A stretch of DNA of 64,000 bases from Escherichia phage kaaroe. The position numbers and the translations under genes are program-made. The notes under the pieces are model-generated. The model did no database searches and had not been told where the DNA came from. It saw only the letters and a list, made by a program, of their open reading frames with translations. Location: the sequence record MN850574.1; one strand, given 5' to 3'. Shown here piece after piece: positions 1 to 64,000 of the stretch. Numbering within the stretch: the first letter of the stretch is position 1; the number at the start of each line of letters is the position of its first letter.

Positions 1-1
1 A

Positions 2-331
2 GATTTAGTAGAAATCAACATTCTGACAGAACAACGTCAGAAGAACATTTTCTCTATCTATCTGAATACGGTCGCCGGACAATATCGCGAAATGAAGAAA
101 GAGAATCCAAAATTTAAACCAGATTGGGATTCCTTCTGGACGATGAAGCGTATGTTCTTGAATGTAAAAGCATTACCAGCTTGCACCATTCATAAGTCAC
201 AAGGGATCAGCGTAGACCGCGTGTTCCTGTATACTCCTTGCATGTGTACAGACAATGTTGACTTTGAACTGGCAATGCAGTTATTATATGTGGGTGTTAC
301 CCGTGCGCGGTATCGAGTAGACTATATTTGA
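2..331 (+). CDS. dda: SF1 DNA helicase, C-terminal fragment (Dda-like); 5' end upstream of window
   Basis: Frame open from window edge; helicase motif VI-like TIHKSQG...VGVTRAR; lies upstream of dexA as in T4. Confidence 0.55.
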   Translation, partial: DLVEINILTEQRQKNIFSIYLNTVAGQYREMKKENPKFKPDWDSFWTMKRMFLNVKALPACTIHKSQGISVDRVFLYTPCMCTDNVDFELAMQLLYVGVTRARYRVDYI

Positions 332-341
332 GGAAATTATT

Positions 342-509
342 ATGATTATGCGAAGTATCCCAGAATTTAATGATGTGACGGTAAGCCGTCACAATGGAAC
401 TGTTACCATGTGCTTTAGATGGGGTCTATACGGCTGGAACGTGTCCGGCGATAGTGAAGCTGCATGTATCAATAAAATGATCGAGCATTTCACTAAGCGA
501 GGGTTTTGA
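342..509 (+). CDS. hypothetical protein (55 aa)
   Basis: ORF read from sequence (MIMRSIPEF...); GAGGAA Shine-Dalgarno 7 nt upstream. Confidence 0.45.
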   Translation: MIMRSIPEFNDVTVSRHNGTVTMCFRWGLYGWNVSGDSEAACINKMIEHFTKRGF

Positions 510-510
510 T

Positions 511-753
511 ATGGTTGTTATTAATAATGTGGCTAATGTAATACATCTACAATCAATTGTCGCGTGGAACCGTCAAAAGATTCATTGTGACTATGCACAA
601 CATGTAATGAATTTTAACAACAAAGTACGCGCATACATGGCAACGGAACGACTGTTAACCGATAATTACGGTAACGGGATTATTGATTGTAGCGGTTTCA
701 TTCTGGATAAAAACGATCTGGAGTTGTTCCGGCATATCGCGGAGGATATTTAA
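511..753 (+). CDS. hypothetical protein (80 aa)
   Basis: ORF track; start immediately follows previous stop. Confidence 0.45.
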   Translation: MVVINNVANVIHLQSIVAWNRQKIHCDYAQHVMNFNNKVRAYMATERLLTDNYGNGIIDCSGFILDKNDLELFRHIAEDI

Positions 754-754
754 A

Positions 755-1423
755 ATGCTTCCAGTGGATTTAATGATTGACTTTGAAAGTTTAGGTTATC
801 CGCCTGATGGGGCGGTTATCAATATGGCGGCAATCGGATTTAAAGAAGATCCGCACAATCCACCTACATTTAAAGAACTGGTTGGCAATTCCTTTCTGGT
901 AAAATTTGATATTCCTTCCCAGAAAGGTGTAAGGGTGTTTGATCATGGTGTGGTTGAATGGTGGAAGAATACCACCTCAGAAGGCATGAGAAAGCAATTA
1001 ATCACAAATGGTACGGAAGTATCAACTAAAGAAGGTTTAGCGCGTTTTAACGCATTCTGTGAAGCCGTAGGAGTAGATCCGGTTAAATCCGTATTGTGGT
1101 CACGCGGTAATGCGTTTGATATTCCGTTACTAGTTGATATGATCCGCCGTGCACACAATACACGAGAGACGTTCAGCCTTGAACCTGTGCGATTCTGGAA
1201 TATCCGAGATGTTCGCACCGCCATTGAGCGTACATTGATGCATCGCGGGATGTGTGAGTGTCCGTTACCAATGGGTACGCTAGATGGTTTTATCGCACAT
1301 GATGCAATTCATGATTGCGCTCGCGATATTCTTATGCTAATCTATGCACAACGTTATGCTATGGGTCTGGAAGACCTACCAGAAAATCCAGATCCAAATT
1401 CAGTTAAGAAACAAAGGGGATAA
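755..1423 (+). CDS. dexA: exonuclease A (DnaQ-like 3'-5' exonuclease)
   Basis: Internal ATG with GGAGGA SD; DxE exo motif (LMIDFESLGY); similarity to T4 DexA; synteny dda-dexA. Confidence 0.8.
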   Translation: MLPVDLMIDFESLGYPPDGAVINMAAIGFKEDPHNPPTFKELVGNSFLVKFDIPSQKGVRVFDHGVVEWWKNTTSEGMRKQLITNGTEVSTKEGLARFNAFCEAVGVDPVKSVLWSRGNAFDIPLLVDMIRRAHNTRETFSLEPVRFWNIRDVRTAIERTLMHRGMCECPLPMGTLDGFIAHDAIHDCARDILMLIYAQRYAMGLEDLPENPDPNSVKKQRG

Positions 1424-1424
1424 T

Positions 1425-1598
1425 ATGCCATTATACGATTATTCTTGTGAAGAACACGGTCAATTTCAGAAAATCCGCAAAATTTCCGAGCGTGAAAAGG
1501 CAGAATGCCCTGAATGCGGTAAAGAATGCAAACAGGGATTGACTGCCCCGCGCGGGATTAATGGCGGGTACTATGATAAAAATGTGCGCGTGTCATGA
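1425..1598 (+). CDS. small zinc-ribbon protein (FmdB-like, CxxC...CxxC)
   Basis: MPLYDYSCEEHGQF...CPECG; two CxxC pairs; starts right after dexA stop. Confidence 0.5.
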   Translation: MPLYDYSCEEHGQFQKIRKISEREKAECPECGKECKQGLTAPRGINGGYYDKNVRVS

Positions 1599-1697
1599 GT
1601 CATATACTTGACAATCACTCAATTTTTAATATGATTGTTGCAGCCGTCTTTGTGGCGGTTGCAGTAAGTTATGGTTATGTTATGAAGAGGTTTAATA

Positions 1698-3521
1698 ATG
1701 AGTGAGTTTCGCATTTTATCTGATCGTGAACATGTCCTTAAGCGTGCAGGAATGTATATAGGATCAACAACTTACGAAGAACATCAACGTTTCCTGTTCG
1801 GTAAATGGACAAAAATTTCATACGTTCCTGGACTGGTTAAAATCATTGATGAGATCATCGACAACTCTGTAGACGAGGCGATCCGCACTAACTTTGAATT
1901 TGCCAATGTGATTAGCGTCGATATCCAAAACAATATTGTTACTGTAACAGACAATGGTCGCGGTATTCCTCAACATATGGTTACTACCCCAGAGGGTACG
2001 CAGATTCCGCAACCTGTCGCCGCATGGACACGAACAAAAGCAGGGTCTAACTTTGATGATACCAATCGATTAACGCAAGGGATGAACGGTGTGGGGTCGT
2101 CGTTGTCAAATTTCTTTAGCGATTGGTTTACTGGTGTGACCTGTGACGGCGAAACAGAAATGACCGTTCAATGTACAAACGGTGCTGAAAATATCACATG
2201 GTCATCGAAACCATCAAAATTGAAGGGAACAAAGGTTACATTTTGCCCAGACTTCGACCACTTCGAAGGTTATATGATGGGCAACTCTGTTTTAGATATT
2301 GTTCATGATCGTCTGCAATCATTGAGCGTAATATTTCCTAAGATCACGTTTAAGTTTAATGGTAAACGTATTGTTAGTAAGTTCAAGGATTATGCTAAAC
2401 TATACAATGATGATCCGTTTGTCATTGAAGATAAAAACTTTTCACTTGCCCTAGTTCCTGCGGTCGAGGGAGAAGGTTTTAAATCAGTATCCTTTGCTAA
2501 TGGTCTGTTTACCAAAAACGGGGGAACACACGTTGATTATGTGACAGATGATCTTTGTGAAGAGATTGTAAAACGAATCAAGAAAGAATATAAGGTTGAT
2601 GTTACTAAAGCTGCGGTTAAGTCTGGATTGACCTGTATTCTTATTGTTCGTGAATTGCCTAACCTTCGTTTTGATTCACAGACAAAAGAACGATTGACTA
2701 ATCCAACTGGTGATATCAAGCGTCATATTGATCTTGATTTTAAAAAGCTGGCTAAAGTCATTGCTAAGAAAGAAAACATTATCATGCCTATTATTGCTGT
2801 AGTCCTGGCACGCAAAGAGGCAGCAGATAAAGCGGCAGCGACTAAGGCAGCAAAGGCAGCGAAACGGGCTAAGGTGGCAAAACACGTTAAAGCTAACCTT
2901 ATTGGAACTGACGCAGAAACTACCCTGTTTTTGACGGAAGGTGATTCCGCGATCAACTATCTGATCTCTGTACGTGATCAAGATTTACATGGAGGTTTCC
3001 CGTTGCGAGGCAAAACTCTTACAACGTGGGAACAACCGGAGGCAAAGATCGTTAAGAACGCCGAAATTTTTAACATCATGGCGATCACTGGCTTGCAATT
3101 TGGTGTTGATGCATTGGAAGTTATGCAATACAAAAATATTGCGATTATGACCGACGCTGATACTGACGGGATCGGGTCTATTAAACCTAGTCTGATCTCT
3201 TTCTTTGCACGTTGGCCTGAATTGTTCGAAGATGGACGAATCCGGTTTATCAAAACACCTATTATCATTGCGGAACCAAAGAAAGGTGATGATGTTCGAT
3301 GGTATTATGACCTAGAAGATTTCGAGAACGACCGAGATAATATCAAAGGTTACAACATTCGATATATCAAAGGTTTAGCATCGCTCACAGAATCAGACTA
3401 TCATCGCGTGATCAACGATCCTGTCATGGAGATCATCACGTTACCGGAAAACTATAAAGAGCTATTCGATTTGCTCTATAGTGAAGATGCAGATCAGCGC
3501 AAAATTTGGATGCAATCATAA
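1698..3521 (+). CDS. 39: DNA topoisomerase II large subunit (GyrB-like; gp39 and gp60 regions in one continuous ORF)
   Basis: 607 aa; GHKL ATPase motifs (DNSVDEAI, DNGRGIP, GMNGVGSS) and Toprim motifs (LTEGDSA, MTDADTDG); T4 gp39-like N-terminus. Confidence 0.93.
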   Translation: MSEFRILSDREHVLKRAGMYIGSTTYEEHQRFLFGKWTKISYVPGLVKIIDEIIDNSVDEAIRTNFEFANVISVDIQNNIVTVTDNGRGIPQHMVTTPEGTQIPQPVAAWTRTKAGSNFDDTNRLTQGMNGVGSSLSNFFSDWFTGVTCDGETEMTVQCTNGAENITWSSKPSKLKGTKVTFCPDFDHFEGYMMGNSVLDIVHDRLQSLSVIFPKITFKFNGKRIVSKFKDYAKLYNDDPFVIEDKNFSLALVPAVEGEGFKSVSFANGLFTKNGGTHVDYVTDDLCEEIVKRIKKEYKVDVTKAAVKSGLTCILIVRELPNLRFDSQTKERLTNPTGDIKRHIDLDFKKLAKVIAKKENIIMPIIAVVLARKEAADKAAATKAAKAAKRAKVAKHVKANLIGTDAETTLFLTEGDSAINYLISVRDQDLHGGFPLRGKTLTTWEQPEAKIVKNAEIFNIMAITGLQFGVDALEVMQYKNIAIMTDADTDGIGSIKPSLISFFARWPELFEDGRIRFIKTPIIIAEPKKGDDVRWYYDLEDFENDRDNIKGYNIRYIKGLASLTESDYHRVINDPVMEIITLPENYKELFDLLYSEDADQRKIWMQS

Positions 3522-3524
3522 CAC

Positions 3525-3563
3525 TTGACATACAAGGGAGATTCTCTATAATGGGAGTCTCCC
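3525..3563 (+). promoter_or_regulatory. sigma70-type early promoter with palindromic spacer (PeSL-like)
   Basis: TTGACA, 16-nt spacer, TATAAT; -10 sits between inverted repeats GGGAGA/TCTCCC. Confidence 0.55.
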
Positions 3564-3586
3564 TTTTCTTTTATGAGGATTTAACG

Positions 3587-3886
3587 ATGAGCAAAAAGAA
3601 TAACATGATGATGAGTATGGCAAAGTTCATGGAAGCAGACCTGATCAAAAATACAGTACAGCATGAACGCCAGCGAGAAGCCGCAGTGATTGCAGAACAA
3701 GGTTTTCAGGTTATCCGCAATCCACCTAAAGATACGATTAAATCGAAATACAGAGAAGATCTGAAAGACCATGAAGTACGGGAACTGGTTAATGATCTGC
3801 GTGACATTGCCATCAAATATCATGGTTATCAGTGCTTACGAGAACTGATCGCAGAGCGAGTAATGGATGCATTGAAAAAAGATTAA
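3587..3886 (+). CDS. hypothetical protein (99 aa)
   Basis: Internal ATG of track ORF 3506-3886, preceded by GAGGA SD and the promoter at 3525. Confidence 0.55.
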   Translation: MSKKNNMMMSMAKFMEADLIKNTVQHERQREAAVIAEQGFQVIRNPPKDTIKSKYREDLKDHEVRELVNDLRDIAIKYHGYQCLRELIAERVMDALKKD

Positions 3887-3893
3887 AAATCTG

Positions 3894-3928
3894 TTGACAC
3901 TGGATCGGGGATATATCATAATGTCCCC
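3894..3928 (+). promoter_or_regulatory. sigma70-type early promoter with imperfect inverted repeat around -10
   Basis: TTGACA, 17-nt spacer, CATAAT; flanked by GGGGATAT/ATGTCCCC. Confidence 0.5.
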
Positions 3929-3952
3929 ATCGAAAACAAAAGGTTGACTTAT

Positions 3953-4147
3953 ATGAAACCGTTTAAGAATGAAGAAACTCAAAAATTTTGTGAAAAAATT
4001 GCAGAAATCTACTTGACAGGGAATAAGGAAAAAGCTAATATTATGTTCAAAGAGTCAGTTTCCATGATGAAAGTAGCACGCTGGGAACTGATCGCAATGC
4101 AAGACCAAATTCGTTATCTAGTAACAAAGGAGAATCAAAATGCGTAA
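3953..4147 (+). CDS. hypothetical protein (64 aa)
   Basis: ATG downstream of the TTG start used in the ORF track. Confidence 0.5.
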   Translation: MKPFKNEETQKFCEKIAEIYLTGNKEKANIMFKESVSMMKVARWELIAMQDQIRYLVTKENQNA

Positions 4148-4334
4148 CCATTACATCGAATTGGCAAGCCGTAAAGTTTCAGACCTGAAAGGCGTAATTG
4201 CTTACTATGAAGAAGTCCTGAAAAACGAAATTGCCGAGTGGGAACGTAAAGAATACAGCAAGTGCTTAGAGAAAAGCCGCGCTGAACTGGTTGACGCAGA
4301 AGCCCATCTGCAATGGGTAATTGAAAATGTATAA
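4140..4334 (+). CDS. hypothetical protein (64 aa)
   Basis: ORF track; start overlaps previous stop (coupled). Confidence 0.5.
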   Translation: MRNHYIELASRKVSDLKGVIAYYEEVLKNEIAEWERKEYSKCLEKSRAELVDAEAHLQWVIENV

Positions 4335-4345
4335 GGAGTAGAAAA

Positions 4346-4603
4346 ATGAGTCGAAGTTTTGATTTTATGATCGCCAAGTGTCATAGAGAAAAGAAATCGA
4401 TGGACCTATTTATGAAATGTCTGAGATATGAATATGCGCACCTTCGTAAACACAAAATTGACCCGCAAGTTTCCTACGAAAACATCAAGAAATATGCGAA
4501 AGAAGTGATTGACAACGATTGCACCGTGACATATAATGCGTTTATTGATTTATGGGCGTGGGATGTAATCTACGCAGAGATGGACAAAGAAGATTTTAAT
4601 TAA
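4346..4603 (+). CDS. hypothetical protein (85 aa)
   Basis: ORF track; AGGAG SD. Confidence 0.5.
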   Translation: MSRSFDFMIAKCHREKKSMDLFMKCLRYEYAHLRKHKIDPQVSYENIKKYAKEVIDNDCTVTYNAFIDLWAWDVIYAEMDKEDFN

Positions 4604-4617
4604 GTGAGGATTATATT

Positions 4618-6726
4618 ATGAAAATGCATATTGATAATGAAGAAGTATTTGGCAGTGACTTGAGCGGTGCGGTTGATTTTTCACTGAAAGCAAGTAGCAA
4701 GGCTTTTATGGTGCTTTCTAAGAACACTTATCAATATTGTGAACGTGCTTGCGTCCGTGAGTATTCGTGCAATGCTACCGACACTCACAAAGAAGCCGGA
4801 ACCTTAGATCGTCCGTTTGATATTCATTTACCGACTGCAATCGAACCGTATTTTTCTGTGCGTGATTATGGTACTGGTATTCCGTCTAAGAAAGAATTAG
4901 AACAACTGTTTACGGTTTACTTTGAATCAACAAAAGACCAGACTAATGATTATATCGGATCTTTTGGTTTAGGTGCGAAATCTGCTTATAGCTATACCGA
5001 CACCTTTACAATCGTAAACTATTACAATGGTCGCGCTTATGGCTTTACGGCATTTGTGCAAAACTCTATGCCGAAAATGGTGCAGATTTTCGACGAACCG
5101 ACCTATGAAGACAACGGTCTGAAAATCACTATTCCGGTGAAAGAAAAAGACATTCAGACATGGCATCGAGAAGCGCAATTTGTACTGCGTCATTTTGGGG
5201 AACACAAACCTAATATCAATGCAATCGAAATTAATTATTTCCCTAGCTTTGATAATTATTATGTGTGTAATGGGCGTGATAACGATTCCTATGTAGTATA
5301 TGCAATCATGGGTAAGATCCAGTATCCGATCCCGTATGAATATGTTCGCGGAACATGGTTAGAAGCTGTAAACCGCCAGCACCAGACCATTTACATTAAT
5401 TTTGAGTTGGGTGATCTGGACCTTATGCCATCGCGTGAAGAAGTTCACTTGTCAATTGAGACTAAAGCGAACATCGAAAAACGCATTGCAGAAATCAATG
5501 AAATGATGTTGGAAAAGGTTAAAGAAAAGATCGCCAACATTAAAACAGAGCGTAAACTTGCGCAATTTATGAGCGAGTATTCATCGACTCAACGCAATAT
5601 TATTAGCAAGATGGGTAAGATCGGACAATGGGACGATCCGGTAGCAATCTATAATAAGTTTGTTAATGCGGGTAAAGATTCGCCTAATGACGTAGAAGGT
5701 CAGGTGTATACTCTGTATCGTACTCGTCACACAATAAGTAAATTGCGCCCTGCTTTCGTTAGCAGTCAATACAACATTACGCATTTTGTATGGATGCATA
5801 AAGAAGATATTACGTGTCTTATTGATGATACCGATAAACCGAAACTGCGTGCACTGACTCTTAACGGCATGGTCCAGGAATACGGCATCAATAAAAAGGT
5901 ACTGGTGTTCCGTCAGAAAAACGAAAAACATATGGAGACTTTCGAGTACATCAAACAGTATTATGATGATTCTGAAATGACCGTGATTAAAGTGTCTGAG
6001 GCCGATGATCTGCGTGCTAAAGCAGTTAAACCGGAGAAGACCGAGCGTACACAACGTGAAGCGACTCCTAAGCTGCCTAACGTGTATATCATGGAAAAGA
6101 TTGGTGACAGTTGGCATAAAACCAGCCATCACATGAAAGCGGCAGAGATTCGCGAGTTATCAGGCTTGCACATGTTCCGCGTAGGTGATGCATTCGAAAG
6201 CCGTAGTCGTAAATCGATCCATAGTGAAAATACATTACACACGGCGCTTGACTACTTCGGGGTAACAAAGTATATTATTACTCGAAACGAGACACAAAAA
6301 TATCTCGTTGACGAACAATTGGAATGTGCGCTAGAATTTGTTCGCGGTAAGCTGGCTGGTCTGGCTAAGAAGGTTAAGACCAATCATCTGGGGTATGGCG
6401 AATATCTGGGTGTGATCACTATGTTGTTTCATGACGATGAACTAGAACGCTGTGTTCCAGAATTTATTGACAGACTGTACGGTCGTCATTATAATAAAGA
6501 GGTTTCCAAGTTACTCCTTCGTACTCGTTGGATTATGGACGCAGAAACTAAAAAGATTTGTGATGAAAAATTCACGGTAGCAAACGAACGAATTAAAGCA
6601 GTTTGTGCGAAGTTTAAAGAGAATAGCCCGTTACTGTATGATATTGTAGATAACTGGTATCGTATTCTGCATAATGACAAACGCGCACAAGACTTTATGA
6701 AACTGGTTAAGAATGTTAAATTTTAA
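4618..6726 (+). CDS. rIIA: rIIA protein (membrane-associated, GHKL ATPase-like N-terminal domain)
   Basis: 702 aa; HATPase-like motifs (DYGTGIP, GSFGLGAKSAY); rIIA-rIIB-like pair following gene 39 as in T4. Confidence 0.85.
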   Translation: MKMHIDNEEVFGSDLSGAVDFSLKASSKAFMVLSKNTYQYCERACVREYSCNATDTHKEAGTLDRPFDIHLPTAIEPYFSVRDYGTGIPSKKELEQLFTVYFESTKDQTNDYIGSFGLGAKSAYSYTDTFTIVNYYNGRAYGFTAFVQNSMPKMVQIFDEPTYEDNGLKITIPVKEKDIQTWHREAQFVLRHFGEHKPNINAIEINYFPSFDNYYVCNGRDNDSYVVYAIMGKIQYPIPYEYVRGTWLEAVNRQHQTIYINFELGDLDLMPSREEVHLSIETKANIEKRIAEINEMMLEKVKEKIANIKTERKLAQFMSEYSSTQRNIISKMGKIGQWDDPVAIYNKFVNAGKDSPNDVEGQVYTLYRTRHTISKLRPAFVSSQYNITHFVWMHKEDITCLIDDTDKPKLRALTLNGMVQEYGINKKVLVFRQKNEKHMETFEYIKQYYDDSEMTVIKVSEADDLRAKAVKPEKTERTQREATPKLPNVYIMEKIGDSWHKTSHHMKAAEIRELSGLHMFRVGDAFESRSRKSIHSENTLHTALDYFGVTKYIITRNETQKYLVDEQLECALEFVRGKLAGLAKKVKTNHLGYGEYLGVITMLFHDDELERCVPEFIDRLYGRHYNKEVSKLLLRTRWIMDAETKKICDEKFTVANERIKAVCAKFKENSPLLYDIVDNWYRILHNDKRAQDFMKLVKNVKF

Positions 6727-6737
6727 GAGGTGATATT

Positions 6738-6869
6738 ATGACTAAACTGACCGCTATCCAGAAAGAAACCATCCGTAAACAATACGCTCGCGGCTTGACT
6801 AAAGGCGAACTGGCACGAATCTATAATGTATCAGACCGCACAATCCGCAAGGTTGTCGAAGCAAAATAA
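6738..6869 (+). CDS. small helix-turn-helix protein (43 aa)
   Basis: MTKLTAIQKETIRKQYARGLTKGELARIYNVSDRTIRKVVEAK; classic HTH pattern; below ORF-track size cutoff. Confidence 0.5.
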   Translation: MTKLTAIQKETIRKQYARGLTKGELARIYNVSDRTIRKVVEAK

Positions 6870-6881
6870 TTCTGGTATAAT
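6853..6881 (+). promoter_or_regulatory. candidate sigma70 promoter for rIIB
   Basis: TTGTCG, 17-nt spacer, TATAAT, followed by a short hairpin at about 6892-6908. Confidence 0.4.
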
Positions 6882-6931
6882 GATGTGAATCGGGCGGCGA
6901 TAGTCGCCCAACTAATAGAGGAATGAATACT

Positions 6932-7924
6932 ATGACTAAAGCAAAAATCACCGTCTCTGACCGTAACGTTCAATGCCTGGATTCTGAAAAACAAATCAAA
7001 CTGGCTAAACAGTGGGGCGAAGGTAAGTTTACTACCCGCGAAGCACTTGCGGCAGCATTTGGGGTATCTCGTCGTACTGCCTCCCGTGTATTACTGATTC
7101 AGAAAGACGCAGTAGCGGAAGGTCGCAAGGCACTAGAAAAACGTAAAGCACGCCGTAAAACCAGTAAAGGAAAAGGCGGTGAACGCGCAAAAAAGCCCGT
7201 GACTACTTCCTCAAAAATCGTAGCAATAGCCTCAACTAAGTTTATTACTATTACATGTGGTGACATTGTTTATACTGCTGATCCATCGCATGTTAACTTT
7301 AATGAAGCACTGGAAGCGATTAAACATAATGATTTCATCAAAGCTATTACGCTGATTGACATTAAGAAAGCGGTTGAAGTATATTATCACGGCGCTTTCC
7401 GTATCGAAAATGGTATTGTGTATTATCATAATATTGTTCTTGATAATAATCTGACTCGTCGAGTTGTGGAGTCGATTAAAGAGAATAAGCCATATACGCA
7501 CTATCTGAACTTCTTTGAGAAGTGCAAGAAGAATCCTAGCCGTAAGGCGGTAGATCGTCTGTTTGACTTCTTAGAGCACAACGACATTGAGATCGGGGAA
7601 GATGGTTGTTTCTATGCATGGAAACGTGTTGATGTTGATTATAAAGATTTCTTTACGCATACGTTTGATAATAGCCCAGGGCGCACGGTTAAAATGAAGC
7701 GTAAAGACGTGGACCCAGATGATGATCGCACTTGCTCTAATGGCCTCCACGTTGCAGCGAAACACTATATTCCTCACTATGGCGGTGGACGAGGCCGAAT
7801 CATTAAATGCAAAGTTGATCCGCGTCACGTTGTAAGTATCCCGAAAGATTATGCGAATGCCAAAATGCGCTGCCATCGTTACTATGTGGTTGAAGATGTA
7901 ACCGAAGGTTTTAGCCATTACTAA
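6932..7924 (+). CDS. rIIB: rIIB protein
   Basis: Internal ATG 11 nt after AGAGGA SD; ~330 aa; directly downstream of rIIA. Confidence 0.8.
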   Translation: MTKAKITVSDRNVQCLDSEKQIKLAKQWGEGKFTTREALAAAFGVSRRTASRVLLIQKDAVAEGRKALEKRKARRKTSKGKGGERAKKPVTTSSKIVAIASTKFITITCGDIVYTADPSHVNFNEALEAIKHNDFIKAITLIDIKKAVEVYYHGAFRIENGIVYYHNIVLDNNLTRRVVESIKENKPYTHYLNFFEKCKKNPSRKAVDRLFDFLEHNDIEIGEDGCFYAWKRVDVDYKDFFTHTFDNSPGRTVKMKRKDVDPDDDRTCSNGLHVAAKHYIPHYGGGRGRIIKCKVDPRHVVSIPKDYANAKMRCHRYYVVEDVTEGFSHY

Positions 7925-7938
7925 CAGAGGAATTAATT

Positions 7939-8265
7939 ATGGTTGATATGAAAGTTACTTGCGAAAGTGCACATGTTGAAGTTGAAAGTAGCCAATATTC
8001 ATTGCGTCCGTCCGGTCGCGTTACTGTGACTATGGATGATGTTGATTTGGTTAATAATGTTAGTGTTGAAGATATCGTTAATGAGTATGATCATAGCGAA
8101 CTACTAGACGCAATTCCTGAACATGTTGTGATCCAGCACGTAGTAAGCAATAATGATCCATCGACTTTCATTAAAGAATATGGCGCTGATGAAATGCTCG
8201 ATGAAATTGGCGAAAAGATTGTTATTGCATGGCTTGAAAACAACGGTTATACTGTAGAACAATAA
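7939..8265 (+). CDS. hypothetical acidic protein (108 aa)
   Basis: ORF track; GAGGAA SD. Confidence 0.5.
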   Translation: MVDMKVTCESAHVEVESSQYSLRPSGRVTVTMDDVDLVNNVSVEDIVNEYDHSELLDAIPEHVVIQHVVSNNDPSTFIKEYGADEMLDEIGEKIVIAWLENNGYTVEQ

Positions 8266-8272
8266 TCAACAT

Positions 8273-8296
8273 AGGCCGCTTTGCGCGGCCTTTCTT
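8273..8296 (+). terminator. intrinsic terminator
   Basis: GGCCGC / GCGGCC stem followed by TTTCTT. Confidence 0.5.
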
Positions 8297-8310
8297 AGAG
8301 GGAATACATT

Positions 8311-8604
8311 ATGACGGTCACGGTTATTACCAAATACGACGACGAAAATGTGATTTACGGTGACGTGGTTGTTGTTCACGGTCGTAGCATGAAAGTTACT
8401 GGTAATTGTAAAGATGGTGCTATTATTTGCGGTGAATTGGTGAGAACAGTCAATCCTATCACCGACGAACAAAAGCGAGTCATTATCAGAAAACTTAAAG
8501 ACAGTGGATATTGTAACGTCGTGGTGATTCAAGAAAAAATTGAAGTAGGTCACTTATACACAAATCAGAAAACAATTCCTGTATCAATGGTTAAAGGCGG
8601 TTAA
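8311..8604 (+). CDS. hypothetical protein (97 aa)
   Basis: ORF track; GAGGGAA SD. Confidence 0.5.
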   Translation: MTVTVITKYDDENVIYGDVVVVHGRSMKVTGNCKDGAIICGELVRTVNPITDEQKRVIIRKLKDSGYCNVVVIQEKIEVGHLYTNQKTIPVSMVKGG

Positions 8605-8606
8605 TA

Positions 8607-8969
8607 ATGCTAGGTCATTCTAAAATAGAAGATTGCTCATTCAGAGCAATGAAAGATGATTTTTCGGTCCTGTACGCGTCTATCCGAGAGTTGTTTGTAG
8701 ATTTTAAGCAATTCAGAGAATACAAAGGCGTTAAGATGCGGGAGTGGGTATTCTGGCCTTTCTATATCATTACTCTGTTTTCTATGGTATTTTGTTTTGT
8801 CGGGATCACTATCGCTAGTTTTGTCACTTGCGTTTTCCTGATTATCAGGTGTATCATGTTTGCTTTGATTGCTGCCCCGTTTATTGTGTCAATCCTTCCG
8901 TTAAAATGGCTATTGGATTGGGCTGATAAATCTGATAAAGTAAAGAATGTGATTTGTAAGCGTGTATGA
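8607..8969 (+). CDS. predicted integral membrane protein (120 aa)
   Basis: Long hydrophobic stretches (WVFWPFYIITLFSMVF..., FALIAAPFIVSILPL). Confidence 0.5.
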   Translation: MLGHSKIEDCSFRAMKDDFSVLYASIRELFVDFKQFREYKGVKMREWVFWPFYIITLFSMVFCFVGITIASFVTCVFLIIRCIMFALIAAPFIVSILPLKWLLDWADKSDKVKNVICKRV

Positions 8970-8976
8970 GGTGAAG

Positions 8977-10323
8977 ATGAATAAATCAGTTACTTACCGC
9001 AGCCTTGAAAGCATTGTACATAATGAAGCTAAGGAATATGCGATCTATTCTGCCGAGGAACGCGGGATTCCTCAATTAGTGGATGGGCTTAAACCAGTGC
9101 AACGCTTTGTTATGGAGTGCGCACTTCAAAAGAGTAAAGGTGACCGTAAGAAATTCCGTAAGATGGCAGATATTGGATCTGGTGTTGCTGAGTTGGGGTA
9201 TCACCACGGCGAAACTAATGCCGTAGAAGCCGGATCACTCATGGCGAATACATGGAGCAATAATACTCCACTGCTTGACGGTCAAGGTAACTTCGGATCG
9301 CGTTTAGTCCAGAAAGCAGGTGCGGCACGTTATATCTTTGCTCGCGTGCATGAAAACTTCTTTAAAATCTATAAAGATATGAATTGCGCACCTAAGCACG
9401 AAGATCTGGAACACATCCCGCCAGCGTTCTACTTGCCAGTTGTGCCAATGGTATTGGCTAACGGTATTAGTGGTATTGCTACAGGGTATAAAACTGACAT
9501 TTTACCGCATTCACTGGAAAGCCTTATTGAATGCACAGAGCTAGCACTTGCCGGAAAACTGGATAAAGAACCTAGTGTTCAATTCCCGAAATTCACGGGT
9601 AAAGTTATCCCGCGAGATGATCGCGATGGTGTGATTCTTGAGGGTACATATGAACTAAACGGCAAGACTAAACTGACAATATCAGAAGTTCCTTATAAGT
9701 TCGACCGTGAAGAATATGTAGCGGTACTGGATGCACTGGAAGAAAAAGATCTGATTGTATCGTATAATGACCGTTGCTCTAAGGACGGATTCAGATTTGA
9801 AGTAACACTGAAACGCGATTATTTCAAAAGCGAAGATGAATCCGCTCGACATGAGCAAATCATGAAGGATTTTAAACTAACGCAGTTAGTAGCCCAGAAT
9901 ATCGTAGTAGTTAACGAACGTGGTTTAGTAGAAGTATTCGAGAAAGCGAGCGATCTGATCCGTCGATTCGTCGAAATCCGATTAGGGTATGTCGATAAAC
10001 GCATTGAATTGATGCAAGCGGAAACGCTGGAAGCATACAATTATGCAATGGCTAAAGCCGAATTTATCGATCGCGTAATTAAGGGCGAAATCGAGCTACA
10101 GGGCAAGAAAAAGGCCGAGGTAATGCAATCCATCAATGGACATGAAAAACTGCGTCCATACGCCGATAAGCTAGTTTCTATGCCATTGTATAGCGTTACT
10201 CAAGAAGAGTATGATCGACTGGTCAAAGATGCCGATAAACATCATAGTGAATATGAGTATTGGACAAAGACGACCGCAATGAAGGAATATAAGAAAGATC
10301 TTAAAGAACTTAAGAAGGGTTGA
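8977..10323 (+). CDS. 52: DNA topoisomerase II medium subunit (GyrA-like)
   Basis: ATG after GAGGTG SD; GLKPVQRFV and active-site AARY motifs; T4 gp52-like. Confidence 0.9.
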   Translation: MNKSVTYRSLESIVHNEAKEYAIYSAEERGIPQLVDGLKPVQRFVMECALQKSKGDRKKFRKMADIGSGVAELGYHHGETNAVEAGSLMANTWSNNTPLLDGQGNFGSRLVQKAGAARYIFARVHENFFKIYKDMNCAPKHEDLEHIPPAFYLPVVPMVLANGISGIATGYKTDILPHSLESLIECTELALAGKLDKEPSVQFPKFTGKVIPRDDRDGVILEGTYELNGKTKLTISEVPYKFDREEYVAVLDALEEKDLIVSYNDRCSKDGFRFEVTLKRDYFKSEDESARHEQIMKDFKLTQLVAQNIVVVNERGLVEVFEKASDLIRRFVEIRLGYVDKRIELMQAETLEAYNYAMAKAEFIDRVIKGEIELQGKKKAEVMQSINGHEKLRPYADKLVSMPLYSVTQEEYDRLVKDADKHHSEYEYWTKTTAMKEYKKDLKELKKG

Positions 10324-10523
10324 TTATGAAAGAATATCCAGAAGGCGGTTATATTGCATTTGTGTACAACAATAAAAAGATTGTGCCAATGGTCGTTGAG
10401 ACTATGGAAGAAGCCAACCGGATCACTATTGAATCTCTGAGCAAATTAGCAGAGATGACAAACACACCAGAACACAGAGCAAAGATCGACAGCTTGATGA
10501 AAGAATTTTCAGAGAGGAAATAA
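10320..10523 (+). CDS. hypothetical protein (67 aa)
   Basis: ORF track; start overlaps gene 52 stop. Confidence 0.5.
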   Translation: MIMKEYPEGGYIAFVYNNKKIVPMVVETMEEANRITIESLSKLAEMTNTPEHRAKIDSLMKEFSERK

Positions 10524-10526
10524 ATT

Positions 10527-10922
10527 ATGACTGAACGACGCATTACTTCAAATGGTTTGGGTACTCATCATGCCTGGATGGTTGACCCAGACAAAAATCC
10601 TTATAAACTTTACGATACAACGATTAAACCGTGGAATAATGGCGTATGGAAAACACCACCCACAACAGCACCTATTATGACTGATCAGAAACCGTTTAGC
10701 CCGATGGCGGAACCAGTACAGATTAAGCCGTTACCTTACCAGATAACGACGAATAGCATCACCAACAAACAAGAAAATGATATTGATATGATCTACGAGA
10801 TGATTAAACTTTGGCGTGATGTTTATCTGGGTGTTCTCTGCAACACAGATAAAAGTGCACATGCGGCAGCGGTACTGGCATCTCATGCAGTAGACGAAGC
10901 CAAAAAGAAATTTAGTAAGTAA
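10527..10922 (+). CDS. hypothetical protein (131 aa)
   Basis: ORF track; AGAGGAAA SD. Confidence 0.5.
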   Translation: MTERRITSNGLGTHHAWMVDPDKNPYKLYDTTIKPWNNGVWKTPPTTAPIMTDQKPFSPMAEPVQIKPLPYQITTNSITNKQENDIDMIYEMIKLWRDVYLGVLCNTDKSAHAAAVLASHAVDEAKKKFSK

Positions 10923-10931
10923 CTGATTATT

Positions 10932-10958
10932 AAGCCGATCCTTGTGGTCGGCTTTTTT
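10932..10958 (+). terminator. intrinsic terminator
   Basis: AGCCGA / TCGGCT stem followed by TTTTTT. Confidence 0.6.
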
Positions 10959-10971
10959 ATTTTAAAAGTTG

Positions 10972-11000
10972 TTGACTTCCATAATCCATCATTGCATAAT
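10972..11000 (+). promoter_or_regulatory. sigma70-type early promoter
   Basis: TTGACT, 17-nt spacer, CATAAT, then conserved ACCAAACAAAAGGAGAATCAAAG leader. Confidence 0.5.
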
Positions 11001-11031
11001 ACACACATACCAAACAAAAGGAGAATCAAAG

Positions 11032-11304
11032 ATGAACAACGAAAACAGCAAAGTGTTGGCAATTGCAGATAAAGTAGGTTACTGGAAATGCTGGGATGAT
11101 ATGGAGAAATTAGGCGGTCGCTATCTCGATAACTTAGAGTTGCATTATTGCCAAGCGCGTAATGCAGAAGTTGCGGGAGTAGCAATCGAAGATATTCCGT
11201 CTAAAGTCTTCGGATTCTCTAAAGATGATACTCTAGAATATGTTTTCAAGGCTGTTATGGATCAAGCATGGGAAGACGCAGAGACACGCGCTCTTGACTG
11301 GTGA
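11032..11304 (+). CDS. hypothetical protein (90 aa)
   Basis: ATG after GGAGAATCA SD; track ORF 10969-11304 begins inside the promoter. Confidence 0.5.
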   Translation: MNNENSKVLAIADKVGYWKCWDDMEKLGGRYLDNLELHYCQARNAEVAGVAIEDIPSKVFGFSKDDTLEYVFKAVMDQAWEDAETRALDW

Positions 11305-11308
11305 TAAT

Positions 11309-11479
11309 ATGAACTGGTATAAAATTTGGAAAAATCAGGTGGAGGCTTATCTAGGGTATAAGCCAACCGACGAAGAATTACTTGAAGCAATGTACGAAGA
11401 CGGCTTAAATCCGAAAGTAGCCGCGCAAGAATACGCGGAATGGGTGAAGGTCGAAGATAACCTAAAGGGGAAACTATGA
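11309..11479 (+). CDS. hypothetical protein (56 aa)
   Basis: Internal ATG of track ORF 11240-11479, overlapping previous stop. Confidence 0.4.
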   Translation: MNWYKIWKNQVEAYLGYKPTDEELLEAMYEDGLNPKVAAQEYAEWVKVEDNLKGKL

Positions 11480-11676
11480 AGAAAATGATTGCGATTGCTT
11501 TGCTGGCTAGTGCATGTACGGTAAATGCTAATACCGCAGCGATGGTCGCGGCTGTAACTGCTGCAAATGCGTCTGTTATGGCATCGCAAGAGGCAGCACG
11601 CCAGCAAGCACAACAAGAAGCCCAGCGAAAAGCACATGAGGCGACGAAAAATTTCACGAAAATAACAAAAAACTAG
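11476..11676 (+). CDS. small secreted or lipo-protein (66 aa)
   Basis: N-terminal signal peptide MKKMIAIALLASAC...; Q/A-rich C-terminus. Confidence 0.5.
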   Translation: MKKMIAIALLASACTVNANTAAMVAAVTAANASVMASQEAARQQAQQEAQRKAHEATKNFTKITKN

Positions 11677-11710
11677 TTGACGCCAAAGGTCATCGGTAGT
11701 ATTATACTCC
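11677..11710 (+). promoter_or_regulatory. PeSL-like early promoter cassette
   Basis: TTGACG, 17-nt spacer, TATTAT, degenerate GTAGTA/TACTCC repeat, CCCATACCGAAACGAA leader. Confidence 0.5.
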
Positions 11711-11739
11711 CATACCGAAACGAACTGGAGGAAATAAAA

Positions 11740-11982
11740 ATGGTTAAAGTTAATGTTATCGAAGTTGCACTGTACGACGCTGGGATCTTCCTGAATGAAA
11801 AAGAAGCTGCCGTCCTCGACGAACTGAAAACTGTTTTTGTTCCTGTAGTAGAAGACGTAGAAGCAATCAAAATCGCTTCTCGTAAACTGTCCCGCGAAGC
11901 ATTCGACATGATTGATCCGGTTTTCAAAGTTATGCACGAATGCGCGGTTATGATGACCGAAGAAGAAGCGAAAAATTTCTAA
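11740..11982 (+). CDS. hypothetical acidic protein (80 aa)
   Basis: ATG after GGAGGAAA SD; track ORF starts at TTG inside the promoter. Confidence 0.5.
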   Translation: MVKVNVIEVALYDAGIFLNEKEAAVLDELKTVFVPVVEDVEAIKIASRKLSREAFDMIDPVFKVMHECAVMMTEEEAKNF

Positions 11983-11989
11983 AAACTAG

Positions 11990-12024
11990 TTGACGTAAAG
12001 ATAAGGGAGTAGTAACATACTCCC
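11990..12024 (+). promoter_or_regulatory. PeSL-like early promoter cassette
   Basis: TTGACG; inverted repeat GGGAGTA...TACTCCC across the -10; conserved leader. Confidence 0.55.
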
Positions 12025-12047
12025 ATACCAAACGAAAGGAGAATCAC

Positions 12048-12257
12048 ATGAAATCTATCGAGCAAGTAGTAACAGAGTTTATGAGCTACGAAGGAAACCG
12101 CATCTTTGGACGTTCTCAAGTTCGCGAGATCGTAGAAGAAGTTGCTGGAGAGTTTGCGGAATCTGGTCACATTATCACGCAAGAACGTAAAGAAGAAGCA
12201 GTAAACCAGATCATGGCTATACAGAAAATGCGTATTAATGCACGAGCGGGGGCTTAA
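12048..12257 (+). CDS. hypothetical protein (69 aa)
   Basis: ORF track; GGAGAATCA SD. Confidence 0.5.
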   Translation: MKSIEQVVTEFMSYEGNRIFGRSQVREIVEEVAGEFAESGHIITQERKEEAVNQIMAIQKMRINARAGA

Positions 12258-12258
12258 A

Positions 12259-12558
12259 ATGAATTTTACCGATAAAGTTTTTGAAATTAGTCGCACTACT
12301 TCAATTAAAAATCTTAGGGCGGCTGCATTTATGGTTGATAAAGGGTTTAATATGGCATCGTCTGACGGTGTACCGTACTTTGCACCAACTTTCGTTGGCT
12401 GGATGACTGATCGTAAACGTGATTACACTAAAGCATATCCGCATATGGTACTTAGTAAAATTATCACTAAAGTGTATCCACATATGGTACTTAATGACGT
12501 TATCACGGACCACGATCACTTTACAAACTTTATTGTTTCCGGTGAATGGCGAAAATAA
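12259..12558 (+). CDS. hypothetical protein (99 aa) with internal repeat
   Basis: Internal ATG of track ORF; contains YPHMVL direct repeat. Confidence 0.45.
   Translation: MNFTDKVFEISRTTSIKNLRAAAFMVDKGFNMASSDGVPYFAPTFVGWMTDRKRDYTKAYPHMVLSKIITKVYPHMVLNDVITDHDHFTNFIVSGEWRK
12436..12507 (+). repeat. intragenic imperfect direct repeat (two ~33-nt units)
   Basis: TATCCGCATATGGTACTTAGTAAAATTATCACT and TATCCACATATGGTACTTAATGACGTTATCACG. Confidence 0.6.
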
Positions 12559-12569
12559 TTTAAAACTAG

Positions 12570-12604
12570 TTGACACCGGATTAAGGGAGTAGTAACATAC
12601 TCCC
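12570..12604 (+). promoter_or_regulatory. PeSL-like early promoter cassette
   Basis: TTGACA; inverted repeat GGGAGTA...TACTCCC; conserved leader. Confidence 0.55.
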
Positions 12605-12632
12605 ATCAAGACAAAACACTGAGGAATATATT

Positions 12633-13391
12633 ATGAAAAACATTATCGCTGCTATCGTTCTTTCTGCTACTGCTTTCGGTGCTAACGCTGCGTCCTTTGA
12701 TTGCGCTAAAGCTACTACCAAATCAGAGAAGTTTATTTGTGCTAATGAGTCTATCTCCGCACTGGACTCTAAACTTCATGAGGTGTATGTTAAGGCTGTT
12801 AAGATTGATCCGTCTCTGAAACAAGAGCAACGAAACTGGAATAAAACTGTTCGTGATACAATGATCAATATAGGGCAGATTCAGCCACTGGAGGCTGTAT
12901 ATAACGCTCAAATCCAAAACTTGATGAATGTATTACCTAAAGAAGAAACCGCGTCAGAAAGCGATTCAGAGACTTCTGCGAAGGTTGAAGAAGAACAACC
13001 GAAACAGGAAGCAAAAGTGGTAGAAGAACCGAAGGTCGAAACTTTTACCTATCAATGTACCGTTCGTTATGAGTGGAGTATGAAAGATGGAATTTCCACA
13101 AAAATTAAAGAGGCTCCACTGTATGCAAAATATGGAAACCAGCCAGGGGATCTTAAAGTAACCATTAAAAATGGGAAGATGGTTGATTTTGTATACACTG
13201 ATGAATACAACGTACACAAAGCAAACGTACAAGAAACCGTTATGACTAAAGGCGGGTTTTATAAGAATGTTGGCAAGAAAGATCTATATGAATACTCCGT
13301 TTTCGAACCAAACGACGGAACTATTCGATTTGAAAAACGTCATCCTACATTCGGTGGAGCAATTGATGTAGATCAATACGTTTGCAAGTAA
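12633..13391 (+). CDS. secreted protein with DUF1311/LprI-like N-terminal domain
   Basis: Signal peptide MKNIIAAIVLSATAFGANA; FDCAKATTKSEKFICANESISALDSKLHEVY pattern. Confidence 0.5.
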   Translation: MKNIIAAIVLSATAFGANAASFDCAKATTKSEKFICANESISALDSKLHEVYVKAVKIDPSLKQEQRNWNKTVRDTMINIGQIQPLEAVYNAQIQNLMNVLPKEETASESDSETSAKVEEEQPKQEAKVVEEPKVETFTYQCTVRYEWSMKDGISTKIKEAPLYAKYGNQPGDLKVTIKNGKMVDFVYTDEYNVHKANVQETVMTKGGFYKNVGKKDLYEYSVFEPNDGTIRFEKRHPTFGGAIDVDQYVCK

Positions 13392-13402
13392 GAGGTTAAA
13401 TT

Positions 13403-13690
13403 ATGCAATTCAATAACATGAAGATTACAAAAGATTGGTGGAAGGCGATGCAAGATACTCCAGAAACCAAATTAAGCGAGACAACAACCACAATACAAGT
13501 TGATTACGAAGATCCGAAAGACATATACAGAGAGATTTTAATCAGAGAGCTTATAAAAGCTGGAAACTATCAAACACCAGATGGCCTTATTGACATGATG
13601 GTTAAAGGTCTGTATAGTGGTAAAAATCCAGATATTTTACCGTGGTACGAGGGATATTTTAAAACATATCGTGACCACAACCGAAAATAA
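13403..13690 (+). CDS. hypothetical protein (95 aa)
   Basis: ORF track; GAGG SD. Confidence 0.5.
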   Translation: MQFNNMKITKDWWKAMQDTPETKLSETTTTIQVDYEDPKDIYREILIRELIKAGNYQTPDGLIDMMVKGLYSGKNPDILPWYEGYFKTYRDHNRK

Positions 13691-13713
13691 GTTGTTGACG
13701 TGAGGATTATATT

Positions 13714-13905
13714 ATGGTAATTTTTAATCGCGATGGTATCATAGTTCGGCAGCATCCATTCCTTGAATACTATCAGGTTGAACAATGGGGATATGGAGAT
13801 TGCAACCGCTCATACGGTCAAAGCTGGGGATACCGTACAGTTTTTGAATCAACTAATATTGACAAAGTACGACAGAAAGTTTTAGAACTTCTTAACGATA
13901 AGTGA
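13714..13905 (+). CDS. hypothetical protein (63 aa)
   Basis: ORF track; GTGAGGATTATATTATG initiation motif. Confidence 0.5.
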   Translation: MVIFNRDGIIVRQHPFLEYYQVEQWGYGDCNRSYGQSWGYRTVFESTNIDKVRQKVLELLNDK

Positions 13906-13915
13906 GGATTACATC

Positions 13916-14284
13916 ATGGAAATTCAAAACAATTACGAAAAATGTGTTATTATCAATGATTTGCAACGTCAATTGCACAACTACGAAACCGATTATAAAA
14001 CAGCAACCAAAACTGGAAAGCTGAAAGTGTGGGAAGTCTGGTATAACCGGAACTATCTGGGAAGCATCCACAAACTTGATCGCAGTGATGTTTATACAAT
14101 GCATGTAGGCGCTTGTGGTGAATCGGATGTAGCATTTAATTTCATGGAAGCACTTGCATTCTATGTAGAATATCTGGTAGACTATATCGAGTTGGAAGAG
14201 GAAGTTGTAGAATTGCTTCCTCCACCGGAAGAAGCGCCGGAAGCAACGATCCTGAAAGCATTAAAGAAAATCTTTGTTAAGTGA
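13916..14284 (+). CDS. hypothetical acidic protein (122 aa)
   Basis: ORF track; GTGAGGATTACATCATG initiation motif. Confidence 0.5.
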   Translation: MEIQNNYEKCVIINDLQRQLHNYETDYKTATKTGKLKVWEVWYNRNYLGSIHKLDRSDVYTMHVGACGESDVAFNFMEALAFYVEYLVDYIELEEEVVELLPPPEEAPEATILKALKKIFVK

Positions 14285-14292
14285 GGTGAACT

Positions 14293-14625
14293 ATGAAAAA
14301 TGTACTGATTGTGTGGGAACTGATTCCAGAAACTACTGAATTATACATGGTACAGGTTGACAATAAAGAATTTGAAATTCTGAAACGCGTCAACTGCAAA
14401 TATATTAACATTGATGACATGACCCCAGAAATGGACTATGTAAACTATGCTCTCATGCAGCCTAGTTGGATTATGGATGAAACTAAAGCAGACGCCGAAT
14501 CGCTGGGTGTACCGGAAGAAGTATTAGCGAAATGGCATCAATTCAAAGTTGAAATAAAAGAGGGCGAACCGTTTATTCCTAGCGGTAAGATCGATGCGGT
14601 GATCGTAACAGGTTTTCATCTGTAA
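14293..14625 (+). CDS. hypothetical protein (110 aa)
   Basis: ORF track; GTGAGGTG SD. Confidence 0.5.
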   Translation: MKNVLIVWELIPETTELYMVQVDNKEFEILKRVNCKYINIDDMTPEMDYVNYALMQPSWIMDETKADAESLGVPEEVLAKWHQFKVEIKEGEPFIPSGKIDAVIVTGFHL

Positions 14626-14637
14626 GGAGATTATACA

Positions 14638-14970
14638 ATGTTTAACTATGACAAATATGAATCATGGAAAGCGACCGAATTGAAAGAGGCAGCGCGGTTA
14701 ATCACACCGCGTCTTTATCCGGTGTTGTTTAGCGCAGATAAAGTAACAAGGGAAGTAAACGAGGCGCTATCGGTTTTAGGCTATCTGATCGATAAAGTAG
14801 AGAAAACATCGGTATTCACAAATAGCGTAGAATATACCCGGTATCGAGTGTTTTTAGATTCCTTGCTCGTTGTCATTAAGGCACTAAATGATCATAACTA
14901 CACCATGAACATGACGAAAATAATCGACGAAGCAAGAATTATGACAGAGAATATTTTCGGTAAATTTTGA
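14638..14970 (+). CDS. hypothetical protein (110 aa), paralog of 15085-15408
   Basis: ORF track; C-terminal ...MTENIFGKF resembles ...AENVYGKF. Confidence 0.5.
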   Translation: MFNYDKYESWKATELKEAARLITPRLYPVLFSADKVTREVNEALSVLGYLIDKVEKTSVFTNSVEYTRYRVFLDSLLVVIKALNDHNYTMNMTKIIDEARIMTENIFGKF

Positions 14971-15084
14971 TTATGAAAGATGATGAATCATTGAAAATTG
15001 CACTGGTTATGCTATTACAAGGTATAGAATTAGCAAACCACGAAAAAATGTTGAAACAACAGCGTGAAATTATGAGAGGTGATT

Positions 15085-15408
15085 ATGATCGAGTTTGAAA
15101 TTGACAACTTTCACGAAAAAGCAGAAGACCTAACCAAAATTTTGATTAGTCGAGGTGCATATAATACGAAAGATATTATAAAAGAAGTTAATGTAGCGAT
15201 GGACGCGATCCGAAAGGAATTTAAACATATTTCAGCGATTGGAGAAAATGGTCATCTTGAAGATGTTGAGCTGGTAGCACTGCGACGCTATTACTTCTTT
15301 GTTGATTGCATCATTGATCTAGCTAAAAATTATAGTCATTACATGAAAGATATTGTAAAAGATGCACGTAAGCTGGCAGAGAATGTTTACGGGAAGTTTC
15401 CAGAATGA
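15085..15408 (+). CDS. hypothetical protein (108 aa), paralog of 14638-14970
   Basis: ATG after GAGAGG SD (track starts at GTG 15079). Confidence 0.5.
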   Translation: MIEFEIDNFHEKAEDLTKILISRGAYNTKDIIKEVNVAMDAIRKEFKHISAIGENGHLEDVELVALRRYYFFVDCIIDLAKNYSHYMKDIVKDARKLAENVYGKFPE

Positions 15409-15653
15409 AATTAGAACAAGCGATTGTATACTTTGAGATGGGCTATGATATTGCTCGTGTAGAGTGGGAAGATGGTGATTTTGTCCGATTGATTGATCTT
15501 CCAGAAACAGCTATTGCACTGGTCAAAGTAGAAAACGGCGTACAACGAAATTACGCGTTTTCTGACGAAGACAAACAAGCCGATGACTGGTACGCTACCT
15601 GTTTTCATCATACAGCGTCAAAATGCGATTCAGGCGCGTCTATGCGCCAATAA
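15405..15653 (+). CDS. hypothetical protein (82 aa)
   Basis: ORF track; start overlaps previous stop. Confidence 0.5.
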   Translation: MKLEQAIVYFEMGYDIARVEWEDGDFVRLIDLPETAIALVKVENGVQRNYAFSDEDKQADDWYATCFHHTASKCDSGASMRQ

Positions 15654-15656
15654 AAA

Positions 15657-15684
15657 GAAGGGGAGGCCGAAAGGCTTCCCCTTT
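15657..15684. terminator. bidirectional terminator between convergent gene blocks
   Basis: AAGGGGAGGCC-GAAA-GGCTTCCCCTT hairpin with A/T runs on both sides. Confidence 0.6.
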
Positions 15685-15687
15685 AAG

Positions 15688-16344
15688 TTATCTAATCCTT
15701 CCGAGGATTCTGGCAGATTGATTGCAAAGAGTATCTAAATTCTCAATGTCAATATCCGGTTTATTCTTCCATGAAATGGCGATACTACCAGAATAGACAT
15801 TATCGAGATTGAATATAGGACAAGAATACATGAAACCTATATCGATATTCTCTAATTTCTTTTCTCTTGATGGAATATACTGGAAATCTTTATCGGTAAA
15901 ATATGATTTACCTAAAAGATGCCTACGATATTCTTCACTCGTTTTATTGATAGGGAATCCGCCTAAATTTTTTTCATCGATTGTGTGAGGTAGCTTTCCT
16001 TCATATGCCACCAAATCAACAAAATAGTTTAGGTTTTTCGGACGAAAACTAAAAACAGCAGAAAAATCGGCATCAGCCGACACATGAACTATCTGTAACT
16101 GCTCCTGTGCTGCATTATCAAAATTGCGGTCTTTCTCTACCTGGAGAATGTGAGCATAAGTCTCATAACGAGTCTCTTTATAAAGCGCAAATAACTCGTT
16201 TTTACTATAAACGACAAATGCTAATATGGACAACACGACGGCAGCAAAAACACGAAGTACGAGCAACTCCGTGCTTTTAGTTGTGAAAATAGCGCGCAGG
16301 ACATTTGAGATAGCAAAGTCTTTCCCTTTTTCAGAAACTTGCAT
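15688..16344 (-). CDS. t: holin (T4 t-type, single N-terminal TMD with large periplasmic domain)
   Basis: 218 aa; strong similarity to T4 holin T (LQIVHVSADADFSAVFSFRPKNLNYFVDLVAYEGKLP, ...CNQSARILGRIR). Confidence 0.9.
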   Translation of the reverse strand: MQVSEKGKDFAISNVLRAIFTTKSTELLVLRVFAAVVLSILAFVVYSKNELFALYKETRYETYAHILQVEKDRNFDNAAQEQLQIVHVSADADFSAVFSFRPKNLNYFVDLVAYEGKLPHTIDEKNLGGFPINKTSEEYRRHLLGKSYFTDKDFQYIPSREKKLENIDIGFMYSCPIFNLDNVYSGSIAISWKNKPDIDIENLDTLCNQSARILGRIR

Positions 16345-16377
16345 ATAATGCCCTAAGATAACTATGACAGTGTACTC

Positions 16378-16617
16378 TTATTTAGGTAGTTGACTATCAC
16401 TAGGTTTATCTTGCTCGTTACTATCTTCTGACTGATCTTTATTAAACTCCTTATAAAGTTCTTCCACAAAACGATCATCAATTGGCGTATTGGTATAAGC
16501 CGCAAGACGACGAGCGCAATAGAAGAAAATTTTAGTGAGCATCTTTTCACTAATTAACTTTGACAATAATTTCATTCCGAAATTAGACAAAGCACCAATG
16601 ACGATATTATAGACCAT
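16378..16617 (-). CDS. hypothetical small protein (79 aa) at the position gp38 occupies in T4
   Basis: ORF track; AAGGAG SD 8 nt upstream; hydrophobic N-terminus, acidic tail. Confidence 0.45.
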   Translation of the reverse strand: MVYNIVIGALSNFGMKLLSKLISEKMLTKIFFYCARRLAAYTNTPIDDRFVEELYKEFNKDQSEDSNEQDKPSDSQLPK

Positions 16618-16657
16618 AGCCGTTTCTCCTTAGTAGTTCCCTTCCCTGGGAGTTTCC

Positions 16658-19420
16658 TTAATTCTTTTTAAGTTCCGCTAGTTCAGCTTTAACGGCATTC
16701 AATTCTTCGCTCATTTCCTGAAACGCCTTAATTAAAAGAGCGTTGACAGCAGAGTTAGAAATTGTTAAGATCTCTTCTGGCTTATCGGGATCGCCGATGT
16801 TAGAAGTTGTTACTGCTTCCGGTAATTCTTTTTCAAGATCCTGAGCAATAATACCAACTTCATGAGCAATGACAGTACGGTCGGTTAAAGATTTAACCTT
16901 GTCATAGGTGTATACCGTCAAGCGATTAACTTTATCAGTGGCATTCTCCTTATACTCTTCCTTGTTGATTTTAAGGCGAGCATCAGAGCGAATGTAAACG
17001 TCGTTAAAGTTACCATTGCGTCCAGCTTGGAAATCGCCGTTTTTATAGAAGGTAGTATTAGATTCAACACCAGAACCTTTAACATGAACTCGCCATGAAC
17101 CTTCATTAAGAAGCATACCCAACGAGAATGTTACTGCACCTTGAACATAACGTTGCTTGATCAAAGGAACATATGTAGACGCATCACCACGGTCTAAACG
17201 TTGGAAAATAGGTGCTTTGACGTTATCATCATGTTGAGATGCAAAAGAACCAGCACCCGCAGAACCAGAATCTATAGTAATGACGCTAGCGCCGCGTTGA
17301 ATAGCATTACCAAAATTCAGACTACCGCCTACGTTAGCATCGCTTCCGCTATAGAAAGAACCTGCAACAGAGAACTTAACCGGACCAGTTCCACCCGCAG
17401 TACGTTCGGTATACCAATGATAACTTGTTGCATCCGTACATTCAAAAACTTGTTTTCGTGATTCATTACCCCATGTATGGAGACTAAATTGCGAAGAAGA
17501 ACCACGGTTAGCATGGAATGTAATTTCGCCAGATTCTACACGCACAAATCCTTTAAATCGCGCAGTAATTTCACCGGTTGCCATTTTACGTTCAGTTGTG
17601 AAGTGTGCACCGCTATTGTCTTCAAACTGCAAAATGTTATCACGGGCGTTATTGCTATCACCCCAATGGTTGATTTTAAAGAAATCACGAGATCCTAATC
17701 GTCCACTAGAGAAATGAAGGAAACCTTTTTCTACATAAACATCACCCGTAAAACGAGCGGCTTTGCTTGCACGTTCTAACGTTAATGCAGCTTCGTTACC
17801 GTCACCGCCTAATTGAACGTTACCGGAAGTCAAATCGTAAATGAATGGTCGGTTGCCGTTCCACCCACCAAAACGATCATTTTCGGCAGTAGAAAGAAGA
17901 TAAACTTTAGTGCCGTCATTACGCCAGAATGCACCATAATTACCAAAGATCATACGGTATGCATCAGAATTGGCAGCTACATATTGACCATTAGTGTATA
18001 CAATTTTGGTTGCACCTGCGCTTAAAGATACTTGACCACTTGCTTCTAGCTTAACAAAGTTTTTACCTTCGTCACTATACCATTGAAAATCGTTGGTTTC
18101 TGTAGAACCAAAACCAAACCAGCCTTGACGTTTATTAGCCCCGTCTCGCTGATCCATATATTCAAAATAGTTACTACAACCAGTAGGACGCCACATACGA
18201 ATCGCGTTATTGCCTTGCAGATGAAGTCTATTGACAAATAAACCATCACTACCAACAATTTTTAATACTTCTTTTTGGTCGGTGGAACCAGTAGCCAAAC
18301 GATACACATCACCTTGAACAGTTTCATGCCATATTGTTTCCGCCGCACGACTGCGGAATTTACGCATATATTTTTTATTGTTGTCTGGTACGTTATTAAG
18401 GCTCACAATATCATAGGTTGCTTGTGAGTTATTATCAAACATCAACGTTCCGGCTTTGTTTTCTGTGTTGAACATCGTAATAACACGAGCATCAAATTTA
18501 GTTCCGGTTGCTGGTGCAGTCGCCGAAAATTCAGGAACATCATAAACAGTCAATGCGACGTCAACAGTTTTTCCAAACTCTACAATAACGTTATCGGTGT
18601 AACGACCATAGTTAACATAAATGTCATAGTTATCACCGGAAGTATTAATTGCAAATACTTCATGGACGTTCAAAGAATTTCGACGATATGCAGCAATAGT
18701 AACACCTTTAGGATTTCCATTCCCACCACGAATCACGATTTCAAGGAAATCCACCTGGTCGTAGGATTTAACATTAAATCCGTTTCCACCATAGATACGA
18801 ATAAATGCCATTTTTCCTTGCTGGGGGATCATTGCGGTTGCAATCTTAAAGTAGCCACGAGTTGCGTCACCGGAAGGAACAGACATTTTAACGTTCTTAA
18901 CAAACATACGGTCAATTTCTTGTTTGCTATAAACGTTCAATTCTCCTGGAGTTGGTTTATCACCTTCGTGATACATTTTATAACTAAATGCTTTTTGACC
19001 TTCTCTATTATAGCCATAAGTTTCTACACGCGATCCAGTGTGCCCATACTGGAAAGTAAATCCTCGACCATGTTGGACACCGGAAGAGTGAGGAACGTTT
19101 AGCGTGAGTTCGAGAAGACCATCAAGACCATTGGTACGGAAAGCGCCAAAGTAGTTAAGATCTCTCGCTGTCTGATCTTCCAGATAGTTAGCGGTTTTAC
19201 TTAAGATATAATTATTACCTTTAACCTTACCCGCCATTGTAACATCGCGGTCATAAACCGGAGGACAACTTAAATTGATAATAGTACCGGAATCATTTTT
19301 AGTAAGAAGATATTGATCCGCAAGGTTGATTGCCAATTCCCCCGGATTCATCGTACTAGCATCAGGTTTACGACCTTTAGTGCTAGTGCGTTTAAATTGG
19401 ATTCTGCTTAAATCTGCCAT
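16658..19420 (-). CDS. 37: long tail fibre distal subunit
   Basis: 920 aa; N-terminus MADLSRIQFKRTSTKGRKPDASTMNPGELAINL resembles T4 gp37. Confidence 0.88.
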   Translation of the reverse strand: MADLSRIQFKRTSTKGRKPDASTMNPGELAINLADQYLLTKNDSGTIINLSCPPVYDRDVTMAGKVKGNNYILSKTANYLEDQTARDLNYFGAFRTNGLDGLLELTLNVPHSSGVQHGRGFTFQYGHTGSRVETYGYNREGQKAFSYKMYHEGDKPTPGELNVYSKQEIDRMFVKNVKMSVPSGDATRGYFKIATAMIPQQGKMAFIRIYGGNGFNVKSYDQVDFLEIVIRGGNGNPKGVTIAAYRRNSLNVHEVFAINTSGDNYDIYVNYGRYTDNVIVEFGKTVDVALTVYDVPEFSATAPATGTKFDARVITMFNTENKAGTLMFDNNSQATYDIVSLNNVPDNNKKYMRKFRSRAAETIWHETVQGDVYRLATGSTDQKEVLKIVGSDGLFVNRLHLQGNNAIRMWRPTGCSNYFEYMDQRDGANKRQGWFGFGSTETNDFQWYSDEGKNFVKLEASGQVSLSAGATKIVYTNGQYVAANSDAYRMIFGNYGAFWRNDGTKVYLLSTAENDRFGGWNGNRPFIYDLTSGNVQLGGDGNEAALTLERASKAARFTGDVYVEKGFLHFSSGRLGSRDFFKINHWGDSNNARDNILQFEDNSGAHFTTERKMATGEITARFKGFVRVESGEITFHANRGSSSQFSLHTWGNESRKQVFECTDATSYHWYTERTAGGTGPVKFSVAGSFYSGSDANVGGSLNFGNAIQRGASVITIDSGSAGAGSFASQHDDNVKAPIFQRLDRGDASTYVPLIKQRYVQGAVTFSLGMLLNEGSWRVHVKGSGVESNTTFYKNGDFQAGRNGNFNDVYIRSDARLKINKEEYKENATDKVNRLTVYTYDKVKSLTDRTVIAHEVGIIAQDLEKELPEAVTTSNIGDPDKPEEILTISNSAVNALLIKAFQEMSEELNAVKAELAELKKN
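16661..16987 (-). other. C-terminal intramolecular chaperone domain of gp37 (predicted autoproteolytic)
   Basis: SDARLK motif then ~105 aa ending in coiled-coil AVKAELAELKK, as in T5 pb1 / endosialidase chaperone domains. Confidence 0.6.
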
Positions 19421-19458
19421 TTTATAAAATCCTTAAACGGTTATTAGAATAATATTAT

Positions 19459-19485
19459 TTAGAAAAGCGGGGATTGTCTCCCCGC
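19459..19485 (-). terminator. hairpin between genes 36 and 37 (terminator or attenuator)
   Basis: GCGGGGA / TCCCCGC stem; on the minus strand followed by TTTTCT. Confidence 0.45.
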
Positions 19486-19490
19486 TAAAA

Positions 19491-20981
19491 TTAGAAAGTA
19501 CCAAAATCAATCACCGCATTAAGTGGAACTGCGCCAACATCAGCCGGAGTAGGTTTATTACCTTCATGATAAAGCTGATAGCGGTCCACGGTTTGAGTAT
19601 TGTTTCTAGAACGGAAAAACACGACCTTTGAGTCGTGGGTGATCCCCAGCTTTTCGGTCCCTTTAATATCACTAATGCGGTGAATCATAGCAGTACCATC
19701 AGCACCGCTTAACGCCGCATAACAGTTATCCCCGTTATAGTTAGTTTTAGCTGTTCTAACACCGTTTGCAGCCGGAACAGTTAACGGTCCTGTCATGGTA
19801 TCGCCAGTGACGTTAACATAGCGAATATCAGCCAATTTACGGTGATCTACATAGTTCCATGCAGTCCATGATTCATTAGAACACGAACGCCAGCACATCG
19901 GATGGTCAATAGATTCAGGATAATACACCTGAACAATTCGACGAGTACCAACAGCATCTTCTGGGCGATATACCATCAAAACGCCGTTATAATAGCTATC
20001 AGACGGTTTATTAGTACCTGATCCAGCATTTTCCACACGATAGATACCGCGATTAATAAGAGTGTTCCAATCAACGTTTCCAATGATGGTTGGATTTGCT
20101 ACCATTGATTTTCTCTCAAAGTAGCTCAAACGAACCAATTCATTAGGACCAGCAGGATCGTTTGTCGCCAACATTCTAGGCGCTTGCAAGTTACCTTCCA
20201 TAATATCACCAGCACGTTTAACCTGTGCATCATTGGTGACATTGCCTAGCCCAACATCGGCTTTAGTTGGTTTATTGTTGGTGTGATAAAAACGACCTTC
20301 TCTGCCATTAACAAAAATGGTAGGCTCATCTTTACTTCGGAAGACCAACGTGTCAAGAACGTTACCATAATAGATCTTAGTCGCATCAAAATTAATTAAA
20401 TCACGTTCCCTTGCAATTAATTTCGAATCAACCGATAGTTTAACAGTGACAGTGTTTAAATTATATGTTCCTGTGAGGGTATCACCGCGACGAGACACCA
20501 AATCTAAATCATTATTCGTTGGTTTATTAACAGGGCTATAGACGCGTTGACCTGTGTCTTTAATGGTTGTCCCTTCGATAGTCCCTTTAGACTTAAATTC
20601 GCCCGTTGTGGTGTCAATATACGCCATAATAACGCCATCACGGGCATTAACAAAGCCGATTGACTTCCATGAATGCAAACCCCAGCTTACGCCGTCAAAA
20701 TTAGCAGCGTCGCTCTGACCTTTAAAGATACCATTCTTTTTGGTTTCTCCAGCCGATGCGCTACCTACGCTTAAACCTTCCTCGAAATGAACTTGCTTTT
20801 GAAATGTGCCACCTTCGGATGCACTAACAGCATCAAAATCGGTAGCCGAAGGTCTATCAAAAGCGGTATAGATTTTATGACCTTTGTAGAAAAGCTGATC
20901 CCCCGCTGGCTGGATCGTCAAGTTTCCTTGCGTCCAAATGGGAGATCCACCTACAGTAGATCCATATTTCAAATCTGCCAT
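19491..20981 (-). CDS. 36: long tail fibre protein gp36 (enlarged, 496 aa)
   Basis: N-terminus MADLKYGSTVGGSPIWTQGNLTIQPAGD resembles T4 gp36. Confidence 0.85.
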   Translation of the reverse strand: MADLKYGSTVGGSPIWTQGNLTIQPAGDQLFYKGHKIYTAFDRPSATDFDAVSASEGGTFQKQVHFEEGLSVGSASAGETKKNGIFKGQSDAANFDGVSWGLHSWKSIGFVNARDGVIMAYIDTTTGEFKSKGTIEGTTIKDTGQRVYSPVNKPTNNDLDLVSRRGDTLTGTYNLNTVTVKLSVDSKLIARERDLINFDATKIYYGNVLDTLVFRSKDEPTIFVNGREGRFYHTNNKPTKADVGLGNVTNDAQVKRAGDIMEGNLQAPRMLATNDPAGPNELVRLSYFERKSMVANPTIIGNVDWNTLINRGIYRVENAGSGTNKPSDSYYNGVLMVYRPEDAVGTRRIVQVYYPESIDHPMCWRSCSNESWTAWNYVDHRKLADIRYVNVTGDTMTGPLTVPAANGVRTAKTNYNGDNCYAALSGADGTAMIHRISDIKGTEKLGITHDSKVVFFRSRNNTQTVDRYQLYHEGNKPTPADVGAVPLNAVIDFGTF

Positions 20982-21015
20982 AAAGTAACCTCAAAAAATT
21001 AGTTATAGTTCCGAG

Positions 21016-21023
21016 TATTTATA
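21016..21023 (-). promoter_or_regulatory. T4-type late promoter (TATAAATA) for gene 36
   Basis: Exact TATAAATA on the minus strand about 35 nt upstream of the gene 36 start. Confidence 0.6.
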
Positions 21024-21140
21024 GAATGTTAACAAAATATCGCTTCGCGACGTGCCGTAGGCACTGGCTATTTTTTAACCGAAACAAATTTCTATTATTC
21101 TAAAGATCTTTCTTCGTTTTGGTTACATTTTAACCAACTG

Positions 21141-21174
21141 TATAAAAAATAAAGCCGACCACATGGGTCGGCTT
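21141..21174 (-). terminator. intrinsic terminator after gene 35
   Basis: AAGCCGACC / GGTCGGCTT stem with T-run on the minus strand. Confidence 0.55.
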
Positions 21175-21184
21175 GTTAAAAATG

Positions 21185-22324
21185 TTAATCAACATCGAAC
21201 TCTTTAAAGTTGTTGGATGTGATGTGTTTATTATCTCTGGGTAGTTTAAGAAGACTCATTACAGGGTTAGTAAAATCACCGTTATCCTGAATATGAGTTG
21301 TTCTAACACCATTAACACCAAATGAAGTAGGACCAGTAGTTTTGACAACTCCACTGATCGGCGTTATTAGTATGTTTCTAATTTTAACAATACCTTCATT
21401 GGAGTTGGTTGGATATCTGATACAACCAGTTACTACACTATCAACTCCTTCCGGTACGGTATAGACGGCTTCAAACTTTTCCCATTGGTCTTTTTTGCTG
21501 GCATTGTATCGAACACCAGTTTGATATTGTCCATCGGTGAAGTAGTTGTGATAGAAACGCGCTGTTACGTTGGCTGCGGCTGCGGCACTATCACGGAACA
21601 ATTCAAAGGATATTGATAGTTTGTCACCTGCCTTTATGTTAAAATCCTCAAGTGGGGCGCTGGTCTCATCATGAGGCCATTGTATTAGCTCGAAATGTTC
21701 GGCATCTTCGCTAACATACTCAACCGGATAATCTAAAAATCGTTGTGGTGTTCCTGTTATAGCAAGATCATCTATAGTATCATAGACTTTCTCAATTTGT
21801 ATAGATGAATCTTGTCCTTCCCCGTGAGTTGCTTGCATCCCTTCGCACACAATTTTACCCATTTTAGTAGAATAAATTGCTGCATATGATACACGAGGCA
21901 TTTGCTGTAGCAAAATGTGATTCGGGAATGATACAGATCCCAGCTTAGAGAATACACCATCACTGATCGGATCTGCAAACAATTCTCCATGCGTTGCCAT
22001 CGCAATGATATAGTCACCTTTCAGCAAAGAAAGATAATCACGCATTGCCAAAACAGCACCGCGACCATAGAATACCTTTTCTTCGTGTAGTTGTCCAGTT
22101 GGAGTAAGAACTTTAAAATTTAGGCCATTTTCATAGCCAGTGCCAACGATCTCCACTCCATTAAATCTAATCCTTGCTGGTTTGGTAGAATCCGCATTAG
22201 ATCCGCGCACTTCCAGCTTATACATCACAGAGTTATTTTCTGAAATGCTGGTAAATGTCGCAGAGTCTTCGTCGAAATGCGCAAACCTAATTCCAGTGTT
22301 GCGTAATTCTATATCTTGTGTCAT
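21185..22324 (-). CDS. 35: long tail fibre hinge connector
   Basis: 379 aa; between genes 34 and 36. Confidence 0.75.
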   Translation of the reverse strand: MTQDIELRNTGIRFAHFDEDSATFTSISENNSVMYKLEVRGSNADSTKPARIRFNGVEIVGTGYENGLNFKVLTPTGQLHEEKVFYGRGAVLAMRDYLSLLKGDYIIAMATHGELFADPISDGVFSKLGSVSFPNHILLQQMPRVSYAAIYSTKMGKIVCEGMQATHGEGQDSSIQIEKVYDTIDDLAITGTPQRFLDYPVEYVSEDAEHFELIQWPHDETSAPLEDFNIKAGDKLSISFELFRDSAAAAANVTARFYHNYFTDGQYQTGVRYNASKKDQWEKFEAVYTVPEGVDSVVTGCIRYPTNSNEGIVKIRNILITPISGVVKTTGPTSFGVNGVRTTHIQDNGDFTNPVMSLLKLPRDNKHITSNNFKEFDVD

Positions 22325-22335
22325 AATAACCCCAT

Positions 22336-22353
22336 AGGGGGCTTTCGCCCCCT
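22336..22353 (-). other. stable GCGAAAGC-type hairpin between genes 34 and 35
   Basis: GGGGGCGAAAGCCCCC on the minus strand; no T-run. Confidence 0.5.
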
Positions 22354-22357
22354 TTAA

Positions 22358-25300
22358 TTAGTCTTCCCAGATAAAGTCTACGGTACGAGTCAGATTATTG
22401 GCGATGATTTTAACATTACCAACTTTGATCCAATCACGAACCGTCATAGAGTTCATTAAACCACCTTCTGCAACTACTGCCCCGATTTCCTGAGCGGTAG
22501 GCTTATTCTGTTTGGTGTAAATTTCACCCCATGCTGTCCATTGACCACCAGTACCGGAACGGATATAATGTTTATGAGTACCATCAGGGGACCAAAGCTG
22601 GGTAAGCCCGTCCGCGTCAGTACCCCATTGCATCAGAGTACCGTTTTTCTTCTCTGGATAAGTTTCTTTGATGTTCTGGGTAGTAACTCGCATATTCCAG
22701 AAACCGATGTTACCGATTGCCGGAGCGGTTGCCGCGCTAGCTTCATGCTTAACAGAAACAATAGGCGCATTATCCATAGTCAGCTTACCGACCATTGTAT
22801 CGCCAGCATTCTTAACAAACTGACGGTTAAGAACTTCGTCGGCGTTTCCTGCGTGTACGATCTGATATTTCTGTCCGGCGATCTCTGTAGTTAACGTTTG
22901 ATGACCTGCCTTGATGTTAACACTTCCACCGTGACCGATATTCAGCATACCATCTGAGGAACGAGTCATTGCCGGATTAGACTGGTCAACTATGTATAAA
23001 CCGCCTTGTTTCGCATACAGGTTACGACCTGCAATAAAGTCTCTATATGCTGTCGCGTCGCCATTGTGTTTCATAGCAAAGGCGTAATGCTCAACGACTC
23101 CACCATCATTGATTTTACCGAAAGCGATAGCATCACTATCAACAACTTGCGCTGTTCCAGTACCACCAACGATAATAGACCAAGAGTTTTTCATGCCTTC
23201 CGATGCGGTTGTGCCATGCAGAGTAATTCCGGTGTGACCGTCAACTCCACGCTCACCCAACACCAGATGACCATTACTCGGAACATCGGTCGAGTTCTTA
23301 GTCACAGACAGAGTTTCAAAGGAACCTGATTTTAAGCACTCTAAATCGCCCTTCACGTTAACGTTTTTATTAAACGTGTAATTGCTCTCTATGGTCTGAT
23401 CAATGTCTCTACGCGCCCATTTAGCGGCCTCTACGTTACCCAATTTCAAACTATTCTGAGCGGTTGCCATCTTAGGTAAGAAATTAGCAAGTGCGTAGTT
23501 TAATCCTTTAGGGGTAACAGCAATTCCGTCATGCTGGTAGTTTCCTAGTTCTTGAGTAGAACCTTGCAGATTATCACCAACAAAACAGTTTTCCTGAGTA
23601 GCAACTTTCAAGAAGCCACGACGCGCTTCGGTTGCTTTCCATGTATCCTCTGTCTGAACAACATATTTGAAGTTCTTCGGAGAAATTGCTACATTGTCCA
23701 TAATACCAGCCACGGTTTCGGCTTGAGTACCAACTCGGATAATACCTTCTTTACCTTCGGTGGCCTTTTTGCCTTGCAGCTTTTTAGGCGTGATGATTGT
23801 AGTATCATCTTGACCAGCGTCAGTAAGCTGAGTAGTCGCAACTTTAGCGACACCTTTTGTATCTTCGGTTGCATCCAGACCGCTGATCATGATACCTTGC
23901 CACAAATCACCAGTAAGGTTAAGCCCCTGAGTCGGATCTACTTTCAAACGCTGTGCATTCTCAAAGAAGGTTTTAATCTTCAATGGGGTAGAAATGCGAT
24001 CATCGTCACGACCTGCGTCAAATTCCGGCTGAGTTGCAATTTCTGCTAAACCGTGTAAAGTTTCCGTTGCGCGGCGAGTATGCAACTTTTTAGGCGTGAT
24101 GATATGGTTATCACTTTGACCTAAGTTTGTTTCTTCCTGAGTTGCAATTTCAGCGATACCAGTGCGCGATTCGGTAGCAGTACGTTTCGTTAGCGTGCGA
24201 GTCGTGATGAGTAAAGCATCTTGCTGGGTTGATTCTGTAGCCCCTTGCACTTCCGCGTCAGTTGCCAGATAGCCAACACCACGGGAAGTTTCGGTCGCCT
24301 TGACTTCGTTGATGTTTTTTGGCGTAACAATTTTAGCATGGTCATTGATGTTATAGATCCCTGTACCAGCTTCGCCACGTCGAGCGGCAGCACTGCCGCC
24401 AGCCTGAACAATTTCAGCAATACCAGCGAGATCTTCGGAAGCGCGACGTTCTTCTAATTTCTTAGGAGTAATAGCGCGGGTATCGTCTAAACCTTCATTG
24501 GTTTCGTGCTGGGTTGCAATTTCCATCACACCACGACGGGCTTCGGTAGCAACACAGTCATTTAACTTTTTAGGCGTAACGATAACATCATCCAGGAAGT
24601 TGGAACCAGTATCTTGATGCGTTTCCGCTTGAGTCGCAATGCGAGCAATACCGCGTCGAGTTTCGTTGGCGGTTTTATTAGCCAGCATTTTTGGTGTTAC
24701 TGCAACTTCGTCGCTAGGATTCTCTTCATGGTTTTTATTCGTTTCAGTTTGGGTAGCCAGTGCAATTACACCAACACGATCTTTACGAGTCGGATCTACT
24801 CGTTCTACAATCGGGTGAGCATGTGCCACCAACCAGTATTTCTTACCATCATCACCTTCTGAATAAGAGAACTCCAGATAAGGTACATAATCATTTGCAG
24901 CGTTGAAAGACAATTCAGATACTCCCGTCCATGTATCGGTCCCATTGAATGGGTACTCGCTACGCTTAGGAAACTGAACCATGTTTTTCTGCATAAGGAT
25001 TTTTGTATCCTCTGTGGCGGTGATAATACGGCAATTCTGGTTTCCGTTCATATACTGCATAGAAACTTGAATACGATCACCCGGCTCGACATTGGTCGGC
25101 AGCGTCAGAGTAACATCACGACCACCAAATACAGCAACATAGCTATTAGGTTGCAAGCGAGTGTCATCGATGATCGGTTTAAGACGAACAGACTGATCAC
25201 CATCCCACAAACGCCATAAGTTTTCCGTCTTGTCAAAGATGAATACACCATGACCGCTACGCTTACCGATAATCTCTTTTAGACCGGACGTGCCAATTGA

Positions 25301-26098
25301 TTGTTCTTCTGCGTGCTCATGAACTTTAACCGTAACGTGGTTGGTTGCGGTTAATCCGTCAAGGTCTGTAGTCTGGATCATGTCGCCATTGTTGGCAAAC
25401 TTAGGAAGCACTAAGGTAATATTACCCAACGAACTACGACGAAATACCTGATCACCATTCTGCATTTGAATAGCATCAATCGCTGGCTGTGCGTACACAC
25501 CGCGTGGCTCTGTTCCTGTCTGATAAACATGCCAACGATTACGAACAAAGATGAAATAGTTCATTGCATACGGGGTAGTGCAATACCATTTTCGGTTGTA
25601 CACATTACCGTTATGGTAAAACTCATGTCCTGTACTCAAGAACGATAATTCGTTAACACCACACTTGCCACCGATATCTTTTACTGTTATAGTGTCTCCC
25701 TCTGCTGGTTTAGTTGGCATAGAGAAAGTCAAGTTTGCAAATTGACCATCTGCTGCGATATAATCACCAGACTGTAAAGGAGTATCACCGGAAGTTGCTG
25801 CAATATAATCCCAACGTGGGTCCGTGCGCAGTGCTTGCCATTTAGTCGGGTCAAAATCACCTGCTGGCTTTGTGATATCTTCTTTTGCATAATACGGACG
25901 GTTTTGATAGATTGTAGTTCCGTATTGATCATAACCGCGAGTTGTGTCATACTGAGTAATACCATTATGGTAATTGAAAAATTCAACGTTGACCGCATCG
26001 GTGTTGACATTCTTATCAGCCAATGCTACATTGACGACCTTTTCATTACCAGCGTCAAAGCCAAATGTGGCCTTGAAATGTTGAGAAAAATCTGCCAT
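22358..26098 (-). CDS. 34: long tail fibre proximal subunit
   Basis: 1246 aa; about nine GxAxxAT(Q)xE repeats (GIARIATQAET, GVMEIATQHET, GIAEIATQEET...). Confidence 0.88.
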   Translation of the reverse strand: MADFSQHFKATFGFDAGNEKVVNVALADKNVNTDAVNVEFFNYHNGITQYDTTRGYDQYGTTIYQNRPYYAKEDITKPAGDFDPTKWQALRTDPRWDYIAATSGDTPLQSGDYIAADGQFANLTFSMPTKPAEGDTITVKDIGGKCGVNELSFLSTGHEFYHNGNVYNRKWYCTTPYAMNYFIFVRNRWHVYQTGTEPRGVYAQPAIDAIQMQNGDQVFRRSSLGNITLVLPKFANNGDMIQTTDLDGLTATNHVTVKVHEHAEEQSIGTSGLKEIIGKRSGHGVFIFDKTENLWRLWDGDQSVRLKPIIDDTRLQPNSYVAVFGGRDVTLTLPTNVEPGDRIQVSMQYMNGNQNCRIITATEDTKILMQKNMVQFPKRSEYPFNGTDTWTGVSELSFNAANDYVPYLEFSYSEGDDGKKYWLVAHAHPIVERVDPTRKDRVGVIALATQTETNKNHEENPSDEVAVTPKMLANKTANETRRGIARIATQAETHQDTGSNFLDDVIVTPKKLNDCVATEARRGVMEIATQHETNEGLDDTRAITPKKLEERRASEDLAGIAEIVQAGGSAAARRGEAGTGIYNINDHAKIVTPKNINEVKATETSRGVGYLATDAEVQGATESTQQDALLITTRTLTKRTATESRTGIAEIATQEETNLGQSDNHIITPKKLHTRRATETLHGLAEIATQPEFDAGRDDDRISTPLKIKTFFENAQRLKVDPTQGLNLTGDLWQGIMISGLDATEDTKGVAKVATTQLTDAGQDDTTIITPKKLQGKKATEGKEGIIRVGTQAETVAGIMDNVAISPKNFKYVVQTEDTWKATEARRGFLKVATQENCFVGDNLQGSTQELGNYQHDGIAVTPKGLNYALANFLPKMATAQNSLKLGNVEAAKWARRDIDQTIESNYTFNKNVNVKGDLECLKSGSFETLSVTKNSTDVPSNGHLVLGERGVDGHTGITLHGTTASEGMKNSWSIIVGGTGTAQVVDSDAIAFGKINDGGVVEHYAFAMKHNGDATAYRDFIAGRNLYAKQGGLYIVDQSNPAMTRSSDGMLNIGHGGSVNIKAGHQTLTTEIAGQKYQIVHAGNADEVLNRQFVKNAGDTMVGKLTMDNAPIVSVKHEASAATAPAIGNIGFWNMRVTTQNIKETYPEKKNGTLMQWGTDADGLTQLWSPDGTHKHYIRSGTGGQWTAWGEIYTKQNKPTAQEIGAVVAEGGLMNSMTVRDWIKVGNVKIIANNLTRTVDFIWED

Positions 26099-26126
26099 TA
26101 TTGGGTCTCCTTTTATAGTATGTTCA

Positions 26127-26134
26127 TATTTATA
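26127..26134 (-). promoter_or_regulatory. T4-type late promoter (TATAAATA) for gene 34
   Basis: Exact TATAAATA on the minus strand ~28 nt upstream of the ATG, then AAAAGGAG SD. Confidence 0.65.
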
Positions 26135-26172
26135 AAATAAGGCTTGATAGAAACAAAAGAGGATGATATATT

Positions 26173-26358
26173 ATGGTTAAAGTTGATTTGTCAGAAGGTG
26201 CAAAATGGGTAGTTGACAGAATCCCTGATAAGGATTACAATTATTTCCGCGCCGAATTAAACAATGCAATTCTGCGAGTTATGGAGAAGTACGGGTATGA
26301 CCGTGAAGTATCTAACTCGTTTGGCGAATATGTTGTTGTGAGAGTGGAGAGAACTTAA
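26173..26358 (+). CDS. hypothetical protein (61 aa)
   Basis: ORF track; AGAGGA SD; divergent from gene 34. Confidence 0.5.
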   Translation: MVKVDLSEGAKWVVDRIPDKDYNYFRAELNNAILRVMEKYGYDREVSNSFGEYVVVRVERT

Positions 26359-26360
26359 TT

Positions 26361-27308
26361 ATGACGTATAACCCATTTACAAAAACGACCGCTACACTTA
26401 ATGATTTCTTCGATGATCCAGAAGATAAACTGCCGGAAGGTGTGCATTTGATTGATATGTCGCAGCTTATGATTGCTACTATCTCACATACCTTTAAACC
26501 GGAAGATCCTATTAATGAAGGTATGATCCGTCATCTTATCCTTGACACCATGCGTTATAATATGACAAAATTCAAAGAGCAATACCCAATTACGGTACTT
26601 GCCTTTGATTCAAGCAAAGGTTACTGGCGACGTGATATCGCACCTTACTATAAACGCAACCGTAAGGAAAAACGAGACGCAGATCCGCGTGATTGGGAGA
26701 TGATCTTTGCTGCGATCAATAAGATCACCGAAGAGTTTAAAGAGAACATGCCTTATCACGTTATTAAGGTTGACAAAGTTGAAGCGGATGATATAATCGC
26801 TGTGTTAACTAAAAAGTTTTCTGTCGAAGGTCGCCAGGTGCTGATCAACTCAGGCGATGGTGACTACACACAGTTACACAAATACAAAAACGTGAAACAG
26901 TGGTCGCCAGTACAGAAAGCGTGGAAGAAATGCAAATATGGTAGCCCTTACAAAGACCTTATGGTAAAATGTGTTAAGGGTGACGCAAAAGACGGTGTAG
27001 CTTCTATCAAGTGCCGTAGTGATTTCATTATCTCACGACTGGAAGGAGAACGAGCTAAACCAATTGCAACCAAATGGTTAGAGCAAATTTTCGATGCCGA
27101 AGATCCAAAGTCTTTGATGACAGAGGAAGAAGCACGACGCTTTGACGAAAACCGCGAACTTATTGATTTTGAATTTATTCCTGATAACATCGAATATGAA
27201 ATTTTGTTAGCATGGGAGAAATCTAAACCAGCACCACGCGGTAAAATTTATAACTATTTTGTAACAAATGCGTTAGTTAAAATGTTGCAGAAAATTGGTG
27301 AGTTCTAA
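26361..27308 (+). CDS. rnh: RNase H (FEN-family 5'-3' exonuclease)
   Basis: 315 aa; strong similarity to T4 RNase H (GYWRRD, ADDIIAVLTKKFS, DGDYTQLHKY, KQWSP, PRGKIYNYF). Confidence 0.93.
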   Translation: MTYNPFTKTTATLNDFFDDPEDKLPEGVHLIDMSQLMIATISHTFKPEDPINEGMIRHLILDTMRYNMTKFKEQYPITVLAFDSSKGYWRRDIAPYYKRNRKEKRDADPRDWEMIFAAINKITEEFKENMPYHVIKVDKVEADDIIAVLTKKFSVEGRQVLINSGDGDYTQLHKYKNVKQWSPVQKAWKKCKYGSPYKDLMVKCVKGDAKDGVASIKCRSDFIISRLEGERAKPIATKWLEQIFDAEDPKSLMTEEEARRFDENRELIDFEFIPDNIEYEILLAWEKSKPAPRGKIYNYFVTNALVKMLQKIGEF

Positions 27309-27318
27309 GGGTTGATAT

Positions 27319-27915
27319 ATGAAAGAACTTGAATTAAAATACTATGCACACTCACAAATTGGCGTCGAAACAATCTGTGATTTGTGGGTAGCAATGTATG
27401 ACGGGTACAATCTAGTAGATCGTGCTAACACTCTAAAACACGAATTTTATTATGATACCGAAGATCATGCACTGCGTCGAAAAGGAATTTATGCTCGACT
27501 TGACGTTAATAGATCATTGATCATGGTCAAAATAGGTGATAGTGAATCTGGACTCTTCAACCGAGAAGAAATTACTTTTTCAACAATGGATGATTTCTAT
27601 CATTATGTTGATAGTCTAGGCGTAAACTCCGACCTTATCGTTCCTTTATTGCAAGTAATGACATACCGCAAGTCATTGACACTTGACCTTGAGGGTGCTA
27701 TAGTGGAAATGTGCAAAGACACTTTCTATTATTGCAAAGTCGGCGAAAGAATGGGAGAGGCTCACTATGAACTTGAGTTCGAGTTAAAATCAGGTGATGA
27801 AAAAGCACTTGACATTATCCGAGAAATGATGCTAGAATATGTTGGTGACGATTTAAGTCCTAGCGAATTTTCAAAAGCTGAACGTGGTTTTCAATTAATG
27901 ACGAAAGAGGGTTAA
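27319..27915 (+). CDS. CYTH-like (triphosphate tunnel metalloenzyme) domain protein
   Basis: N-terminal ELELKYY (ExExK) and C-terminal HYELEFELK acidic strand; 198 aa. Confidence 0.5.
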   Translation: MKELELKYYAHSQIGVETICDLWVAMYDGYNLVDRANTLKHEFYYDTEDHALRRKGIYARLDVNRSLIMVKIGDSESGLFNREEITFSTMDDFYHYVDSLGVNSDLIVPLLQVMTYRKSLTLDLEGAIVEMCKDTFYYCKVGERMGEAHYELEFELKSGDEKALDIIREMMLEYVGDDLSPSEFSKAERGFQLMTKEG

Positions 27916-27919
27916 TATT

Positions 27920-28195
27920 ATGACTGAACAGAAAAAAGAAAAAGTAGTATTTGACGAAGCAGTGCACGGAAATACCCTGGCACAACTGATTAAAGAAGCC
28001 AGCGATCAGAAAACCATTCAAGAAGCATATGGCGATAAGATCAAAGAGATCAAACAGCGTGCTAAAGAAGAATTAGGCGTAGATGGTAAAATGTGGGGCA
28101 TTCTGTTTAAACTGTATCACCAGCAACAGCGCGAAACCTTCGAAGCAGAACGCGATGAAGCAGTAGAACTCTATGATCGGGTGTTCAATGCTTAA
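27920..28195 (+). CDS. dsbA: double-stranded DNA binding protein DsbA
   Basis: 91 aa; similarity to T4 DsbA (VFDEAVHG, LIKEAS, ELGVDGKM, EAERDEAVELYDRVF). Confidence 0.85.
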   Translation: MTEQKKEKVVFDEAVHGNTLAQLIKEASDQKTIQEAYGDKIKEIKQRAKEELGVDGKMWGILFKLYHQQQRETFEAERDEAVELYDRVFNA

Positions 28196-28442
28196 TGAAC
28201 ATGCGGTAAAAGCCGCGAATAAAACAGCAAACGGTCTTGCAATCGAAAAACTGGTTGTTGAAGAGGGATTGACTTATCTTGAAGCGACAACTCAGTTTGT
28301 AGAGGAAAACTCTATAGAATATGGTCACTATCAGAAATATATTCCGGTGTCCATTATTGACAAGATCACACAAGAATGTATAGTAAATAGAACGCTCAGG
28401 AAGGGAGTGATCGACGAACCGACCAACACTCTCGATATTTAA
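28188..28442 (+). CDS. 33: late transcription accessory protein gp33-like (positional call)
   Basis: Between dsbA and gene 59 as in T4; sequence identity not verified. Confidence 0.4.
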   Translation: MLNEHAVKAANKTANGLAIEKLVVEEGLTYLEATTQFVEENSIEYGHYQKYIPVSIIDKITQECIVNRTLRKGVIDEPTNTLDI

Positions 28443-28451
28443 GGGGTATGT

Positions 28452-29132
28452 ATGATCAGAAACCGTCTTCCTCCAGATCCAGATATGCGAATTAATGCTA
28501 AATCTGTGTATATGTTATATTGCATGATGAAAGCTCATATGAACGGGCGTTATGATTGCGTAAAATACAATTGGAGGATGCGGTTATCTGATGCCGCATT
28601 CAATAAACGCAGAGATAAGTATTATTTCGCGAAATTAGCGGAAAAGTACAATCTAAGAGAATTATACTTCCTATTCCTAAGCAATCTGGTAGCTAATACC
28701 GATGCATGGGTAGGTGAAATCACCGATGTTGACGCATACGGGTTTTACATGGAGTACATCGGTAAAATCACTGATGCGGCAACACGATTTGACGATGACA
28801 TTAAAAGTCTTGTATACTTCTCAGAGAAACGCGGGGTTACTCTTAAAGAGCTAATTACATACAATCCCGCAACCGAAACTAGCGGTATATTTAAACTACT
28901 GCAAAATCGGATTATATCGTTTGAGTCGTTTATGTTGTTAGATAGCTTTCTAAATATAATCGACGAACACGACAAGGTAGCCAAAGACTTGATTTGGCAA
29001 ACTTATAGTGTTAAAATGAAGGCGTACAAGAAACTACTTGTTATTGACGCCGCAAAAGCAAGAGCATTATTTGTTAAAGTAGTTAAAGAGTGTAAAGAAA
29101 TATCTCAATTAAAAGCCGAAACAAATAGTTGA
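28452..29132 (+). CDS. 59: helicase loader gp59
   Basis: 226 aa; similarity to T4 gp59 (KSVYMLYCMMKAHMNGRYDCVKYNW, LVANTDAW, SFLNIIDEHD). Confidence 0.9.
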   Translation: MIRNRLPPDPDMRINAKSVYMLYCMMKAHMNGRYDCVKYNWRMRLSDAAFNKRRDKYYFAKLAEKYNLRELYFLFLSNLVANTDAWVGEITDVDAYGFYMEYIGKITDAATRFDDDIKSLVYFSEKRGVTLKELITYNPATETSGIFKLLQNRIISFESFMLLDSFLNIIDEHDKVAKDLIWQTYSVKMKAYKKLLVIDAAKARALFVKVVKECKEISQLKAETNS

Positions 29133-29156
29133 CAAGTAAATTTAAATCTGTATAAT
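29129..29156 (+). promoter_or_regulatory. sigma70-type promoter for gene 32
   Basis: TTGACA, 16-nt spacer, TATAAT; AU-rich leader follows. Confidence 0.55.
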
Positions 29157-29192
29157 AGTCTAGTAAATTAATCAAAAGAAGGAATAGTGAAT

Positions 29193-30161
29193 ATGTTTAA
29201 ACGCCAAGATTCTTCCAAACTGCAAGCTCAACTGGCCGCACTGAAAGGTGGCAACGGTTTCTCCAAAGAAGATCCGAAAGAGTGGAAGATTAAGACTGAT
29301 GCAGCAGGTAACGGTGAAGCCCTGATTCGCTTCCTGCCGTCTAAGACAGAAGACGGTCTGCCGATTGTGAAACTGGTAAACCATTCCTTCAAAGTTAATG
29401 GCAAATGGTATTGGGAAAACTGCTCAAGCACCCACGGTGATTTTGATTCTTGCCCTGTGTGCAAATATATTAACGAAAAAGACTTGTACAATACCGATAA
29501 AACCGAATGGCAACTGATTAAGCGTAAAGCGTCTTACTACGCAAACATTCTGGTACTGAAAGATCCTCAAGCACCAGAAAATGAAGGTAAGGTATTCAAA
29601 TTCCGCTTCGGTCAGAAAATTTATGATAAGATCGTTGCAATGGTGAACGTGAATACCGATATGGGCGAAGTTCCGGTAGATGTAACTTGTGTGTTCTCTG
29701 GTGCTAACTTCCTCCTGAAAGCTAAGAAGGTTGATAAACACCAGAACTATGATGATTCTCGTTTCATGCAGCAATCACAGCTTCCGAAAATTGAAGACGA
29801 AGCATATCAGAAATATCTGATGGAAAACATGGTTGATCTGAGTGAGATTGTAGCGCCTAGCCAGTTTAAACCGTTCGATGAACTGGAAACCAAATTTAAG
29901 AAAACTATGGGCGTTTCTATGGTAGCTGGTGCTGCGGCTTCCAGTGCTGCGGCAGCGATTAACAGCCAGCTTGACGATTTTGACGCACAGATGAATGCAT
30001 TCGATTCTGGTATGACCGCAGCTAGCACTGTAGTTGGTATTAACGCAGCTAGCACGGCGTTAGATTCTTCCGCTGATGACCTGATGGCATCTCTGGACCT
30101 GGGTGGCGGTACTTCCTCCGCTTCTGATCTGGATGATCTTGACGCTCTGTTAGGGATGTAA
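29193..30161 (+). CDS. 32: single-stranded DNA binding protein gp32
   Basis: ATG after AAGGAA SD; Zn site H..C..CxxC ([14 protein letters not shown]); strong similarity to T4 gp32; acidic C-terminus. Confidence 0.93.
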
Positions 30162-30171
30162 TGAATTTTAC

Positions 30172-30197
30172 AGCCTCCCTTCGGGGAGGCTTTTTAT
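30172..30197 (+). terminator. intrinsic terminator after gene 32 (UUCG-loop hairpin)
   Basis: AGCCTCCC-TTCG-GGGAGGCT followed by TTTTTATT. Confidence 0.7.
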
Positions 30198-30223
30198 TGC
30201 CTAAAATTTTATGAAAAAAGATG

Positions 30224-30251
30224 TTGACATGTTGGCGAGGTAATGTATAAT
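30224..30251 (+). promoter_or_regulatory. sigma70-type early promoter
   Basis: TTGACA, 16-nt spacer, TATAAT, then CATCGAAACAACGGAGGATAAAAATATG leader. Confidence 0.55.
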
Positions 30252-30281
30252 GAACTCATCGAAACAACGGAGGATAAAAAT

Positions 30282-31526
30282 ATGAAAACTTACTTTGCAA
30301 AAGATGTTTGTTATATTATCAAAAATAAATCCGTCTCAAAAACACCAGAACATTACGAGAATCGCTCAATAAATTATGCATTGTCTCATGGTTTCGTTTA
30401 TTTGGGGTTTATTGGAGAATATTCTGGATGCCAAACCTTGTCAAATTTTGAATGTAAAAGACATGGAACGTTTGCGGTCAGAGTACAAAATCTAAATCAT
30501 GCTAAACATGGTTGCCCAAAATGTGCCATTGAGGATAGGGCAGAAAAAAGAAAATTGAGTATAGAAAAGATTTATAACGACATAAATCGAATCTGTGACG
30601 AGAACGGAACTATAGAATTAACAGAAATTAAAGGTGGGTATAAAACAACAAAAACACGAAATTTATTTTTTAAATGTAAATTGTGTAATGGCATGTTTAA
30701 TACATCACATGATCATTTAAAACGAGGTCAAGCATGTCCAAAATGTCGGTATAAAAAAATTTCTGTGTGTAATACTAGAAACCAACTTGATATTGAACTT
30801 GACATAAAAATAGAATGTAAAAAAAGAAAAACCGTTGAATTTGTAGAATTTGAAAATGGATATTGCAGATACAAGTCAAAAAATTTAATAATGAGATGTT
30901 TGCGTGGACACGGAAATTACACAACAACAGCAAACGACTTTTTTAAGGGACGTGGTTGTCCTACATGCGGAGGAACGAAAAGACTAACAGAAAAACAAGC
31001 ATCTGAACAAATGATAAAAGAGTGTGAAATTAGAGGTTATGATTTTTTGGGATTTTTTAATGGGTATAAAAAGTCGGCAGAACCTAATGCAAAATTAAAA
31101 TGTAAACGCAGTGGGGTAGTTTTTTATACATCACACAACAATTTTATGAAAGGACAAAACTGTAAGTGTTGCTCTGAATTTGGATATAGAACAACGAAAT
31201 CTGGTGTTTTCTATGTACAGAAACTGTTAGAAAATAATATTTTTTGTGGTGTTAAATTTGGTGTAACCAATAGAACAACAAAAGAACGAATTGGAGGTCA
31301 ATCTCGCCTTTCCAAATTCGACCACGAGATCTTTTATGAACTTACTTTACAAGACGGTCAAAAGATCTTAGACTTAGAGAACAAGATCAAGGAAGCGATG
31401 AAAGGTAAAACTTCCTATATCTCAAAAGAAGATATGCCGGATGGCTACACAGAAACAGTAGCGCCGTCAGAATTGAGCACTATCATGTATATCGTAAAAA
31501 CTTTTGAAAAAGAGTTGACAGCGTAA
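30282..31526 (+). CDS. zinc-ribbon repeat protein with C-terminal GIY-YIG/T5orf172-like region (possible homing endonuclease-like element)
   Basis: Four repeats of ~45 aa ending G(C)PxC; C-terminal GVFYVQKL...FCGVKFGVTNRTTKERIG; AT-rich codon usage. Confidence 0.4.
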   Translation: MKTYFAKDVCYIIKNKSVSKTPEHYENRSINYALSHGFVYLGFIGEYSGCQTLSNFECKRHGTFAVRVQNLNHAKHGCPKCAIEDRAEKRKLSIEKIYNDINRICDENGTIELTEIKGGYKTTKTRNLFFKCKLCNGMFNTSHDHLKRGQACPKCRYKKISVCNTRNQLDIELDIKIECKKRKTVEFVEFENGYCRYKSKNLIMRCLRGHGNYTTTANDFFKGRGCPTCGGTKRLTEKQASEQMIKECEIRGYDFLGFFNGYKKSAEPNAKLKCKRSGVVFYTSHNNFMKGQNCKCCSEFGYRTTKSGVFYVQKLLENNIFCGVKFGVTNRTTKERIGGQSRLSKFDHEIFYELTLQDGQKILDLENKIKEAMKGKTSYISKEDMPDGYTETVAPSELSTIMYIVKTFEKELTA

Positions 31527-31542
31527 CGCAATAGTGTATAAT
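31515..31542 (+). promoter_or_regulatory. sigma70-type early promoter
   Basis: TTGACA, 16-nt spacer, TATAAT, then CATATCGAAACAAAGAGAGGATTATATTATG. Confidence 0.5.
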
Positions 31543-31573
31543 GTACATATCGAAACAAAGAGAGGATTATATT

Positions 31574-31903
31574 ATGTGGACTGTAGAACAAATCGTAGAT
31601 GAAAAAGTAAGTATTATCTCATGTGGCACTATTGAAGAATGCCTAAAAGCCGCCAATCGTGAATGTATTACGGTTTATGAAGCCCGTCGCGGGGATGGTA
31701 CTGTGTTAACCAGCGACTATCGATATGAACCAAAAATGATTACCTTTCGTTTCTGGGAAAATGGTGTTAATGTTGGGGTATCTCACTTAAAACGTTTTCG
31801 TGATTATTCTGACCGTTATTTCATCACACCGGATAACGGTCAAGAATTTAAGACAGCAATCACAGAAGAAAATGTAAACGAAAACTATTTCAAACTGATT
31901 TGA
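31574..31903 (+). CDS. hypothetical protein (109 aa)
   Basis: Internal ATG of track ORF 31541-31903 after GAGAGGA SD. Confidence 0.5.
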   Translation: MWTVEQIVDEKVSIISCGTIEECLKAANRECITVYEARRGDGTVLTSDYRYEPKMITFRFWENGVNVGVSHLKRFRDYSDRYFITPDNGQEFKTAITEENVNENYFKLI

Positions 31904-31918
31904 TGGGAGATTTATATT

Positions 31919-32488
31919 ATGATTCAATGTGTATTTGCGATTGGTGACACTAAAATGTCAGATGAAAACTGGGCTTTTGGTTTTAAAGGCGGTTTACCGT
32001 GGGGTCGTCCAATCAAAAAGGACATGGAAAACTTTAAAATGCGCACTATGGGAGATGTTGATCTTGCGGCGGTAGTAATGGGACGTAATACCTTTGAAAG
32101 TCTGCCTAAAGCACTGGAAGGTCGTCTTAATGTGGTTATTAGTACCGATGCCAGCAAGCCGACACCGAAAGCCAAAAACGGCGACCAGCCTAATGTGTAT
32201 ACTGGAATTGAATTAAAGGATCTGTTAAAAGTCCTGGAGAAAACGCAAGGTTTGGTAAGTGTTATCGGCGGACCTTCCCTGATTGAAAAAGCGGTTGACT
32301 TTGCGGATCGTATTGTGTTAACGTATGTTCAACGTTCAGGAATCAACGATCCATTTGAATATGATGTTGGTATCTCTAAGGAAATGATTCAGGAATTATA
32401 TTTTGACTTTGTAACCAAAGAAGAACATAATTACTTCCTTGATGATTACCTGATCAGCGAACAAATTTTAGAACGTAAGAAGGCGTAA
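31919..32488 (+). CDS. frd: dihydrofolate reductase
   Basis: 189 aa; DHFR pattern (AFGFKGGLPWGRPIKKDMENFK); position between gene 32 and td. Confidence 0.85.
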   Translation: MIQCVFAIGDTKMSDENWAFGFKGGLPWGRPIKKDMENFKMRTMGDVDLAAVVMGRNTFESLPKALEGRLNVVISTDASKPTPKAKNGDQPNVYTGIELKDLLKVLEKTQGLVSVIGGPSLIEKAVDFADRIVLTYVQRSGINDPFEYDVGISKEMIQELYFDFVTKEEHNYFLDDYLISEQILERKKA

Positions 32489-32489
32489 C

Positions 32490-32582
32490 ATGAAAATTCT
32501 GACAGATTATGAGTGCAAACATTGTGGTGAATCTTTGATGTTTGCTGGTAGTCGGTGTTTACACTGCGGACGGGAACAATAA
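32490..32582 (+). CDS. small zinc-ribbon peptide (30 aa)
   Basis: MKILTDYECKHCGESLMFAGSRCLHCGREQ; CxxC...CxxC; stop overlaps next start. Confidence 0.4.
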   Translation: MKILTDYECKHCGESLMFAGSRCLHCGREQ

Positions 32583-32851
32583 TGAAAGTCGGTATTATTC
32601 AATTATGGACGGCTACCAGTGAAAACTACGCAGTAGCCGTAGATTATTACGGTTTACAATATCTCTATGATGAAGCGAGCGCATCATGGCTTCCTGTGCA
32701 AGAAAATAGCGATATATCAAGACCTGCTACTATATTCGACCGTGGCGTTGTCTTTATCGATATTGACGAGACAGTAGCAAAACTGCGTAAGAAAGCAATC
32801 AATAAGAAAAAGGTGATGTGGGATGAAAGAATATTTGAAACTATTGCGTGA
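32582..32851 (+). CDS. hypothetical protein (89 aa)
   Basis: Internal ATG of track ORF 32555-32851; 3' end overlaps td start. Confidence 0.45.
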   Translation: MKVGIIQLWTATSENYAVAVDYYGLQYLYDEASASWLPVQENSDISRPATIFDRGVVFIDIDETVAKLRKKAINKKKVMWDERIFETIA

Positions 32852-34055
32852 TGTTCTTGATAATGGATGGCCTCGTGAAGACCGAACTGGGGTAGGTACG
32901 CTATCTAAATTCGGCGCAGAGATGCGAATTGATTTAAGCAAGGGTTTCCCATTACTGACCACTAAAAAGATGGCTACAGCCTCTGTAATTGGCGAATTGC
33001 TATGGTTTATGGAGGGATCACTTGACCGCCGTCGCTTACAGGAAATTACACGCGGTAAGTTTGACGAAGAAGCCTTCGACATTTGGCGCGGCAACTGTCT
33101 TGATATGAAAGAAAAGAATCCTTTGCGATTCAATGGTTATAATGTCGGCAATATGTATGGTATGGCATGGCGACGCAAACCGATTCATCCACACGGTGAA
33201 ATCAAAATTAAGCGCGTTAAGAGCAAATATGCACATACATTTAAGCACCCGTGGGTAGAAGACTTTACGCCAACCAATGAAACAGAAGACCGTTTATGTG
33301 CTATCTGGCGTGGTATGCGTTATGAAGAGTTTGATTCTGAATATAATCAATTCTTAGTAGCAGACCACTGGAAGACTCAATCTAATTTTGTTAATGATGC
33401 ATATTGCTTGTGGGGATTCCAGGAATGGGTAGATGATGGTTATTTCGGTTATCTGCTTGATAGTGATTATCTGGGCGGGGATATTTTAGCGCCAGATACC
33501 ACGATCTTTGCTAGTATGGACGTAGACACATCGAGCACTAAAGACGATGAAGAATATGTCTATCGACCGAAGATTTGGGAAGACCAGTTACAAAACGTGA
33601 TTGAACAAATTAAAAACAATCCAACGGATCGACGTATCATCATTGACTCATGGAACGTACAAGGAACACATAATGCTGTATTAGGTGTATGTCATCCTTT
33701 CGTGCAATTCTACGTCAATGAAGGTAAACTGTCTTGTATGTGGTTTCAGCGAAGCGTAGACAGCTTTTTAGGCTTGCCCTTTAACGTCGCCAGCTATGCG
33801 CTGTTAACTCACATCATAGCGAAAATGTGTGATCTTGAGGTAGGAGAACTGATTTTCTCTGGTGGAGATACTCACATTTACAAAAACCATTTTGATCAAG
33901 TTATGGAACAGTTAAGCCGTGTTCCGTTTGATAAACCAACGATTGAGTTGCCGGAATTTAAATCTTTAGATGAGGTATTGACAAAGACTCCGAAAGACTT
34001 TAAAATTCACAACTATCAAAGCCATCCAGCAATCACCGCTCAAATGGCAGTATAA
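32823..34055 (+). CDS. td: thymidylate synthase with a ~130-aa internal insertion; no intron
   Basis: 410 aa continuous ORF; ThyA motifs (active-site CHPFVQFYV, RSVDSFLGLPFNVASYALL, SGGDTHIY, C-terminal AV). Confidence 0.88.
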   Translation: MKEYLKLLRDVLDNGWPREDRTGVGTLSKFGAEMRIDLSKGFPLLTTKKMATASVIGELLWFMEGSLDRRRLQEITRGKFDEEAFDIWRGNCLDMKEKNPLRFNGYNVGNMYGMAWRRKPIHPHGEIKIKRVKSKYAHTFKHPWVEDFTPTNETEDRLCAIWRGMRYEEFDSEYNQFLVADHWKTQSNFVNDAYCLWGFQEWVDDGYFGYLLDSDYLGGDILAPDTTIFASMDVDTSSTKDDEEYVYRPKIWEDQLQNVIEQIKNNPTDRRIIIDSWNVQGTHNAVLGVCHPFVQFYVNEGKLSCMWFQRSVDSFLGLPFNVASYALLTHIIAKMCDLEVGELIFSGGDTHIYKNHFDQVMEQLSRVPFDKPTIELPEFKSLDEVLTKTPKDFKIHNYQSHPAITAQMAV

Positions 34056-34060
34056 ACAAA

Positions 34061-34076
34061 GGGGGCGAAAGCCCCC
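34061..34076 (+). other. stable GCGAAAGC-type hairpin between td and nrdA
   Basis: GGGGGC-GAAA-GCCCCC; no T-run. Confidence 0.5.
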
Positions 34077-34123
34077 AATATGGAGGATAAACTTGTTCCT
34101 GCTAAAATATGAAGTGAGGTAAT

Positions 34124-36367
34124 ATGATTAAAAATGTTGTTAAGTCTTCCGGTCTGACTGTTCCTTTTGAAAAAGAAAAAGTAATGAAAATTCTGGAAGC
34201 GGCAGCCGAAGGTCATAACGTTGATCCATATGAATTGTTTGATATGGTTGAACCACTTCTGACAGAAGGTATGTCTACCAACGATATCCAGAAAGTATTG
34301 ATTAAGGTCGCAGCAGATAACATTACTGTAGAAACACCCGATTATCAATATGTAGCAAGTAACCTTGCAATGTTCGCGCTTCGCAAATCAGTATACGGTC
34401 AATTCCAACCGATTGATTTTTACAGCCATATTGAGCGTAATATTGCAACCGGAAAATATGATCGCGAAATTCTGCAAAAGTATTCCCGTGAAGAAGTGGA
34501 ATATCTGGAGAAATTCATCGACCATAAACTTGATTTTAAAATGACCTATGCTGGTGCGATGCAGTTAAAAGAGAAATATCTTGTTCAAGATCGCAGCACT
34601 AAGAAAATCATCGAAACACCGCAATTTGCGTATATGCTGATCGGTATGTGCTTGCATCAAGAAGAGACAGAAAATCGACTTGAACATGTGATTGATTTTT
34701 ATAATGCGGTTGCGAATAAGCAAATCTCTCTGCCTACTCCGATTATGGCAGGTGTGCGTACCCCAACACGCCAATTTAGTTCGTGTGTGGTGATTGAAAG
34801 TGATGACTCATTGCAGGGTATTAATGAAACCGCAAATGCAATCATCAAGTATATTAGCAAGCGTGCTGGTATCGGTATCAACGCTGGCATGATTCGCGCG
34901 GAAGGATCTAAGATCGGGCATGGTGAAGTTCGTCATACTGGAGTTATCCCATTCTGGAAACATTTTCAGACTGCCGTTAAGTCATGCTCACAAGGCGGTA
35001 TTCGTGGCGGGGCAGCGACACTCTATTACCCAATGTGGCATTTAGAGTTTGAAAGTCTGATTGTGTTAAAGAACAATAAGGGCGTGGAAGATAACCGCAT
35101 TCGCCATCTTGACTACGGCGTACAGATTAATAACCTGATGGTAGAGCGATTCCTTAAACGGGATTACATTACTCTGTTTAGTCCAGATGTTGCGGGTGGC
35201 TTGTTGTGGGATCTGTACTTCCGAGACGAGGAAGGTTTCCGCCAACTTTACGAAAAACTGGAAAAAGATCCGAGTGTTCGTAAAACTCGTGTTAAAGCCG
35301 AAGACCTGTTTTTAGCGGTGGCAATTGAACGTTTTAACACTGGTCGAATCTATCCAACGTTCACAGACAACATGAACAATCACGGGGCGTTTATTCGTAA
35401 TGTAGCACCGATTAAACAATCTAACCTGTGTTGTGAAATTGCTCTGCCTACTAAACCGATGGGTCGTGATGATTCAGAGATCAGCCTATGTACTTTGGCA
35501 GCATATGTTTTAGGAAACTTTGATATCGAAAATATGGAAGAAGTAGAACGCATTGCTATGGTTATGGTGCGTGCACTTGACAACCTGTTAGATTATCAGG
35601 ATTATCCTGTAGAGCAAGCTATGACAGCCAAAAAACGTCGCTCTCTGGGTGTTGGGGTGACTAACTTTGCATCGTATCTCGCGGATAATTTCTTCACATA
35701 TGAAGACGCTAACGAGTTTACGCATAAAACGTTTGAACGCTTGCAATATGCTCTGATTAAGGCTAGTGTGCAACTGGCTAAAGAGAAGGGTGCTTGCGAA
35801 CTGATGCACGAAACCCGCTATGGTCGCGGTGAACTGCCTATCGACTGGTACAAAAAGACAGTAGATGAACTGGTTGATCCGGTGTATGAGATGGATTGGG
35901 AAGAACTGCGCGAAGACCTGAAAAAATATGGCATTCGTAATAGTACGCTTTCGGCTCTGATGCCTTGTGAGTCGTCTTCTCAGGTATCTAACAGCACAAA
36001 CGGTATTGAACCACCTCGCGGGATTGTATCGGTTAAAGGATCGAAAGAAGGGCAATTTAATCAGGTTATTCCGAACGTAGAGAATAATGCTGATGTTATT
36101 GACCTGCTTTGGACACTGATCAAGAAAGGTAACAAGCCCTATCTGACACTGGCAGCGATCATGCAGAAGTTTGTAGATCAGGCGATTAGTTCCAATACAT
36201 CCTATGATCCAAGCACTTATAAGACTGGTAAAGTCGATATTGCTGATGTGTTAGATGATATGTTGTTCGCTCAACATTACGGTCTGAAAACCCTGTATTA
36301 TGCGAACGTTCGCGACGGTGCAGATGGTACGGAAGACGCTAGCGAGTGCTCATCTTGCAAGCTGTAA
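34124..36367 (+). CDS. nrdA: ribonucleotide reductase large subunit (class Ia)
   Basis: 747 aa; N-terminal ATP-cone, active-site SNLCCEIALP, C-terminal CSSCKL. Confidence 0.93.
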   Translation: MIKNVVKSSGLTVPFEKEKVMKILEAAAEGHNVDPYELFDMVEPLLTEGMSTNDIQKVLIKVAADNITVETPDYQYVASNLAMFALRKSVYGQFQPIDFYSHIERNIATGKYDREILQKYSREEVEYLEKFIDHKLDFKMTYAGAMQLKEKYLVQDRSTKKIIETPQFAYMLIGMCLHQEETENRLEHVIDFYNAVANKQISLPTPIMAGVRTPTRQFSSCVVIESDDSLQGINETANAIIKYISKRAGIGINAGMIRAEGSKIGHGEVRHTGVIPFWKHFQTAVKSCSQGGIRGGAATLYYPMWHLEFESLIVLKNNKGVEDNRIRHLDYGVQINNLMVERFLKRDYITLFSPDVAGGLLWDLYFRDEEGFRQLYEKLEKDPSVRKTRVKAEDLFLAVAIERFNTGRIYPTFTDNMNNHGAFIRNVAPIKQSNLCCEIALPTKPMGRDDSEISLCTLAAYVLGNFDIENMEEVERIAMVMVRALDNLLDYQDYPVEQAMTAKKRRSLGVGVTNFASYLADNFFTYEDANEFTHKTFERLQYALIKASVQLAKEKGACELMHETRYGRGELPIDWYKKTVDELVDPVYEMDWEELREDLKKYGIRNSTLSALMPCESSSQVSNSTNGIEPPRGIVSVKGSKEGQFNQVIPNVENNADVIDLLWTLIKKGNKPYLTLAAIMQKFVDQAISSNTSYDPSTYKTGKVDIADVLDDMLFAQHYGLKTLYYANVRDGADGTEDASECSSCKL

Positions 36368-36375
36368 AATAAGTG

Positions 36376-36404
36376 TTGACGCGGGGAGAAATCCCCGCTA
36401 TAAT
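36376..36404 (+). promoter_or_regulatory. PeSL-like early promoter cassette
   Basis: TTGACG, CGGGGA-GAAA-TCCCCG hairpin in spacer, TATAAT. Confidence 0.55.
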
Positions 36405-36603
36405 ACAACCATCAAAAACAAGTGAGGATTTTATTATGACCAAATTAAAATGTGTTGCTGTAGATTTTTGAACTAGCTGATAGCTTTGTTGTTGGTGATG
36501 AATATGATGCTCAACATGATGGGACTTGCTACTACGTCGAGGATGAATATGGTGTAGAATGGGCGATTCTTCCTGATGATAAATGTTTTGAGGTTGTCGG
36601 ATA

Positions 36604-36777
36604 ATGGCTACTGTATGGTTATTGATTGCAATCAGCAATTCAATGTATAATTACGGAAATATGTCAAGCATTGAATTTGCAACAAAGCAGGATTGCGTTA
36701 AAGCTCGCGAGATTATCCGCGAAGACAATAAACGCTTTATGAATCTATATTGCGTTGAAAAACAAAAGGTGAACTAA
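36604..36777 (+). CDS. small protein (57 aa), tandem paralog A
   Basis: MATVWLLIAISNSMYNYGNMSSIEFATKQDC...; below ORF-track cutoff. Confidence 0.5.
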   Translation: MATVWLLIAISNSMYNYGNMSSIEFATKQDCVKAREIIREDNKRFMNLYCVEKQKVN

Positions 36778-36944
36778 TGGCTACATTATGGTTATTGCTT
36801 TCCGTTAGCGTAGGCTCATATAATAAAGGAACTGTTACCAGCGTGGAGTTTTCATCACATCAAAGCTGTTTTGAAGCCGTGCAGGAATTGCAACAGGATA
36901 ACGAAATAAACAGAAATACTAAGTTCTTTTGTGTTAAAAAGTGA
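36777..36944 (+). CDS. small protein (55 aa), tandem paralog B
   Basis: MATLWLLLSVSVGSYNKGTVTSVEFSSHQSC...; start overlaps paralog A stop (TAATG). Confidence 0.5.
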   Translation: MATLWLLLSVSVGSYNKGTVTSVEFSSHQSCFEAVQELQQDNEINRNTKFFCVKK

Positions 36945-36959
36945 TAGTGAGGTGAATTA

Positions 36960-38120
36960 ATGAGCGTATTTAACCGCGAACATGTTGATATTATGAACGA
37001 ACCAATGTTTCTGGGTAGTGGGTTGGGTATCGCTCGCTATGATATTCAGCGTCATCAAGTATTTGAAGAACTGATCGAAAAGCAATTGTCATTTTTCTGG
37101 CGTCCAGAAGAAATTTCACTTGCAACCGACCGCATTCAATATCTTAATATGGGTGACGTTGAAAAGCGTTTCTTTACTGAAAACTTGAAGTATCAGACAT
37201 TACTTGATTCTATTCAAGGTCGCGCACCGTCCGCAGCATTTGGTCCAATTGTATCTGATCCAACTCTCGATACATGGTTGCAAACATGGACATTCAGCGA
37301 AACGATTCATAGCCGAAGCTATACACACATTATGCGTAACTGTTTCATTGATCCGGCTAGTGAGTTCGACCAGATCATCGATAACCCTGCTATCATGAAG
37401 CGAGCGGAATCTATCGGGAAATATTATGATGATGTTCTTTATTGGATTCGTAAGTATGAGAATGCAAAAGAAGATCTCCGCTATTGGGAAGAACGAGACG
37501 ACCAGACAGCATTAGATGATGCAAGAAGATTTTTTGAAGATACAAAACGAGATCTGATGGCTTCGATTTATCTGTGTGCACACTGCGTCAATGCACTGGA
37601 AGCAATTCGTTTTTATGTGTCCTTTGCATGTACTTTCAGCTTTGCCGAACGTGGTTTACTGGAAGGTAACGCGAAGATCATGAAATTTATTGCGCGTGAT
37701 GAACAACTTCACTTAAAAGGCACACAATACATTATTCGTCAATGGCAAACGGGGGTTGATGGTGATGAGTGGAAACAGATTGCGGAAGAACTTGAAGGCG
37801 AAGCAACGAAAATCTTTCTGGATGTTGTCGAGCAAGAAAAAGAATGGGTAGACCACCTATTCGCAATGGGGGCAATTCCTAACCTGTCACCGGAAATTCT
37901 GAAAACCTATGTAGAATACCTGGCAGATTCCCGTATGCGTGCTGCCGGACTGAAAAGCCCGTTTAGTGTTCGTCGTCATCCGTTACCGTGGATGCGTAAA
38001 TGGTTGAACTCTGACGAAGTACAGAATGCAGCGCAGGAAGTAGAGATTATGTATCTGGTATCTCAGGTTAATACCGATTTAACAGATGACGACTACAACC
38101 GATTCGGGAAATATCTATGA
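36960..38120 (+). CDS. nrdB: ribonucleotide reductase small subunit; no intron
   Basis: 386 aa; di-iron ExxH motifs (FSETIHSRSYTH, ARDEQLH); GAGGTG SD. Confidence 0.9.
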   Translation: MSVFNREHVDIMNEPMFLGSGLGIARYDIQRHQVFEELIEKQLSFFWRPEEISLATDRIQYLNMGDVEKRFFTENLKYQTLLDSIQGRAPSAAFGPIVSDPTLDTWLQTWTFSETIHSRSYTHIMRNCFIDPASEFDQIIDNPAIMKRAESIGKYYDDVLYWIRKYENAKEDLRYWEERDDQTALDDARRFFEDTKRDLMASIYLCAHCVNALEAIRFYVSFACTFSFAERGLLEGNAKIMKFIARDEQLHLKGTQYIIRQWQTGVDGDEWKQIAEELEGEATKIFLDVVEQEKEWVDHLFAMGAIPNLSPEILKTYVEYLADSRMRAAGLKSPFSVRRHPLPWMRKWLNSDEVQNAAQEVEIMYLVSQVNTDLTDDDYNRFGKYL

Positions 38121-38593
38121 TATATTTTGTCGATTTAGATTTTACGATCACAGATCCAACACATCGACTAGCAAAGATGCCAACCGAAAATCTTGATAAA
38201 GTCGAGTCATGGATCGAATATAACAAAGCATGTGGGGGAGATTCCCCCATTTACGATGTAATTCGTGTTATTAATGCTCTTTCCGACAACGGGCATTTGA
38301 TTTACATCCTCACCGGACGAAGTTCACATGCTTACATGGAAACAATTGATTGGTTAATTTCTAACGGGGTGTGTTTTGATAAAATCTTTATGAGAGGCCG
38401 TACCGATTCCCGTAAAGATTATCACATCAAATTAGAGGTAATTAAATCCTTTGATAAAGATGAAGTTGTCGGAGTCTTTGAGGATAACCCAGAAGTGATT
38501 AAAGTTTTGCGTGAAAATGGTTATCGTGTCTTTGACGTAGGAAATCACAAAGATAAGACGCGAGCGGATATTGCAAATCACGGTCATGATTAA
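38117..38593 (+). CDS. HAD-superfamily phosphatase-like protein (resembles the Pnk phosphatase domain)
   Basis: 158 aa; N-terminal FVDLDFTIT (DxDxT); similar to the C-terminal half of the pseT product in this window. Confidence 0.6.
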   Translation: MIYFVDLDFTITDPTHRLAKMPTENLDKVESWIEYNKACGGDSPIYDVIRVINALSDNGHLIYILTGRSSHAYMETIDWLISNGVCFDKIFMRGRTDSRKDYHIKLEVIKSFDKDEVVGVFEDNPEVIKVLRENGYRVFDVGNHKDKTRADIANHGHD

Positions 38594-38604
38594 TGTTTGT
38601 TCAA

Positions 38605-38630
38605 AGTCGCCCATAGTGGCGACTTTTTTG
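38605..38630 (+). terminator. intrinsic terminator
   Basis: AGTCGCC / GGCGACT stem followed by TTTTTTG. Confidence 0.65.
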
Positions 38631-38640
38631 TTATTGGGTG

Positions 38641-38669
38641 TTGACAATCTGATCTTGCCATAGCATAAT
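38641..38669 (+). promoter_or_regulatory. sigma70-type early promoter
   Basis: TTGACA, 17-nt spacer, CATAAT, then CATCGAAACGGAGGAACATATG. Confidence 0.55.
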
Positions 38670-38693
38670 ACGCACATCGAAACGGAGGAACAT

Positions 38694-38912
38694 ATGGAAA
38701 CAGAAGAACAAGTCATTGCATATTTTCATCGTAAAAAGATGAAACTTAGAATTGAAAAGCAGTACATCAATCACTACATTGACCGAGTTCACTTAACAAG
38801 TACACCTTACCTATTCCGGTTGATAAACCCTAGAAAACGGTGGGAGAAGTTGGATAGAAACACAAAAATAATTGATAAGCTCACCCAGTGGTGGAATGAA
38901 TACAACAAGTAA
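38694..38912 (+). CDS. hypothetical basic protein (72 aa)
   Basis: ORF track; GGAGGAA SD. Confidence 0.5.
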   Translation: METEEQVIAYFHRKKMKLRIEKQYINHYIDRVHLTSTPYLFRLINPRKRWEKLDRNTKIIDKLTQWWNEYNK

Positions 38913-38919
38913 AAAGTAG

Positions 38920-38954
38920 TTGACACTGAATAACGGGGGTAGTAAGATACTCCC
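38920..38954 (+). promoter_or_regulatory. PeSL-like early promoter cassette
   Basis: TTGACA; GGGGGTAGTAAGATACTCCC palindrome; conserved leader. Confidence 0.55.
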
Positions 38955-38981
38955 ATCGAAACGAAACAAAGGAGAATCAAA

Positions 38982-39200
38982 ATGAAATTTACTTGCACCG
39001 ACTCTATCAGCAAACACTTTGTAGTAGGCGAAGTATACGAATCTACTACCATTCGCCAGCGTGACCTGATGGGTCGCCTTTACAATCAGCCAGTATTCAT
39101 TATTGGCGAAGAATTGTTCTACATTGAAAACCGTCCGTGGGTTGCTTTCAATAAACGAGGACGCAAGGTAGCAAAATTCGAACTTGTCATTAAAAAGTAG
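38982..39200 (+). CDS. hypothetical protein (72 aa)
   Basis: ORF track; GGAGAATCAAA SD. Confidence 0.5.
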   Translation: MKFTCTDSISKHFVVGEVYESTTIRQRDLMGRLYNQPVFIIGEELFYIENRPWVAFNKRGRKVAKFELVIKK

Positions 39201-39235
39201 TTGACAGCATGAAACGGGGGTAGTAATATACCCCC
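39201..39235 (+). promoter_or_regulatory. PeSL-like early promoter cassette
   Basis: TTGACA; GGGGGTAGTAATATACCCCC palindrome; conserved leader. Confidence 0.55.
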
Positions 39236-39267
39236 ATCGAAACGAAATACACTTTAAGGAGAATCAA

Positions 39268-39417
39268 ATGAACAACTTTGACGCGGTACTGAAAATGGCA
39301 ATCGAAACTTACGCGGAGATCTCCGGCGAGAAAGTAGAGGACATTATCAAAGAATGTCAGAACTTTGAAAGCCAGACAGCCAAGAATGTTCAAATGTTGA
39401 TGTTTGCGGTTGCATAA
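39268..39417 (+). CDS. hypothetical small protein (49 aa)
   Basis: MNNFDAVLKMAIETYAEISGEK...; GGAGAATCAA SD; below track cutoff. Confidence 0.45.
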   Translation: MNNFDAVLKMAIETYAEISGEKVEDIIKECQNFESQTAKNVQMLMFAVA

Positions 39418-39425
39418 AAAAGCAG

Positions 39426-39460
39426 TTGACAGCATATCACGGGAGTAGTAAGATACTCCC
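39426..39460 (+). promoter_or_regulatory. PeSL-like early promoter cassette
   Basis: TTGACA; GGGAGTAGTAAGATACTCCC palindrome; conserved leader. Confidence 0.55.
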
Positions 39461-39487
39461 ATACCAAAACAACTAAGGAGTATCAAG

Positions 39488-39886
39488 ATGATTAAATTTC
39501 AAACTCGCAAAGATGTTCTGGACTTCGTTAAAGTTTTCGGTTACGCTGCATTGCAACATGCAATGGACAAAATGACCATCTCCCCAGATCAGACTATGCT
39601 GATCCGTATGGTTAAAGCAACCGCCTACAAAAACGACATTACCCTCTCAGAAATCAACGACGGTAATACTGTTCGCGAGGTAATTGTTTCTTTCGAATCA
39701 CCGAAAATTGGCGGTTTTCATACCACGATGTTAGGTGAAATCACTGTCACTGTATACGGGCAAGGTGGCGGAGTGTTTACCGTCAAAGAAGCAATGGAAA
39801 ATGGAACGCTGAACAAAGAAAAACTGGAATTTGTCCTGAAAATCATCAAGGAGCGTAACGAAGCTCGCGATATTCTGGAAAGTTAA
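39488..39886 (+). CDS. hypothetical protein (132 aa)
   Basis: ORF track; AGGAGTATCAAG SD. Confidence 0.5.
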   Translation: MIKFQTRKDVLDFVKVFGYAALQHAMDKMTISPDQTMLIRMVKATAYKNDITLSEINDGNTVREVIVSFESPKIGGFHTTMLGEITVTVYGQGGGVFTVKEAMENGTLNKEKLEFVLKIIKERNEARDILES

Positions 39887-39893
39887 TAAGGTG

Positions 39894-39919
39894 GGCGGGA
39901 GAAATCCCGCCTTTGTTGT
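39894..39919 (+). terminator. intrinsic terminator
   Basis: GGCGGGA-GAAA-TCCCGCC followed by TTTGTTGT. Confidence 0.6.
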
Positions 39920-39936
39920 GACGTGAGGAAAGGATA

Positions 39937-40398
39937 ATGATTAATGAGCTAATAGAAAACTATGGATTCGTTAAATATTCATGTTTAGAGTGTAAAGATG
40001 GTGATGTGATTCTGCCGCCTCAGAAGAACCGTTTAAATGTTCTTTACGCTATTGTTGTTGATGATGAACTGGTATACATTGGTCAGACTGTCAATCTCAG
40101 AAAGCGGATCAATTATTACCGGACTAGCATTAACAGACAAACACCAACAGCGGATACTCGCAAGAGTAAGAATATTCATAAGGCGCTAGAGGAAGGTAAG
40201 ACAGTAACATTCTATTACCGACAGTGCTTTGAGTTGTACATCGAGAATCCAACGGGTAAGGATATTATAAGCACTGCCGATATCGAAGAACCTGTTTTGA
40301 TCACCAAATTTAAACCAGAATGGAACACAAATTATGTCAACAAAAGAAAACAACAAAAAAGTTTTAGCATTGTTCAAAAATCTGATGGCACTATGTGA
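39937..40398 (+). CDS. stand-alone GIY-YIG nuclease domain protein
   Basis: 153 aa; VLYAIVVDDELVYIGQTVNLRKRINYYR (GIY...YIG...R); 3' end overlaps rnlA start. Confidence 0.6.
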   Translation: MINELIENYGFVKYSCLECKDGDVILPPQKNRLNVLYAIVVDDELVYIGQTVNLRKRINYYRTSINRQTPTADTRKSKNIHKALEEGKTVTFYYRQCFELYIENPTGKDIISTADIEEPVLITKFKPEWNTNYVNKRKQQKSFSIVQKSDGTM

Positions 40399-41503
40399 CG
40401 GATCTGATACGTTCTATTACAAAGATGAAATTACGGCGATGCAAACCCGTATGCGCATTTTTAGTTATCTGTACTTGAGCAAACCGGAAATGTGGAATAA
40501 ACCAGATGCGTTAGAGTGTCGCGGGATCATGTTTGAAATTGACGATAAAGGTCGTCCGGTCCGCATCGCATCTCGTCCTATGGAGAAGTTTTTTAATTTG
40601 GGTGAGAATGATCGCGCTCGCTTTAAGCCGGAAGATGTGGAAATGGTCATGGACAAAATGGACGGTAGTCTAGTAAGCACATACATTGATAACGGCTATG
40701 TTCAGTTGAAGTCTAAAGCGGCCTTGTACTCAAGCCAGGCAGAGAGAGCAAACGGTCTTCTGTATTCAGAGAAGTATGCGGATCTACGCGCTAAGATTGC
40801 TGATATTGGGTCTGATTATACTTTCAACTTTGAATATACAGCGCCCAGCAACCGAATTGTTGTAGAATATTCTGAACCGTCGCTAACACTTCTGAATGTA
40901 CGCCATAACGTCACAGGAGAGTACGTACCGCATCAAATGCTATTTTCTGACGCAATCCTACGTCCTCATCTGGTAAATGCGTTACAGGTTGATTCAGCGC
41001 GTTTTAGCAATATTCTTGATGAAGTTCGGACCGCAGAAGGTATCGAAGGAATTGTTGCACGCACTAAAGACGGTCAAATGTTCAAAGTGAAGAGTGAATG
41101 GTATATTGGTGTGCATAACATTAAAAACACATCGATGTTTCCTAATAACCTGATCTACTATGTCGTAGAAAGCGAAACCGATGATTTGCGTGCTGCATAT
41201 GAAGGCGAACCGGAAGCACTGGAACGAATCGAGCTATTCGAGGAAGCATTCAGGTCTATTCTTCGCAATGCCTTCACGACAGCAACAGAATTTTATAACG
41301 CACACGCGGGAGAAGACAGAAAGACATATGCATCAAATGCGACTATCGAATCACGTAAACATGGTGATGCACAAGCATATATTTTCATGTGTCTGATGAT
41401 TGCATTTGATGGTCTTGATTATGACCGTATTCTGGATTCAATGAAAACTTACTATCTACGGAATTATAAGAAACTTATTCCGGCTGATAAGATTGATTGG
41501 TAA
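40334..41503 (+). CDS. rnlA: RNA ligase 1
   Basis: 389 aa; adenylation motif KMDGSL; strong similarity to T4 Rnl1 (DALECRGIMFE, VRIASRPMEKFFNL, DRKTYA). Confidence 0.9.
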   Translation: MSTKENNKKVLALFKNLMALCDGSDTFYYKDEITAMQTRMRIFSYLYLSKPEMWNKPDALECRGIMFEIDDKGRPVRIASRPMEKFFNLGENDRARFKPEDVEMVMDKMDGSLVSTYIDNGYVQLKSKAALYSSQAERANGLLYSEKYADLRAKIADIGSDYTFNFEYTAPSNRIVVEYSEPSLTLLNVRHNVTGEYVPHQMLFSDAILRPHLVNALQVDSARFSNILDEVRTAEGIEGIVARTKDGQMFKVKSEWYIGVHNIKNTSMFPNNLIYYVVESETDDLRAAYEGEPEALERIELFEEAFRSILRNAFTTATEFYNAHAGEDRKTYASNATIESRKHGDAQAYIFMCLMIAFDGLDYDRILDSMKTYYLRNYKKLIPADKIDW

Positions 41504-41508
41504 TAATA

Positions 41509-41532
41509 AGCGGGGCTAGTTCCCCGCCTTTT
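41509..41532 (+). terminator. intrinsic terminator
   Basis: GCGGGG / CCCCGC stem followed by CTTTTG. Confidence 0.55.
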
Positions 41533-41547
41533 GTCGTTGGGGGTAAT

Positions 41548-41871
41548 ATGTCAAAGCTGATATACATTGTTATCATCTCTGTGTTGCTAGGGGTAGGTGG
41601 TAATATGTGGTGGGAAAATAAAAAGGAGGTAGATCGACTGAATCAGGAATTTACAGAGTATAAGAAAAAGACAGATGAAAAGATGAAGGTCGTAGACTCA
41701 CTACAAAAGGAGATGTACGGAATAAGAACTAAGTTTGCAGAAGAACAAAACAAAGCAATGAAAGACGCTACACGAGGCTATGTAGTAGCACAAAAACCAA
41801 AGTTGGTAGAGAAACAGCTTAATGATTCATTTAAGGAGTTTACCGAAGAATTAAAGGAGGCTACTAAATGA
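41548..41871 (+). CDS. membrane-anchored coiled-coil protein (107 aa)
   Basis: Internal ATG of track ORF after GGGGG SD; N-terminal TM LIYIVIISVLLGVGG. Confidence 0.5.
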   Translation: MSKLIYIVIISVLLGVGGNMWWENKKEVDRLNQEFTEYKKKTDEKMKVVDSLQKEMYGIRTKFAEEQNKAMKDATRGYVVAQKPKLVEKQLNDSFKEFTEELKEATK

Positions 41872-42320
41872 GCATAGAAATATTGCCTACACAAGAGCAG
41901 ATAAGCAATTTTAATCTGGTTGATTATCTGTGGATAGGTGCAAGCATTATTATCCTGATGGTGTTTTCAATTTTCGTGATACACTGGATGTTTAAGAAAG
42001 CACATAAGAATTTTCAGACCTCCATAATCCATGTCTTCGCTTTGCCTATTGTATTTGCGCTTTCTTCGTGTACAATGGACCATTATTCACAGGAACCGAA
42101 ATTACATCCTCCACTACCAGCACCAATAGAAAAAGTTGACATTGACCTGAAAGTGGATACAATAGACGGTAAACCTAGAGTTTCTATGTCGTGGGAGGAC
42201 TCCCAAAAATTCAGAGTCTGGCTTGCGGATATTAAGAGATATACACTTGAAAGTAAGTTGATCATGTGTTATTATCGAAAAGAACTTAATGAGGAACGGT
42301 GCAAACCGAAGGAGAAATAA
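41868..42320 (+). CDS. membrane protein, possible lipoprotein (alternative start 41988)
   Basis: TM segment, then lipobox-like MFKKAHKNFQTSIIHVFALPIVFALSSC. Confidence 0.45.
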   Translation: MSIEILPTQEQISNFNLVDYLWIGASIIILMVFSIFVIHWMFKKAHKNFQTSIIHVFALPIVFALSSCTMDHYSQEPKLHPPLPAPIEKVDIDLKVDTIDGKPRVSMSWEDSQKFRVWLADIKRYTLESKLIMCYYRKELNEERCKPKEK

Positions 42321-43198
42321 TGCCGAAATGTGAAGTGATTTTAACCGTTGGTTGTTCTGGGTCCGGTAAAACTACATGGGCTATGGAAACGTGTAAACGG
42401 TTTAGTAATTATCGTAATGTGAATCGTGATGATCTTCGTCTTATGTTGTTTGGTGTTGACTCACATTTGAAATACAAGTATACTAAGGAAAAAGAAAAGC
42501 TGGTAGAGTCTATTCAGAGAATGATTGCTCGTGAGACTCTATCACGCGGATTGAGTATCATTATCTCCGATACCAACCTGAAAGAAAAACATCGTGTATT
42601 CTACAAAGAACTTGCAAAAGAATTTAACGCGGTGTATACTGAACAAGTGTTCAATGAATCATTTGAGACACTAAAGAAACGTAATTTCTATCGCGGCGAG
42701 AAAGCAATTCCACTTTCTCATTTGCGCAACCAATTTTATCTGATGCAGGAATATATGGGTCAAGAAGTATACAAACCGAATACTATGCTGCCAAAGGCAG
42801 TGATCTTTGATATTGATGGAACATTAGCGGATAAGGGCGGTCGTCATCCGTTTGACTGGACAAAGGTCAAAGAAGATAAACCACGTCCGCAAGTGATCGA
42901 AATGCTTAAACTGTATCGTGATAATGGCTATCGTATCATTACATGCTCAGGTCGTGAGGATGTTTGCGAAGAAGATACTCTGCAATGGTTGCGTGAACAG
43001 GGTATTGAACCTAGTGATCACTTTCAACGTGAAACTAATGATCGTCGTCCTGATCATGAAGTAAAGAAAGAGATTTTCTTCTCTGAAATTGCACCGCGAT
43101 ATCATGTTGTTTTGGCAGTAGATGACCGTGATCAAGTGGTTGACATGTATCGCTCAATTGGTGTAGAATGTTTTCAGGTTAACTACGGAGACTTTTAA
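42320..43198 (+). CDS. pseT: polynucleotide 5'-kinase/3'-phosphatase
   Basis: ATG after AAGGAGA SD; Walker A GCSGSGKTT; phosphatase DIDGTLA; T4 Pnk-like C-terminus (IGVECFQVNYGDF). Confidence 0.9.
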   Translation: MPKCEVILTVGCSGSGKTTWAMETCKRFSNYRNVNRDDLRLMLFGVDSHLKYKYTKEKEKLVESIQRMIARETLSRGLSIIISDTNLKEKHRVFYKELAKEFNAVYTEQVFNESFETLKKRNFYRGEKAIPLSHLRNQFYLMQEYMGQEVYKPNTMLPKAVIFDIDGTLADKGGRHPFDWTKVKEDKPRPQVIEMLKLYRDNGYRIITCSGREDVCEEDTLQWLREQGIEPSDHFQRETNDRRPDHEVKKEIFFSEIAPRYHVVLAVDDRDQVVDMYRSIGVECFQVNYGDF

Positions 43199-43401
43199 TG
43201 TTTACCGATAAACTCAAGCAATTAGGCGAAGCACTTGCTAAACGTGGTTTTAATGTTGAAATTGAACCAGCACCAGTTAACCCGTTTAGTGATGAGCGTC
43301 GCAGTGTGTATGTCATTATGAGCAATGATCATGGCGTGAATACATTCAATGTAAAACAGTATAGCGACGGATCAGTAGAATACTTTCGCGTATACGGTTA
43401 A
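43198..43401 (+). CDS. hypothetical protein (67 aa)
   Basis: ORF track; start overlaps pseT stop. Confidence 0.5.
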   Translation: MFTDKLKQLGEALAKRGFNVEIEPAPVNPFSDERRSVYVIMSNDHGVNTFNVKQYSDGSVEYFRVYG

Positions 43402-43422
43402 TTAATATGTGAGGATTATATT

Positions 43423-43929
43423 ATGTTGTCACAAACTTACATGCAGATCGCTTATCTAATCGCAAAGAACTCTAAATGCGTTTCGTGGAAGGTAGGCGCA
43501 CTGATCGAAAAAGACGGGCGAATCATTTCTACTGGATTTAATGGCACTCCAGCAGGGCAAGTAAATTGTAGCTGTCATGCACATAAAAGCGGTTGGCTGG
43601 ATGATGACGGAAAAATGATCCCAGAAAAACGACCAGAACATAGTGCATGGTCACAGAAAAACGAGATCCATGCTGAATTAAATGCTATTTTGTTTGCTGC
43701 CCGTAGCGGTGTATCGATTGAAGGCGCTAGTATGTGGTGTACTGCTTCACCGTGTCCAGATTGCGCTAAAGCAATTGCAAACAGTGGTATTAAACATCTA
43801 TACTATTGCGACACATATGATCGAAATGGTGGGCGTGATTGGGCTGATATTTTGGATAAAGCCGACATTACGGTTACTCGTATTCCAAAAGCATTATTGT
43901 CTGATTTGAAGGTTATTGATAATGACTGA
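43423..43929 (+). CDS. cd: dCMP deaminase
   Basis: 168 aa; zinc motifs HAELNA and PCPDCA; similarity to T4 Cd. Confidence 0.9.
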   Translation: MLSQTYMQIAYLIAKNSKCVSWKVGALIEKDGRIISTGFNGTPAGQVNCSCHAHKSGWLDDDGKMIPEKRPEHSAWSQKNEIHAELNAILFAARSGVSIEGASMWCTASPCPDCAKAIANSGIKHLYYCDTYDRNGGRDWADILDKADITVTRIPKALLSDLKVIDND

Positions 43930-44236
43930 ACAAGTTGATAATATCGCACTTCGTGAAGCACTAAAGAAAATGTTTTCGGTCGGTACTCACTCTTTGCAGT
44001 TTACTAAGAAAGATGGTACTGTCCGTGAGATGATCGCCACGCGAGATCCGGCACTGATGCCTTTCGAAACATACGAAAAGTGGTTAGTTCCTAATGTTGA
44101 AAAACCGCGTAAAGAATCAGAAACATCTTTGCCAGTATATGAAATTGCAGTTGAAGGTTTCCGTAGTTTTGGGCTTGATAGTCTGATTAATGTAGACGGG
44201 CTGACTCCAGCGCAGATCGTCGAAATTTATAAATAA
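43922..44236 (+). CDS. hypothetical protein (104 aa)
   Basis: Internal ATG of track ORF; overlaps cd stop. Confidence 0.5.
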   Translation: MTEQVDNIALREALKKMFSVGTHSLQFTKKDGTVREMIATRDPALMPFETYEKWLVPNVEKPRKESETSLPVYEIAVEGFRSFGLDSLINVDGLTPAQIVEIYK

Positions 44237-44277
44237 TTCATCATTAAACTGTATTGATTTGAAGAGGTAATAAAATT

Positions 44278-44601
44278 ATGACCGTTAAAACTCCTAAAGC
44301 ACTTGGTGACTATGTGATCATTGAAGCTAAAGCAGAAAGCGCAGGGACAGAAGTAAAAAGCTCTATGGGGATCATTATTGAGCAAAAGCGCACTATGGGC
44401 GAGATTCCGCTGGTAGGTAAGATTATTGATATCGGTGAAACGGTAGATAAAGAATTGCTGGGTAAAACTGTTTTACTGCCACATGGCAAGATGAATAAAG
44501 TTCCTCATCCAGACGTTATTAACGGCGTTAAGAAGGAAGAAGAGATCGACCTGAAATGGACTGTAACGCACAAACAGAATATTGTGGTAGTTTACGGTTA
44601 A
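44278..44601 (+). CDS. 31: GroES-like co-chaperonin for capsid assembly
   Basis: 107 aa; GroES-like (LGDYVIIEA..., mobile-loop-like region); between cd and ligase as in T4. Confidence 0.75.
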   Translation: MTVKTPKALGDYVIIEAKAESAGTEVKSSMGIIIEQKRTMGEIPLVGKIIDIGETVDKELLGKTVLLPHGKMNKVPHPDVINGVKKEEEIDLKWTVTHKQNIVVVYG

Positions 44602-44612
44602 TGATTTTAAAC

Positions 44613-44639
44613 GGCGGGAAATAATCCCGCCTATATTTT
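44613..44639 (+). terminator. intrinsic terminator
   Basis: GGCGGGA / TCCCGCC stem followed by TATATTTT. Confidence 0.6.
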
Positions 44640-44684
44640 GACTATATGATTTTGTAAGTTATTGATTATTAAGGAAATTTTATT

Positions 44685-44849
44685 ATGAAAACTATGAATG
44701 TAAACATCCACGAAATCCATACCGAAGTATTCACCGAAGAAGACCAGTTTGGTGTATGGGTAAACCCTCATTCGATTACTATCGATATTCCTAATGACGA
44801 TTATGATCCGTTCTCTCTGATTAGCGAGATTAGTTTCAATGACTTCTGA
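44685..44849 (+). CDS. hypothetical small acidic protein (54 aa)
   Basis: MKTMNVNIHEIHTEVFTEEDQF...; AAGGAAA SD; 3' end overlaps next start. Confidence 0.4.
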   Translation: MKTMNVNIHEIHTEVFTEEDQFGVWVNPHSITIDIPNDDYDPFSLISEISFNDF

Positions 44850-45318
44850 AATTGATATCTATGCGGGTGGACCTTATCCATCGGGTGAATTGAGTAATTT
44901 CAATAAAAGACCATTCCGTCTATTTGGTTGCGATATTAACAGCACAGAAGGATTTTTACAGGGGCTAAGATTTAAGAACCCTCAGAGACAAAGAGAAATC
45001 TTTTTGATGCACGGTGGCAAAGCAAAAAGAACCGGAAGAACTGAAAAGATTGAGAATCACATGTTATATTTTCAGGGTCGCCAGATTCATCGAATGAGTG
45101 AGCATTATTACAGACTGGTACATCTGGCATTTGTTACGATGGCACGGAATAACCCAGAATTTTGTAAAGCATTACTCTCTACCGGAAATAAGAAATTACG
45201 TCATAGCATAGGTGGAACTGATCCGTTAAAGACTATATTGACTGAATCGGAATTTTGTAGTATCCTCAATGATATTCGTGAACGTTTAACAAAACGAGGT
45301 GAAAATGTCAATTCTTAA
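44839..45318 (+). CDS. NADAR-like (YbiA/DUF1768 family) protein
   Basis: 159 aa; SNF...PF...G....S.E...Q..RF..........AK.TGR pattern. Confidence 0.55.
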   Translation: MTSEIDIYAGGPYPSGELSNFNKRPFRLFGCDINSTEGFLQGLRFKNPQRQREIFLMHGGKAKRTGRTEKIENHMLYFQGRQIHRMSEHYYRLVHLAFVTMARNNPEFCKALLSTGNKKLRHSIGGTDPLKTILTESEFCSILNDIRERLTKRGENVNS

Positions 45319-46801
45319 TATCATTAATCAGCTTGCAGCAACAGACAAAACATCGCTGAAAGAAAAGATTCTGAAAGAATCCGCGAGCAATGAAACGCTG
45401 AAAGAATGCTTTTATCTGGCATATTGCAAACAGGTTACGTTTGGCGTAAAGAAATACGATAAACCGTCTCGCTATTCGTCTGTATTGTCTTTATCCGGTG
45501 CATTACAGGTCTTTAAAAATAAACTTGCCACGCGTCAAGTAACTGGTAATGCAGCATTACAGCTAGTTACCGATACTCTGACTTGCTTGTCAGAAAATGA
45601 TGCTAAAGTTGCAATGATGGTCCTGAATCGTGATCTGGAATGTGGTTGTTCCGCTACTACTGCAAACAAGGTATGGAAGAAACTGATCCCTCAGCAACCG
45701 TGCCACCTTGCATCGTCATGTTCTGATAAGACTATTGCTAATATCAAGTATCCGGCGTATGCACAACTTAAAAGCGATGGCGCTCGTGGTATGGCTGATA
45801 TTGACGGGGAAACATTAGCAATCTATACCCGCTCAGGTAATACCTATCAAGGGCTTGATGATTTGTTTGCGGTTTTAGAGCGTCTACGAGGCCGTGGAAT
45901 TGTTCTAGATGGCGAATTGGTATATATGCCTACCCTTTCGCAAACACCAGCGCAGAACTTCGTTGAAAGCGTTTATGATGGTACTCTGTCATGGATATTT
46001 GAAGAAGAGGAAATGCCATTAACGCCAGTAGCGGAAGCAGTGAAAGAATCCGTTGTTGCAGATCGTCAGACCGGAAATGGTATCCTCAACAAATCACTTA
46101 AAGGAACTATTCCAAAAGAAGAAGCCCAATGTATTGTTTACACTGTCTGGGATGTTATCGACCGTGATGTGTATTACGGAAACGAGAAAGCAACGAAGCA
46201 ATATAAAGATCGATTCGAAGAACTAAAACAGATTGTTGAAGAACTTAACGATCCTCGTGTTCAGATCATCGAAAACACTGTAGTTAACAATATCGATGAA
46301 GCTCGCGAAGTATATCATCGTTATGTCAACATGGGCTTAGAAGGTATTATCCTTAAAAATTTACATGGTGTATTTGAAGATCGCCGTAGTAAAGATCAGG
46401 TTAAATTTAAAGAAGTGATTGACTTCGACGCGGAAATTGTTGATGTATATCCGCATAGTAAAGACCCCAATAAGGTAGGCGGTTTTACTGTCCGTAGTGC
46501 GTGCGGACGAATGATGACTAACACCGGATCGGGATTAACCGACACTACAACCGAAAAAGGTGATGATGGTATCGAACGTGTAATTCCGTTCGATCGTCGA
46601 AATGAACTCGACCGAGAAATGTTATGGGCTGACCGTCATAACCTGATTGGAAAAGTCATTGAGATGACATGCAACGGGTATATCCGCAGCAAATCACGTA
46701 AAGAAGATGAACCGGAGTTCTCTTTATTTCTCCCAATCATCAAACGTATTCGCTACGACAAGACCACTGCAAATACAGTAAAAGAGGTATTCGATGTGTG
46801 A
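45305..46801 (+). CDS. 30: ATP-dependent DNA ligase
   Basis: ATG after GAGGTG SD; motif I KSDGAR; strong similarity to T4 ligase (LTGNAA, GLEGIILKN, KFKEVIDFD, DPNKVGGF). Confidence 0.92.
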   Translation: MSILNIINQLAATDKTSLKEKILKESASNETLKECFYLAYCKQVTFGVKKYDKPSRYSSVLSLSGALQVFKNKLATRQVTGNAALQLVTDTLTCLSENDAKVAMMVLNRDLECGCSATTANKVWKKLIPQQPCHLASSCSDKTIANIKYPAYAQLKSDGARGMADIDGETLAIYTRSGNTYQGLDDLFAVLERLRGRGIVLDGELVYMPTLSQTPAQNFVESVYDGTLSWIFEEEEMPLTPVAEAVKESVVADRQTGNGILNKSLKGTIPKEEAQCIVYTVWDVIDRDVYYGNEKATKQYKDRFEELKQIVEELNDPRVQIIENTVVNNIDEAREVYHRYVNMGLEGIILKNLHGVFEDRRSKDQVKFKEVIDFDAEIVDVYPHSKDPNKVGGFTVRSACGRMMTNTGSGLTDTTTEKGDDGIERVIPFDRRNELDREMLWADRHNLIGKVIEMTCNGYIRSKSRKEDEPEFSLFLPIIKRIRYDKTTANTVKEVFDV

Positions 46802-47270
46802 TAATGAAGGGGCGAAAGCCCCTAAACCTAAAAAATTGTCAAAGAAAGAGCAACGCCAGATCCTGAAAATGAAATATGGTGGACGTTGTGCCTATTGTGG
46901 CGAGGAACTAGGGGATCGCTGGCACGCGGACCACATCAAACCAGTATTGCGACGCTCAAAGGTAGTCTATGATGAAAATGGACGAATTGCCCGTAATGAT
47001 GATGGATCATGGAAATATAAGGTTGTAGGAATGCATAAACCGGAGCATGATATACTTGATAACATGAATCCGGCGTGTGTGCAATGCAATCTTTATAAAA
47101 GCTGTATGGGCTTAGAATACTGGCGTAAGTGTATACGCGAGAACTTCCAGAAGTACATTCAGCGCAATATGGGATTGCGAGCGGCTAAACGCTTTGGCTT
47201 GCTGTCAATCCACGACCAGCCAGTAGAATTTTATTTCGAAAAGTACGATCGCGAGCATCAAGAAAAATAA
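46794..47270 (+). CDS. HNH endonuclease
   Basis: 158 aa; CAYCG...HADHIKP...N...CVQCN; start overlaps ligase stop. Confidence 0.75.
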   Translation: MCDNEGAKAPKPKKLSKKEQRQILKMKYGGRCAYCGEELGDRWHADHIKPVLRRSKVVYDENGRIARNDDGSWKYKVVGMHKPEHDILDNMNPACVQCNLYKSCMGLEYWRKCIRENFQKYIQRNMGLRAAKRFGLLSIHDQPVEFYFEKYDREHQEK

Positions 47271-47283
47271 TTCAAAAAGTTGT

Positions 47284-47312
47284 TGACAGGGGATCGGTGA
47301 TCCCCTATACTA
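47284..47312 (+). promoter_or_regulatory. PeSL-like early promoter cassette
   Basis: TTGACA, GGGGATCGGTGATCCCC hairpin in spacer, TATACT; conserved leader. Confidence 0.6.
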
Positions 47313-47356
47313 CACACATCAAAACGAAACACACTTTCTTAAACGGAGAATCAAAA

Positions 47357-47668
47357 ATGAAATACATCGTAACGCTGCCAATGATTGACTTCGACGGAAC
47401 CATGAACACCCAGAAGACCATGAGCGCGGAGAACCAACTGAAAAACGCTACCCTGATTCGTGAAGTTCGCAAGGCACTGGCAAAAGAATTTAACACCAAA
47501 ATTCATTCTGTAACTGGCGAACGTTTCGCGGATCATCTTGATATCAACATCAAACCAGTGCGCAACGGTGTTATCTCTGTAACAACCAGCCGCCCACATG
47601 CTGACGCTGATAATCTGACCGCTCGCGCAGAAGATGTAATTATGACCGTTATCATGGAAAAACTTTAA
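47357..47668 (+). CDS. hypothetical protein (103 aa); paralog of 50675-50962
   Basis: ATG after GGAGAATCAAAA; shared VRKALAKEFN motif. Confidence 0.5.
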   Translation: MKYIVTLPMIDFDGTMNTQKTMSAENQLKNATLIREVRKALAKEFNTKIHSVTGERFADHLDINIKPVRNGVISVTTSRPHADADNLTARAEDVIMTVIMEKL

Positions 47669-47676
47669 AAAAGTTG

Positions 47677-47705
47677 TTGACAGGGGATCACCGATCCCCT
47701 ATACT
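47677..47705 (+). promoter_or_regulatory. PeSL-like early promoter cassette (hairpin in flipped orientation)
   Basis: TTGACA, GGGGATCACCGATCCCC, TATACT; conserved leader. Confidence 0.6.
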
Positions 47706-47739
47706 ACACACATACCGAAACGAACTAGGAGAATCAATT

Positions 47740-47919
47740 ATGAACTTCAACGAAATCATCGCTAAAATCCGCTACAACGAAGAAACCATTGAACTGATGC
47801 AAAACAATATCACCAATGGCTATATGATTGCAGCGTCACAAGAAATCATTGATTTGACGGTAGCAGAAAATGCTCAGTTGAAACATCAACTTTCAACGGC
47901 TGGCGTGATTGTTATGTAA
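47740..47919 (+). CDS. hypothetical protein (59 aa)
   Basis: ATG after AGGAGAATCAA. Confidence 0.5.
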   Translation: MNFNEIIAKIRYNEETIELMQNNITNGYMIAASQEIIDLTVAENAQLKHQLSTAGVIVM

Positions 47920-47936
47920 TAAAGAGAGGTGACTAA

Positions 47937-48239
47937 ATGGCAAAAGTTCAGGTAGGTGAGGTCTTCAAAATGGAAGACCACACCGTGGAAGAGATGAAAG
48001 GCGCAGTATTGAAAGTAATTAATTCAATGTGGCGTAGTGTGCTTTACATCAACTTTATCGACGGTGATGTGTGGTGGGCTAGCGATAGCGATAAATGGGA
48101 TATCAAGTTCTACAAAGGTCATACTCACTGGTTAGGATCAGAGGATGTTGTAGAAGTTCTTGCGGTTGATGTTATGCCAGGAGAGATCGAGAATCTTAGC
48201 GGAACAGCAAAAGAAGCATTGACACGCCATTTTGCGTAA
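47937..48239 (+). CDS. hypothetical protein (100 aa), HxHW-family paralog
   Basis: ORF track; GHTHWLGSEDVVEVLAVDV. Confidence 0.5.
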   Translation: MAKVQVGEVFKMEDHTVEEMKGAVLKVINSMWRSVLYINFIDGDVWWASDSDKWDIKFYKGHTHWLGSEDVVEVLAVDVMPGEIENLSGTAKEALTRHFA

Positions 48240-48295
48240 TGTAGTATAACAATAATCGGGAGGGTAATACTCTCCCACAAATTGAGGATAATATT

Positions 48296-48487
48296 ATGTG
48301 TGGTCTTAAAATGGTTGCTGAATATAAGCGAACTGGTAATGTTATGATGTATCGACGCAATACCAACGAAGAATGGAAACCTTCAAACCGCATTAAATCC
48401 ATCCAGACGTTTATGAATAACATAAAAGAAAACCTTTTCGTTAAGCGTGCTGGTGTTGGACATTGGGAAGTTTACGAAGCTGTATAA
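48296..48487 (+). CDS. hypothetical basic protein (63 aa)
   Basis: ORF track; GAGGATAATATTATG. Confidence 0.5.
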   Translation: MCGLKMVAEYKRTGNVMMYRRNTNEEWKPSNRIKSIQTFMNNIKENLFVKRAGVGHWEVYEAV

Positions 48488-48500
48488 TTTTGAGGAAAAT

Positions 48501-48797
48501 ACTATGGAACATACTAATTTGTTTGTAGCCGAACCTTTCGTTGAAGGCAATAAAAATCTGGCTAATACCGTTATTCTTTATGAAGATTGGATCTTTTACA
48601 TCGACGAGCATTTAGATGTATTTTGTCGCACAGATAAAAGTGACCAATTTCCAATTGAAAAAAATCGAACATCAAATCATTGGTACGGCGGGAATGACGA
48701 AACCGACCTAGCTATTGTTCTAGAATCAGGCGTAGAATCTGAACATGCCAATGAAGTGGCAGACAAATTTATGAAATACGCATATAAAGCATTATAA
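48501..48797 (+). CDS. hypothetical acidic protein (98 aa)
   Basis: Internal ATG of track ORF after GAGGAAAA SD. Confidence 0.5.
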   Translation, partial: TMEHTNLFVAEPFVEGNKNLANTVILYEDWIFYIDEHLDVFCRTDKSDQFPIEKNRTSNHWYGGNDETDLAIVLESGVESEHANEVADKFMKYAYKAL

Positions 48798-48802
48798 AGT
48801 TG

Positions 48803-48831
48803 TTGACAGGGGATCGGTGATCCCCTATAAT
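48803..48831 (+). promoter_or_regulatory. PeSL-like early promoter cassette
   Basis: TTGACA, GGGGATCGGTGATCCCC, TATAAT; conserved leader. Confidence 0.6.
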
Positions 48832-48863
48832 GCACACATACCAACGAGATAGGAGAATCAAAA

Positions 48864-49031
48864 ATGTTCCAGACTAAAGCAGAATGCGAAGCATACATTG
48901 TAGCAAACCACGGTGAAGACTACCTGAAATTCGATATCGTAGTAGCACAGAAGATCACCGGAATGGTTGCAAAATATCTGGGTGTTAAAGAAGGTTACTA
49001 TCCGAGCAACGCACCGGAAATCAACAAATAA
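48864..49031 (+). CDS. hypothetical protein (55 aa); near-identical copy at 52144-52311
   Basis: MFQTKAECEAYIVANHGEDYLKFDIVVAQK...; below track cutoff. Confidence 0.5.
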   Translation: MFQTKAECEAYIVANHGEDYLKFDIVVAQKITGMVAKYLGVKEGYYPSNAPEINK

Positions 49032-49034
49032 TAG

Positions 49035-49068
49035 TTGACAATGATTAAAGGGAGTAGTAAGATACTCA
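49035..49068 (+). promoter_or_regulatory. PeSL-like early promoter cassette (degenerate palindrome)
   Basis: TTGACA ... GGGAGTAGTAAGATACTCACA; conserved leader. Confidence 0.5.
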
Positions 49069-49095
49069 CATCAAGACAACAAACGGAGAATCAAA

Positions 49096-49275
49096 ATGAA
49101 AGCTATCGAAGTTCAGAAGTACATGGAACTCATCATTGAAGGTAAAGCACATACAGTATTGACTACCCACGTAGGATATGATAAAAATGTGCATATGCTG
49201 GTAGACAATATCGGCTGGATGAAGTTTAACCCTAACGAGAACGTACAAGCTCAAGAAATGACCATCCCTTTCTAA
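49096..49275 (+). CDS. hypothetical protein (59 aa)
   Basis: MKAIEVQKYMELIIEGKAHTV...; GGAGAATCAAA SD; below track cutoff. Confidence 0.45.
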   Translation: MKAIEVQKYMELIIEGKAHTVLTTHVGYDKNVHMLVDNIGWMKFNPNENVQAQEMTIPF

Positions 49276-49287
49276 GAGGAATATATT

Positions 49288-49566
49288 ATGATGCGAATTA
49301 CTGCAACGCTGGATAAGACACACAAAGAAAGATTTTTCGGTATGATCTTAAAAACGCCGATTTTCGATAATTACCTTTATGTTGACTATGAAGGTCACAT
49401 TAGCTATAAATGTAAAAATGATATTCGTGATTCCTTTGGTGATAAATCACAAGCTGATATTCATGACCACTGGTGGAACCATGACGAACCTTTACGAGTT
49501 ATCGCAGTTGATGTAAAAACAACAAAAGAAGCTGATAAGGTAGTGAATGATTATGAGCAAATTTAA
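49288..49566 (+). CDS. hypothetical protein (92 aa), HxHW-family paralog
   Basis: ORF track; HDHWWNHDEPLRVIAVDV. Confidence 0.5.
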   Translation: MMRITATLDKTHKERFFGMILKTPIFDNYLYVDYEGHISYKCKNDIRDSFGDKSQADIHDHWWNHDEPLRVIAVDVKTTKEADKVVNDYEQI

Positions 49567-49810
49567 AGAATACAAAGCATATCAACAGATCCTGCGAGTA
49601 TACGCACCAGAGTTCGCCGAAAAGATGATGGAAGATGCATCAAAATGCCCGTCCTTTTCTGGAAACAAAAACCATTATTCTACTCGTATTGTATCATGGA
49701 AAGAAACATGTTACACTCAACAGTGGATAAACGTTTTCTCAAAAACAATTGGTTGGAATGGTGTTAATTATGGGTATTCAGAGTCAATTCAAAGATTATC
49801 GAGTGTATAA
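49553..49810 (+). CDS. hypothetical protein (~85 aa), tandem paralog 1
   Basis: ORF track; MSKFKEYKAYQQILRVYAPEFAEKMMEDASKCPSF. Confidence 0.45.
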   Translation: MSKFKEYKAYQQILRVYAPEFAEKMMEDASKCPSFSGNKNHYSTRIVSWKETCYTQQWINVFSKTIGWNGVNYGYSESIQRLSSV

Positions 49811-49988
49811 AGAAATCTGTGCTGTATTTGATGAGAAAACAGCAGATAAAATGATGAAAGAAGCGTCACAATGTTCATCTTTTGTTGATAACAAAGATTT
49901 AAGAGTAAATGAGATCGTGTGCTGGAGCGACACGAAACATGAAATTGTATGGCGTACCGTGTACTATAGCCGCGACCGAGGATTATAA
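49770..49988 (+). CDS. hypothetical protein (72 aa), tandem paralog 2
   Basis: Internal ATG of track ORF; MGIQSQFKDYRVYKEICAVFDEKTADKMMKEASQCSSF. Confidence 0.45.
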   Translation: MGIQSQFKDYRVYKEICAVFDEKTADKMMKEASQCSSFVDNKDLRVNEIVCWSDTKHEIVWRTVYYSRDRGL

Positions 49989-49989
49989 A

Positions 49990-50310
49990 ATGAAATTAAC
50001 TAAAAAGATTTTCCCAGAATTGCGTAACTGTCTGTTACTGGTTACTGAATATAAACCTTATACGATCTATTTGTACGTTGATGAAAATCTGAAAATCCGT
50101 TACTATGATTATACGTCTCCAGTGATGAAATCATTTGCTCACTCGATCGCAAATAACTGTATGAATCACAATCATTGGGTATCAGAAACGGATGACGATG
50201 CGTCAGAAGTTGTAGTGGTTGCATGGAATCTATCACCAGCGGAAGCAGATCAAGCACGCATTAAGCATTATGCGAAAAACAATTGGTTTGACCTTATAAA
50301 TGAGGACTAA
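49990..50310 (+). CDS. hypothetical protein (106 aa), HxHW-family paralog
   Basis: Internal ATG of track ORF; HNHWVSETDDDASEVVVVAWN. Confidence 0.5.
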   Translation: MKLTKKIFPELRNCLLLVTEYKPYTIYLYVDENLKIRYYDYTSPVMKSFAHSIANNCMNHNHWVSETDDDASEVVVVAWNLSPAEADQARIKHYAKNNWFDLINED

Positions 50311-50314
50311 TATT

Positions 50315-50593
50315 ATGTTCAAAGTAGGTGATAAGTTTATTCTTAGTCGTGATATTCTCCCTAATCTGAAAGGTTGTATCATCAATCCTAGTAAAAATTC
50401 ATGGTTTTATCTGTTTATCGATGATGATCTAAATGTACGCGCCGAATATAAAGAAGGTCTTCGTACTGGTCTTGGTTTCTTTCACGATCATGACCATAGC
50501 CATTGGCTAAACGGTGGATTCGAAGCAACGGTGATAGCGGTTGATGTGGATTACACAAACATCATAGAAAAATATCAAAAAATTATTTTATAA
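50315..50593 (+). CDS. hypothetical protein (92 aa), HxHW-family paralog
   Basis: ATG after GAGGACTAATATT; HDHDHSHWLNGGFEATVIAVDV. Confidence 0.5.
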   Translation: MFKVGDKFILSRDILPNLKGCIINPSKNSWFYLFIDDDLNVRAEYKEGLRTGLGFFHDHDHSHWLNGGFEATVIAVDVDYTNIIEKYQKIIL

Positions 50594-50599
50594 AAAGTG

Positions 50600-50634
50600 T
50601 TGACATAAGATCGGGTGTATAGCATAATACACCC
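50600..50634 (+). promoter_or_regulatory. PeSL-like early promoter cassette
   Basis: TTGACA; GGGTGTATAGCATAATACACCC palindrome with CATAAT; conserved leader. Confidence 0.6.
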
Positions 50635-50674
50635 ATCGAAACGAGATACACTTTCTAACTAGGAGAATCAAATT

Positions 50675-50962
50675 ATGGCATACATTACTATCACTCTGAA
50701 AGTTAACAAATTTGCTCACGCTGCACACGAAACCGATAATGCAATCCGTAACAACAAGTTCGCACGTCTGGTACGCGATGCAGTAGCTAAAGAGTTCAAC
50801 TTCAAATTTGCAGATGGTAAAGTTATCACTAAATGGACTCATGACGGCGAAACTAAAGTAGAACTTGCTGACAACTTCGCAAATCAGGAATATGCACACC
50901 GTCGCATTAATGAAATCATCAGCGATGAACTCTACTACGGTGTACAGGAAGGACTGTTTTAA
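50675..50962 (+). CDS. hypothetical protein (95 aa); paralog of 47357-47668
   Basis: ORF track; LVRDAVAKEFNFK. Confidence 0.5.
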   Translation: MAYITITLKVNKFAHAAHETDNAIRNNKFARLVRDAVAKEFNFKFADGKVITKWTHDGETKVELADNFANQEYAHRRINEIISDELYYGVQEGLF

Positions 50963-50966
50963 TATA

Positions 50967-50987
50967 CGGGGCGTTAAGCCCCCTTTT
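50967..50987 (+). terminator. intrinsic terminator
   Basis: GGGGC-GTTAA-GCCCC followed by CTTTTC. Confidence 0.5.
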
Positions 50988-51011
50988 CATCCAACTATTG
51001 AGGATAATACT

Positions 51012-51320
51012 ATGAAAGATAATATCTTTGAATTTACCCGCGAAAATCTCCCAATGTTCCGAAAGTCTCTGCTTAAACTAGAGAACAGCAATTACGATGT
51101 ATATTTTTACATCACCGAAGATCTAGAGATCCTTTACGCTGATTACCCAGGTCCGATCCGTACCTTCGAAGAAGCATCGCAGTATAAAAATGTTCACGGT
51201 CATGAGCACTGGTTACGAGAAAACCCAGGTCGCAAGAAAGCACGCGTTAAAGTGATTGCGATTGACGTAACACCAGCATACGCCGACCGGATTGCACTGA
51301 ATGATTATTTGTCTAAATGA
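51012..51320 (+). CDS. hypothetical protein (102 aa), HxHW-family paralog
   Basis: ATG after GAGGATAATACT; HGHEHWLRENPGRKKARVKVIAIDV. Confidence 0.5.
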   Translation: MKDNIFEFTRENLPMFRKSLLKLENSNYDVYFYITEDLEILYADYPGPIRTFEEASQYKNVHGHEHWLRENPGRKKARVKVIAIDVTPAYADRIALNDYLSK

Positions 51321-51327
51321 TTTTATT

Positions 51328-51353
51328 AGCCGACCTTAGCGTCGGCTTTTTTA
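51328..51353 (+). terminator. intrinsic terminator
   Basis: AGCCGAC / GTCGGCT stem followed by TTTTTTATT. Confidence 0.65.
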
Positions 51354-51376
51354 TTGCATAAAATTAAAAAAAAGAA

Positions 51377-51410
51377 TTGACACCAGATCACGCCTATAGC
51401 ATAATACACC
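51377..51410 (+). promoter_or_regulatory. PeSL-like early promoter cassette
   Basis: TTGACA ... CATAATACACCC; conserved leader. Confidence 0.55.
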
Positions 51411-51445
51411 CATCGAAACGAGATACCACTTAGGAGAATCAAACA

Positions 51446-51715
51446 ATGGCACTGACTAAAACCACTACCAACTTTGCAAAACGTCACGGCTTCGACATTG
51501 AAATCAATAGCTTTAACGATTACACTCTTCTGTGTGTATATGAAATCGAAAATGATTGCGAGTGGATGTTCAGCTATCGCGTAAACGAAGACGGATCTTT
51601 CACTTGGAACGGAAATATCTATCTTGCACAGGAAGTAAAAGAAGAACTTCCGGCGAATATCAAAGATGAGAAACATTTACGTCAAGTTTTAAAATTTATT
51701 TCTGAAAATATCTAA
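51446..51715 (+). CDS. hypothetical protein (89 aa)
   Basis: ORF track; GGAGAATCAAAC SD. Confidence 0.5.
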   Translation: MALTKTTTNFAKRHGFDIEINSFNDYTLLCVYEIENDCEWMFSYRVNEDGSFTWNGNIYLAQEVKEELPANIKDEKHLRQVLKFISENI

Positions 51716-51723
51716 AAAAGTTG

Positions 51724-51757
51724 TTGACACCAAAGTAAGAACATAGCATAATACACC
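51724..51757 (+). promoter_or_regulatory. PeSL-like early promoter cassette
   Basis: TTGACA ... CATAATACACCC; conserved leader. Confidence 0.55.
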
Positions 51758-51785
51758 CATACCGAAACGAACTGGAGAATCAAAA

Positions 51786-52067
51786 ATGAAATTCATCAAA
51801 GCAACCGAAATCCTGAAAAACAAAGAAGCATACATCGGAAACATCGTTGGTATGAACATTCGCGGCGCTGGTAGCCAGTGGACCAAACTGGTTGATGTTA
51901 AAGCTAAAGGCGATAAAATTGAGTTCACTGTAAAAATGCTTACTCATAACGCACATATGGGTATCAAGACAAAAACGATGGCAGCAGATAAAAGCATTAA
52001 CTATCAGGGTCTGGGTGATTGGCTGAACTGGTGCAAAATGCACAATATCGAAACTAATCACGAATAA
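51786..52067 (+). CDS. hypothetical protein (93 aa)
   Basis: ORF track; GGAGAATCAAAA SD. Confidence 0.5.
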   Translation: MKFIKATEILKNKEAYIGNIVGMNIRGAGSQWTKLVDVKAKGDKIEFTVKMLTHNAHMGIKTKTMAADKSINYQGLGDWLNWCKMHNIETNHE

Positions 52068-52081
52068 TTTTAAAAAAGTTG

Positions 52082-52110
52082 TTGACGGGGATCGGGAGAT
52101 CCCCTATAAT
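52082..52110 (+). promoter_or_regulatory. PeSL-like early promoter cassette
   Basis: TTGACG, GGGGATCGGGAGATCCCC, TATAAT; conserved leader. Confidence 0.6.
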
Positions 52111-52143
52111 ACACACATAACGAAACGAAATAGGAGAATCAAA

Positions 52144-52311
52144 ATGTTCGAGACTAAAGCAGCATGTGAAGCATATATCATTGAAACCCACGGCGAAGAT
52201 TATCTGAAATTTGACATTGTAGTAGCACAGAAGATTGTAGGGATGGTTGCAAAATATCTGGGTGTTAAAGAAGGTTACTATCCGAGCAACGCACCAGAAA
52301 TTAACAAATAA
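52144..52311 (+). CDS. hypothetical protein (55 aa); near-identical copy of 48864-49031
   Basis: MFETKAACEAYIIETHGEDYLKFDIVVAQK...; below track cutoff. Confidence 0.5.
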   Translation: MFETKAACEAYIIETHGEDYLKFDIVVAQKIVGMVAKYLGVKEGYYPSNAPEINK

Positions 52312-52325
52312 TTTTATAAAAAGTA

Positions 52326-52354
52326 TTGACAGGGGAGGATAACTCCCCTACAAT
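52326..52354 (+). promoter_or_regulatory. PeSL-like early promoter cassette
   Basis: TTGACA, GGGGAG-GATAA-CTCCCC, TACAAT; conserved leader. Confidence 0.6.
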
Positions 52355-52394
52355 ACAACCATCAAGACGAGATACCACTTAGGAGAATCAAACA

Positions 52395-52646
52395 ATGGCT
52401 AACATCGAAACCGCAAAGAAAATCGCTAAAGACCTGAACGTTAAAGGCTTCCGTAAACTGAAATTACAGCGTGTACGCTACACCATCGGCAAACAGTGCT
52501 CTTTCATGAGCGAAGAAGTTGCTAACAGCCTCATTGATAACCTGATTGCGGCTGGCTGGGAAGTTGCGGATCTGAAAACTTGCCGCGAACTGGCTAACAA
52601 AGGTCTTTTAGATTCTGTTACTATCAAACCAATGGGGGCAGCGTGA
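52395..52646 (+). CDS. hypothetical protein (83 aa); first gene of the coupled operon
   Basis: ORF track; GGAGAATCAAAC SD. Confidence 0.5.
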   Translation: MANIETAKKIAKDLNVKGFRKLKLQRVRYTIGKQCSFMSEEVANSLIDNLIAAGWEVADLKTCRELANKGLLDSVTIKPMGAA

Positions 52647-52888
52647 AAAGAAAATTAATTAAACGCAATAAGGAATTTCTTAATAACTGCATTAAGGCCG
52701 CTAATGGTTGGCCTTTGTGCCTCTTCCTTTATGATTGGTATTCTAAACAATCAGTTGAGGAAACACGACACTATAAGAAGATCAGAAAAGAATCATATAC
52801 AAAACAAGGCCGCATTAACGGACTTTACTTAATGTGGCACGGCAAAGAACCTTCTAAAATCTGCGTTGGATTAAAGGGGCGTATATGA
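52643..52888 (+). CDS. hypothetical basic protein (81 aa)
   Basis: ORF track; start overlaps previous stop. Confidence 0.5.
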   Translation: MKRKLIKRNKEFLNNCIKAANGWPLCLFLYDWYSKQSVEETRHYKKIRKESYTKQGRINGLYLMWHGKEPSKICVGLKGRI

Positions 52889-53601
52889 AACAAAAATTAA
52901 TATTCTGTAACTTTGACGGATCGGGGATAATGGGGCTAGAATGGGCTAAAGCAGGTCATAAGGTGATCTGCTTTAATGCTGACGATGGCGACCACGGCAC
53001 ATACAAAAAGTATAATACCAGATTTGAACACCCAAACATTACCTATGTAAACACATGGATTGATTTGAACTGGCTAGAAAGAGCAATGGACCTTGAATGG
53101 GGGAAACCGGATATTATCTTTGCATTCCCACCGTGCACCAATTTAGCTGTTAGTGGCGCTGCACACTTTGAACGAAAGAAACGAGAACAAGGACCATTGA
53201 TTCAAGTTCATGATGTAAGGGCAGCTAAAATAACCGCTTATTTGGGTGAATGGCTAGGAGTTCCCTACATGATAGAGAATCCTGTAAGCGTTATCTCTAG
53301 CATGTGGCGTAAGCCTGATTACATGTTCCACCCGTGGGAATATGGCGGTTATTTGCCGGAAGATGATAAACATCCTACTTTTCCTGAGTATATCGCCGCC
53401 CGTGATATGTACCCGAAAAAGACTTGCTTATGGACCGGACAAGGCTTTATAATGCCAGAAAAGAAACCGTTGCAGATTAATAAAGGGTACAGTAAACAGC
53501 ATTCTAAGCTAGGCGGGAAAGGAACGAAAACAAAGACTATCAGGTCACTTACCCCGCGAGGATTCGCAAAGGCAGTATTTGAAGCAAATAAGGATCTATG
53601 A
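52885..53601 (+). CDS. short DNA C5-cytosine methyltransferase-like protein (no obvious target-recognition domain)
   Basis: 238 aa; motif I-like FDGSGIMG, motif IV-like FPPCTNLAVSGA, motif VI-like IENPVSV. Confidence 0.55.
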   Translation: MKQKLIFCNFDGSGIMGLEWAKAGHKVICFNADDGDHGTYKKYNTRFEHPNITYVNTWIDLNWLERAMDLEWGKPDIIFAFPPCTNLAVSGAAHFERKKREQGPLIQVHDVRAAKITAYLGEWLGVPYMIENPVSVISSMWRKPDYMFHPWEYGGYLPEDDKHPTFPEYIAARDMYPKKTCLWTGQGFIMPEKKPLQINKGYSKQHSKLGGKGTKTKTIRSLTPRGFAKAVFEANKDL

Positions 53602-53936
53602 TGAGATTGTTTAAGTATTCGCTAACGTCAAATTACGATAAACAAGGTCATTGCATCCGTTGCCCTGATTGTCATAGCCATAACATCGAAAGCAAGATCA
53701 CCGATCATATTGATGGACTTTGGTCGCCAGCAAGTGAAATAGAATACTATTGCGCTGATTGTGGAATTGTAGTAGCATATTGGGCATACGGATCATATGA
53801 TCCATACTTCCAGATGGGAGAACGTTCAATCCCTGCGCTTATCTGGAGAATTAAGAACAATATCCGCTATTCATGGGATGAGTTCTTAAAAGATATTGAT
53901 TTACGTGATGATCCATTCAGGAGAACTATATTATGA
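53598..53936 (+). CDS. zinc-finger protein (112 aa)
   Basis: CIRCPDCHSH ... CADCG cysteine clusters; start overlaps previous stop. Confidence 0.5.
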   Translation: MMRLFKYSLTSNYDKQGHCIRCPDCHSHNIESKITDHIDGLWSPASEIEYYCADCGIVVAYWAYGSYDPYFQMGERSIPALIWRIKNNIRYSWDEFLKDIDLRDDPFRRTIL

Positions 53937-54112
53937 TAACACCACAACTACACGGTAAAGAGATTTGCGATCTTACTTGGGAAGAGTTGGTCATGTATCG
54001 CGACACCTACAAATGGTTTGAATCCATGAAAGAATTTGTAGCAGCAGTACGAGAAGAAATGAGCATTCGCCAGTATGCGGACGCATATATTGAAAAGGTA
54101 AGCACACTATGA
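53933..54112 (+). CDS. hypothetical protein (59 aa)
   Basis: MITPQLHGKEICDLTWEELVMYRDTYKWF...; overlaps neighbours on both sides; below track cutoff. Confidence 0.45.
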   Translation: MITPQLHGKEICDLTWEELVMYRDTYKWFESMKEFVAAVREEMSIRQYADAYIEKVSTL

Positions 54113-54627
54113 ACCGTTTAACGCCTAAACGCCGTTACTATACCAATACTAAAAACTTTGTCATCTCTGTTTATGAGGCGTGGTTAGAAGATGGCTTTAT
54201 CAACATGAACCCAGATTATCAGCGTCCTTTGGTATGGGACACCGAAAACAAACGTATGTTTATCGAAAACCTGATTAATGATTTTCCGGTTGGTGCTATC
54301 GCAATGGCTAAGATTGATGATGGCTCTCGCTATGAGATCGAAATCGTGGACGGTAAACAGCGTTTAAACGCAATATTCTCCTTCATGAAGGATGAGTTTA
54401 GCATTGCTGGTAATGATGATTCTATGTTGTATTACAGTGATTTTACGCCAGCAGAAAAGCGACGTTTCCGAAATCTCGGACTACCCGCGATCATGATGGA
54501 AGAGAGCACACGAGAAGACCGATTAGAGTATTTCTACAAAACAAACTTTTTCGGTGTGCCTCAATCGGAAGAACATCGCCAGCATGTGATTGCCCTATTG
54601 CAAGATGAGCAATTAAAAAATAACTAA
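54109..54627 (+). CDS. DUF262-like (ParB/Srx-fold, GmrSD/DndB N-terminal-type) domain protein
   Basis: 172 aa; PDYQRPLVWD...FPVGAIAMA...YEIEIVDGKQRLNAIFSF (DGQQR-type motif). Confidence 0.55.
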   Translation: MNRLTPKRRYYTNTKNFVISVYEAWLEDGFINMNPDYQRPLVWDTENKRMFIENLINDFPVGAIAMAKIDDGSRYEIEIVDGKQRLNAIFSFMKDEFSIAGNDDSMLYYSDFTPAEKRRFRNLGLPAIMMEESTREDRLEYFYKTNFFGVPQSEEHRQHVIALLQDEQLKNN

Positions 54628-54635
54628 AAAAGTTG

Positions 54636-54664
54636 TTGACAGGGGATCATCGATCCCCTATAAT
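54636..54664 (+). promoter_or_regulatory. PeSL-like early promoter cassette
   Basis: TTGACA, GGGGATCATCGATCCCC, TATAAT; conserved leader. Confidence 0.6.
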
Positions 54665-54698
54665 ACACACATACCGAAACGAACTAGGAGAATCAAAC

Positions 54699-54878
54699 AT
54701 GAAACACTTAACCATCGAATCGGCAATCATCGCAATCGCTAAAGTTCAAGCGGCTTATAATTGCACTGACATTGAAGCCATTTCAAAAATGCAAGCAGAA
54801 GCAGCAAAAGCGGGTGACGAGAAATCTTTAGATGTTCTCTGCGAAATCAAAGCAGAATTGATTTCAAAAATGTTCTAA
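54699..54878 (+). CDS. hypothetical protein (59 aa)
   Basis: Internal ATG of track ORF after AGGAGAATCAAAC. Confidence 0.5.
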   Translation: MKHLTIESAIIAIAKVQAAYNCTDIEAISKMQAEAAKAGDEKSLDVLCEIKAELISKMF

Positions 54879-54884
54879 AAGTTG

Positions 54885-54919
54885 TTGACATAACAGAGGG
54901 TGTATATCACAATACACCC
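54885..54919 (+). promoter_or_regulatory. PeSL-like early promoter cassette
   Basis: TTGACA; GGGTGTATATCACAATACACCC palindrome; conserved leader. Confidence 0.55.
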
Positions 54920-54949
54920 ATACCGAAACGAACTACTAAGGAGTATCAA

Positions 54950-55162
54950 ATGGCTAACATCGAAATCATCATTACCGACGTAACTTATGACCGCATTAAC
55001 GAAATCGGTACTGCATTACTGGAAGATGGAACAACTCGTACCATCAACTACGCAGAATACGTTGAAATGCGCGGTTGTATTAAACGAGTAGGAAAATATA
55101 TCCTGATTGAAAAAGACTATTCAGGATACACCTTAGAGCAATTGCTCGATGGTGCATTATAA
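54950..55162 (+). CDS. hypothetical protein (70 aa)
   Basis: ORF track; AAGGAGTATCAA SD. Confidence 0.5.
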   Translation: MANIEIIITDVTYDRINEIGTALLEDGTTRTINYAEYVEMRGCIKRVGKYILIEKDYSGYTLEQLLDGAL

Positions 55163-55167
55163 TAAAT

Positions 55168-55188
55168 GGGGGCGTTAAGCCCCTTTTT
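55168..55188 (+). terminator. intrinsic terminator
   Basis: GGGGGC-GTTAA-GCCCC followed by TTTTTC. Confidence 0.6.
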
Positions 55189-55229
55189 CATAAATATAGG
55201 TTTATAGGTTATCAACTAGAGGATATAAA

Positions 55230-57281
55230 ATGTTTAACTTAGAAATCGACGATCTAATGATTGAATCTTTCGAGAAATGGCTGTTGACGGAAGAGGAAGA
55301 AAACTTTGGCAGTATTGCTCCGGTACAGTGCTTAAAGCCTAAGCAGAATCCTAAACAGCTTTTTGCAGTACAGACACGCGATAAAGATGTGATTGTCCGT
55401 CTTTGTAACTTCACCAACAAAACACCTAAAATCATTCGTATGGGTGACAAGACCGCACATGTTGTACTGTGCGAAATGAACAAAAGCGGTCGTATTGTAC
55501 AGCTTAAAAATGGTCTAGGCGATAACCCGATTGCAGTTATGTCAAGTGCTTTTGATGTGGTTATGGAAACAGCCCGTAAAGCGCAATTAGACGCTGTTAT
55601 GTTCCGTTTTAACGTATCCCGCATGAAAGGTAAGACCGAACTGGTTAAGCGCGTTATAGAGCGTTTGGTGCGTCGTACACCGAAGTTTGAAGTATTCCAG
55701 CAGGAAGTAATGACCAGCAAAAAGATCGCTTTAGTTGTTGTCAAGCGTCGCGGGATGGCGATTGATAAGATTAAAGGTATTAAACTTGATGAATCCTTGT
55801 TCACTAAAGTAGAAAGTGATTTAGGTGATCGCTGGGTATCTAAGGCTACTGGTGAATCTCTGACTAAAGATGAGGCATATGCGGCTAGTCTTGTGTCAGA
55901 AGAAGAACGAAACGCGGAAGCAGAACAACGCGTAGCGGCTAAATCTCGTTTGACTAAAGAAGAAATGCTGAAAACTCAAGCGACATATAACAGCGACTAC
56001 GTGAATCATCCAGAAAAAATTAATCTTAAACCGGAAGAAGATATCACCGAAGCAGAACCTAAGAAACAGTTTAATACTCTGATTGACCGTCAAGCCTTAG
56101 AACGTTCAACCGCCCGTTCTCTGAATGACTGGACAAGTGATATTATCACTCGCTATGGTTTCATGCGTACTATTTTTGAAAGCGAAGCCGATGCAAAATA
56201 CGCAGTAAGCGAACTGGTAAAAGTTCAGGATCAATATGATCCATTGTCTGCGGAAGTTATCGCAGCCTCGGTCAAACGCTTAAAAGAAATCATGAGCGAG
56301 GAAGTATTCGAAAACAAGATCACCGCCCTGGCAATGGATCGAGTAGACCAGTCTATGCCAGCAGATGTAAAAGCTGAAATGCTGCGTAGTCATATCACCC
56401 AGATTAAAACAGATGCCCTACGTAATATTGCCTCCGGTATGTTTGAAGCAATTGCTAGCAACATGGGTGAAATGATGGCAGATATTGATCTTGATCTGCC
56501 GGGCGCGGAAGGTTTTGTGTTGAGCGAATATGCCGATGCAGCATACATCAATATGAACAACTTCCTAACCGACCGTAAGCTGGAAGAGTTTGAAGGCATC
56601 GCAGATCCAGAAGAATTGGTCAAGATGTGCGATGCACTGGATAATGCCTTCTCCAACTATGGCGTTAAACTTGATCCGGGTACTATTCTGTATCGTGGTA
56701 TGGACTTCCGGTCGCAAATGTGGGAAACTGCACGTAAGCAAAAAGCGTTTTACTTTAAAAACTATGTGAGCACTTCCCTTGCACCTAACATTTTTGGCGG
56801 CTGGAATGCAAACGTGGCTAGTGCCGTTGCTGGTGTTGATTCTATGGCTGGCTCTCGCGGTGAAGGTGGCGCTAATGTTGCTTTCTCCATTGCTGGCGCG
56901 GAAAACATCCCTGTATTGCCAGTAGGTAACAAAGCATTTGCTTACAAAGAATGCGAGATTTTACTTCCTCGCGGTGTTGTGTTATCCTTTGATACGGTAA
57001 CTCGTGCTACGGCATCGACGGATTCACAAGAAACTTATTACATCGAGGCACATATTATGAACAAAAATGAACTGGCAGCATTACAAGAATCTGGCGAGAT
57101 GATCGCGGACGGTGATGCATTCATCCGTGAAGGTGTTGTTAAACCGGCTTCTGACCTGTCTTTCTCCAGCTTCATTAGCGAAGCTAAAACCGAACGTAAG
57201 AAAGCAGATAAGGCAACTCTACGTCAGCTTATCGCTGATCTGGTATCTGTAGACGCAATGCCAGATAAATTTAAAATGTAA
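55230..57281 (+). CDS. alt: Alt-like ADP-ribosyltransferase (packaged RNA polymerase-modifying enzyme)
   Basis: 683 aa (T4 Alt is of similar length); C-terminal R-S-E triad (LYRG, YVSTSL, ECEILLPRG); between ligase and baseplate genes. Confidence 0.8.
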   Translation: MFNLEIDDLMIESFEKWLLTEEEENFGSIAPVQCLKPKQNPKQLFAVQTRDKDVIVRLCNFTNKTPKIIRMGDKTAHVVLCEMNKSGRIVQLKNGLGDNPIAVMSSAFDVVMETARKAQLDAVMFRFNVSRMKGKTELVKRVIERLVRRTPKFEVFQQEVMTSKKIALVVVKRRGMAIDKIKGIKLDESLFTKVESDLGDRWVSKATGESLTKDEAYAASLVSEEERNAEAEQRVAAKSRLTKEEMLKTQATYNSDYVNHPEKINLKPEEDITEAEPKKQFNTLIDRQALERSTARSLNDWTSDIITRYGFMRTIFESEADAKYAVSELVKVQDQYDPLSAEVIAASVKRLKEIMSEEVFENKITALAMDRVDQSMPADVKAEMLRSHITQIKTDALRNIASGMFEAIASNMGEMMADIDLDLPGAEGFVLSEYADAAYINMNNFLTDRKLEEFEGIADPEELVKMCDALDNAFSNYGVKLDPGTILYRGMDFRSQMWETARKQKAFYFKNYVSTSLAPNIFGGWNANVASAVAGVDSMAGSRGEGGANVAFSIAGAENIPVLPVGNKAFAYKECEILLPRGVVLSFDTVTRATASTDSQETYYIEAHIMNKNELAALQESGEMIADGDAFIREGVVKPASDLSFSSFISEAKTERKKADKATLRQLIADLVSVDAMPDKFKM

Positions 57282-57298
57282 TTTTTAAGAAATAATGG

Positions 57299-57327
57299 TT
57301 GACTCAAACGGGGACTAGTTTTATACT
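57299..57327 (+). promoter_or_regulatory. sigma70-type promoter with palindromic spacer
   Basis: TTGACT, CGGGGACTAGT...ACTAGCCCCG inverted repeat, TATACT. Confidence 0.5.
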
Positions 57328-57359
57328 AGCCCCGTTTTCTGTTATATGGGAGGTTTAAA

Positions 57360-58184
57360 ATGTTCAAGAAATTACAGGATTTTCGTCTTTCAGAAGAATC
57401 ACGCGAATCAATGATGGAACGTATGGATAATTACATCGAAACATATGACATTGAGGGGATTAATGGTTACATGATCACTGAGATGATCAGCGATCAGATT
57501 AACTTTGATGATTATGTGAAGGTTATCCGCTTCCTTGAGCGCGAGACACAAGATTATGGATTTGTAAAGAAAATCATTAATGTGATGTATGAAGTACACT
57601 CCGAAGACTTTGGAGATAATGTATTCAAACATTACAAACATAACAACATAACCCCAGCAGAATATAATGCAATCTGTGATTATGTGTCTGAACAATACGA
57701 ATGGGTAAATGGTGCTCTCTTAGGGGAAGAAGACATGACCGATGAGATATCAGAGATTGTTGATTTGATGGATTGTGTCATGGATAAAACCGAAAAGTTA
57801 AACGGTACTCTTTATCGAGGTCAACATCTTGACATTCAGACAATAGAGCGTATCATTGAAGATAAGGAGTTTACCTTTAAAAACTTTGTATCTACCAGCA
57901 TGACACCGATCATCTTTGGAGGATGGCTATCAAACAGCACTAGCCTTTATTGTGAGAATCGATATGAATCAATGACCGGAAAGATGCAACATTCTTGTAA
58001 TGTATCATGGGTAATTGACGTAAAAGATCATAAAGGTTTTGTTGTTGGGTCAATTGCATGGAACCCTTGCGAATGTGAAGTAATTTTACCGCGAGGGACT
58101 TGCGTCAAGGTAAACGACGTAGTAGAATCTTTCGGCGATGAGAATCGTAGACAATTTACAATTTTCGGTGAGGTGACTAAATGA
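57360..58184 (+). CDS. second ADP-ribosyltransferase (paralog of the Alt catalytic domain)
   Basis: 274 aa; LYRGQ, FKNFVSTSM, ECEVILPRG aligned with the Alt C-terminus. Confidence 0.7.
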   Translation: MFKKLQDFRLSEESRESMMERMDNYIETYDIEGINGYMITEMISDQINFDDYVKVIRFLERETQDYGFVKKIINVMYEVHSEDFGDNVFKHYKHNNITPAEYNAICDYVSEQYEWVNGALLGEEDMTDEISEIVDLMDCVMDKTEKLNGTLYRGQHLDIQTIERIIEDKEFTFKNFVSTSMTPIIFGGWLSNSTSLYCENRYESMTGKMQHSCNVSWVIDVKDHKGFVVGSIAWNPCECEVILPRGTCVKVNDVVESFGDENRRQFTIFGEVTK

Positions 58185-58666
58185 AAATGATTAAACTGAT
58201 TGGTCTTGCGGCTGCATTCATGCTTACTGGTTGTGCCAACATGGAAGCTATGATGAATGCTAAATCAGATCCGGTTTTCTTGCTTCGTGAATGTAAAGCA
58301 GCATATGCAAGTGATGATCAGATCGAATCATGCTTTATTTCTAAAATGGAACGTCGAGACGTAGATCGAGTTAAAGTTGGTTTAGCACCACAAACGCAGA
58401 TGTTCAAGGAGGCAATCAAAGAAGCGCGGGAAGAGAAAGCACAAGAAGAAAAGAAGCGTCAAGAAGAATTGCGCAAGCAGAAAGAAGAGTCTATACAACT
58501 TGAGAAGATGAAAGCGCGGGATCGCTGTATTATCATGTCTGACATGCAGATAGAGCAAGAAGCAAGAAAGGCAGCATTAAACGGTGATTATGACCGTTAT
58601 GAAGAACTTAACAGCGCAGAATTTCAAACTAAGGCACTAAAATATTGCAATGATTTAGCAAAATAA
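58181..58666 (+). CDS. lipoprotein (161 aa)
   Basis: Signal peptide with lipobox MLTGC; charged coiled-coil middle region; start overlaps previous stop. Confidence 0.6.
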   Translation: MKMIKLIGLAAAFMLTGCANMEAMMNAKSDPVFLLRECKAAYASDDQIESCFISKMERRDVDRVKVGLAPQTQMFKEAIKEAREEKAQEEKKRQEELRKQKEESIQLEKMKARDRCIIMSDMQIEQEARKAALNGDYDRYEELNSAEFQTKALKYCNDLAK

Positions 58667-58668
58667 AA

Positions 58669-58692
58669 AGGCGGGGATAATCCCCGCCTTTC
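58669..58692. terminator. bidirectional terminator between convergent genes
   Basis: GGCGGGGA-TAA-TCCCCGCC flanked by A-run upstream and T-run downstream. Confidence 0.65.
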
Positions 58693-58697
58693 GCTTA

Positions 58698-59630
58698 TCA
58701 GAACCAGTTAGTGACAGTATTCACCACACGCCCACCAACGCCATTTAGACGCGATAAAGCATTACCAGCAGCAGATAACCCACTATCAAGTAAATTATTG
58801 CCGAAAGTGTTTGTTATTGCGTTTATTGCCTTATCCTCAATCCATTCTCGCGCGGCTTGCTCTCCTACAGCACCAGTTTGCATAGTCCTATACGCAAAAG
58901 TAACATCGAATGTTGTAATTTCGTTGTTATTTTCATAGGTTAATTCCGGTGCACTCACACCAACAGGAACACAACCATTAAACATCATGATCGTGTGAGG
59001 AACTCCCATTCGGTTATGTAAGTTAACCTGAATATCTGCTTCAACGTCAACAGGAAGCGCACGAAGCCCTGTAACGGGGTCTTCTACTGAGTTAACCCAA
59101 TCCTGCATTGCTCTATAGTTTGATGCGCTAGAGTCCATTCTAAAGCTCAATACAAGCGGATCGAAATCACGTCCGGTAATTCGAATGTTTGGCGCATTGT
59201 GGTTACGGTCCATTTCATAATTCAATCTGTTTTCTGGAACCTTAACAGCATACACCAGAAGACCGCTTGTCTTATATGCCATATTGAACCAGTCAAGCGC
59301 ATATGTACCAACATCAAATTGCCCCAGAAGAGATTGAACTACGCGGGATGACATTGCACCTAAAAGATACTTTTTGACACCGGATGAATCAACAGCACGC
59401 CTAACACCCTGTACAGCAAGATTTGTTAATGCGTCAGTATAATCACCACGAGTAATCCCGAAATAGTCATTTAATGCATTTGGTATAATATCATATACCG
59501 CACCGCCCATACTTTCTAGGATCGCTTGTGTCTTATTACTTGGAGTGGTGGCAAATGCCACGCTGAATAAGTTAGATCGCTGAAAGTCAAGGTTAGCGGC
59601 TTGTTCGTTAAAATCATTTAAATCAAACAT
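58698..59630 (-). CDS. 54: baseplate tail tube initiator
   Basis: 310 aa; N-terminus MFDLNDFNEQAANLDFQRSNLFSVAFATTPS resembles T4 gp54. Confidence 0.85.
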   Translation of the reverse strand: MFDLNDFNEQAANLDFQRSNLFSVAFATTPSNKTQAILESMGGAVYDIIPNALNDYFGITRGDYTDALTNLAVQGVRRAVDSSGVKKYLLGAMSSRVVQSLLGQFDVGTYALDWFNMAYKTSGLLVYAVKVPENRLNYEMDRNHNAPNIRITGRDFDPLVLSFRMDSSASNYRAMQDWVNSVEDPVTGLRALPVDVEADIQVNLHNRMGVPHTIMMFNGCVPVGVSAPELTYENNNEITTFDVTFAYRTMQTGAVGEQAAREWIEDKAINAITNTFGNNLLDSGLSAAGNALSRLNGVGGRVVNTVTNWF

Positions 59631-60688
59631 TATACCACACTCCCAAATATAGTACCACGGGAAAGTGTCAAGATCTCTCTAAATGATACTTCCAGAACAA
59701 ATGTACTAGGCAAGTTAGGAGAAATAGCAAGGCCATTAAACTTACCATCAGGCGACTTGTCCAGACGTACACTTGAGATCTGAGCGGGACCAAATGCATC
59801 GCTACGCCCTTCAAACGATGTACGCTTGCCGAAGTTAGAGATCATCCATATTGTCGGGTTAGATACAGTAATTGCGTTTGATAGAAAATCGGTGATCCCT
59901 TCAAACAGAGTATCATTTCTCTTCGCTTCCTCTGGGGTGGATTTTCTCAATAGTGTATTTTTATACCACGCATCAACTTCCGCTTTTAATTCTTTTGCGG
60001 TGCTGGAAATACCACTAGACCCATAAGACAACTCTAAAAACGTTTCGTATATGATCAGAATATTGCGAAGGTCTTCAATACTACGTGGGGTTAGATGCCA
60101 TACGTAGTTTTTAGTTCGTGCGTCAGCACCAGCATACATGCTTCGCGCAGTATTATAAATCTGTTCACCGTGATCGGCAAGGTATCCACCAGTAATACTT
60201 TCGATACCACCAAAAACGGCAGTAGATGCCATATTAGAAAGAGCACCGCCTAAAGTACCACCACCGCGAGAAATAACAGATTCACCAACATCATTAAACT
60301 TATGGCTAGCAGCGTCAACGTCAGATTGACTACGAGGAAGAAGAATATTAGCAATTGCCTCTCGGTCAAATGCAGCATTTCTCCCACCCAAATTTAAATC
60401 AAAACCAGCGATATTAACGCTACCACCAAAACCGCTAGCAACATTTTTCTTTTTCCTGAAATCACGCAACGAACCAGTAGTACGAGATGTATAATCGTAT
60501 GCAGTGAATAACAGACCATTATTATATAAGTCGTTGATATAATAACCGCTAGCATCATTACCGCTAGCACGTTCAGCGGGGAATTGAGCGGTTAATGTTT
60601 TCCCTTTATTTTTTGAGGTAAAACCAGCGGAGGTTTTAACCCCCGCTTTAAAGCTATCAACGGCATCATTGATAACACTAATTTTCAT
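59630..60688 (-). CDS. 48: baseplate tail tube cap
   Basis: 352 aa; order 27-28-29-48-54 as in T4. Confidence 0.75.
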   Translation of the reverse strand: MKISVINDAVDSFKAGVKTSAGFTSKNKGKTLTAQFPAERASGNDASGYYINDLYNNGLLFTAYDYTSRTTGSLRDFRKKKNVASGFGGSVNIAGFDLNLGGRNAAFDREAIANILLPRSQSDVDAASHKFNDVGESVISRGGGTLGGALSNMASTAVFGGIESITGGYLADHGEQIYNTARSMYAGADARTKNYVWHLTPRSIEDLRNILIIYETFLELSYGSSGISSTAKELKAEVDAWYKNTLLRKSTPEEAKRNDTLFEGITDFLSNAITVSNPTIWMISNFGKRTSFEGRSDAFGPAQISSVRLDKSPDGKFNGLAISPNLPSTFVLEVSFREILTLSRGTIFGSVV

Positions 60689-62421
60689 TAAAAGTTCCCC
60701 ATATTAATTGTACCGGGAGCATCAATTCTAGTTGTTGGTGCACCCTGTTTAATAGTTCTATTGTTTGTTACAATTTGTGTATTATTTACGTTTGAGGTCT
60801 GATTTGTCGTTTGTTGCTGGATTGCAGCTTGTTTCTGCATTTGTTCAGTACGTTCCGCTTGTTTTGCTGTTTCCGTTTCAGTTGCAGGAACAGGATTAGT
60901 TGGAACCACACCCTTAGTTTTATCAGCATACATCTCATCAAATTTTTCAATAAGACGCTCTAACTGAGAACGATCACTTTCAACTAATGTAGGATCTTGA
61001 ACTTGCTCACGGTAAACATCAATATCCTTTTTCAACTCTCCCATTCTTTCTTTGTCATAGTCACCGCTCAAATTCTCCATAACTTCATTAATATTATTGA
61101 TCGCGCCCTCGCTTTTAATTCTAAGTTTACGACTAGCAGATCGTTGTTCAGCAGAAACAGACTTGTATTCCCCGCGTTTTAATTCTTCTTGTCGTTTCTC
61201 TGCGTCAACATCCTTTTGATCTCTCCAGCCCAGACTAACAAGACCTTCGTTAACTTTATCCTTAATAGAATCCCCAATAGCTTCGCCAATATCACGGGCT
61301 TTTCCTGTCCATCCTGTGCGCTCTCCATATTTGTCTTCTTCGTGTTCAGACTCGACCTTATCCATTAATTCGAGTTCTCTTTCATTTGGCTTATAGCCTT
61401 TAGCAACAGCAGACTTTAAAGCACCGTATTCTAACTTATCGGCATAATCACCCATACCGGGGATCATGCGAAGAATTTTAGCAATACCAGTAGTGATAAT
61501 TCGATCAAGTTGGATAAAGGTTTTATAGAATGCATCACCAATACCCATAACAAGAGATTTAATTAATTCTCCATATTCGCCTTTAGACCAATAATCTCGA
61601 ACTTGACGAATCGTGGTTAAGATATCGCTAATTGGTCCAGCCCATTCTCCGGCCTTATCCATAAATTCATCAAATTTTGTTTCGAATAAATCACTCCAAT
61701 ATCTGAAATGAATCATAAGGGTATCAATGGCAAAAACAATACCCATCAAAATAGCGCCCCATTTTGCGGCTTCTGCCATAGCGGTCAAGGTGATCTTAAA
61801 TAACATCCCTAAGACCTTATTAGAGATACCTATGGTTTCTTTAAATCCTCCACGAACAACTTTAAGAAGATTTTCCATAGAATCCGCATTGCGCTTATCT
61901 GCGGCGTTCTTTTTCTTCCGTTCCTCAACATCTGGTTTTTTCTTTGGAAGACCTTGATAGTTGTCATTATTAGGCTGTTCCGGTACAGTAGGCAAAACTG
62001 GCTGAGGTGATGGCATTGTTTGCGGTTGTTCCGGTTTTTTCAGTGCTTCTTCAATCGCACCAATACCGCTAGCCATTTTACTGACAACACCAAATCTACG
62101 TTCCATCATAACACCAAAACCACGTAATTTCTCATTCATCTGAGAAGAGAAATTATTGAGTTTTTGCAATTCTTCATAAGTTTTTTGGGTATTGCCAGCG
62201 GTAGATTGTGTATTTTCTGCCGTCAATTCATTGGCTGCGGTGTTATCCTCTACCGCACCAACAACTTCATTAGATTTTTGTTCCACTGTCTCGGCCACCA
62301 ATTCGGTAGCGGCTTGCAAATTATCAATAGAATCAAGTTTATCTAATTTGTTAAGTTTATCAATCGGGTTTTCTTCCGCTTCCTTGCGCATCCCGCGAAA
62401 TGATGTTAATGCGTCATTCAT
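60688..62421 (-). CDS. 29: baseplate hub / tail length determinator
   Basis: 577 aa; coiled-coil and Q-rich regions; synteny. Confidence 0.7.
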   Translation of the reverse strand: MNDALTSFRGMRKEAEENPIDKLNKLDKLDSIDNLQAATELVAETVEQKSNEVVGAVEDNTAANELTAENTQSTAGNTQKTYEELQKLNNFSSQMNEKLRGFGVMMERRFGVVSKMASGIGAIEEALKKPEQPQTMPSPQPVLPTVPEQPNNDNYQGLPKKKPDVEERKKKNAADKRNADSMENLLKVVRGGFKETIGISNKVLGMLFKITLTAMAEAAKWGAILMGIVFAIDTLMIHFRYWSDLFETKFDEFMDKAGEWAGPISDILTTIRQVRDYWSKGEYGELIKSLVMGIGDAFYKTFIQLDRIITTGIAKILRMIPGMGDYADKLEYGALKSAVAKGYKPNERELELMDKVESEHEEDKYGERTGWTGKARDIGEAIGDSIKDKVNEGLVSLGWRDQKDVDAEKRQEELKRGEYKSVSAEQRSASRKLRIKSEGAINNINEVMENLSGDYDKERMGELKKDIDVYREQVQDPTLVESDRSQLERLIEKFDEMYADKTKGVVPTNPVPATETETAKQAERTEQMQKQAAIQQQTTNQTSNVNNTQIVTNNRTIKQGAPTTRIDAPGTINMGNF

Positions 62422-62936
62422 GATAGGCGATCCAATATGTTAATTCCACCATAGATAGTACCTTCCGGTGTATCCAGTGCAATAGTTTTTCTTAATCCTG
62501 TAGCCCAATCCATAATAAAAGCTGGGAAATCATGGAAGTCTACGCTAGGATCGTGATAATGATGACTCAAGAAATCAGCGTCATCGATAATGGGGTCAGA
62601 AGTATACATTGGATTTTTAAATTTAAAGACTTTACCATTTAAAGTAAATTCAGTCTCTGTACAAATATACACATCAGACAGCTTAAGACCATCTTTTTCT
62701 TCCAGACACTTACCATTAAACGCACAAAGGTTAAGCATAACCAATTCAGACTCGGCAGCGTTTAACCCAGGACAGATTGAATCAAGAAGAATCTTTAATG
62801 TTTCATCACAGCTACGAACATCTTTTAATAATCGATGTTGCTTAATCCCCATTTTTGGGATCTTGATATGTTTCCCGTTTATCTCTAATTTTTTTACAGG
62901 AACAACAAATTTTAACATAGGTTTAGTTTCTGTCAT
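62418..62936 (-). CDS. 28: baseplate hub distal subunit
   Basis: 172 aa; synteny between 27 and 29. Confidence 0.65.
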   Translation of the reverse strand: MTETKPMLKFVVPVKKLEINGKHIKIPKMGIKQHRLLKDVRSCDETLKILLDSICPGLNAAESELVMLNLCAFNGKCLEEKDGLKLSDVYICTETEFTLNGKVFKFKNPMYTSDPIIDDADFLSHHYHDPSVDFHDFPAFIMDWATGLRKTIALDTPEGTIYGGINILDRLS

Positions 62937-64000
62937 TATATCTTACCTTCAAATTTGACTTCCTGTAATTCTTCGCTGTTACCGATCATATACAGGTGAG
63001 TTAATGATTGCTCTCGGCTAATTTCATGCACCACTTCGTCAACAATAAAATCATTGCGTGCTTGTTGCTTCTCATCAAAGAATCGAATAACCATACCGGG
63101 GCGCAACGAAAAATTACCGTGACACACGGCGGTAGCATATGAATCATATTGTTCTATTGTGGCAAGTTTAGAACCTTCCAAAAACGCATTCTTATAAGTT
63201 AAATCGCCATAAGCGCCACCATGAGCAAAGTGTGCAATGTTATCCCCATTACCAACAATAATTTTATTATACTGCTTAGTAACAAAATCAATAGTTGTGT
63301 ATGTCACATTGCTAAATGAATTTTTAACTTTAGCATTGCTCTTAGTCTGCCACTCGAAATTAAAAACCATCAGATTAGGCGACATATCAATAAACTGCCC
63401 CATGAGTCTAGGCTCACAGATTATAGCTGGTATTGGCTCATTTTTTAATATTGTATCGTGTCCAGCGATCGTTATACCATCAAAATCTTCCCAGCAATAC
63501 ACGAAAGACTCGGTTTCTACGCTTTGCCCGTATGCCCTCACAAAATCCATATAGTCATTTATGGTACTAACCCACGGACAACGAGGAATAACAACGTTAT
63601 CACCCTTTATAGTAGGTTTCCATAAAGGAACTTCCTTATAGATGGCATCAATCATGCTAGTTACGTTATTAACCGCGTTATTTGTCAATGAGCGAGAAAA
63701 TTTAAGGTTTAATGATTCGTGATAGCTCTTTAACTGGAATGTTAAAATGTTGTCGGATTTTTGGTCAATTGTTACATTACTATGAGAGATCCCATAGATT
63801 CGGTTAAACACTTCATCTGTATTAGCAGTGGATAGCGAAATCTGAATGATCTCTCTCCCGTTTAATTTTGTATGCATCGCCTTATTATCATAGAATTGCA
63901 ACAATCCTTCGTTCACCCCACGAATCGAATCACGCAGAGTCATTGTAACAAAGGTAGCACCCAATTCTATAAAGCGATGATTTAGAAATGCCTCATAATC
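62936..64000 (-). CDS. 27: baseplate hub subunit, N-terminally truncated by window edge
   Basis: Frame open to window end (track M at 63964 is a TTG codon); synteny. Confidence 0.65.
   Translation of the reverse strand, partial: DYEAFLNHRFIELGATFVTMTLRDSIRGVNEGLLQFYDNKAMHTKLNGREIIQISLSTANTDEVFNRIYGISHSNVTIDQKSDNILTFQLKSYHESLNLKFSRSLTNNAVNNVTSMIDAIYKEVPLWKPTIKGDNVVIPRCPWVSTINDYMDFVRAYGQSVETESFVYCWEDFDGITIAGHDTILKNEPIPAIICEPRLMGQFIDMSPNLMVFNFEWQTKSNAKVKNSFSNVTYTTIDFVTKQYNKIIVGNGDNIAHFAHGGAYGDLTYKNAFLEGSKLATIEQYDSYATAVCHGNFSLRPGMVIRFFDEKQQARNDFIVDEVVHEISREQSLTHLYMIGNSEELQEVKFEGKI

What the first reader, a model, noticed from the sequence alone, without database searches (positions are those of the whole stretch)
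33180..33581. Thymidylate synthase with a ~130-aa in-frame insertion and no intron
td is a continuous 410-aa ORF. Between the conserved WRRK and DQLQNVIEQIKNNP segments lies an acidic, Trp/Tyr-rich insert of ~130 aa, far longer than the small-domain insert of L. casei-type enzymes. It lacks intein boundary residues, and T4's group I intron is absent.
Basis: partly seen in the sequence, partly recalled or inferred. Interest (0 to 1): 0.6.

Follow-up and report, generated by a model that had tools for sequence, protein, structure and literature searches.

The report
Endonuclease relic inside phage thymidylate synthase
This RB49-like phage's thymidylate synthase carries, in frame and unspliced, a well-folded 135-residue remnant of a homing-endonuclease-like domain; in other phages the same insert is full-length and behaves like a mobile element, so such elements can sit inside an essential enzyme without an intron or intein.

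Summary
Residues 119-253 (33177-33581) are a 135-aa acidic, aromatic-rich insert at the small-domain loop, between WRR(K) and DQLQ. There is no intron, no intein signature and no assembly artefact: all 58 Krischvirus genomes found have it.

The insert is not a one-off. At least 74 phage or metagenomic TS lineages carry a homologous insert at the same site. Most are 190-280 aa, basic, and match phage families annotated 'HNH endonuclease' (phrog_2081, E=4e-32). Their free-standing relatives number more than 10,000 clusters.

The long inserts look mobile. One TS (P0024) differs from an 89-92% identical TS only by a clean 828-nt in-frame block. Insert-bearing and insert-less TS are interleaved.

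The window's copy is a cut-down version. Two of three modules are deleted, the conserved K/Y/S/C/N motif residues are replaced (LDSD, L222), and the net charge is -12. It still folds confidently (pLDDT 93-94) and is under purifying selection (dN/dS about 0.2, against 0.02 for the core). It persists in other T4-like lineages.

Best reading: a catalytically dead, entrenched or exapted relic on an active TS. That the parent domain is a nuclease is inferred, not shown.

The parts
32823..34055 (+). td gene: thymidylate synthase, 410 aa plus stop, one continuous ORF
   Evidence: ORF list. Pfam PF00303 E=1.3e-84. 99.9% identical to Escherichia phage FL04 td and 97.8% to RB49 td. Synteny is frd-(small ORF)-td-nrdA, as in RB49.
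32823..33176 (+). TS core, N-terminal part (aa 1-118), ending in the conserved YGMAWRR motif
   Evidence: Aligns to E. coli ThyA 1-82 and beyond. Invariant R21, K48, E58, W88, Y112, W116 and R117 in a 45-sequence alignment.
33177..33581 (+). In-frame 135-aa insert (aa 119-253): truncated, acidic relic of a homing-endonuclease-like domain (module B of the long inserts)
   Evidence: tblastn E=2e-12 and 4e-12 to the inserts of 517-aa TS of Asteriusvirus UE-S1 and Alcyoneusvirus phiKp_21. Those long inserts hit phrog_2081 'HNH endonuclease' at E=4e-32. Foldseek against BFVD finds a phage TS with an insert and free-standing homing-endonuclease-annotated proteins. AF2 pLDDT is 93 alone and 94 in context. 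dN/dS is 0.07-0.38.
33177..33212 (+). Basic N-terminal beta strand of the insert (aa 119-130, PIHPHGEIKIKR). It is the probable first strand of a two-stranded stalk leaving the TS core.
   Evidence: DSSP strand 119-130 in the full-length model. The P-x-P-H-G motif is conserved in nearly all insert-bearing TS. Segment 119-145 has net charge +6. Pairing with strand 245-253 is inferred.
33279..33434 (+). Helical part of the insert (aa 153-204), holding the family motifs W162..M165 and W183..N188-F189..D192 and LWGFQEWVD
   Evidence: Helices 153-170, 181-193 and 199-204. W, W, F and D are invariant across 20 inserts. The family consensus is W65 M68 R71 C72 Y73 ... W91 F94 N96 F97 D100. In the window the R-C-Y triplet is replaced by E-E-F.
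33336..33347 (+). SEYN (aa 172-175): site of a 4-codon in-frame indel polymorphism among Krischvirus, and the lowest-confidence part of the model
   Evidence: Phi1 and JK32 lack these 4 codons. The pLDDT block 171-180 is 75.
33447..33527 (+). Degenerate counterpart of the family's conserved L-D-K-D ... Y-S-P-x-T-C-x-F ... N motif (aa 209-235: YLLDSDYLGGDILAPDTTIFASMDVD). K is replaced by S214, Y by L222, S by A223, C by T227 and N by D235.
   Evidence: Family column frequencies in TS inserts: D120 98%, K121 92%, Y129 97%, S130 75%, T133 89%, C134 87%, N142 89%. Window residues were read from the alignment. Strands 210-213 and 228-231 are present and no helix follows. The motif resembles PacI VDRSD..GYSPQN..CFICN with the same Y-to-N spacing (sequence verified), but profile comparison is not significant.
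33555..33581 (+). Returning beta strand (aa 245-253, EYVYRPKIWE) leading back into the TS core. The R-P motif is conserved in almost all insert-bearing TS.
   Evidence: DSSP strand 245-253. R130 and P131 of the insert are nearly invariant.
33582..34052 (+). TS core, C-terminal part (aa 254-410), with the catalytic Cys290 and the dUMP and folate binding residues
   Evidence: Aligns to E. coli ThyA 110-264. Invariant D254, Q255, R270, C290, H291, R310, S311, D313, N321, H351 and Y353; R271 nearly invariant.

Best explanation
The insert is the cut-down, catalytically dead remnant of a homing-endonuclease-like domain. That domain entered the td gene in frame, at the surface-exposed small-domain loop just after the conserved YGxxWR motif, in an ancestor of this phage lineage. 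In its full form the element has three modules: a beta-rich module A, the conserved module B, and a C-terminal module C. It totals 190-280 aa and is basic. It is translated as part of TS with no RNA or protein splicing. It probably spreads between phage td genes by cleaving insert-less alleles, followed by recombinational repair; this step is inferred. In the Krischvirus lineage modules A and C were deleted. The conserved K, Y, S, C and N residues of the putative active-site motif were replaced, and the domain became acidic. It therefore no longer cuts or binds DNA. What remains is a compact, confidently folded domain on a two-stranded stalk, attached to a TS that keeps every catalytic residue and presumably still makes dTMP. 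The relic persists under moderate purifying selection. Three reasons are likely: it must fold for TS to fold; only precise in-frame deletions would be tolerated; and an occupied site would be immune to cleavage by active relatives. A gained protein-protein function is possible but not shown. Shown here: the ORF, the position, homology to long inserts and free-standing proteins, presence/absence polymorphism, loss of motif residues, the confident fold, and the selection pattern. Inferred: nuclease activity of the parent domain, homing, TS activity, and the reason for retention.
For: 1. Structure of the gene. It is a continuous ORF with intact TS residues.
2. Same site elsewhere. There are 25 insert-bearing TS among close hits and 74 in the combined sample, all between WR and DQL. 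Insert lengths are 126-284 aa.
3. Homology chain. The window insert matches the UE-S1 and phiKp_21 TS inserts at E=2e-12 and 4e-12, and Vibrio D69 at 1e-5. The long inserts match phrog_2081, phrog_953 and phrog_374 ('HNH endonuclease') at 4e-32, 7e-25 and 8e-21. An insert profile finds 10,755 clusters in 1.84 billion proteins; 85 of the top 150 are free-standing proteins of 131-724 aa. Foldseek of the window insert finds free-standing phage proteins, some named homing endonuclease.
4. Mobility signature.
- P0024 (552 aa) and P0029 (276 aa) have 89% identical cores, syntenic DHFR-TS phage contexts, and one clean 828-nt in-frame difference.
- P0024 is 92% identical to the insert-less P0056, and 14 of 74 insert-bearing TS are closer to an insert-less TS than to another insert-bearing one.
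- Between two jumbo-phage genera, synonymous divergence of the insert is less than half that of the flanking core (dS 0.54 against 1.25, p=1e-4). Third-position identity peaks over and next to the insert.
5. Long forms look functional. They have pI 8.2-9.6. Module B has dN/dS 0.085 and 92% identity, against 90% for the TS core. The motif residues are 87-98% conserved.
6. The window copy is degenerate. Modules A and C are absent. K is replaced by S, Y by L, S by A, C by T and N by D. Net charge is -12. Its direct PHROG match is only E=0.1.
7. It is still constrained. pLDDT is 93-94 and pTM 0.92. dN/dS is 0.07-0.38 against 0.005-0.04 for the core. It is 57% identical to P0003 where the cores are 66% identical. 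P0005 and P0006 sit in T4-like gp32-frd-td-nrdA contigs.
8. It is old. GC3 is 0.36, against 0.40 for the core.
Against: No member of this domain family is known to me to have been tested for nuclease activity. 'HNH endonuclease' is an annotation label in PHROGs and GenBank. No Pfam or NCBIfam model covers the domain.

The family has Lys where canonical HNH enzymes have the catalytic His, so even the parent domain might be a DNA-binding rather than a cutting module.

Within Krischvirus the insert is fixed (58 of 58), so no mobility is seen in this lineage.

Conservation of the short form in two independent lineages (Krischvirus-type, and P0010/P0013 of the Asteriusvirus-type clade) could mean a real function rather than mere entrenchment.

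The direction of transfer is inferred from family size only. It could have run from free-standing gene to TS, or the reverse.
Confidence: 0.65

Rival explanations
1. Exapted accessory domain. The relic has acquired a host-beneficial role on TS. Its acidic surface could be a docking site for another protein, for example a partner in the T4-type dNTP-synthesising complex or gp32. It could also act as a DNA mimic or a regulator of TS. On this reading it is kept by positive function, not inertia.
For: The domain folds confidently and appears rigidly placed relative to the TS core (pTM 0.92). dN/dS is below 1 in all 15 Krischvirus pairs. It is retained at 37-57% identity across T4-like lineages whose TS cores are 62-66% identical. 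The same central module is kept independently in P0010 and P0013 after loss of modules A and C. The shift from basic to strongly acidic (net -12) is directional.
Against: No partner or activity is known. dN/dS is about ten times higher than in the TS core. A 4-codon indel is tolerated. Charge is not conserved among the short forms (net -12 to -1 in the T4-like group, +5 and +6 in P0010 and P0013). Purifying selection is also expected for any domain whose misfolding would damage an essential enzyme.
Confidence: 0.3
2. Ordinary lineage-specific elaboration of the TS small domain, as in L. casei-type enzymes, with no relation to mobile elements or nucleases.
For: The position is the known variable small-domain region of ThyA. 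The window insert alone gives no Pfam hit and only E=0.1 to a PHROG family.
Against: There is significant homology to longer inserts, which in turn match free-standing phage protein families at E down to 4e-32. Foldseek links the window insert itself to free-standing proteins (E=1.3e-4, probability 1.0). A clean presence/absence difference separates 89-92% identical TS. No alignment to the L. casei insert was produced.
Confidence: 0.04
3. The insert is removed before the enzyme is mature: an intein, a cryptic intron, or a translational bypass as in T4 gene 60.
For: T4 td does carry a group I intron, and T4-type phages use bypassing in gene 60 (established knowledge). Phage genes for nucleotide metabolism are common intein hosts.
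Against: The frame is continuous. There is no Rfam intron. There is no Hint domain and there are no Cys/Ser/Thr or His-Asn boundary residues (and the sequence itself). Amino-acid-level purifying selection acts on the insert. It is predicted as a compact domain joined to the core by two strands. All indels among relatives are in frame.
Confidence: 0.02
4. The window's insert is itself still an active homing or DNA-targeting nuclease.
For: The fold is retained. The first Asp of the motif (D213) and an acidic residue at the Asn position (D235) remain. Synonymous divergence in the insert is somewhat lower than in the core among Krischvirus.
Against: The conserved Tyr, Lys, Ser and Cys of the motif are replaced, and modules A and C are gone. 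Net charge -12 is unfavourable for DNA binding. The insert is fixed in all 58 genomes, with no empty sites left to invade.
Confidence: 0.03

Closest known systems
Inteins carrying homing-endonuclease domains (in-frame mobile elements in conserved sites of essential genes)
   Same: The insertion is in frame, at a conserved site of an essential nucleotide-metabolism gene. The domain is endonuclease-like. Distribution is patchy presence/absence among close relatives. Decay runs from full-length forms to 'mini' forms.
   Different: There is no Hint splicing domain and there are no splice-junction residues (and the sequence). The insert stays in the mature protein, so it must sit at a structurally permissive loop.
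T4 td group I intron with I-TevI
   Same: The same host gene (td) in the same phage family is targeted by a homing element. Homing sites coincide with conserved coding sequence (PMC2988022).
   Different: The site is different: the small-domain loop after YGxxWR, rather than the active-site region. There is no ribozyme. The nuclease family is different (GIY-YIG for I-TevI). The element is translated as part of TS.
Free-standing phage proteins of phrog_2081 / phrog_953 / phrog_374 ('HNH endonuclease'; for example Justusliebigvirus alia gp039, which lies beside a DNA polymerase gene annotated 'part I')
   Same: They are homologous to the insert. The motifs W..M..RCY, W..F.NF..D and LDKD..YSP.TC.F..N are shared. 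They sit next to or inside conserved phage genes.
   Different: They are separate genes, often with an AP2-like C-terminal domain. The window copy lacks most motif residues and both flanking modules. No experimental characterisation is known to me.
PacI restriction endonuclease (His-Me finger group 20, with Tyr as general base)
   Different: The similarity is not significant by sequence or profile or by Foldseek. PacI has two Cys4 zinc sites, and the insert family has none conserved. The relation is a lead, not a demonstrated membership.
L. casei-type ThyA small-domain insert
   Same: The same location in the TS fold.
   Different: It is about 50 aa against 135 aa here, with no detectable similarity, and it is not linked to any mobile-element family.
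SMAD MH1 domain (a His-Me finger that lost catalysis and was recruited for another role)
   Same: It is a precedent for a nuclease-derived domain surviving without catalytic residues (PMC5714182).
   Different: MH1 kept DNA binding. The window's relic has become acidic and probably lost it.
LAGLIDADG homing-endonuclease genes fused in frame into mitochondrial rps3 of Ophiostoma and related fungi (recalled from memory; not checked here)
   Same: A homing-endonuclease ORF is inserted directly into a host coding sequence, without its own intron or intein, giving a fusion protein.
   Different: Different nuclease family, host and gene. The insertion is near the end of the host ORF rather than in an internal loop of an enzyme.

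Membership tests
Thymidylate synthase ThyA (PF00303, EC 2.1.1.45) | Profile match over the whole TS fold | tested here: met
   Pfam E=1.3e-84 covering profile positions 1-266. PDB ThyA hits at E=1e-68 in two blocks.
Thymidylate synthase ThyA (PF00303, EC 2.1.1.45) | Catalytic Cys and the dUMP and folate binding residues (E. coli R21, E58, W80, Y94, R126', R127', C146, R166, S167, D169, N177, H207, Y209) | tested here: met
   The window has R21, E58, W88, Y112, R270, R271, C290, R310, S311, D313, N321, H351 and Y353. Apart from R271 (nearly invariant), all are invariant columns in a 45-sequence alignment.
Thymidylate synthase ThyA (PF00303, EC 2.1.1.45) | dTMP synthesis activity | not testable with these tools
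   Needs thyA complementation or an enzyme assay.
Intein | Cys/Ser/Thr (or Ala) as first insert residue; His-Asn at the end followed by Cys/Ser/Thr | tested here: not met
   The insert begins K118-P119 and ends W252-E253, followed by D254.
Intein | Hint splicing fold or blocks | tested here: not met
   No Hint or intein Pfam hit at E<=1. The predicted structure is a helical/beta domain on a two-strand stalk.
Group I intron (as in T4 td) | Ribozyme structure interrupting the reading frame | tested here: not met
   The ORF is continuous. No Rfam match at E<=1 in 31500-36500 other than a chance 5.8S hit.
Phage 'HNH endonuclease'-annotated domain family (phrog_2081/953/374) | Significant profile match | tested here: inconclusive
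   The window insert matches phrog_2081 directly only at E=0.1. The link is strong through intermediates: E=2e-12 to long TS inserts, which hit phrog_2081 at 4e-32. Foldseek gives E=1.3e-4 to a free-standing member.
Phage 'HNH endonuclease'-annotated domain family (phrog_2081/953/374) | Conserved motifs W..M..RCY, W..F.NF..D, LDKD, YSP.TC.F, N | tested here: not met
   The window keeps W162, M165, W183, N188, F189, D192, D213, P224, T226 and F229. It has EEF for RCY, S for K, L for Y, A for S, T for C and D for N. This is a degenerate member.
His-Me finger (HNH, beta-beta-alpha-metal) nucleases, PacI-like | Beta-beta-alpha-metal fold | tested here: inconclusive
His-Me finger (HNH, beta-beta-alpha-metal) nucleases, PacI-like | General base (His, or Tyr in PacI) plus metal-binding Asp and Asn | tested here: not met
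   The window has Leu222 at the Tyr position and Asp235 at the Asn position; Asp213 is kept. Long-form inserts keep D (98%), Y (97%) and N (89%).
His-Me finger (HNH, beta-beta-alpha-metal) nucleases, PacI-like | Sequence or profile homology to a characterised member | tested here: not met
   hhalign probability is below 1%. The PDB profile search gives no nuclease hit better than E=0.9.
Homing endonuclease gene (mobile element), applied to the insert family as a whole | Presence/absence at one precise site among otherwise near-identical host genes | tested here: met
   P0024 against P0029: an 828-nt in-frame block in flanks that are clearly homologous at the nucleotide level, in syntenic contexts. 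P0024's core is 92% identical to the insert-less P0056, and 14 of 74 insert-bearing TS are closer to an insert-less TS. This is not met within Krischvirus, where the insert is fixed.
Homing endonuclease gene (mobile element), applied to the insert family as a whole | Site-specific cleavage of the empty allele, and gene conversion | not testable with these tools
   Only an indirect hint: lower synonymous divergence centred on the insert between UE-S1 and phiKp_21.
Hef-like homing endonucleases (phage U5, LIMEstone F-LimIII) | Sequence similarity | tested here: not met
   The insert HMM gives no hit to F-LimIII at E<=10.

The most novel reading that the evidence does not exclude
The window holds the fossil of an unrecognised class of mobile element: a homing-nuclease domain with no intron and no intein. 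It inserts in frame into a permissive surface loop of phage thymidylate synthase and is expressed permanently as part of the mature enzyme. It may use the obligate TS dimer to bring two nuclease domains together for a double-strand break. It spreads among the td genes of very different phages: T4-like, jumbo Asteriusvirus/Alcyoneusvirus, vibriophages, and many uncultured siphovirus-like contigs. In Krischvirus the element has died, and its core has been kept and remodelled into an acidic accessory domain of TS.
Probability: 0.4. Interest if true: 0.75.

Novelty: new variant of a known kind. Interest (0 to 1): 0.6.

Why it matters
Homing endonucleases are thought to need a splicing vehicle (a group I or II intron, or an intein) or an intergenic site in order to live in essential genes. 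Here an endonuclease-like domain sits unspliced inside a textbook enzyme, at one fixed site, in at least 74 phage TS lineages, and all stages of decay are visible.

If the long forms are active, this would be a third route for selfish nucleases into coding sequence. It would also be a natural example of domain insertion that keeps both proteins folded, and a source of TS-fused site-specific nucleases.

For the RB49 group it explains a long-annotated but oversized td gene. It gives a testable case of a dead mobile element becoming a permanent part of a host enzyme. It also flags an uncurated domain family of more than 10,000 clusters that has no Pfam or NCBIfam model.

Tried and rejected
- The search for homologous proteins with the insert alone returned nothing because of the word index. 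The full-length protein worked.
- Pfam and NCBIfam have no model for the insert, the long inserts or the free-standing relatives.
- Solved structures gave nothing: a PDB sequence-profile search has no meaningful hit, and Foldseek against PDB has nothing at E<3.
- The hypothesis that the family equals the experimentally characterised 'Hef' endonucleases was tested on LIMEstone1 F-LimIII and rejected.
- Intein, intron and bypass readings were rejected.
- No second copy of the domain was found in the window.
- The genome-contig scan with the window-type pattern found no relative. The scan with long-form patterns found 2 MAG loci with no TS sequence in the fetched locus (2.5-kb flanks). One alignment (A4) was too diverse for pattern search.
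- The afdb50 fold library was unavailable.
- Papers not held: Desplats 2002 on RB49, Shen 2010 on PacI, and Sandegren 2005 on Hef.
- Literature searches found no description of the TS insert. This covers only the open-access library.
Full report
**1. What is in the window**

The window is from a Krischvirus, an RB49-like T4-type coliphage. The td region is 99.9% identical to Escherichia phage FL04 and 97.8% to RB49. Gene order is frd (31919-32488), a small ORF, td, then nrdA (34124-36367), as in RB49.

td is one uninterrupted ORF, 32823-34055, encoding 410 aa. Pfam Thymidylat_synt spans residues 2-410 at E=1.3e-84. Solved ThyA proteins align in two blocks only: residues 1-82, and residues 254-410, which correspond to E. 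coli 110-264 and L. casei 162-316.

The sequence between WRR(K) (residues 116-119) and DQLQ (residue 254) is 135 aa, at 33177-33581. It is acidic, with 26 D+E against 14 K+R and pI 4.7. It contains 6 Trp, 9 Tyr and 8 Phe.

Every catalytic and substrate-binding residue of TS is present and lies in a conserved column (all invariant except R271, which is nearly invariant) of a 45-sequence alignment. These include R21, E58, Y112, R270/R271, C290, R310, S311, D313, N321, H351 and Y353.

**2. What it is not**

- It is not an intron. No Rfam family, including group I introns, matches 31500-36500, and the frame is continuous.
- It is not an intein. There is no Hint hit. The insert begins Lys-Pro and ends Trp-Glu before Asp254, so intein junction residues are absent.
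- It is not an artefact. All 58 Krischvirus records found carry the gene at full length and the insert at 89.6-100% amino-acid identity.
- It does not align with the L. casei small-domain insert.

**3. The insert has relatives at the same site in many other phage TS genes**

A tblastn of the insert against 50,697 phage genomes found several relatives outside Krischvirus:
- the 517-aa TS of jumbo phages Asteriusvirus UE-S1 and Alcyoneusvirus phiKp_21, at E=2e-12 and 4e-12;
- a 477-aa TS-like protein of Vibrio phages D69 and D148, misannotated 'HNH endonuclease'.

A search with the whole protein returned 25 clusters of TS of 401-613 aa, followed by ordinary TS of 276-304 aa. In all of them the extra sequence lies between the WR motif and (I/V)DQL. 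Its length falls into classes: 126-139 aa (Krischvirus type), 143-144, 193-197, and 233-283 aa.

Alignment shows three modules in the long form:
- Module A, a beta-rich stretch of about 80 aa.
- Module B, a conserved central module. Its motifs are G-Y-L-G, L-Y-x-x-W-x-x-M-x-x-R-C-Y, V-C-x-R-W-x-x-F-x-N-F-x-x-D, L-W-G-F-Q-E-x-V-D, L-D-K-D-Y-Y-G, Y-S-P-x-T-C-x-F and N.
- Module C, about 50 aa.

After module C comes a conserved V-x-R-P-x-I strand that returns to TS. The window's insert is module B alone, with its R-C-Y-N-P loop shortened.

P0005 and P0006, which carry the short form, lie in T4-like contigs with gp59/gp32-frd-td-nrdA-nrdB order. The short form has therefore been inherited across T4-like lineages whose TS cores are only 62-66% identical.

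**4. Link to free-standing endonuclease-like genes**

- The long inserts match PHROG families annotated 'HNH endonuclease': phrog_2081 at E=4e-32, phrog_953 at 7e-25 and phrog_374 at 8e-21. The window insert reaches only E=0.1 on its own.
- A profile of 20 inserts, searched against 1.84 billion representative proteins, found 10,755 clusters at E<=1e-3 and 2,595 at E<=1e-10. Of the top 150, 52 are complete TS proteins with the insert, 13 more are partial TS, and 85 are free-standing proteins of 131-724 aa.
- One free-standing relative is Justusliebigvirus alia gp039. It lies directly after a gene annotated 'DNA polymerase I, part I', which is a typical homing-endonuclease position.
- Foldseek of the window insert model against viral predicted structures finds another phage TS (564 aa, E=4.5e-5). 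It also finds free-standing phage proteins, some named homing endonuclease.
- No Pfam or NCBIfam model covers the domain.

**5. Is the parent domain a nuclease?**

This is inferred, not shown. Several observations point that way:
- The family conserves D120, K121, D122, Y129, S130, T133, C134 and N142 in profile numbering.
- PacI has the stretch VDRSD-x4-GYSPQN-x8-CN, with the same Tyr-to-Asn spacing of 13 residues as the family (sequence verified). PacI is the known His-Me finger in which Tyr replaces the catalytic His and Asp and Asn hold the metal. Its group is described as mainly viral (PMC5714182, PMC4081073).
- The long inserts are basic, with pI 8.2-9.6.
- In alia gp039, module B sits where the nuclease domain sits in HNH-AP2 proteins.

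Against this, profile-profile comparison with PacI is not significant. Foldseek against PDB and a sequence-profile search of PDB find nothing. I know of no experimental work on the family. It is also not the 'Hef' family.

**6. The long inserts behave like mobile elements**

- P0024 (552 aa) and P0029 (276 aa) come from syntenic phage contigs (DHFR-TS). Their TS cores are 89% identical. At DNA level they differ by one clean 828-nt in-frame block.
- P0024's core is 92% identical to the insert-less P0056, but only 83% to the nearest other insert-bearing TS. Of 74 insert-bearing TS, 14 are closer to an insert-less TS than to any insert-bearing one.
- P0024-type inserts are only 20-27% identical to the other inserts, while the cores are 46-59% identical. 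This argues for separate invasions of the same site.
- Between UE-S1 and phiKp_21 the insert has less than half the synonymous divergence of the flanking TS core (dS 0.54 against 1.25, Fisher p=1e-4). Third-position identity peaks over module B and just downstream of the insert, and falls towards both gene ends. That is the shape expected of a co-conversion tract, although ordinary phage mosaicism is not excluded.
- Module B of these long forms is as constrained as TS itself: dN/dS 0.085 and 92% identity, against 0.063 and 90% for the core.
- The insertion point follows the invariant Y-G-x-x-W-R codons. This fits the habit of homing endonucleases of targeting conserved coding sequence (PMC2988022).
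- Scans of 185,579 bacterial and archaeal species genomes found no TS with this insert. It appears to be a phage phenomenon.

**7. The window's copy is a relic**

- It lacks modules A and C.
- In the motif it has LDSD for LDKD, L-A-P-D-T-T for Y-S-P-D-T-C, and Asp235 for the Asn. E-E-F replaces R-C-Y.
- All other short or shortened forms also lack the Tyr. It is Leu in P0002-P0006 and His in P0010, P0013 and P0020.
- The domain has changed from basic to net -12. Only the first strand of the stalk remains basic.
- Its GC and GC3 match the rest of the gene, so the insertion is old. No second copy of the domain exists in the window.

**8. Yet it is a real, constrained domain**

- AlphaFold2 with a 45-sequence alignment gives mean pLDDT 94.3 and pTM 0.92 for the whole protein. 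The insert blocks are mostly above 90, and the lowest block, residues 171-180, is 75. The insert alone gives pLDDT 93.0.
- The predicted architecture is: strand 119-130 leaving the core; helices 153-170, 181-193 and 199-204; strands 210-213 and 228-231; an acidic coil; and strand 245-253 returning to the core. I infer, but could not check, that the two long strands pair into a stalk.
- Among six Krischvirus genes, dN/dS is 0.07-0.38 in the insert and 0.005-0.04 in the core. The only length change is a 4-codon in-frame indel at residues 172-175.
- At greater distance the insert is 57% identical where the core is 66% identical (window against P0003).

**9. Interpretation**

The most economical account is the homing-endonuclease life cycle played out inside a coding sequence:
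1. Invasion of a permissive loop of td by an endonuclease-like ORF fused in frame.
2. Spread among phage td genes.
3. Loss of activity, followed by piecemeal in-frame deletion.
4. Arrest at a minimal folded core.

That core cannot easily be removed. It is spliced into the TS fold by two strands, and an occupied site would not be cut by active relatives.

The same central module was kept independently in the P0010/P0013 lineage, and the Krischvirus domain was remodelled to an acidic surface. These two facts leave room for a gained function, which I rate at about 0.3. An active nuclease, a spliced element or a plain TS elaboration are each unlikely.

**10. Novelty**

RB49 td has been in GenBank as a 410-aa 'thymidylate synthase' since 2003. 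I found no description of the insert or of the wider TS-insert family in the searchable literature. That library is open-access only.

The kind of thing is known: homing-endonuclease-derived DNA in phage nucleotide-metabolism genes. The variant is not, as far as I could find: in frame, unspliced, at one site in a well-studied enzyme, in dozens of lineages, with a fossil series. I therefore class it as a new variant of a known kind and score its interest at 0.6.

Noticed in passing
window 30243-31526 (+): A 427-aa ORF on the gene 32 side of frd, with four CapR-homology / treble-clef zinc repeats (Pfam PF21817, E=4.5e-12). The RB49 orthologue (RB49p240) is 485 aa and annotated 'endonuclease'. 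It is likely a free-standing homing endonuclease gene with a size polymorphism between Krischvirus isolates.
   Followed up: partly
window 32555-32851 (+): A small ORF (98 aa from a GTG here; RB49p236 is 89 aa in RB49). Its end overlaps the td start codon region by 29 nt. Function unknown.
   Followed up: no
L001 and L002, 1955-3508; window 33177-33581: Synonymous divergence is lower inside the insert than in the flanking TS core. It is strong between the two jumbo-phage genera (dS 0.54 against 1.25, p=1e-4) and peaks over and just 3' of the insert. The same direction is seen more weakly among Krischvirus (for example 0.143 against 0.286, p=0.06), even though that insert looks dead. Co-conversion, mosaicism or synonymous constraint have not been told apart.
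   Followed up: partly
L016 4689-7876: In an uncultured T4-like contig that carries the short td insert, nrdA is split into two ORFs (476 and 324 aa) by a 237-aa gene with a faint I-HmuI/NUMOD-like hit. This is a genes-in-pieces ribonucleotide reductase like that described for phage Aeh1.
   Followed up: no
L003 2138-3571 (Vibrio phage D69, CAL9965137): It is annotated 'HNH endonuclease' but is a TS-superfamily protein with a 195-aa insert at the same site. It has altered TS motifs (LGSFYNIWSYALL, DAHTY, and ETRSG in place of DRTG), so it may have a different substrate or be inactive.
   Followed up: no
P0143 (264 aa): A free-standing member of the insert family whose ends resemble the TS-insert junctions: a stalk-like N-terminus, and a C-terminal ...VLYRPINPIEELVELY. 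It may be an insert ORF separated from its TS halves (a split TS), or an excised copy carrying host flanks.
   Followed up: no
L008 1816-2118 (Shigella phage SFHK24); L015 6247-6561; L016 4373-4678: Some relatives have an extra ORF of about 100 aa between td and nrdA. It is DUF4326 in the uncultured T4-like contigs; the SFHK24 ORF was not scanned. The ORF is absent from the window and from RB49. This is another variable slot in the td-nrdA interval.
   Followed up: no

Follow-up and report, generated by a model that had tools for sequence, protein, structure and literature searches.

What occupies the spacer between the ribonucleotide reductase genes nrdA and nrdB of Escherichia phage kaaroe, and what could the small genes found there contribute to the phage? 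The question concerns a 64,000-nt stretch of DNA (record MN850574.1), which was analysed as a whole and is referred to below as the window. A preceding sequence-only reading had described a hairpin promoter between the two core genes, followed by two adjacent paralogous small genes, and had suggested that the spacer is a recurrent insertion hotspot.

Phage identity and borders of the locus

The window belongs to a Krischvirus, i.e. an RB49-like, T4-type coliphage. Of the 58 phage records matched by the 651 bases surrounding the finding, nearly all are Krischvirus genomes (RB49, phi1, JSE and their relatives) with 95–99.8% identity; the closest match is Escherichia phage FL38. The upstream border of the locus is nrdA (34124–36367, + strand), a 747-aa ORF annotated in RB49 and its relatives as the gene for the large subunit of class Ia ribonucleotide reductase (RNR). 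Downstream lies nrdB (36960–38120, + strand), annotated in RB49 and encoding the RNR small subunit, which is preceded by the Shine-Dalgarno sequence GAGGTGA (36949–36955, + strand). An Rfam scan of positions 36200–37100 found no RNA family.

In the RB49 annotation of the same stretch, nrdA is followed by the genes of three hypothetical proteins, RB49p233, p232 and p231, and then by nrdB. The small genes of the window are orthologues of RB49p231–p233 (ORF231–233 of phi1) with 93–100% identity and the same order, except for a frameshift in the p233 homologue. All three products are hypothetical (phrog_5579 and phrog_16302), and the placement of p231 and p232 in one family has been implicit only in the PHROG clustering. 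The promoter and the two small genes of the sequence-only reading are thus both present, but a third gene, the RB49p233 homologue, lies between them and had been missed.

Two further genes near the locus have unusual features. The thymidylate synthase encoded at 32823–34055 has 410 aa, and the 266-position Pfam model covers its residues 2–410, leaving about 140 residues of insertions; the long form is also found in JSE (about 407 aa) and in the metagenomic relative L010 (412 aa). The gene at 38117–38593, which overlaps the nrdB stop codon, encodes only a phosphatase domain of the HAD-type PNKP kind (158 aa), and is named “polynucleotide kinase” or “3′-phosphatase” depending on the public record.

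A promoter-early stem-loop directly downstream of nrdA

The spacer opens with a compact element at 36376–36404 (+ strand), beginning 8 nt past the nrdA stop codon. It consists of a −35 hexamer TTGACG (36376–36381), a stem-loop GCGGGGA-GAAA-TCCCCGC (36381–36398) and a −10 hexamer TATAAT (36399–36404). The hexamers match the σ70 consensus at 11 of 12 positions, and the 17-nt promoter spacer between them, within the 16–18 nt expected of a PeSL, is almost wholly taken up by the hairpin, which has a 7-bp stem (GCGGGGA/TCCCCGC) and a GAAA loop. The hairpin region has a folding energy of −19 kcal/mol (z = −5.3). An A/T-rich stretch, AAAATAAGTG, is located directly upstream; the context of the element reads TAA-AATAAGTG-TTGACG, with GTGAGGA and an ATG 18–32 nt downstream.

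Promoter-early stem-loops (PeSLs) have been defined as σ70 consensus promoters with an A/T-rich upstream region and a G-tract/C-tract stem-loop between −35 and −10, located ahead of an ORFan and its Shine-Dalgarno sequence (PMC2839356). Judged by its hexamers, stem-loop, A/T-rich context and repetition at indel boundaries, the site at 36376–36404 corresponds to this published description, and the hairpin promoter proposed between nrdA and nrdB is confirmed at the sequence level. The element resembles the PeSL cassettes of the RB49/phi1 type, in which the GGGG/CCCC stem-loop is the commonest subclass (Arbiol, Comeau & Krisch 2010, PMC2839356; Comeau et al. 2014, PMC4122927). The likeness extends to its position, with a stop codon immediately upstream and a small ORFan preceded by a Shine-Dalgarno sequence downstream, as well as to its repetition in the genome. 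Unlike the usual PeSLs, this copy is placed within a nucleotide-metabolism module, between two core genes, and not in a large hyperplastic region. “A few PeSLs” have been noted in conserved modules (PMC2839356); the text of that paper mentions neither an nrdA/nrdB PeSL nor ORF231–233 by name.

The exact 29-mer occurs once in the window, and a chance occurrence is not expected. The looser pattern TTGAC-N15-19-TATAAT is found at 12 sites, all of them on the + strand, against an expectation of 0.42. Three of the other sites (48803, 52082 and 54636) also hold GGGG...CCCC hairpins in their spacers and share a downstream Shine-Dalgarno sequence; they probably mark a PeSL-rich hyperplastic region. 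The 12 perfect sites span positions 3525–54664. The flanks of the copies at 48803, 52082 and 54636 are near-identical, with AAGTTG upstream and ACACACATA...AGGAGAATCAAA downstream.

Of the 24 sequences compared, 21 have an unchanged PeSL, as does the diverged relative L010; in Makalu_003 the −10 hexamer is altered to TATACT. The site is already annotated in public records: that of GEC-3S calls it a promoter, that of Makalu_003 a terminator. Both promoter and terminator/attenuator activity have been shown with lacZ tests for other PeSLs, namely 193/192, 206/205 and 211/210 (PMC2839356). By analogy with those elements, we infer that the nrdA–nrdB PeSL would attenuate read-through from nrdA and provide strong early re-initiation of transcription. 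Of the two proposed functions, termination is the less secure, because the hairpin has no U-tract: a terminator scan found no U-run after it and did not call it terminator-like.

Variation of the nrdA–nrdB spacer among relatives

Six spacer architectures were distinguished among the relatives, the RB49 type being that of the window. In FL20 the spacer carries a single hybrid paralogue. Such a hybrid is also present in G37-3, together with a gene for a 179-aa endonuclease (HNH_3 and AP2 domains) located before nrdB. In JSE, AV108 and FL15 both paralogues have been deleted at a GATA microhomology, and a 215-aa NUMOD3 endonuclease is encoded between the nrdB Shine-Dalgarno sequence and the nrdB ATG (positions 2660–3385 of the JSE locus L020; also in loci L021 and L022). 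In Delraymugoa (L006, 595–1580) a C5-cytosine DNA methyltransferase gene has been placed between nrdA and the first small gene. It is flanked by two copies, differing by 1 base, of a 42-nt repeat composed of TGTAAAATAACTG and the PeSL, and this is exactly the PeSL-flanked cassette described by Arbiol et al. (PMC2839356).

The sixth arrangement comes from the metagenomic locus L010 (1753–4940), where nrdA is split into parts of 476 and 324 aa by the gene of a 237-aa I-HmuI/NUMOD-like endonuclease. An identical PeSL follows, then one member of the paralogue family and then nrdB; the first small gene is absent. The split gene resembles nrdA of Aeromonas phage Aeh1, which is likewise interrupted by an endonuclease gene (PMC3045599).

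The nrd region of T-even phages has been called “a hotspot of endonuclease insertion”, with mobE located between nrdA and nrdB (Wilson & Edgell 2009, PMC2790892). T4 combines the order nrdA-mobE-nrdB with an nrdB intron carrying I-TevIII (PMC2790892), and the same inter-subunit spacer accepts free-standing homing endonucleases in the Krischvirus relatives. Unlike T4, the window represents an “empty”, ORFan-filled allele: no endonuclease ORF (HNH, GIY-YIG or NUMOD) and no intron were found in its nrdA–nrdB spacer. The variants of the relatives directly support the view, already put forward in the sequence-only reading, that the spacer is an insertion hotspot; this view also agrees with the literature on T-even phages.

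Two paralogous mini-genes under purifying selection

Paralogue A (the RB49p232 homologue; 36604–36777, + strand) encodes 57 aa, and paralogue B (the RB49p231 homologue; 36777–36944, + strand) 55 aa. Both were identified as ORFs and by profile matches to phrog_5579, which extend over positions 1–52 of the 52-position profile (E = 6.8e-24 for A and 1.2e-24 for B). Both genes are provided with a Shine-Dalgarno sequence of their own and are TAATG-coupled, the start codon of B overlapping the stop codon of A. In BLASTP the two proteins share 40% identity and 71% positives (E = 1e-16), in agreement with their earlier description as paralogues joined by TAATG.

The sequence-only reading depended on conservation of the two frames in relatives, and both are intact in every examined relative that carries them. 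For A, pS is 0.13 and pN 0.0065, giving a pN/pS of 0.05 (18 genomes, 12 distinct sequences); the corresponding ratio for B is 0.27 (20 genomes, 18 distinct sequences). By this substitution pattern, A and B are real coding genes under purifying selection.

The identity between A and B (40–42%) lies within the range that each shows to homologues in other phages (39–52%). Since A is no closer to B than to those homologues, the pair goes back either to an old duplication or to two separate acquisitions. Their 5′ ends are more alike than the rest: the first 35 nt, including the TAATG, are 80% identical, as compared with 57% over the whole genes. This similarity constitutes a direct repeat, recognized by sequence comparison of its copies at 36602–36636 and 36775–36809 (both + strand), with a spacing of 173 nt. 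In FL20 and G37-3 the single hybrid gene has an A-like start (MATV) and continues as B (MATV+WLLLSVSVG...), and the spacer is shorter by exactly 173 nt; the length arithmetic fits (591 − 2 − 173 = 416). Judging from this agreement, the 35-nt direct repeat is the substrate of the unequal crossover that produced the hybrid paralogue of FL20 and G37-3. The metagenomic protein P0004 is another A/B chimera.

Predicted fold and the membrane question

AlphaFold, run with a 41-sequence alignment, predicted for A the order β(5–11)-β(20–25)-α(28–41)-β(46–52). The pLDDT rose from 68 with a 15-sequence alignment to 87 (pTM 0.69) with 41 sequences, and all five models scored 83.6–87. An independent BFVD model of the paralogue B orthologue of Makalu_003 superposes on this prediction with a TM-score of 0.83–0.86; the rest of the BFVD matches comprised only dozens of uncharacterised phage proteins of 50–65 aa. 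Foldseek, queried with the initial model of low confidence, matched no PDB structure at E < 0.4. The best structural match was the periplasmic domain of MzrA (PDB 4pwu), with 12% sequence identity; the window proteins differ in having no transmembrane segment. The score of this match falls within the range of generic ferredoxin-like half-folds (ClpS, PII, RRM) and justifies no functional inference.

The hydrophobic N-termini of A and B had been pointed out earlier, by implication as a sign of membrane or secreted proteins. The apolar N-terminal run is 11–14 residues long, and the best 19-residue Kyte-Doolittle mean of the proteins is 0.61 in A and 0.81 in B. The usual threshold for a membrane span is a 19-residue mean of about 1.6, and a signal peptide would have a basic n-region. 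No K or R precedes the hydrophobic run in either protein, and the segment is modelled as a β strand (block pLDDT 87). It is predicted to be a core strand of a soluble protein and not a membrane helix, and the implied membrane or export signal is not borne out. The proteins could still be exported or membrane-anchored if a short signal peptide were cut after the conserved S-x-G/S (residues 11–13) and the cysteine pair formed a periplasmic disulfide. Given the low hydropathy peaks and the modelled strand, we regard this as unlikely.

The sequence-only reading noted one conserved Cys; conservation holds, but two residues are concerned, C31 and C50 (A numbering), which are invariant in 41 diverse family members. 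According to the β-α-β topology of the model, C31, in the first turn of the helix, and C50, at the end of strand 3, are probably close together.

The phrog_5579 family and a possible role in nucleotide metabolism

A HMMER scan of 1.84 billion representative sequences collected 93 family proteins at E ≤ 1e-3, nearly all of 50–70 aa, where a word-indexed search had given about 20 clusters; IMG/VR added just 2 loci. From the 41-member alignment we derived the features of the family, i.e. the motif WLL(I/L)..S, G18, F25 and the two cysteines, all of which are present in A and B; L7, G18 and F25 are at least 90% conserved. Pfam scans of the three mini-proteins of the window and of 10 distant family members gave nothing above noise, and the family profile matched no PDB sequence. 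All members are uncharacterised, and the family has no Pfam entry. When distant members were used in tblastn, almost no cultured phages beyond Krischvirus were found, with one Koutsourovirus and some marginal matches as the exceptions. An unannotated 56-aa member was located in a gap of the public annotation of Enterobacter phage SDFMU_EhYP (L007, 2644–2814).

Nine genomic contexts of distant members had no constant neighbour, so guilt by association yields no function. In each case the surroundings consist of a run of small early or DNA-metabolism genes. One member is flanked by td and frd, with genes for an RNR-like protein and a glutaredoxin nearby, and two others are within 2 kb of a dCMP deaminase gene. 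The member of the T7-like phage SDFMU_EhYP is placed between the genes for a helicase-like ATPase and DNA polymerase, and further ones are found among unrelated small genes or sugar-synthesis genes.

Two diverged lineages, Krischvirus and L010, retain a family member between nrdA and nrdB, and another phage has one between td and frd; this retention could point to a nucleotide-metabolism role instead of a generic accessory one. In its most specific form, this would make A and B RNR helpers, i.e. mini redox or metal-centre proteins comparable to YfaE or NrdH, whose cysteine pair (possibly four cysteines in a dimer) maintains or reduces NrdA/NrdB. The td–frd and dCMP deaminase contexts and the two invariant cysteines are compatible with such a function. 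Against it, JSE, AV108 and FL15 keep nrdA and nrdB without either copy, and other members are found between helicase and DNA polymerase genes or among unrelated small and sugar-synthesis genes. Thioredoxin, glutaredoxin and NrdH have a CXXC site and the thioredoxin fold, and proteins of the YfaE type have a four-cysteine 2Fe-2S ferredoxin motif. In phrog_5579 there is no CXXC, the cysteines are 19–21 residues apart, Pfam and PDB sequence matches are lacking, and no similarity to thioredoxin, glutaredoxin or ferredoxin was seen in sequence or among the top fold matches. The RNR-helper role is accordingly a poor candidate, even less probable than export.

The same low standing applies to a wider version, in which phrog_5579 comprises widespread, unrecognised phage thiol or metal-centre proteins whose cysteine pair (a four-cysteine A/B heterodimer is conceivable) tunes deoxynucleotide synthesis as a minimal analogue of YfaE/NrdH. 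If true, it would account for the retention of a family member at the nrdA–nrdB or td–frd junction of separate lineages. To both the RNR-helper and the exported-peptide ideas we prefer a generic, early-acting accessory mini-protein with a binding partner.

A frameshifted first gene

The gene missing from the earlier description is the RB49p233 homologue (phrog_16302; 36436–36604, + strand), which lies between the PeSL and paralogue A and is TAATG-joined to the latter. Its Shine-Dalgarno sequence, GTGAGGA (36422–36428, + strand), stands 7 nt before the ATG at 36436 and is annotated as a ribosome binding site in Makalu_003. The frame is disrupted: 11 codons are followed by a TGA at 36469–36471 (reading TTT TGA), caused by an extra T in a run of five at 36465–36469, where RB49 has four. 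The other 44 codons run on in the +1 frame to a TAA at 36602–36604. The repaired product has 55 aa, matches phrog_16302 with E = 8e-41 and is very acidic (net charge −11). The extra T may be a real mutation, or it could be a homopolymer sequencing error. The five-T allele is common to the window, FL38 and FL04. The suggestion that this gene is a third, diverged paralogue, its product also having Cys at positions 31 and 50, was rejected (hhalign probability 0.2%).

The gene is intact in most Krischvirus records. Elsewhere its lesions include a GAG to TAG change at codon 12 (G37-3 and ELT3), a 2-nt deletion (FL37 and FL20), a 1-nt deletion in codon 4 (pEJ01) and a different +T insertion (AV108); GEC-3S carries an in-frame 21-nt duplication. 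The lesions were seen in the window and at loci L002–L004, L008, L009, L017, L018 and L021. Several phages with a disrupted first gene inherit one mutation by descent, on which ground a link to isolation on E. coli K-12 MG1655 was set aside. The count is at least five independent knock-outs in about 58 records, with none in paralogues A and B. The variety of the lesions argues that a dispensable or counter-selected gene has been lost repeatedly. Perhaps a host defence system senses the product of the gene, which would have driven the five or more independent knock-outs.

The stop codon could alternatively be bypassed by recoding, with a +1 shift at UUU UGA A (36466–36472), as in prfB, yielding small, regulated amounts of the complete 55-aa protein. 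At the site GAU UUU UGA A, a +1 slip of tRNA-Phe from UUU onto UUU would restore the ancestral frame exactly, and FL38 and FL04 have the same five-T allele. However, most relatives carry the plain in-frame four-T version, no Shine-Dalgarno-like stimulator is present upstream of the slip site, and at least four other, unrelated lesions disrupt the gene, among them the TAG at codon 12 in G37-3 and ELT3 as well as indels, a pattern that fits repeated loss of function. Recoding is highly improbable, and loss of function is the preferred interpretation of the lesion. That A and B, in turn, are chance open frames in a purely regulatory spacer, a view to which their very short length and lack of characterised homologues might lend itself, is already effectively refuted by the conservation data, i.e. 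the pN/pS values of 0.05 and 0.27, the individual Shine-Dalgarno sequences with TAATG coupling and the full-length homologues in unrelated phage lineages (93 representative clusters), besides the confident fold prediction.

Proposed explanation of the locus

Taken as a whole, the Krischvirus nrdA–nrdB spacer is best explained as a small hyperplastic PeSL cassette with three accessory mini-genes, a reading to which we assign a probability of about 0.8. The GC hairpin of the PeSL would attenuate transcription coming from nrdA, and its consensus σ70 promoter would restart strong early transcription, as in the PeSLs assayed elsewhere. The resulting transcript would carry the three mini-genes, serially coupled by TAATG, and then nrdB. 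The first of them, for an acidic 55-aa protein, appears to have been knocked out in this phage by the +1 T insertion. A and B are predicted to be soluble β-β-α-β proteins of about 55 aa, with the cysteine pair probably adjacent at the helix start and the end of strand 3.

The mini-genes would be accessory, being reduced to a single copy when crossover takes place in the 5′ repeat common to A and B, or lost when a homing endonuclease occupies the spacer. As judged from the natural genomes without them, A and B are shown to be dispensable in nature. They are likely to be neither RNR subunits nor membrane proteins, and we infer that their role is an early one in infection, as small proteins with a binding or modulating function. 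Homo- or hetero-oligomers are probable, because one face of the predicted sheet is hydrophobic.

Significance

Every element of the locus has already been described or annotated: PeSLs in the papers of 2010 and 2014, ORF231–233 in the RB49 and phi1 records, and the nrd hotspot in papers of 2009–2010. Promoter and terminator features are likewise already contained in the GEC-3S and Makalu_003 records. What this analysis adds is the overlooked third gene with its frameshift, a catalogue of the variants of the locus and a more precise account of the mini-protein family. The annotation of this genome should be corrected to three genes in the spacer, one of them disrupted. The practical value of these results is modest, and they leave current understanding unchallenged. 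With its large size, confident predicted fold and two invariant cysteines, phrog_5579 is a reasonable candidate for a family description and a simple biochemical test. For T4-type phages more generally, one small locus between two core genes documents several routes of genome remodelling, i.e. exchange at PeSL repeats, unequal crossover, deletion at microhomology and invasion by homing endonucleases.

Follow-up and report, generated by a model that had tools for sequence, protein, structure and literature searches.

The 153-amino-acid open reading frame (ORF) that overlaps the 5' end of the RNA ligase 1 gene (rnlA) of Escherichia phage kaaroe is, with high confidence, denA, the Krischvirus (RB49-type) ortholog of T4 endonuclease II (EndoII). 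The ORF was examined within a 64,000-nucleotide stretch of sequence record MN850574.1, here called the window, which belongs to a Krischvirus (RB49-like Straboviridae) genome and shares approximately 96% identity with vB_EcoM_Skers along its length. The encoded protein consists of one GIY-YIG nuclease domain that corresponds to T4 EndoII from end to end, retains all the residues tested among those with a role in DNA binding or catalysis in the T4 enzyme, and evolves under strong purifying selection. An original prediction made from the sequence alone correctly described the nuclease core, the lack of a recognizable DNA-binding extension and the overlap with rnlA; its interpretation of the gene, as a homing endonuclease that is decaying or minimal, or else a nuclease that depends on a partner for targeting, is not borne out by the results reported here.

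Results

Identification of the ORF as denA

Both the ORF list and the sequence itself yield a 153-amino-acid frame on the + strand, from the ATG at 39937 to a TGA that ends at 40398. The signals around this frame and the features inside it are collected in Table 1. A ribosome-binding site is annotated in the Ec_Makalu_003 record at the position equivalent to the denA Shine-Dalgarno sequence, and the hairpin farther upstream is labelled 'terminator' in this and other records.

Table 1. Coordinates of denA, rnlA and associated features in the window
Feature	Coordinates	Strand	Remarks
Terminator-like GC hairpin (39893-39912) followed by a T tract	39893..39919	+	Between the stop of the 132-amino-acid ORF and denA
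Shine-Dalgarno of denA, purine-rich, GAGGAAAGGA	39925..39934	+	Read from the sequence
denA CDS, endonuclease II (EndoII)	39937..40398	+	Single GIY-YIG domain and 17-residue basic tail
K13 codon, equivalent to K12 of T4 EndoII	39973..39975	+	FVKY and FIKY aligned
GIY-YIG core, residues 35-57: VLY ('GIY' strand, Y37), YIG (Y47-I48-G49), R57	40039..40107	+	
K76 codon, middle region	40162..40164	+	Invariant in A1, at least 90% in A2
E117-E118 codons	40285..40290	+	E118 is the Mg2+-coordinating catalytic glutamate in T4 EndoII
Weak ribosome-binding site (GGA) of rnlA, inside the denA W129-N130 codons	40322..40324	+	Annotated in Ec_Makalu_003
N130 codon, PEWN motif	40324..40326	+	Conserved C-terminal Asn of GIY-YIG domains
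rnlA, RNA ligase 1 / tail-fibre attachment catalyst, 389 amino acids	40334..41503	+	T4_Rnl1_C 9.8e-33, RNA_lig_T4_1 2.1e-20, phrog_562
Lineage-specific DenA C-terminal tail, residues 137-153, RKQQKSFSIVQKSDGTM plus stop	40345..40398	+	Absent from the 136-amino-acid T4-type DenA
A6 homopolymer within the denA/rnlA overlap	40355..40360	+	A7 in JSE, both frames shifted

In a phmmer search with the single sequence, the window protein matched the T4 Endonuclease II structure (Protein Data Bank (PDB) identifier 2WSH) with E = 2.6e-38 over residues 3-134, at about 50% identity. A similar level of identity, approximately 50%, is found to the T4-type DenA proteins, and the similarity to T4 EndoII extends over the whole 136-residue T4 protein. 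A full-length match was also obtained to phrog_1111, annotated 'endonuclease' (2.1e-52). With the 2WSH match at the 1e-38 level and the conserved synteny described below, the homology to T4 EndoII can be taken as sound.

The core that had been picked out in the original prediction (VLYAIVV...YIGQTVNLRKR) is located at residues 35-57. Searched alone, the window protein scored 22.5 bits against the Pfam GIY-YIG model, 0.1 bit short of the gathering score of 22.6; the model was matched by 22 of the 22 DenA family members tested, and a profile built from 22 homologs retrieved 2WSH from the PDB at 4.6e-69, with UvrC GIY-YIG domains coming next as weak matches. The GIY-YIG models were the only Pfam matches of the 153-amino-acid protein and no second domain was found; the only sequence beyond the T4 length is the 17-residue basic tail. 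A single-sequence AlphaFold model (mean pLDDT 47.9, pTM 0.49) was too poor for a fold search; it places elements in a beta-beta-alpha-alpha-beta order at residues 34-97, which is compatible with GIY-YIG and carries no weight at this pLDDT.

This gene is already known. The RB49 GenBank record AY343333.1 (AAQ15449.1) contains a 153-amino-acid denA and a 389-amino-acid rnlA with the same coordinates and the same overlap, and gives the denA product as a 'site-specific endonuclease II initiating degradation of cytosine-containing DNA'.

Conserved residues and selection

Window DenA and T4 EndoII are numbered identically from residue 37 on. Two alignments were used, a larger one of 22 DenA homologs (A2) and a smaller one of five sequences (A1). 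Across the 22 homologs, V35, Y37, Y47, I48, G49, K56 and R57 are invariant, as are E117 and E118, whereas K76 and N130 are conserved in at least 90% of A2 and are invariant in A1. Mutational work on the T4 enzyme has assigned functions to several of these positions: K12, in the N-terminal region, is required for stable DNA binding; K76, in the middle region, together with G49 and R57, is required for recognition and binding; and E118 coordinates Mg2+, with catalysis abolished by the E118A substitution (PMC2764454). The 2WSH protein is itself the E118A mutant, as is apparent from its alignment with window DenA. All five functional residues (K12, G49, R57, K76 and E118) are kept in window DenA, which shares with T4 EndoII the GIY-YIG core, N130 and the N-terminal and middle regions that are specific to EndoII.

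Comparison of eight Krischvirus denA alleles identified 32 polymorphic sites, 27 of which fall at codon position 3, and the mean dN/dS (Nei-Gojobori) is about 0.04. When the same sites are read in either of the other frames, almost all of them become non-synonymous. The low dN/dS and the excess of changes at codon position 3 indicate strong purifying selection, a pattern characteristic of an expressed, selected protein and not of a decaying gene. A pseudogene is contradicted by the full length of the ORF, the intact catalytic residues and the dN/dS value.

Phyletic distribution and gene order

The denA region was found in 58 of 58 Krischvirus records, at 97-100% nucleotide identity, and the 601 nt around the gene are 100% identical to several records, one of which is an RB49 record. 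More broadly, tblastn detected DenA homologs in 1152 of 50,697 phage records, most of them annotated denA or endonuclease II; Rnl1 homologs are present in 1964. These numbers agree with the classification of denA as a 'Quasicore' auxiliary-metabolism gene that is present in all T4 relatives except for the phages of Acinetobacter and the marine cyanophages (PMC2993671). All 45 Straboviridae loci examined, drawn from GenBank and IMG/VR, have rnlA downstream of denA and in the same orientation. The question of presence or absence upstream of rnlA in relatives, raised in the original prediction, is thereby answered, and the pattern is not the sporadic one that a mobile gene would give.

The gene order in the window, frd-td-nrdA-nrdB-(five small ORFs)-denA-rnlA-spanins-pseT-cd, parallels that of T4-type phages, with denA placed as in T4 between nrdB and rnlA in a nucleotide-metabolism cluster. 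The five extra small ORFs between nrdB and denA set the window apart from T4. One of them (38117-38593, +), directly after nrdB, encodes a stand-alone HAD phosphatase resembling the phosphatase domain of PNKP (2.9e-13; phrog_415 'polynucleotide kinase') and is additional to the full-length pseT at 42299-43198. Near-consensus sigma-70-like promoters (TTGACA, 17 nt, TAnnAT) occur at 38641, 38920, 39201 and 39426 on the + strand (region 38641-39454), each preceding one small ORF upstream of denA in an arrangement that resembles early-promoter cassettes, in a scanned region where the promoter count does not exceed the shuffled expectation (15 versus 12.8).

Some further observations concern the flanks. 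Between rnlA and pseT lie two Rz-like spanin genes (41497-42320, +; phrog_739 and phrog_812), labelled pseT.3 and pseT.2 in the older RB49 and JSE records, and alc, which in T4-type phages is located between rnlA and the spanin genes, is absent from the window. Farther upstream, the thymidylate synthase gene (32823-34055, +) encodes 410 amino acids, and the 266-position Pfam model is covered end to end; the difference in length implies an in-frame insertion of some 125-145 residues, around residues 120-250. Skers and Brandy share this insertion, their genes being about 1.23 kb long, and no intein-like ends were obvious by eye.

The small ORFs upstream of denA bear on one of the two readings put forward in the original prediction, namely, that the protein is a catalytic-only subunit directed to DNA by a separate partner. 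The small size of the protein, its lack of a DNA-binding domain and the presence of several uncharacterized small ORFs just upstream (38694-39886) would be in keeping with such an arrangement. However, the T4-type phages, in which nrdB is directly adjacent to denA, have no such upstream ORFs, the binding determinants K12 and K76 reside within the protein itself and are both conserved in window DenA, and T4 EndoII binds and nicks DNA unaided, as a homotetramer (PMC2764454). We therefore regard a targeting partner as highly unlikely. One specific candidate for a partner or immunity protein, the 132-amino-acid ORF at 39488-39886, was rejected: its homologs are found mainly in enterobacterial jumbo phages and do not co-occur with denA.

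Comparison with other GIY-YIG nucleases

Homing GIY-YIG enzymes are monomers built of two domains, with the DNA-binding module at the C-terminus, and are sporadically distributed; Seg genes are abundant in T4-type genomes. Against this background, a GIY-YIG core that lacks a DNA-binding domain could be read as a free-standing, Seg-like homing endonuclease, either minimal or decaying after loss of its C-terminal domain, particularly as the window contains candidate homing endonuclease genes elsewhere. Window DenA shares with the Seg proteins and I-TevI the superfamily fold and the one-metal catalytic motif, and the cleavage sites of T4 EndoII, which are long, asymmetric and degenerate, are somewhat reminiscent of those of I-TevI (PMC2764454). 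DenA is a single-domain protein from which, in comparison with T4 EndoII, nothing is missing; it is universal and syntenic in its clade (58/58 Krischvirus records and 45/45 Straboviridae loci), whereas homing genes are sporadic; and a dN/dS of about 0.04 speaks against decay. The suggested comparison with Seg-type endonucleases revealed no detectable pairwise similarity: I-TevI and other homing enzymes in the PDB were not matched at E up to 10 with the 22-homolog profile, the I-TevI chains were not matched at E up to 1 with the single DenA sequence, and BLASTP found nothing between DenA and the window's candidate homing endonuclease at 30243-31526. Petrov et al. counted zero seg-like GIY-YIG homing genes in RB49 and tallied denA separately (PMC2993671). 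Given how the gene is distributed, its synteny, the selection acting on it and the absence of similarity to I-TevI or Seg, we reject the homing endonuclease reading as extremely improbable.

The candidate just mentioned is of some interest in its own right. This 427-amino-acid ORF (30243-31526, +), located between gene 32 (29187-30161) and frd (31919-32488), has zinc-finger repeats of the CapR/treble-clef type and a match to phrog_681 'endonuclease' (6.7e-73). For most of this stretch (approximately 30285-31298), blastn gave no match in Skers, whose equivalent slot is annotated 'GIY-YIG nuclease family protein'. The ORF probably represents a homing endonuclease gene that is free-standing and variable.

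The restriction enzymes Cfr42I and Eco29kI provide an architectural parallel, being single-domain GIY-YIG proteins that have no distinct domain for DNA binding; Cfr42I, moreover, forms a tetramer, as EndoII does (PMC2764454). They differ from DenA in that they recognize short symmetric sites, have methyltransferase partners and occur in bacteria. Similarity to DenA outside the motifs is negligible, and neither was matched in the PDB with the 22-homolog profile.

The denA/rnlA overlap and the start of rnlA

If translation of rnlA starts at the ATG at 40334, its first 65 nt (40334-40398) overlap denA in a different frame, as the original prediction had noted. This start is the best-supported one by sequence comparison. 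In every relative examined (45 loci), the motif L(F/Y)xxLMxLC begins 1-10 residues after the start of Rnl1; in T4 Rnl1, it lies in the N-terminus MQELFNNLMELC. The window version of the motif, LFKNLMALC, is encoded upstream of the ATG at 40385, and the ATG at 40334 is preferred because it is the only in-frame ATG upstream of the motif. The N-terminal stretch MSTKENNKKVLALFK belongs to the rnlA product read from this ATG. An equivalent start is used in the RB49 and Ec_Makalu_003 records; a start at TTG 40370 may also be considered.

The Skers, Brandy and KFS-EC records begin rnlA at the later ATG, 40385, which reduces the overlap to 14 nt and cuts off the motif. We reject this start, which removes a conserved N-terminal motif of Rnl1. 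The late start in MW748999, MZ504876 and MH560358 is likely to be a systematic start-codon mis-call; rnlA in Skers, Brandy and KFS-EC would then be annotated 51 nt too late, at the cost of a 17-residue N-terminus that includes L(F/Y)xxLMxLC.

Across the 45 Straboviridae loci, the junction between the two genes varies. Overlaps of 1-4 nt, of the ATGA type, are the commonest; the overlap is 38 nt in Aeromonas phage Aeh1 and one IMG/VR lineage and 65 nt in Krischvirus. The T4-type phages, in contrast, have a gap of 52 nt, and a few lineages carry inserts of 200-670 nt. Aeh1 shows the same arrangement as the window, with the sequence GAATGGAA...ATTATG and the rnlA ATG just past the denA PEWN codons.

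As a further difference from T4, window DenA carries the 17-residue C-terminal tail, a low-complexity, basic sequence that arises from read-through of the rnlA 5' end. G151D, among the few amino acid polymorphisms of denA, is located in this tail. The JSE record (EU863408.1) has one extra A in the homopolymer, by which DenA becomes 143 amino acids long and the start of rnlA moves to an ATG within the W129 codon; the extra A is either a sequencing error in the homopolymer or a frameshift that the phage tolerates. Apart from the later rnlA start called in three records and the additional A in JSE, there is nothing of substance to distinguish the Krischvirus denA genes from the one in the window.

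Discussion

Predicted role in host DNA degradation

Our literature search found no biochemical or genetic work on the DenA of Krischvirus (RB49), and the function outlined here is modelled on the T4 enzyme. Purified T4 EndoII forms dimers and tetramers, and the tetramer binds two DNA duplexes; on its own, the enzyme binds and nicks DNA by means of its N-terminal and middle regions, cutting one strand, and occasionally both, at asymmetric and weakly defined sites with strong conservation of just one C:G pair (PMC2764454). This nicking is the first step of host DNA degradation, which leads to host shut-off and nucleotide salvage (PMC2764454), and T4's own DNA is protected by hydroxymethylcytosine (hmC) (PMC2764454; PMC1564403).

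By analogy, window DenA would form a homotetramer that uses its own N-terminal and middle regions to bind two DNA duplexes; its Mg2+-dependent nicks in cytosine-containing DNA would affect single strands, with occasional pairs, and fall at loosely defined sites. Judging from the conserved sequence and from the behaviour of the T4 protein, it should need neither a DNA-binding extension nor a partner. DenA may take part in the degradation of host DNA, as in T4, and a role in breakdown and salvage of the host chromosome fits the place of the gene in the nucleotide-metabolism cluster frd-td-nrdA-nrdB-denA. Cotranscription of denA and rnlA is expected, and the position of the rnlA start codon inside the 3' end of denA is compatible with translational coupling.

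Cytosine DNA and discrimination between self and host

The phages of the window's type differ from T4 in the chemistry of their DNA. RB49 DNA contains unmodified cytosine, as demonstrated by its cleavage with HpaII and NheI (PMC4041780), and the Krischvirus genomes lack hmC synthase (gene 42), denB, alc and ndd while retaining denA and dCTPase (PMC12115623, Table 4). Because RB49 cytosines are unmodified and the hmC synthase is absent, the rule by which T4 tells its own DNA from that of the host, hmC versus C, is inapplicable. In addition, RB49 transduces plasmids at high frequency, which implies that host-type DNA is not thoroughly destroyed and hence that the role of DenA in vivo may be narrower than, or different from, its role in T4.

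These considerations lead to a reading in which the protein is a true DenA ortholog with a shifted role, such as limited nicking that feeds recombination-dependent replication or action against competing or foreign DNA, combined with self-protection by means other than hmC, for instance, through a phage methyltransferase, through an inhibitor, or by timing or compartmentation. The strong selection that has maintained denA although hmC synthase, denB, alc and ndd are gone would fit such a shift, as would the unmodified cytosines and the incomplete destruction of host DNA suggested by efficient transduction; the puzzle of self versus host has already been raised in the literature, with a phage cytosine methyltransferase suggested as its solution (PMC8056088). 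The window does encode a possible factor of this kind, a 238-amino-acid DNA methyltransferase (52885-53601, +; phrog_757, 2.1e-90) whose FPPC and ENPV motifs resemble motifs IV and VI of C5-cytosine methyltransferases and which has no Pfam or PDB match; as a candidate self-protection factor, it is only a lead. Yet HpaII cuts RB49 DNA, which argues against blanket cytosine methylation, the DNA-contacting and catalytic residues of DenA are identical to those of T4 and give no hint of a changed specificity, and T4 EndoII cuts rarely, such that modest self-nicking might be tolerated or repaired. We consider a shifted role doubtful.

A separate observation is a 172-amino-acid protein (54109-54627, +) that consists of the GmrSD_N (DUF262) domain alone (5.2e-20), without the nuclease half. 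The presence of such a protein is odd in a phage without modified cytosines.

Returning to the identification of the ORF as denA, its significance beyond correct annotation is small, given that this is a textbook denA. The self versus host question, for its part, is a property of the whole Krischvirus genus and does not newly arise from this window. It is possible, and we suggest this tentatively, that an active Krischvirus EndoII either discriminates self from host by a mechanism that does not involve hmC, with the C5-like methyltransferase, a protein inhibitor and timing as candidate means of protection, or serves a role other than host DNA demolition, for which recombination priming and attack on competitor DNA are the candidates.

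Follow-up and report, generated by a model that had tools for sequence, protein, structure and literature searches.

Introduction

The described counterpart of the gene studied here is gene 30.3 of phage T4, whose product was renamed AdfN (anti-DarT factor NADAR) by Johannesman et al. (Nat Commun 2025, PMC11825919). Genetics and biochemistry identified T4 AdfN as a DNA ADP-ribosylglycohydrolase directed against DarTG1 (PMC11825919, with support from PMC11125620 and PMC11543638). T4 and T2 no longer plaque on DarTG1 cells once adfN is deleted, and expression of AdfN rescues RB69, which is naturally frameshifted in adfN and sensitive to DarTG1 (PMC11825919). The frameshifted RB69 allele lacks the equivalent of the T4 C-terminal helix, and a truncated AdfN-T4 is less active (PMC11825919). 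The purified protein takes ADP-ribose off DarT1-modified DNA; the substitutions E36A and K43A impair T4 AdfN, E36A serving as the inactive control, and the thymine-modifying DarTG2 is not countered (PMC11825919). Full function was seen only during infection by Tevenvirinae, which suggests that a phage cofactor takes part (PMC11825919).

Hydrolysis of guanine-linked ADP-ribose by T4 gp30.3 in vitro has been reported in two further studies (PMC11125620; PMC12945103). According to the methods of the former, the T4 NADAR was expressed as "gp30.3; residues 1-208", yet T4 gp30.3 is annotated with 152 aa. As 208 aa is the length of T4 gp61.2 (AdfA), the construct figure is probably a typing error or includes tags. 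This discrepancy leaves the conclusion intact, since AdfN-T4 was purified independently in the 2025 paper.

NADARs fall into groups that differ in the residue at the last strand, which is His in phage NADARs of the gp30.3 type, Glu in the YbiA type and Asp in the DarT1-associated type (PMC11125620, PMC11543638). DarG1 proteins, such as those of E. coli C7 and G. lovleyi 8BAT, carry an N-terminal extension of the fold and the last-strand Asp, and are encoded beside DarT1 (Schuller et al., Mol Cell 2023, PMC11543638). YbiA-type proteins, represented by E. coli YbiA (2B3W), carry the last-strand Glu, have an N-glycosidase role on riboflavin intermediates and give no protection against DarT1 in vivo. 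AdfN-Bas32 and AdfN-Bas60, from T5-like and Vequintavirinae phages, resemble the gp30.3 type in being phage-encoded orphan NADARs that counter DarTG1. However, they belong to other NADAR clades, were acquired independently and neutralise DarT1 without phage infection.

Here we analysed a 64,000-nucleotide stretch of Escherichia phage kaaroe (MN850574.1), hereafter the window, for which a preliminary description had proposed a NADAR-like gene, and we compared its product and locus with these systems.

Results

Gene and family assignment

The 159-aa open reading frame, running from an ATG to a TAA stop, lies exactly at the coordinates given in the preliminary description and in the slot named there, with gene 31 on one side and DNA ligase on the other (Table 1). 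All residues of the motif quoted in that description were also found (S19-N20-F21, P25-F26, G30, S35, E37, Q41, R44-F45, A62-K63 and T65-G66-R67), and most of them lie on columns that are conserved across gp30.3 proteins (S19, N20, F26, S35, E37, Q41, position 44 as K/R, A62, K63 and G66). Over nucleotides 44000-46000 of the window, identity to Krischvirus phages that infect E. coli, for example MIZ6, RB49 and kvi, is 98-99.7%, and the RB49 record AY343333.1 labels the equivalent frame "30.3: gp30.3 conserved hypothetical protein". The window comes from a Krischvirus (RB49-like) phage, and the taxonomy line places Krischvirus outside the Tevenvirinae.

Table 1. Features of the gene 30.3 locus and of the region downstream, in window coordinates.
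Feature	Coordinates	Strand	Basis or remarks
Gene 31, GroES-like head-assembly co-chaperone	44278..44601	+	
Terminator-like GC-rich hairpin with T-run, just past gene 31 and upstream of the 54-aa ORF, adfN and ligase genes	44613..44631	+	Consensus scan
54-aa ORF (RB49ORF215c)	44685..44849	+	Stop overlaps adfN start by 11 nt
adfN (gene 30.3) CDS, 159-aa predicted single-domain phage NADAR (gp30.3 family)	44839..45318	+	ATG-to-TAA ORF; stop 45316-45318
Glu37 codon GAA, corresponding to catalytic E36 of T4 AdfN	44947..44949	+	Pairwise alignment, family column, YbiA profile alignment
Arg44 codon AGA, position of T4 AdfN K43 (phosphate-coordinating Lys of NADARs)	44968..44970	+	Pairwise alignment
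His122 codon CAT, marking the phage (gp30.3) NADAR subfamily	45202..45204	+	Family column, model
C-terminal alpha-helix, residues 136-157, intact	45244..45309	+	AlphaFold2 model; alignment reaches T4 C-terminus
Gene 30, ATP-dependent DNA ligase	45305..46801	+	ATG 45305 after GAGGTG, alternative GTG 45299; start overlaps adfN stop
158-aa protein with HNH endonuclease domain	46794..47270	+	Start overlaps ligase end; RB49 equivalent ORF212c
172-aa protein with GmrSD_N (DUF262) domain	54109..54627	+	Variable region between ligase and alt
Alt, 683 aa	55230..57281		PF03496 ART domain
Alt-like paralog, 274 aa, directly after Alt	57360..58184	+	PF03496, E=4e-16

The protein matches Pfam PF08010 (Phage_30_3) with E=3.5e-37 and 127.7 bits (cutoff 36), residues 13-148 covering profile positions 2-138 of 138, and phrog_652 of PHROGs (function unknown) with E=9e-45. 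With tblastn, 1,509 phage records contained a homolog; judged from the organism names, the majority are T4-like phages whose hosts are Escherichia, Klebsiella, Shigella, Aeromonas, Acinetobacter and Vibrio. The number of relatives depended on the search: a word-indexed search with the single protein returned only 7 and a profile search 2,343, while an exhaustive search of a library of 1.84 billion representative proteins gave 968 clusters at 50% identity (E<=0.001). Together, these scores and counts place the frame and its motif far beyond chance. In the exhaustive search, the Krischvirus clade forms an isolated branch of the gp30.3 family whose next relative is 48% identical. A weak match to DltA ligase (E=7e-4 in a single-sequence PDB search; E=0.17 for the NCBIfam DltA model over the same region) had neither structural nor family support and was discarded as spurious.

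The alignment with T4 gp30.3 runs over the full length, with 37% identity, 54% positives and E=2e-28. Both proteins belong to PF08010, are single-domain NADAR folds and are encoded downstream of gene 31 and upstream of DNA ligase; they also share the catalytic Glu, the subfamily His and the C-terminal helix. They differ at T4 Lys43, which corresponds to Arg44 in the window protein. No equivalent of T4 30.3' was found, the window gene containing no internal plus-strand ORF of at least 40 aa.

Outside the window, the best matches to the gp30.3 profile are mostly proteins of about 322 aa (P0009-P0123) in which an N-terminal gp30.3-type NADAR (residues ~15-171) is fused to a C-terminal NT5C-type 5'(3')-deoxyribonucleotidase (PF06941). 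The names of some point to Muribaculaceae or Prevotellaceae MAGs, and others lie on Mb-scale contigs (2.59 Mb for P0123). The "phage NADAR" subfamily therefore appears to be common in apparently cellular genomes, where a nucleotidase accompanies it. Of the 157 family representatives, 40 are extended by over 60 aa at the N-terminus and 27 at the C-terminus.

Predicted fold

The preliminary description had called the product NADAR-like. Scored directly against the Pfam NADAR model PF08719, the protein stayed below the gathering threshold (16.8 bits against 35.1, E=0.0083), and its NCBIfam match to a NADAR anti-phage protein was likewise sub-threshold; the gp30.3 family has its own Pfam model, separate from PF08719. 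In contrast, a profile built from 48 single-domain gp30.3 members found E. coli YbiA (2B3W) as its sole significant PDB match (E=6.3e-4), with the family motifs LSNF and mEGfLQslK paired with FSNF and sEhyFQaqK of YbiA. An initial profile that included the fusion proteins had matched 5'(3')-deoxyribonucleotidases only, through the fused domain, and was rebuilt from single-domain members. By sequence, the link to NADARs is weak but real.

The predicted structure is clearly a NADAR fold. An AlphaFold2 model from a 24-sequence alignment reached a mean pLDDT of 89.2 and a pTM of 0.84, and its leading Foldseek matches among predicted viral structures were gp30.3-family phage proteins (TM 0.85-0.92), followed by dozens of annotated NADAR proteins from phages and giant viruses.

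Key residues

Glu37 occupies a column that is E in 154 of the 157 family members, and the alignment of the family profile with YbiA pairs it with the Glu there. In the AlphaFold2 model, residues 119-121 form the last beta-strand, and His122 comes directly after it within KLRHSIG, which aligns with LKHSI of T4; this column is H in 153/157 members. The window protein lacks a Lys equivalent to T4 K43 and has Arg44 instead, in a column where 144 of the 157 members carry K and 8 carry R (about 5%). Arg is also present in relatives that are 97% and 68% identical, so that the Krischvirus lineage is fixed for R, which recurs sporadically elsewhere. This conservative substitution is the sole deviation that might set the window copy apart from that of T4. 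The literature treats the Lys as a functional residue and not as a criterion that defines the family. When K95R was engineered into the E. coli C7 NADAR, which is of the DarG1 type, guanine-ADP-ribose hydrolysis persisted in vitro but the rescue from DarT1 in vivo was lost (PMC11543638). Arg44 and this K95R result are the reason why our confidence in the functional assignment, although high, stops short of certainty.

Compared with DarG1, the window protein is a bare 159-aa core with His122 and an orphan with no toxin partner, its neighbours being the 54-aa ORF and the ligase gene. It is not a DarG1 member, although it probably works like one. Unlike AdfN-Bas32 and AdfN-Bas60, it belongs to the T4-type gp30.3 clade.

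Gene order and selection

The window phage and T4 share the order pseT, cd, 31.1, 31, 30.3, 30. T4 rIII, 30.9-30.4, 30.2 and 30.1 are absent from the window locus, which is hence more compact than that of T4. Searches with tblastn for T4 AdfA (61.2), 30.2 and ModB gave nothing significant within the window; these genes may lie elsewhere in the phage genome. The overlaps of adfN with the 54-aa ORF and with the ligase gene make co-transcription and translational coupling of the three probable. A sigma-70 promoter scan found nothing convincing directly upstream of adfN, with counts not above shuffle expectation. The number of terminator-like sites also did not exceed shuffle expectation, which makes the hairpin past gene 31 weak evidence, and its sequence is kept in a metagenomic relative, L003.

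L003, whose 30.3 protein is 68% identical, has the same gene order as the window. Between the two, dN/dS of 30.3 is about 0.12, an approximate value with dS at 1.77 and near saturation, and this indicates that the sequence of gene 30.3 has been under purifying selection. The RB49 copy differs from the window copy at 3 codons, too few for an estimate of selection, and the 68% relative was used instead. The 54-aa ORF is conserved in position in L003, with 37% amino acid identity and dN/dS of about 0.45; it has no Pfam match and does not resemble T4 30.4. At most, it is a speculative candidate for a partner of AdfN.

Downstream of the ligase gene, the 158-aa protein with an HNH endonuclease domain (E=5e-6) is possibly a homing endonuclease. 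The 172-aa protein matches GmrSD_N (E=5e-20), which forms the N-terminal part of type IV restriction enzymes targeting modified DNA. Between ligase and alt, the run of small ORFs covers about 8.4 kb in the window (46801-55230) and about 9.7 kb in RB49 (locus L002, 16801-26485), so that this hyperplastic region differs in gene content between phages that are otherwise about 98% identical.

Phage ADP-ribosyltransferases

As had been claimed, the phage encodes ADP-ribosyltransferases about 10 kb downstream, namely Alt and an Alt-like paralog, both with the PF03496 ART domain. RB49 labels the paralog "similar to C-terminal part of T4 Alt", and the 274-aa paralog outscores Alt itself on the ART model.

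Discussion

The gene, its family membership, its fold, the conservation of its motif, its synteny and purifying selection were all observed here. We consider it likely that this ORF is the Krischvirus ortholog of T4 30.3/adfN and encodes a NADAR ADP-ribosylglycohydrolase that would counter DarTG1. The enzymatic activity, the guanine specificity and the anti-DarTG1 function in this phage are inferred from the T4 protein. The suggestion of a counter to DarT toxins gains support from the same orthology, and its target would more precisely be the guanine-modifying DarT1, not the thymine-modifying DarT2.

If so, AdfN would be made during infection from a transcription block shared with nucleotide-metabolism and ligase genes. 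DarT1, the toxin of host DarTG1, would attach ADP-ribose to guanine N2 of the phage DNA, and AdfN would hydrolyse the N-glycosidic bond between the two, restoring a replicable template and sparing the phage from abortive infection. The distal ribose would lie between Glu37 and His122, and the phosphate-coordinating role of the usual Lys would fall to Arg44. AdfN would thereby act as an orphan antitoxin that does not bind the toxin.

Several observations count against this reading. The protein is 37% identical to that of T4 and carries Arg in place of Lys43, the substitution that failed in vivo in the C7 NADAR; T4 AdfN depends on Tevenvirinae infection for its full function, while Krischvirus lies outside the Tevenvirinae and several T4 neighbours of the gene are absent; and the direct Pfam NADAR score is under the gathering threshold. 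A literature search for RB49 or Krischvirus together with DarTG returned nothing relevant.

Within the same fold and family, the lineage-fixed Arg44 and other divergence could have retuned or weakened the enzyme, whose main substrate would then not be DarT1-modified DNA but could be RNA guanine-ADP-ribose or what some other nucleic-acid ART toxin produces, or which would be only a weak anti-DarT1 factor. We regard this as unlikely. Fixation of R in the Krischvirus lineage despite the predominance of K in the family is consistent with it, as are the activity without protection of C7 NADAR K95R, the marked in vivo specificity of NADARs despite their common in vitro activity (PMC11125620) and the removal of RNA guanine-ADP-ribose by all NADAR families (PMC12945103). 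However, Arg recurs independently in the family with Glu and His intact, which suggests a tolerated conservative swap, selection on 30.3 appears strongly purifying, and K95R was studied in another NADAR subfamily, in an engineered rather than co-evolved background. With similarly low probability, Arg44 and the missing 30.1, 30.2 and 30.4-30.9 might mark a retuned AdfN that has no need of the Tevenvirinae cofactor or acts on another substrate, such as RNA guanine-ADP-ribose or the product of a toxin other than DarT1. If true, such a protein would be a natural experiment on the determinants of NADAR specificity in vivo.

Degradation of low-molecular-weight ADP-ribose derivatives, such as immune signals or toxic nucleotides, instead of macromolecular adducts was proposed for most phage NADARs by comparative genomics before experiments were available (PMC9503650), and the fusion to an NT5C-type deoxyribonucleotidase in many cellular relatives hints at chemistry at the nucleotide level. 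This role is nevertheless very unlikely, as ADP-ribosylated DNA is a substrate of the T4 ortholog in vitro and this activity explains the phage phenotype, and no small-molecule substrate has been demonstrated for the gp30.3 subfamily. The earlier idea that the NADAR erases or regulates ADP-ribosylation by the phage's own enzymes draws on the presence of Alt and the Alt-like protein 10-12 kb downstream in the same window and on a survey in which T4-like NADARs are expressed early, together with ARTs (PMC9503650). It appears extremely improbable: Alt and Mod are described as protein modifiers (T4 record annotation; PMC9503650), whereas characterised NADARs cleave ADP-ribose linked to a base, guanine or cytosine; moreover, the 10-kb distance gives adfN and alt no operon linkage, and the reported phenotype of T4 lacking adfN is specific to DarTG1. 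Metabolic housekeeping by a YbiA-like N-glycosidase on riboflavin-pathway intermediates is close to negligible, with the YbiA type defined by a last-strand Glu where the gp30.3 family has His, and with no riboflavin context at the locus; YbiA itself also hydrolyses guanine-ADP-ribose in vitro.

For the orthology with T4 adfN, the fold prediction, family assignment and function have already been published for the T4 protein, and the finding is in this sense already known. The window gene brings no new biology, and its main importance lies in annotation. Homologs of adfN are mostly still recorded as "hypothetical protein" (nearly all, among the matches listed of the 1,509 records), despite the proven anti-defence role of the T4 ortholog. 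The natural Lys-to-Arg variant provides a small handle on in vivo differences among NADARs with the same in vitro activity. Furthermore, the adfN label predicts resistance of RB49-type phages to E. coli that carry DarTG1, a point of relevance when phages are chosen for therapy cocktails.
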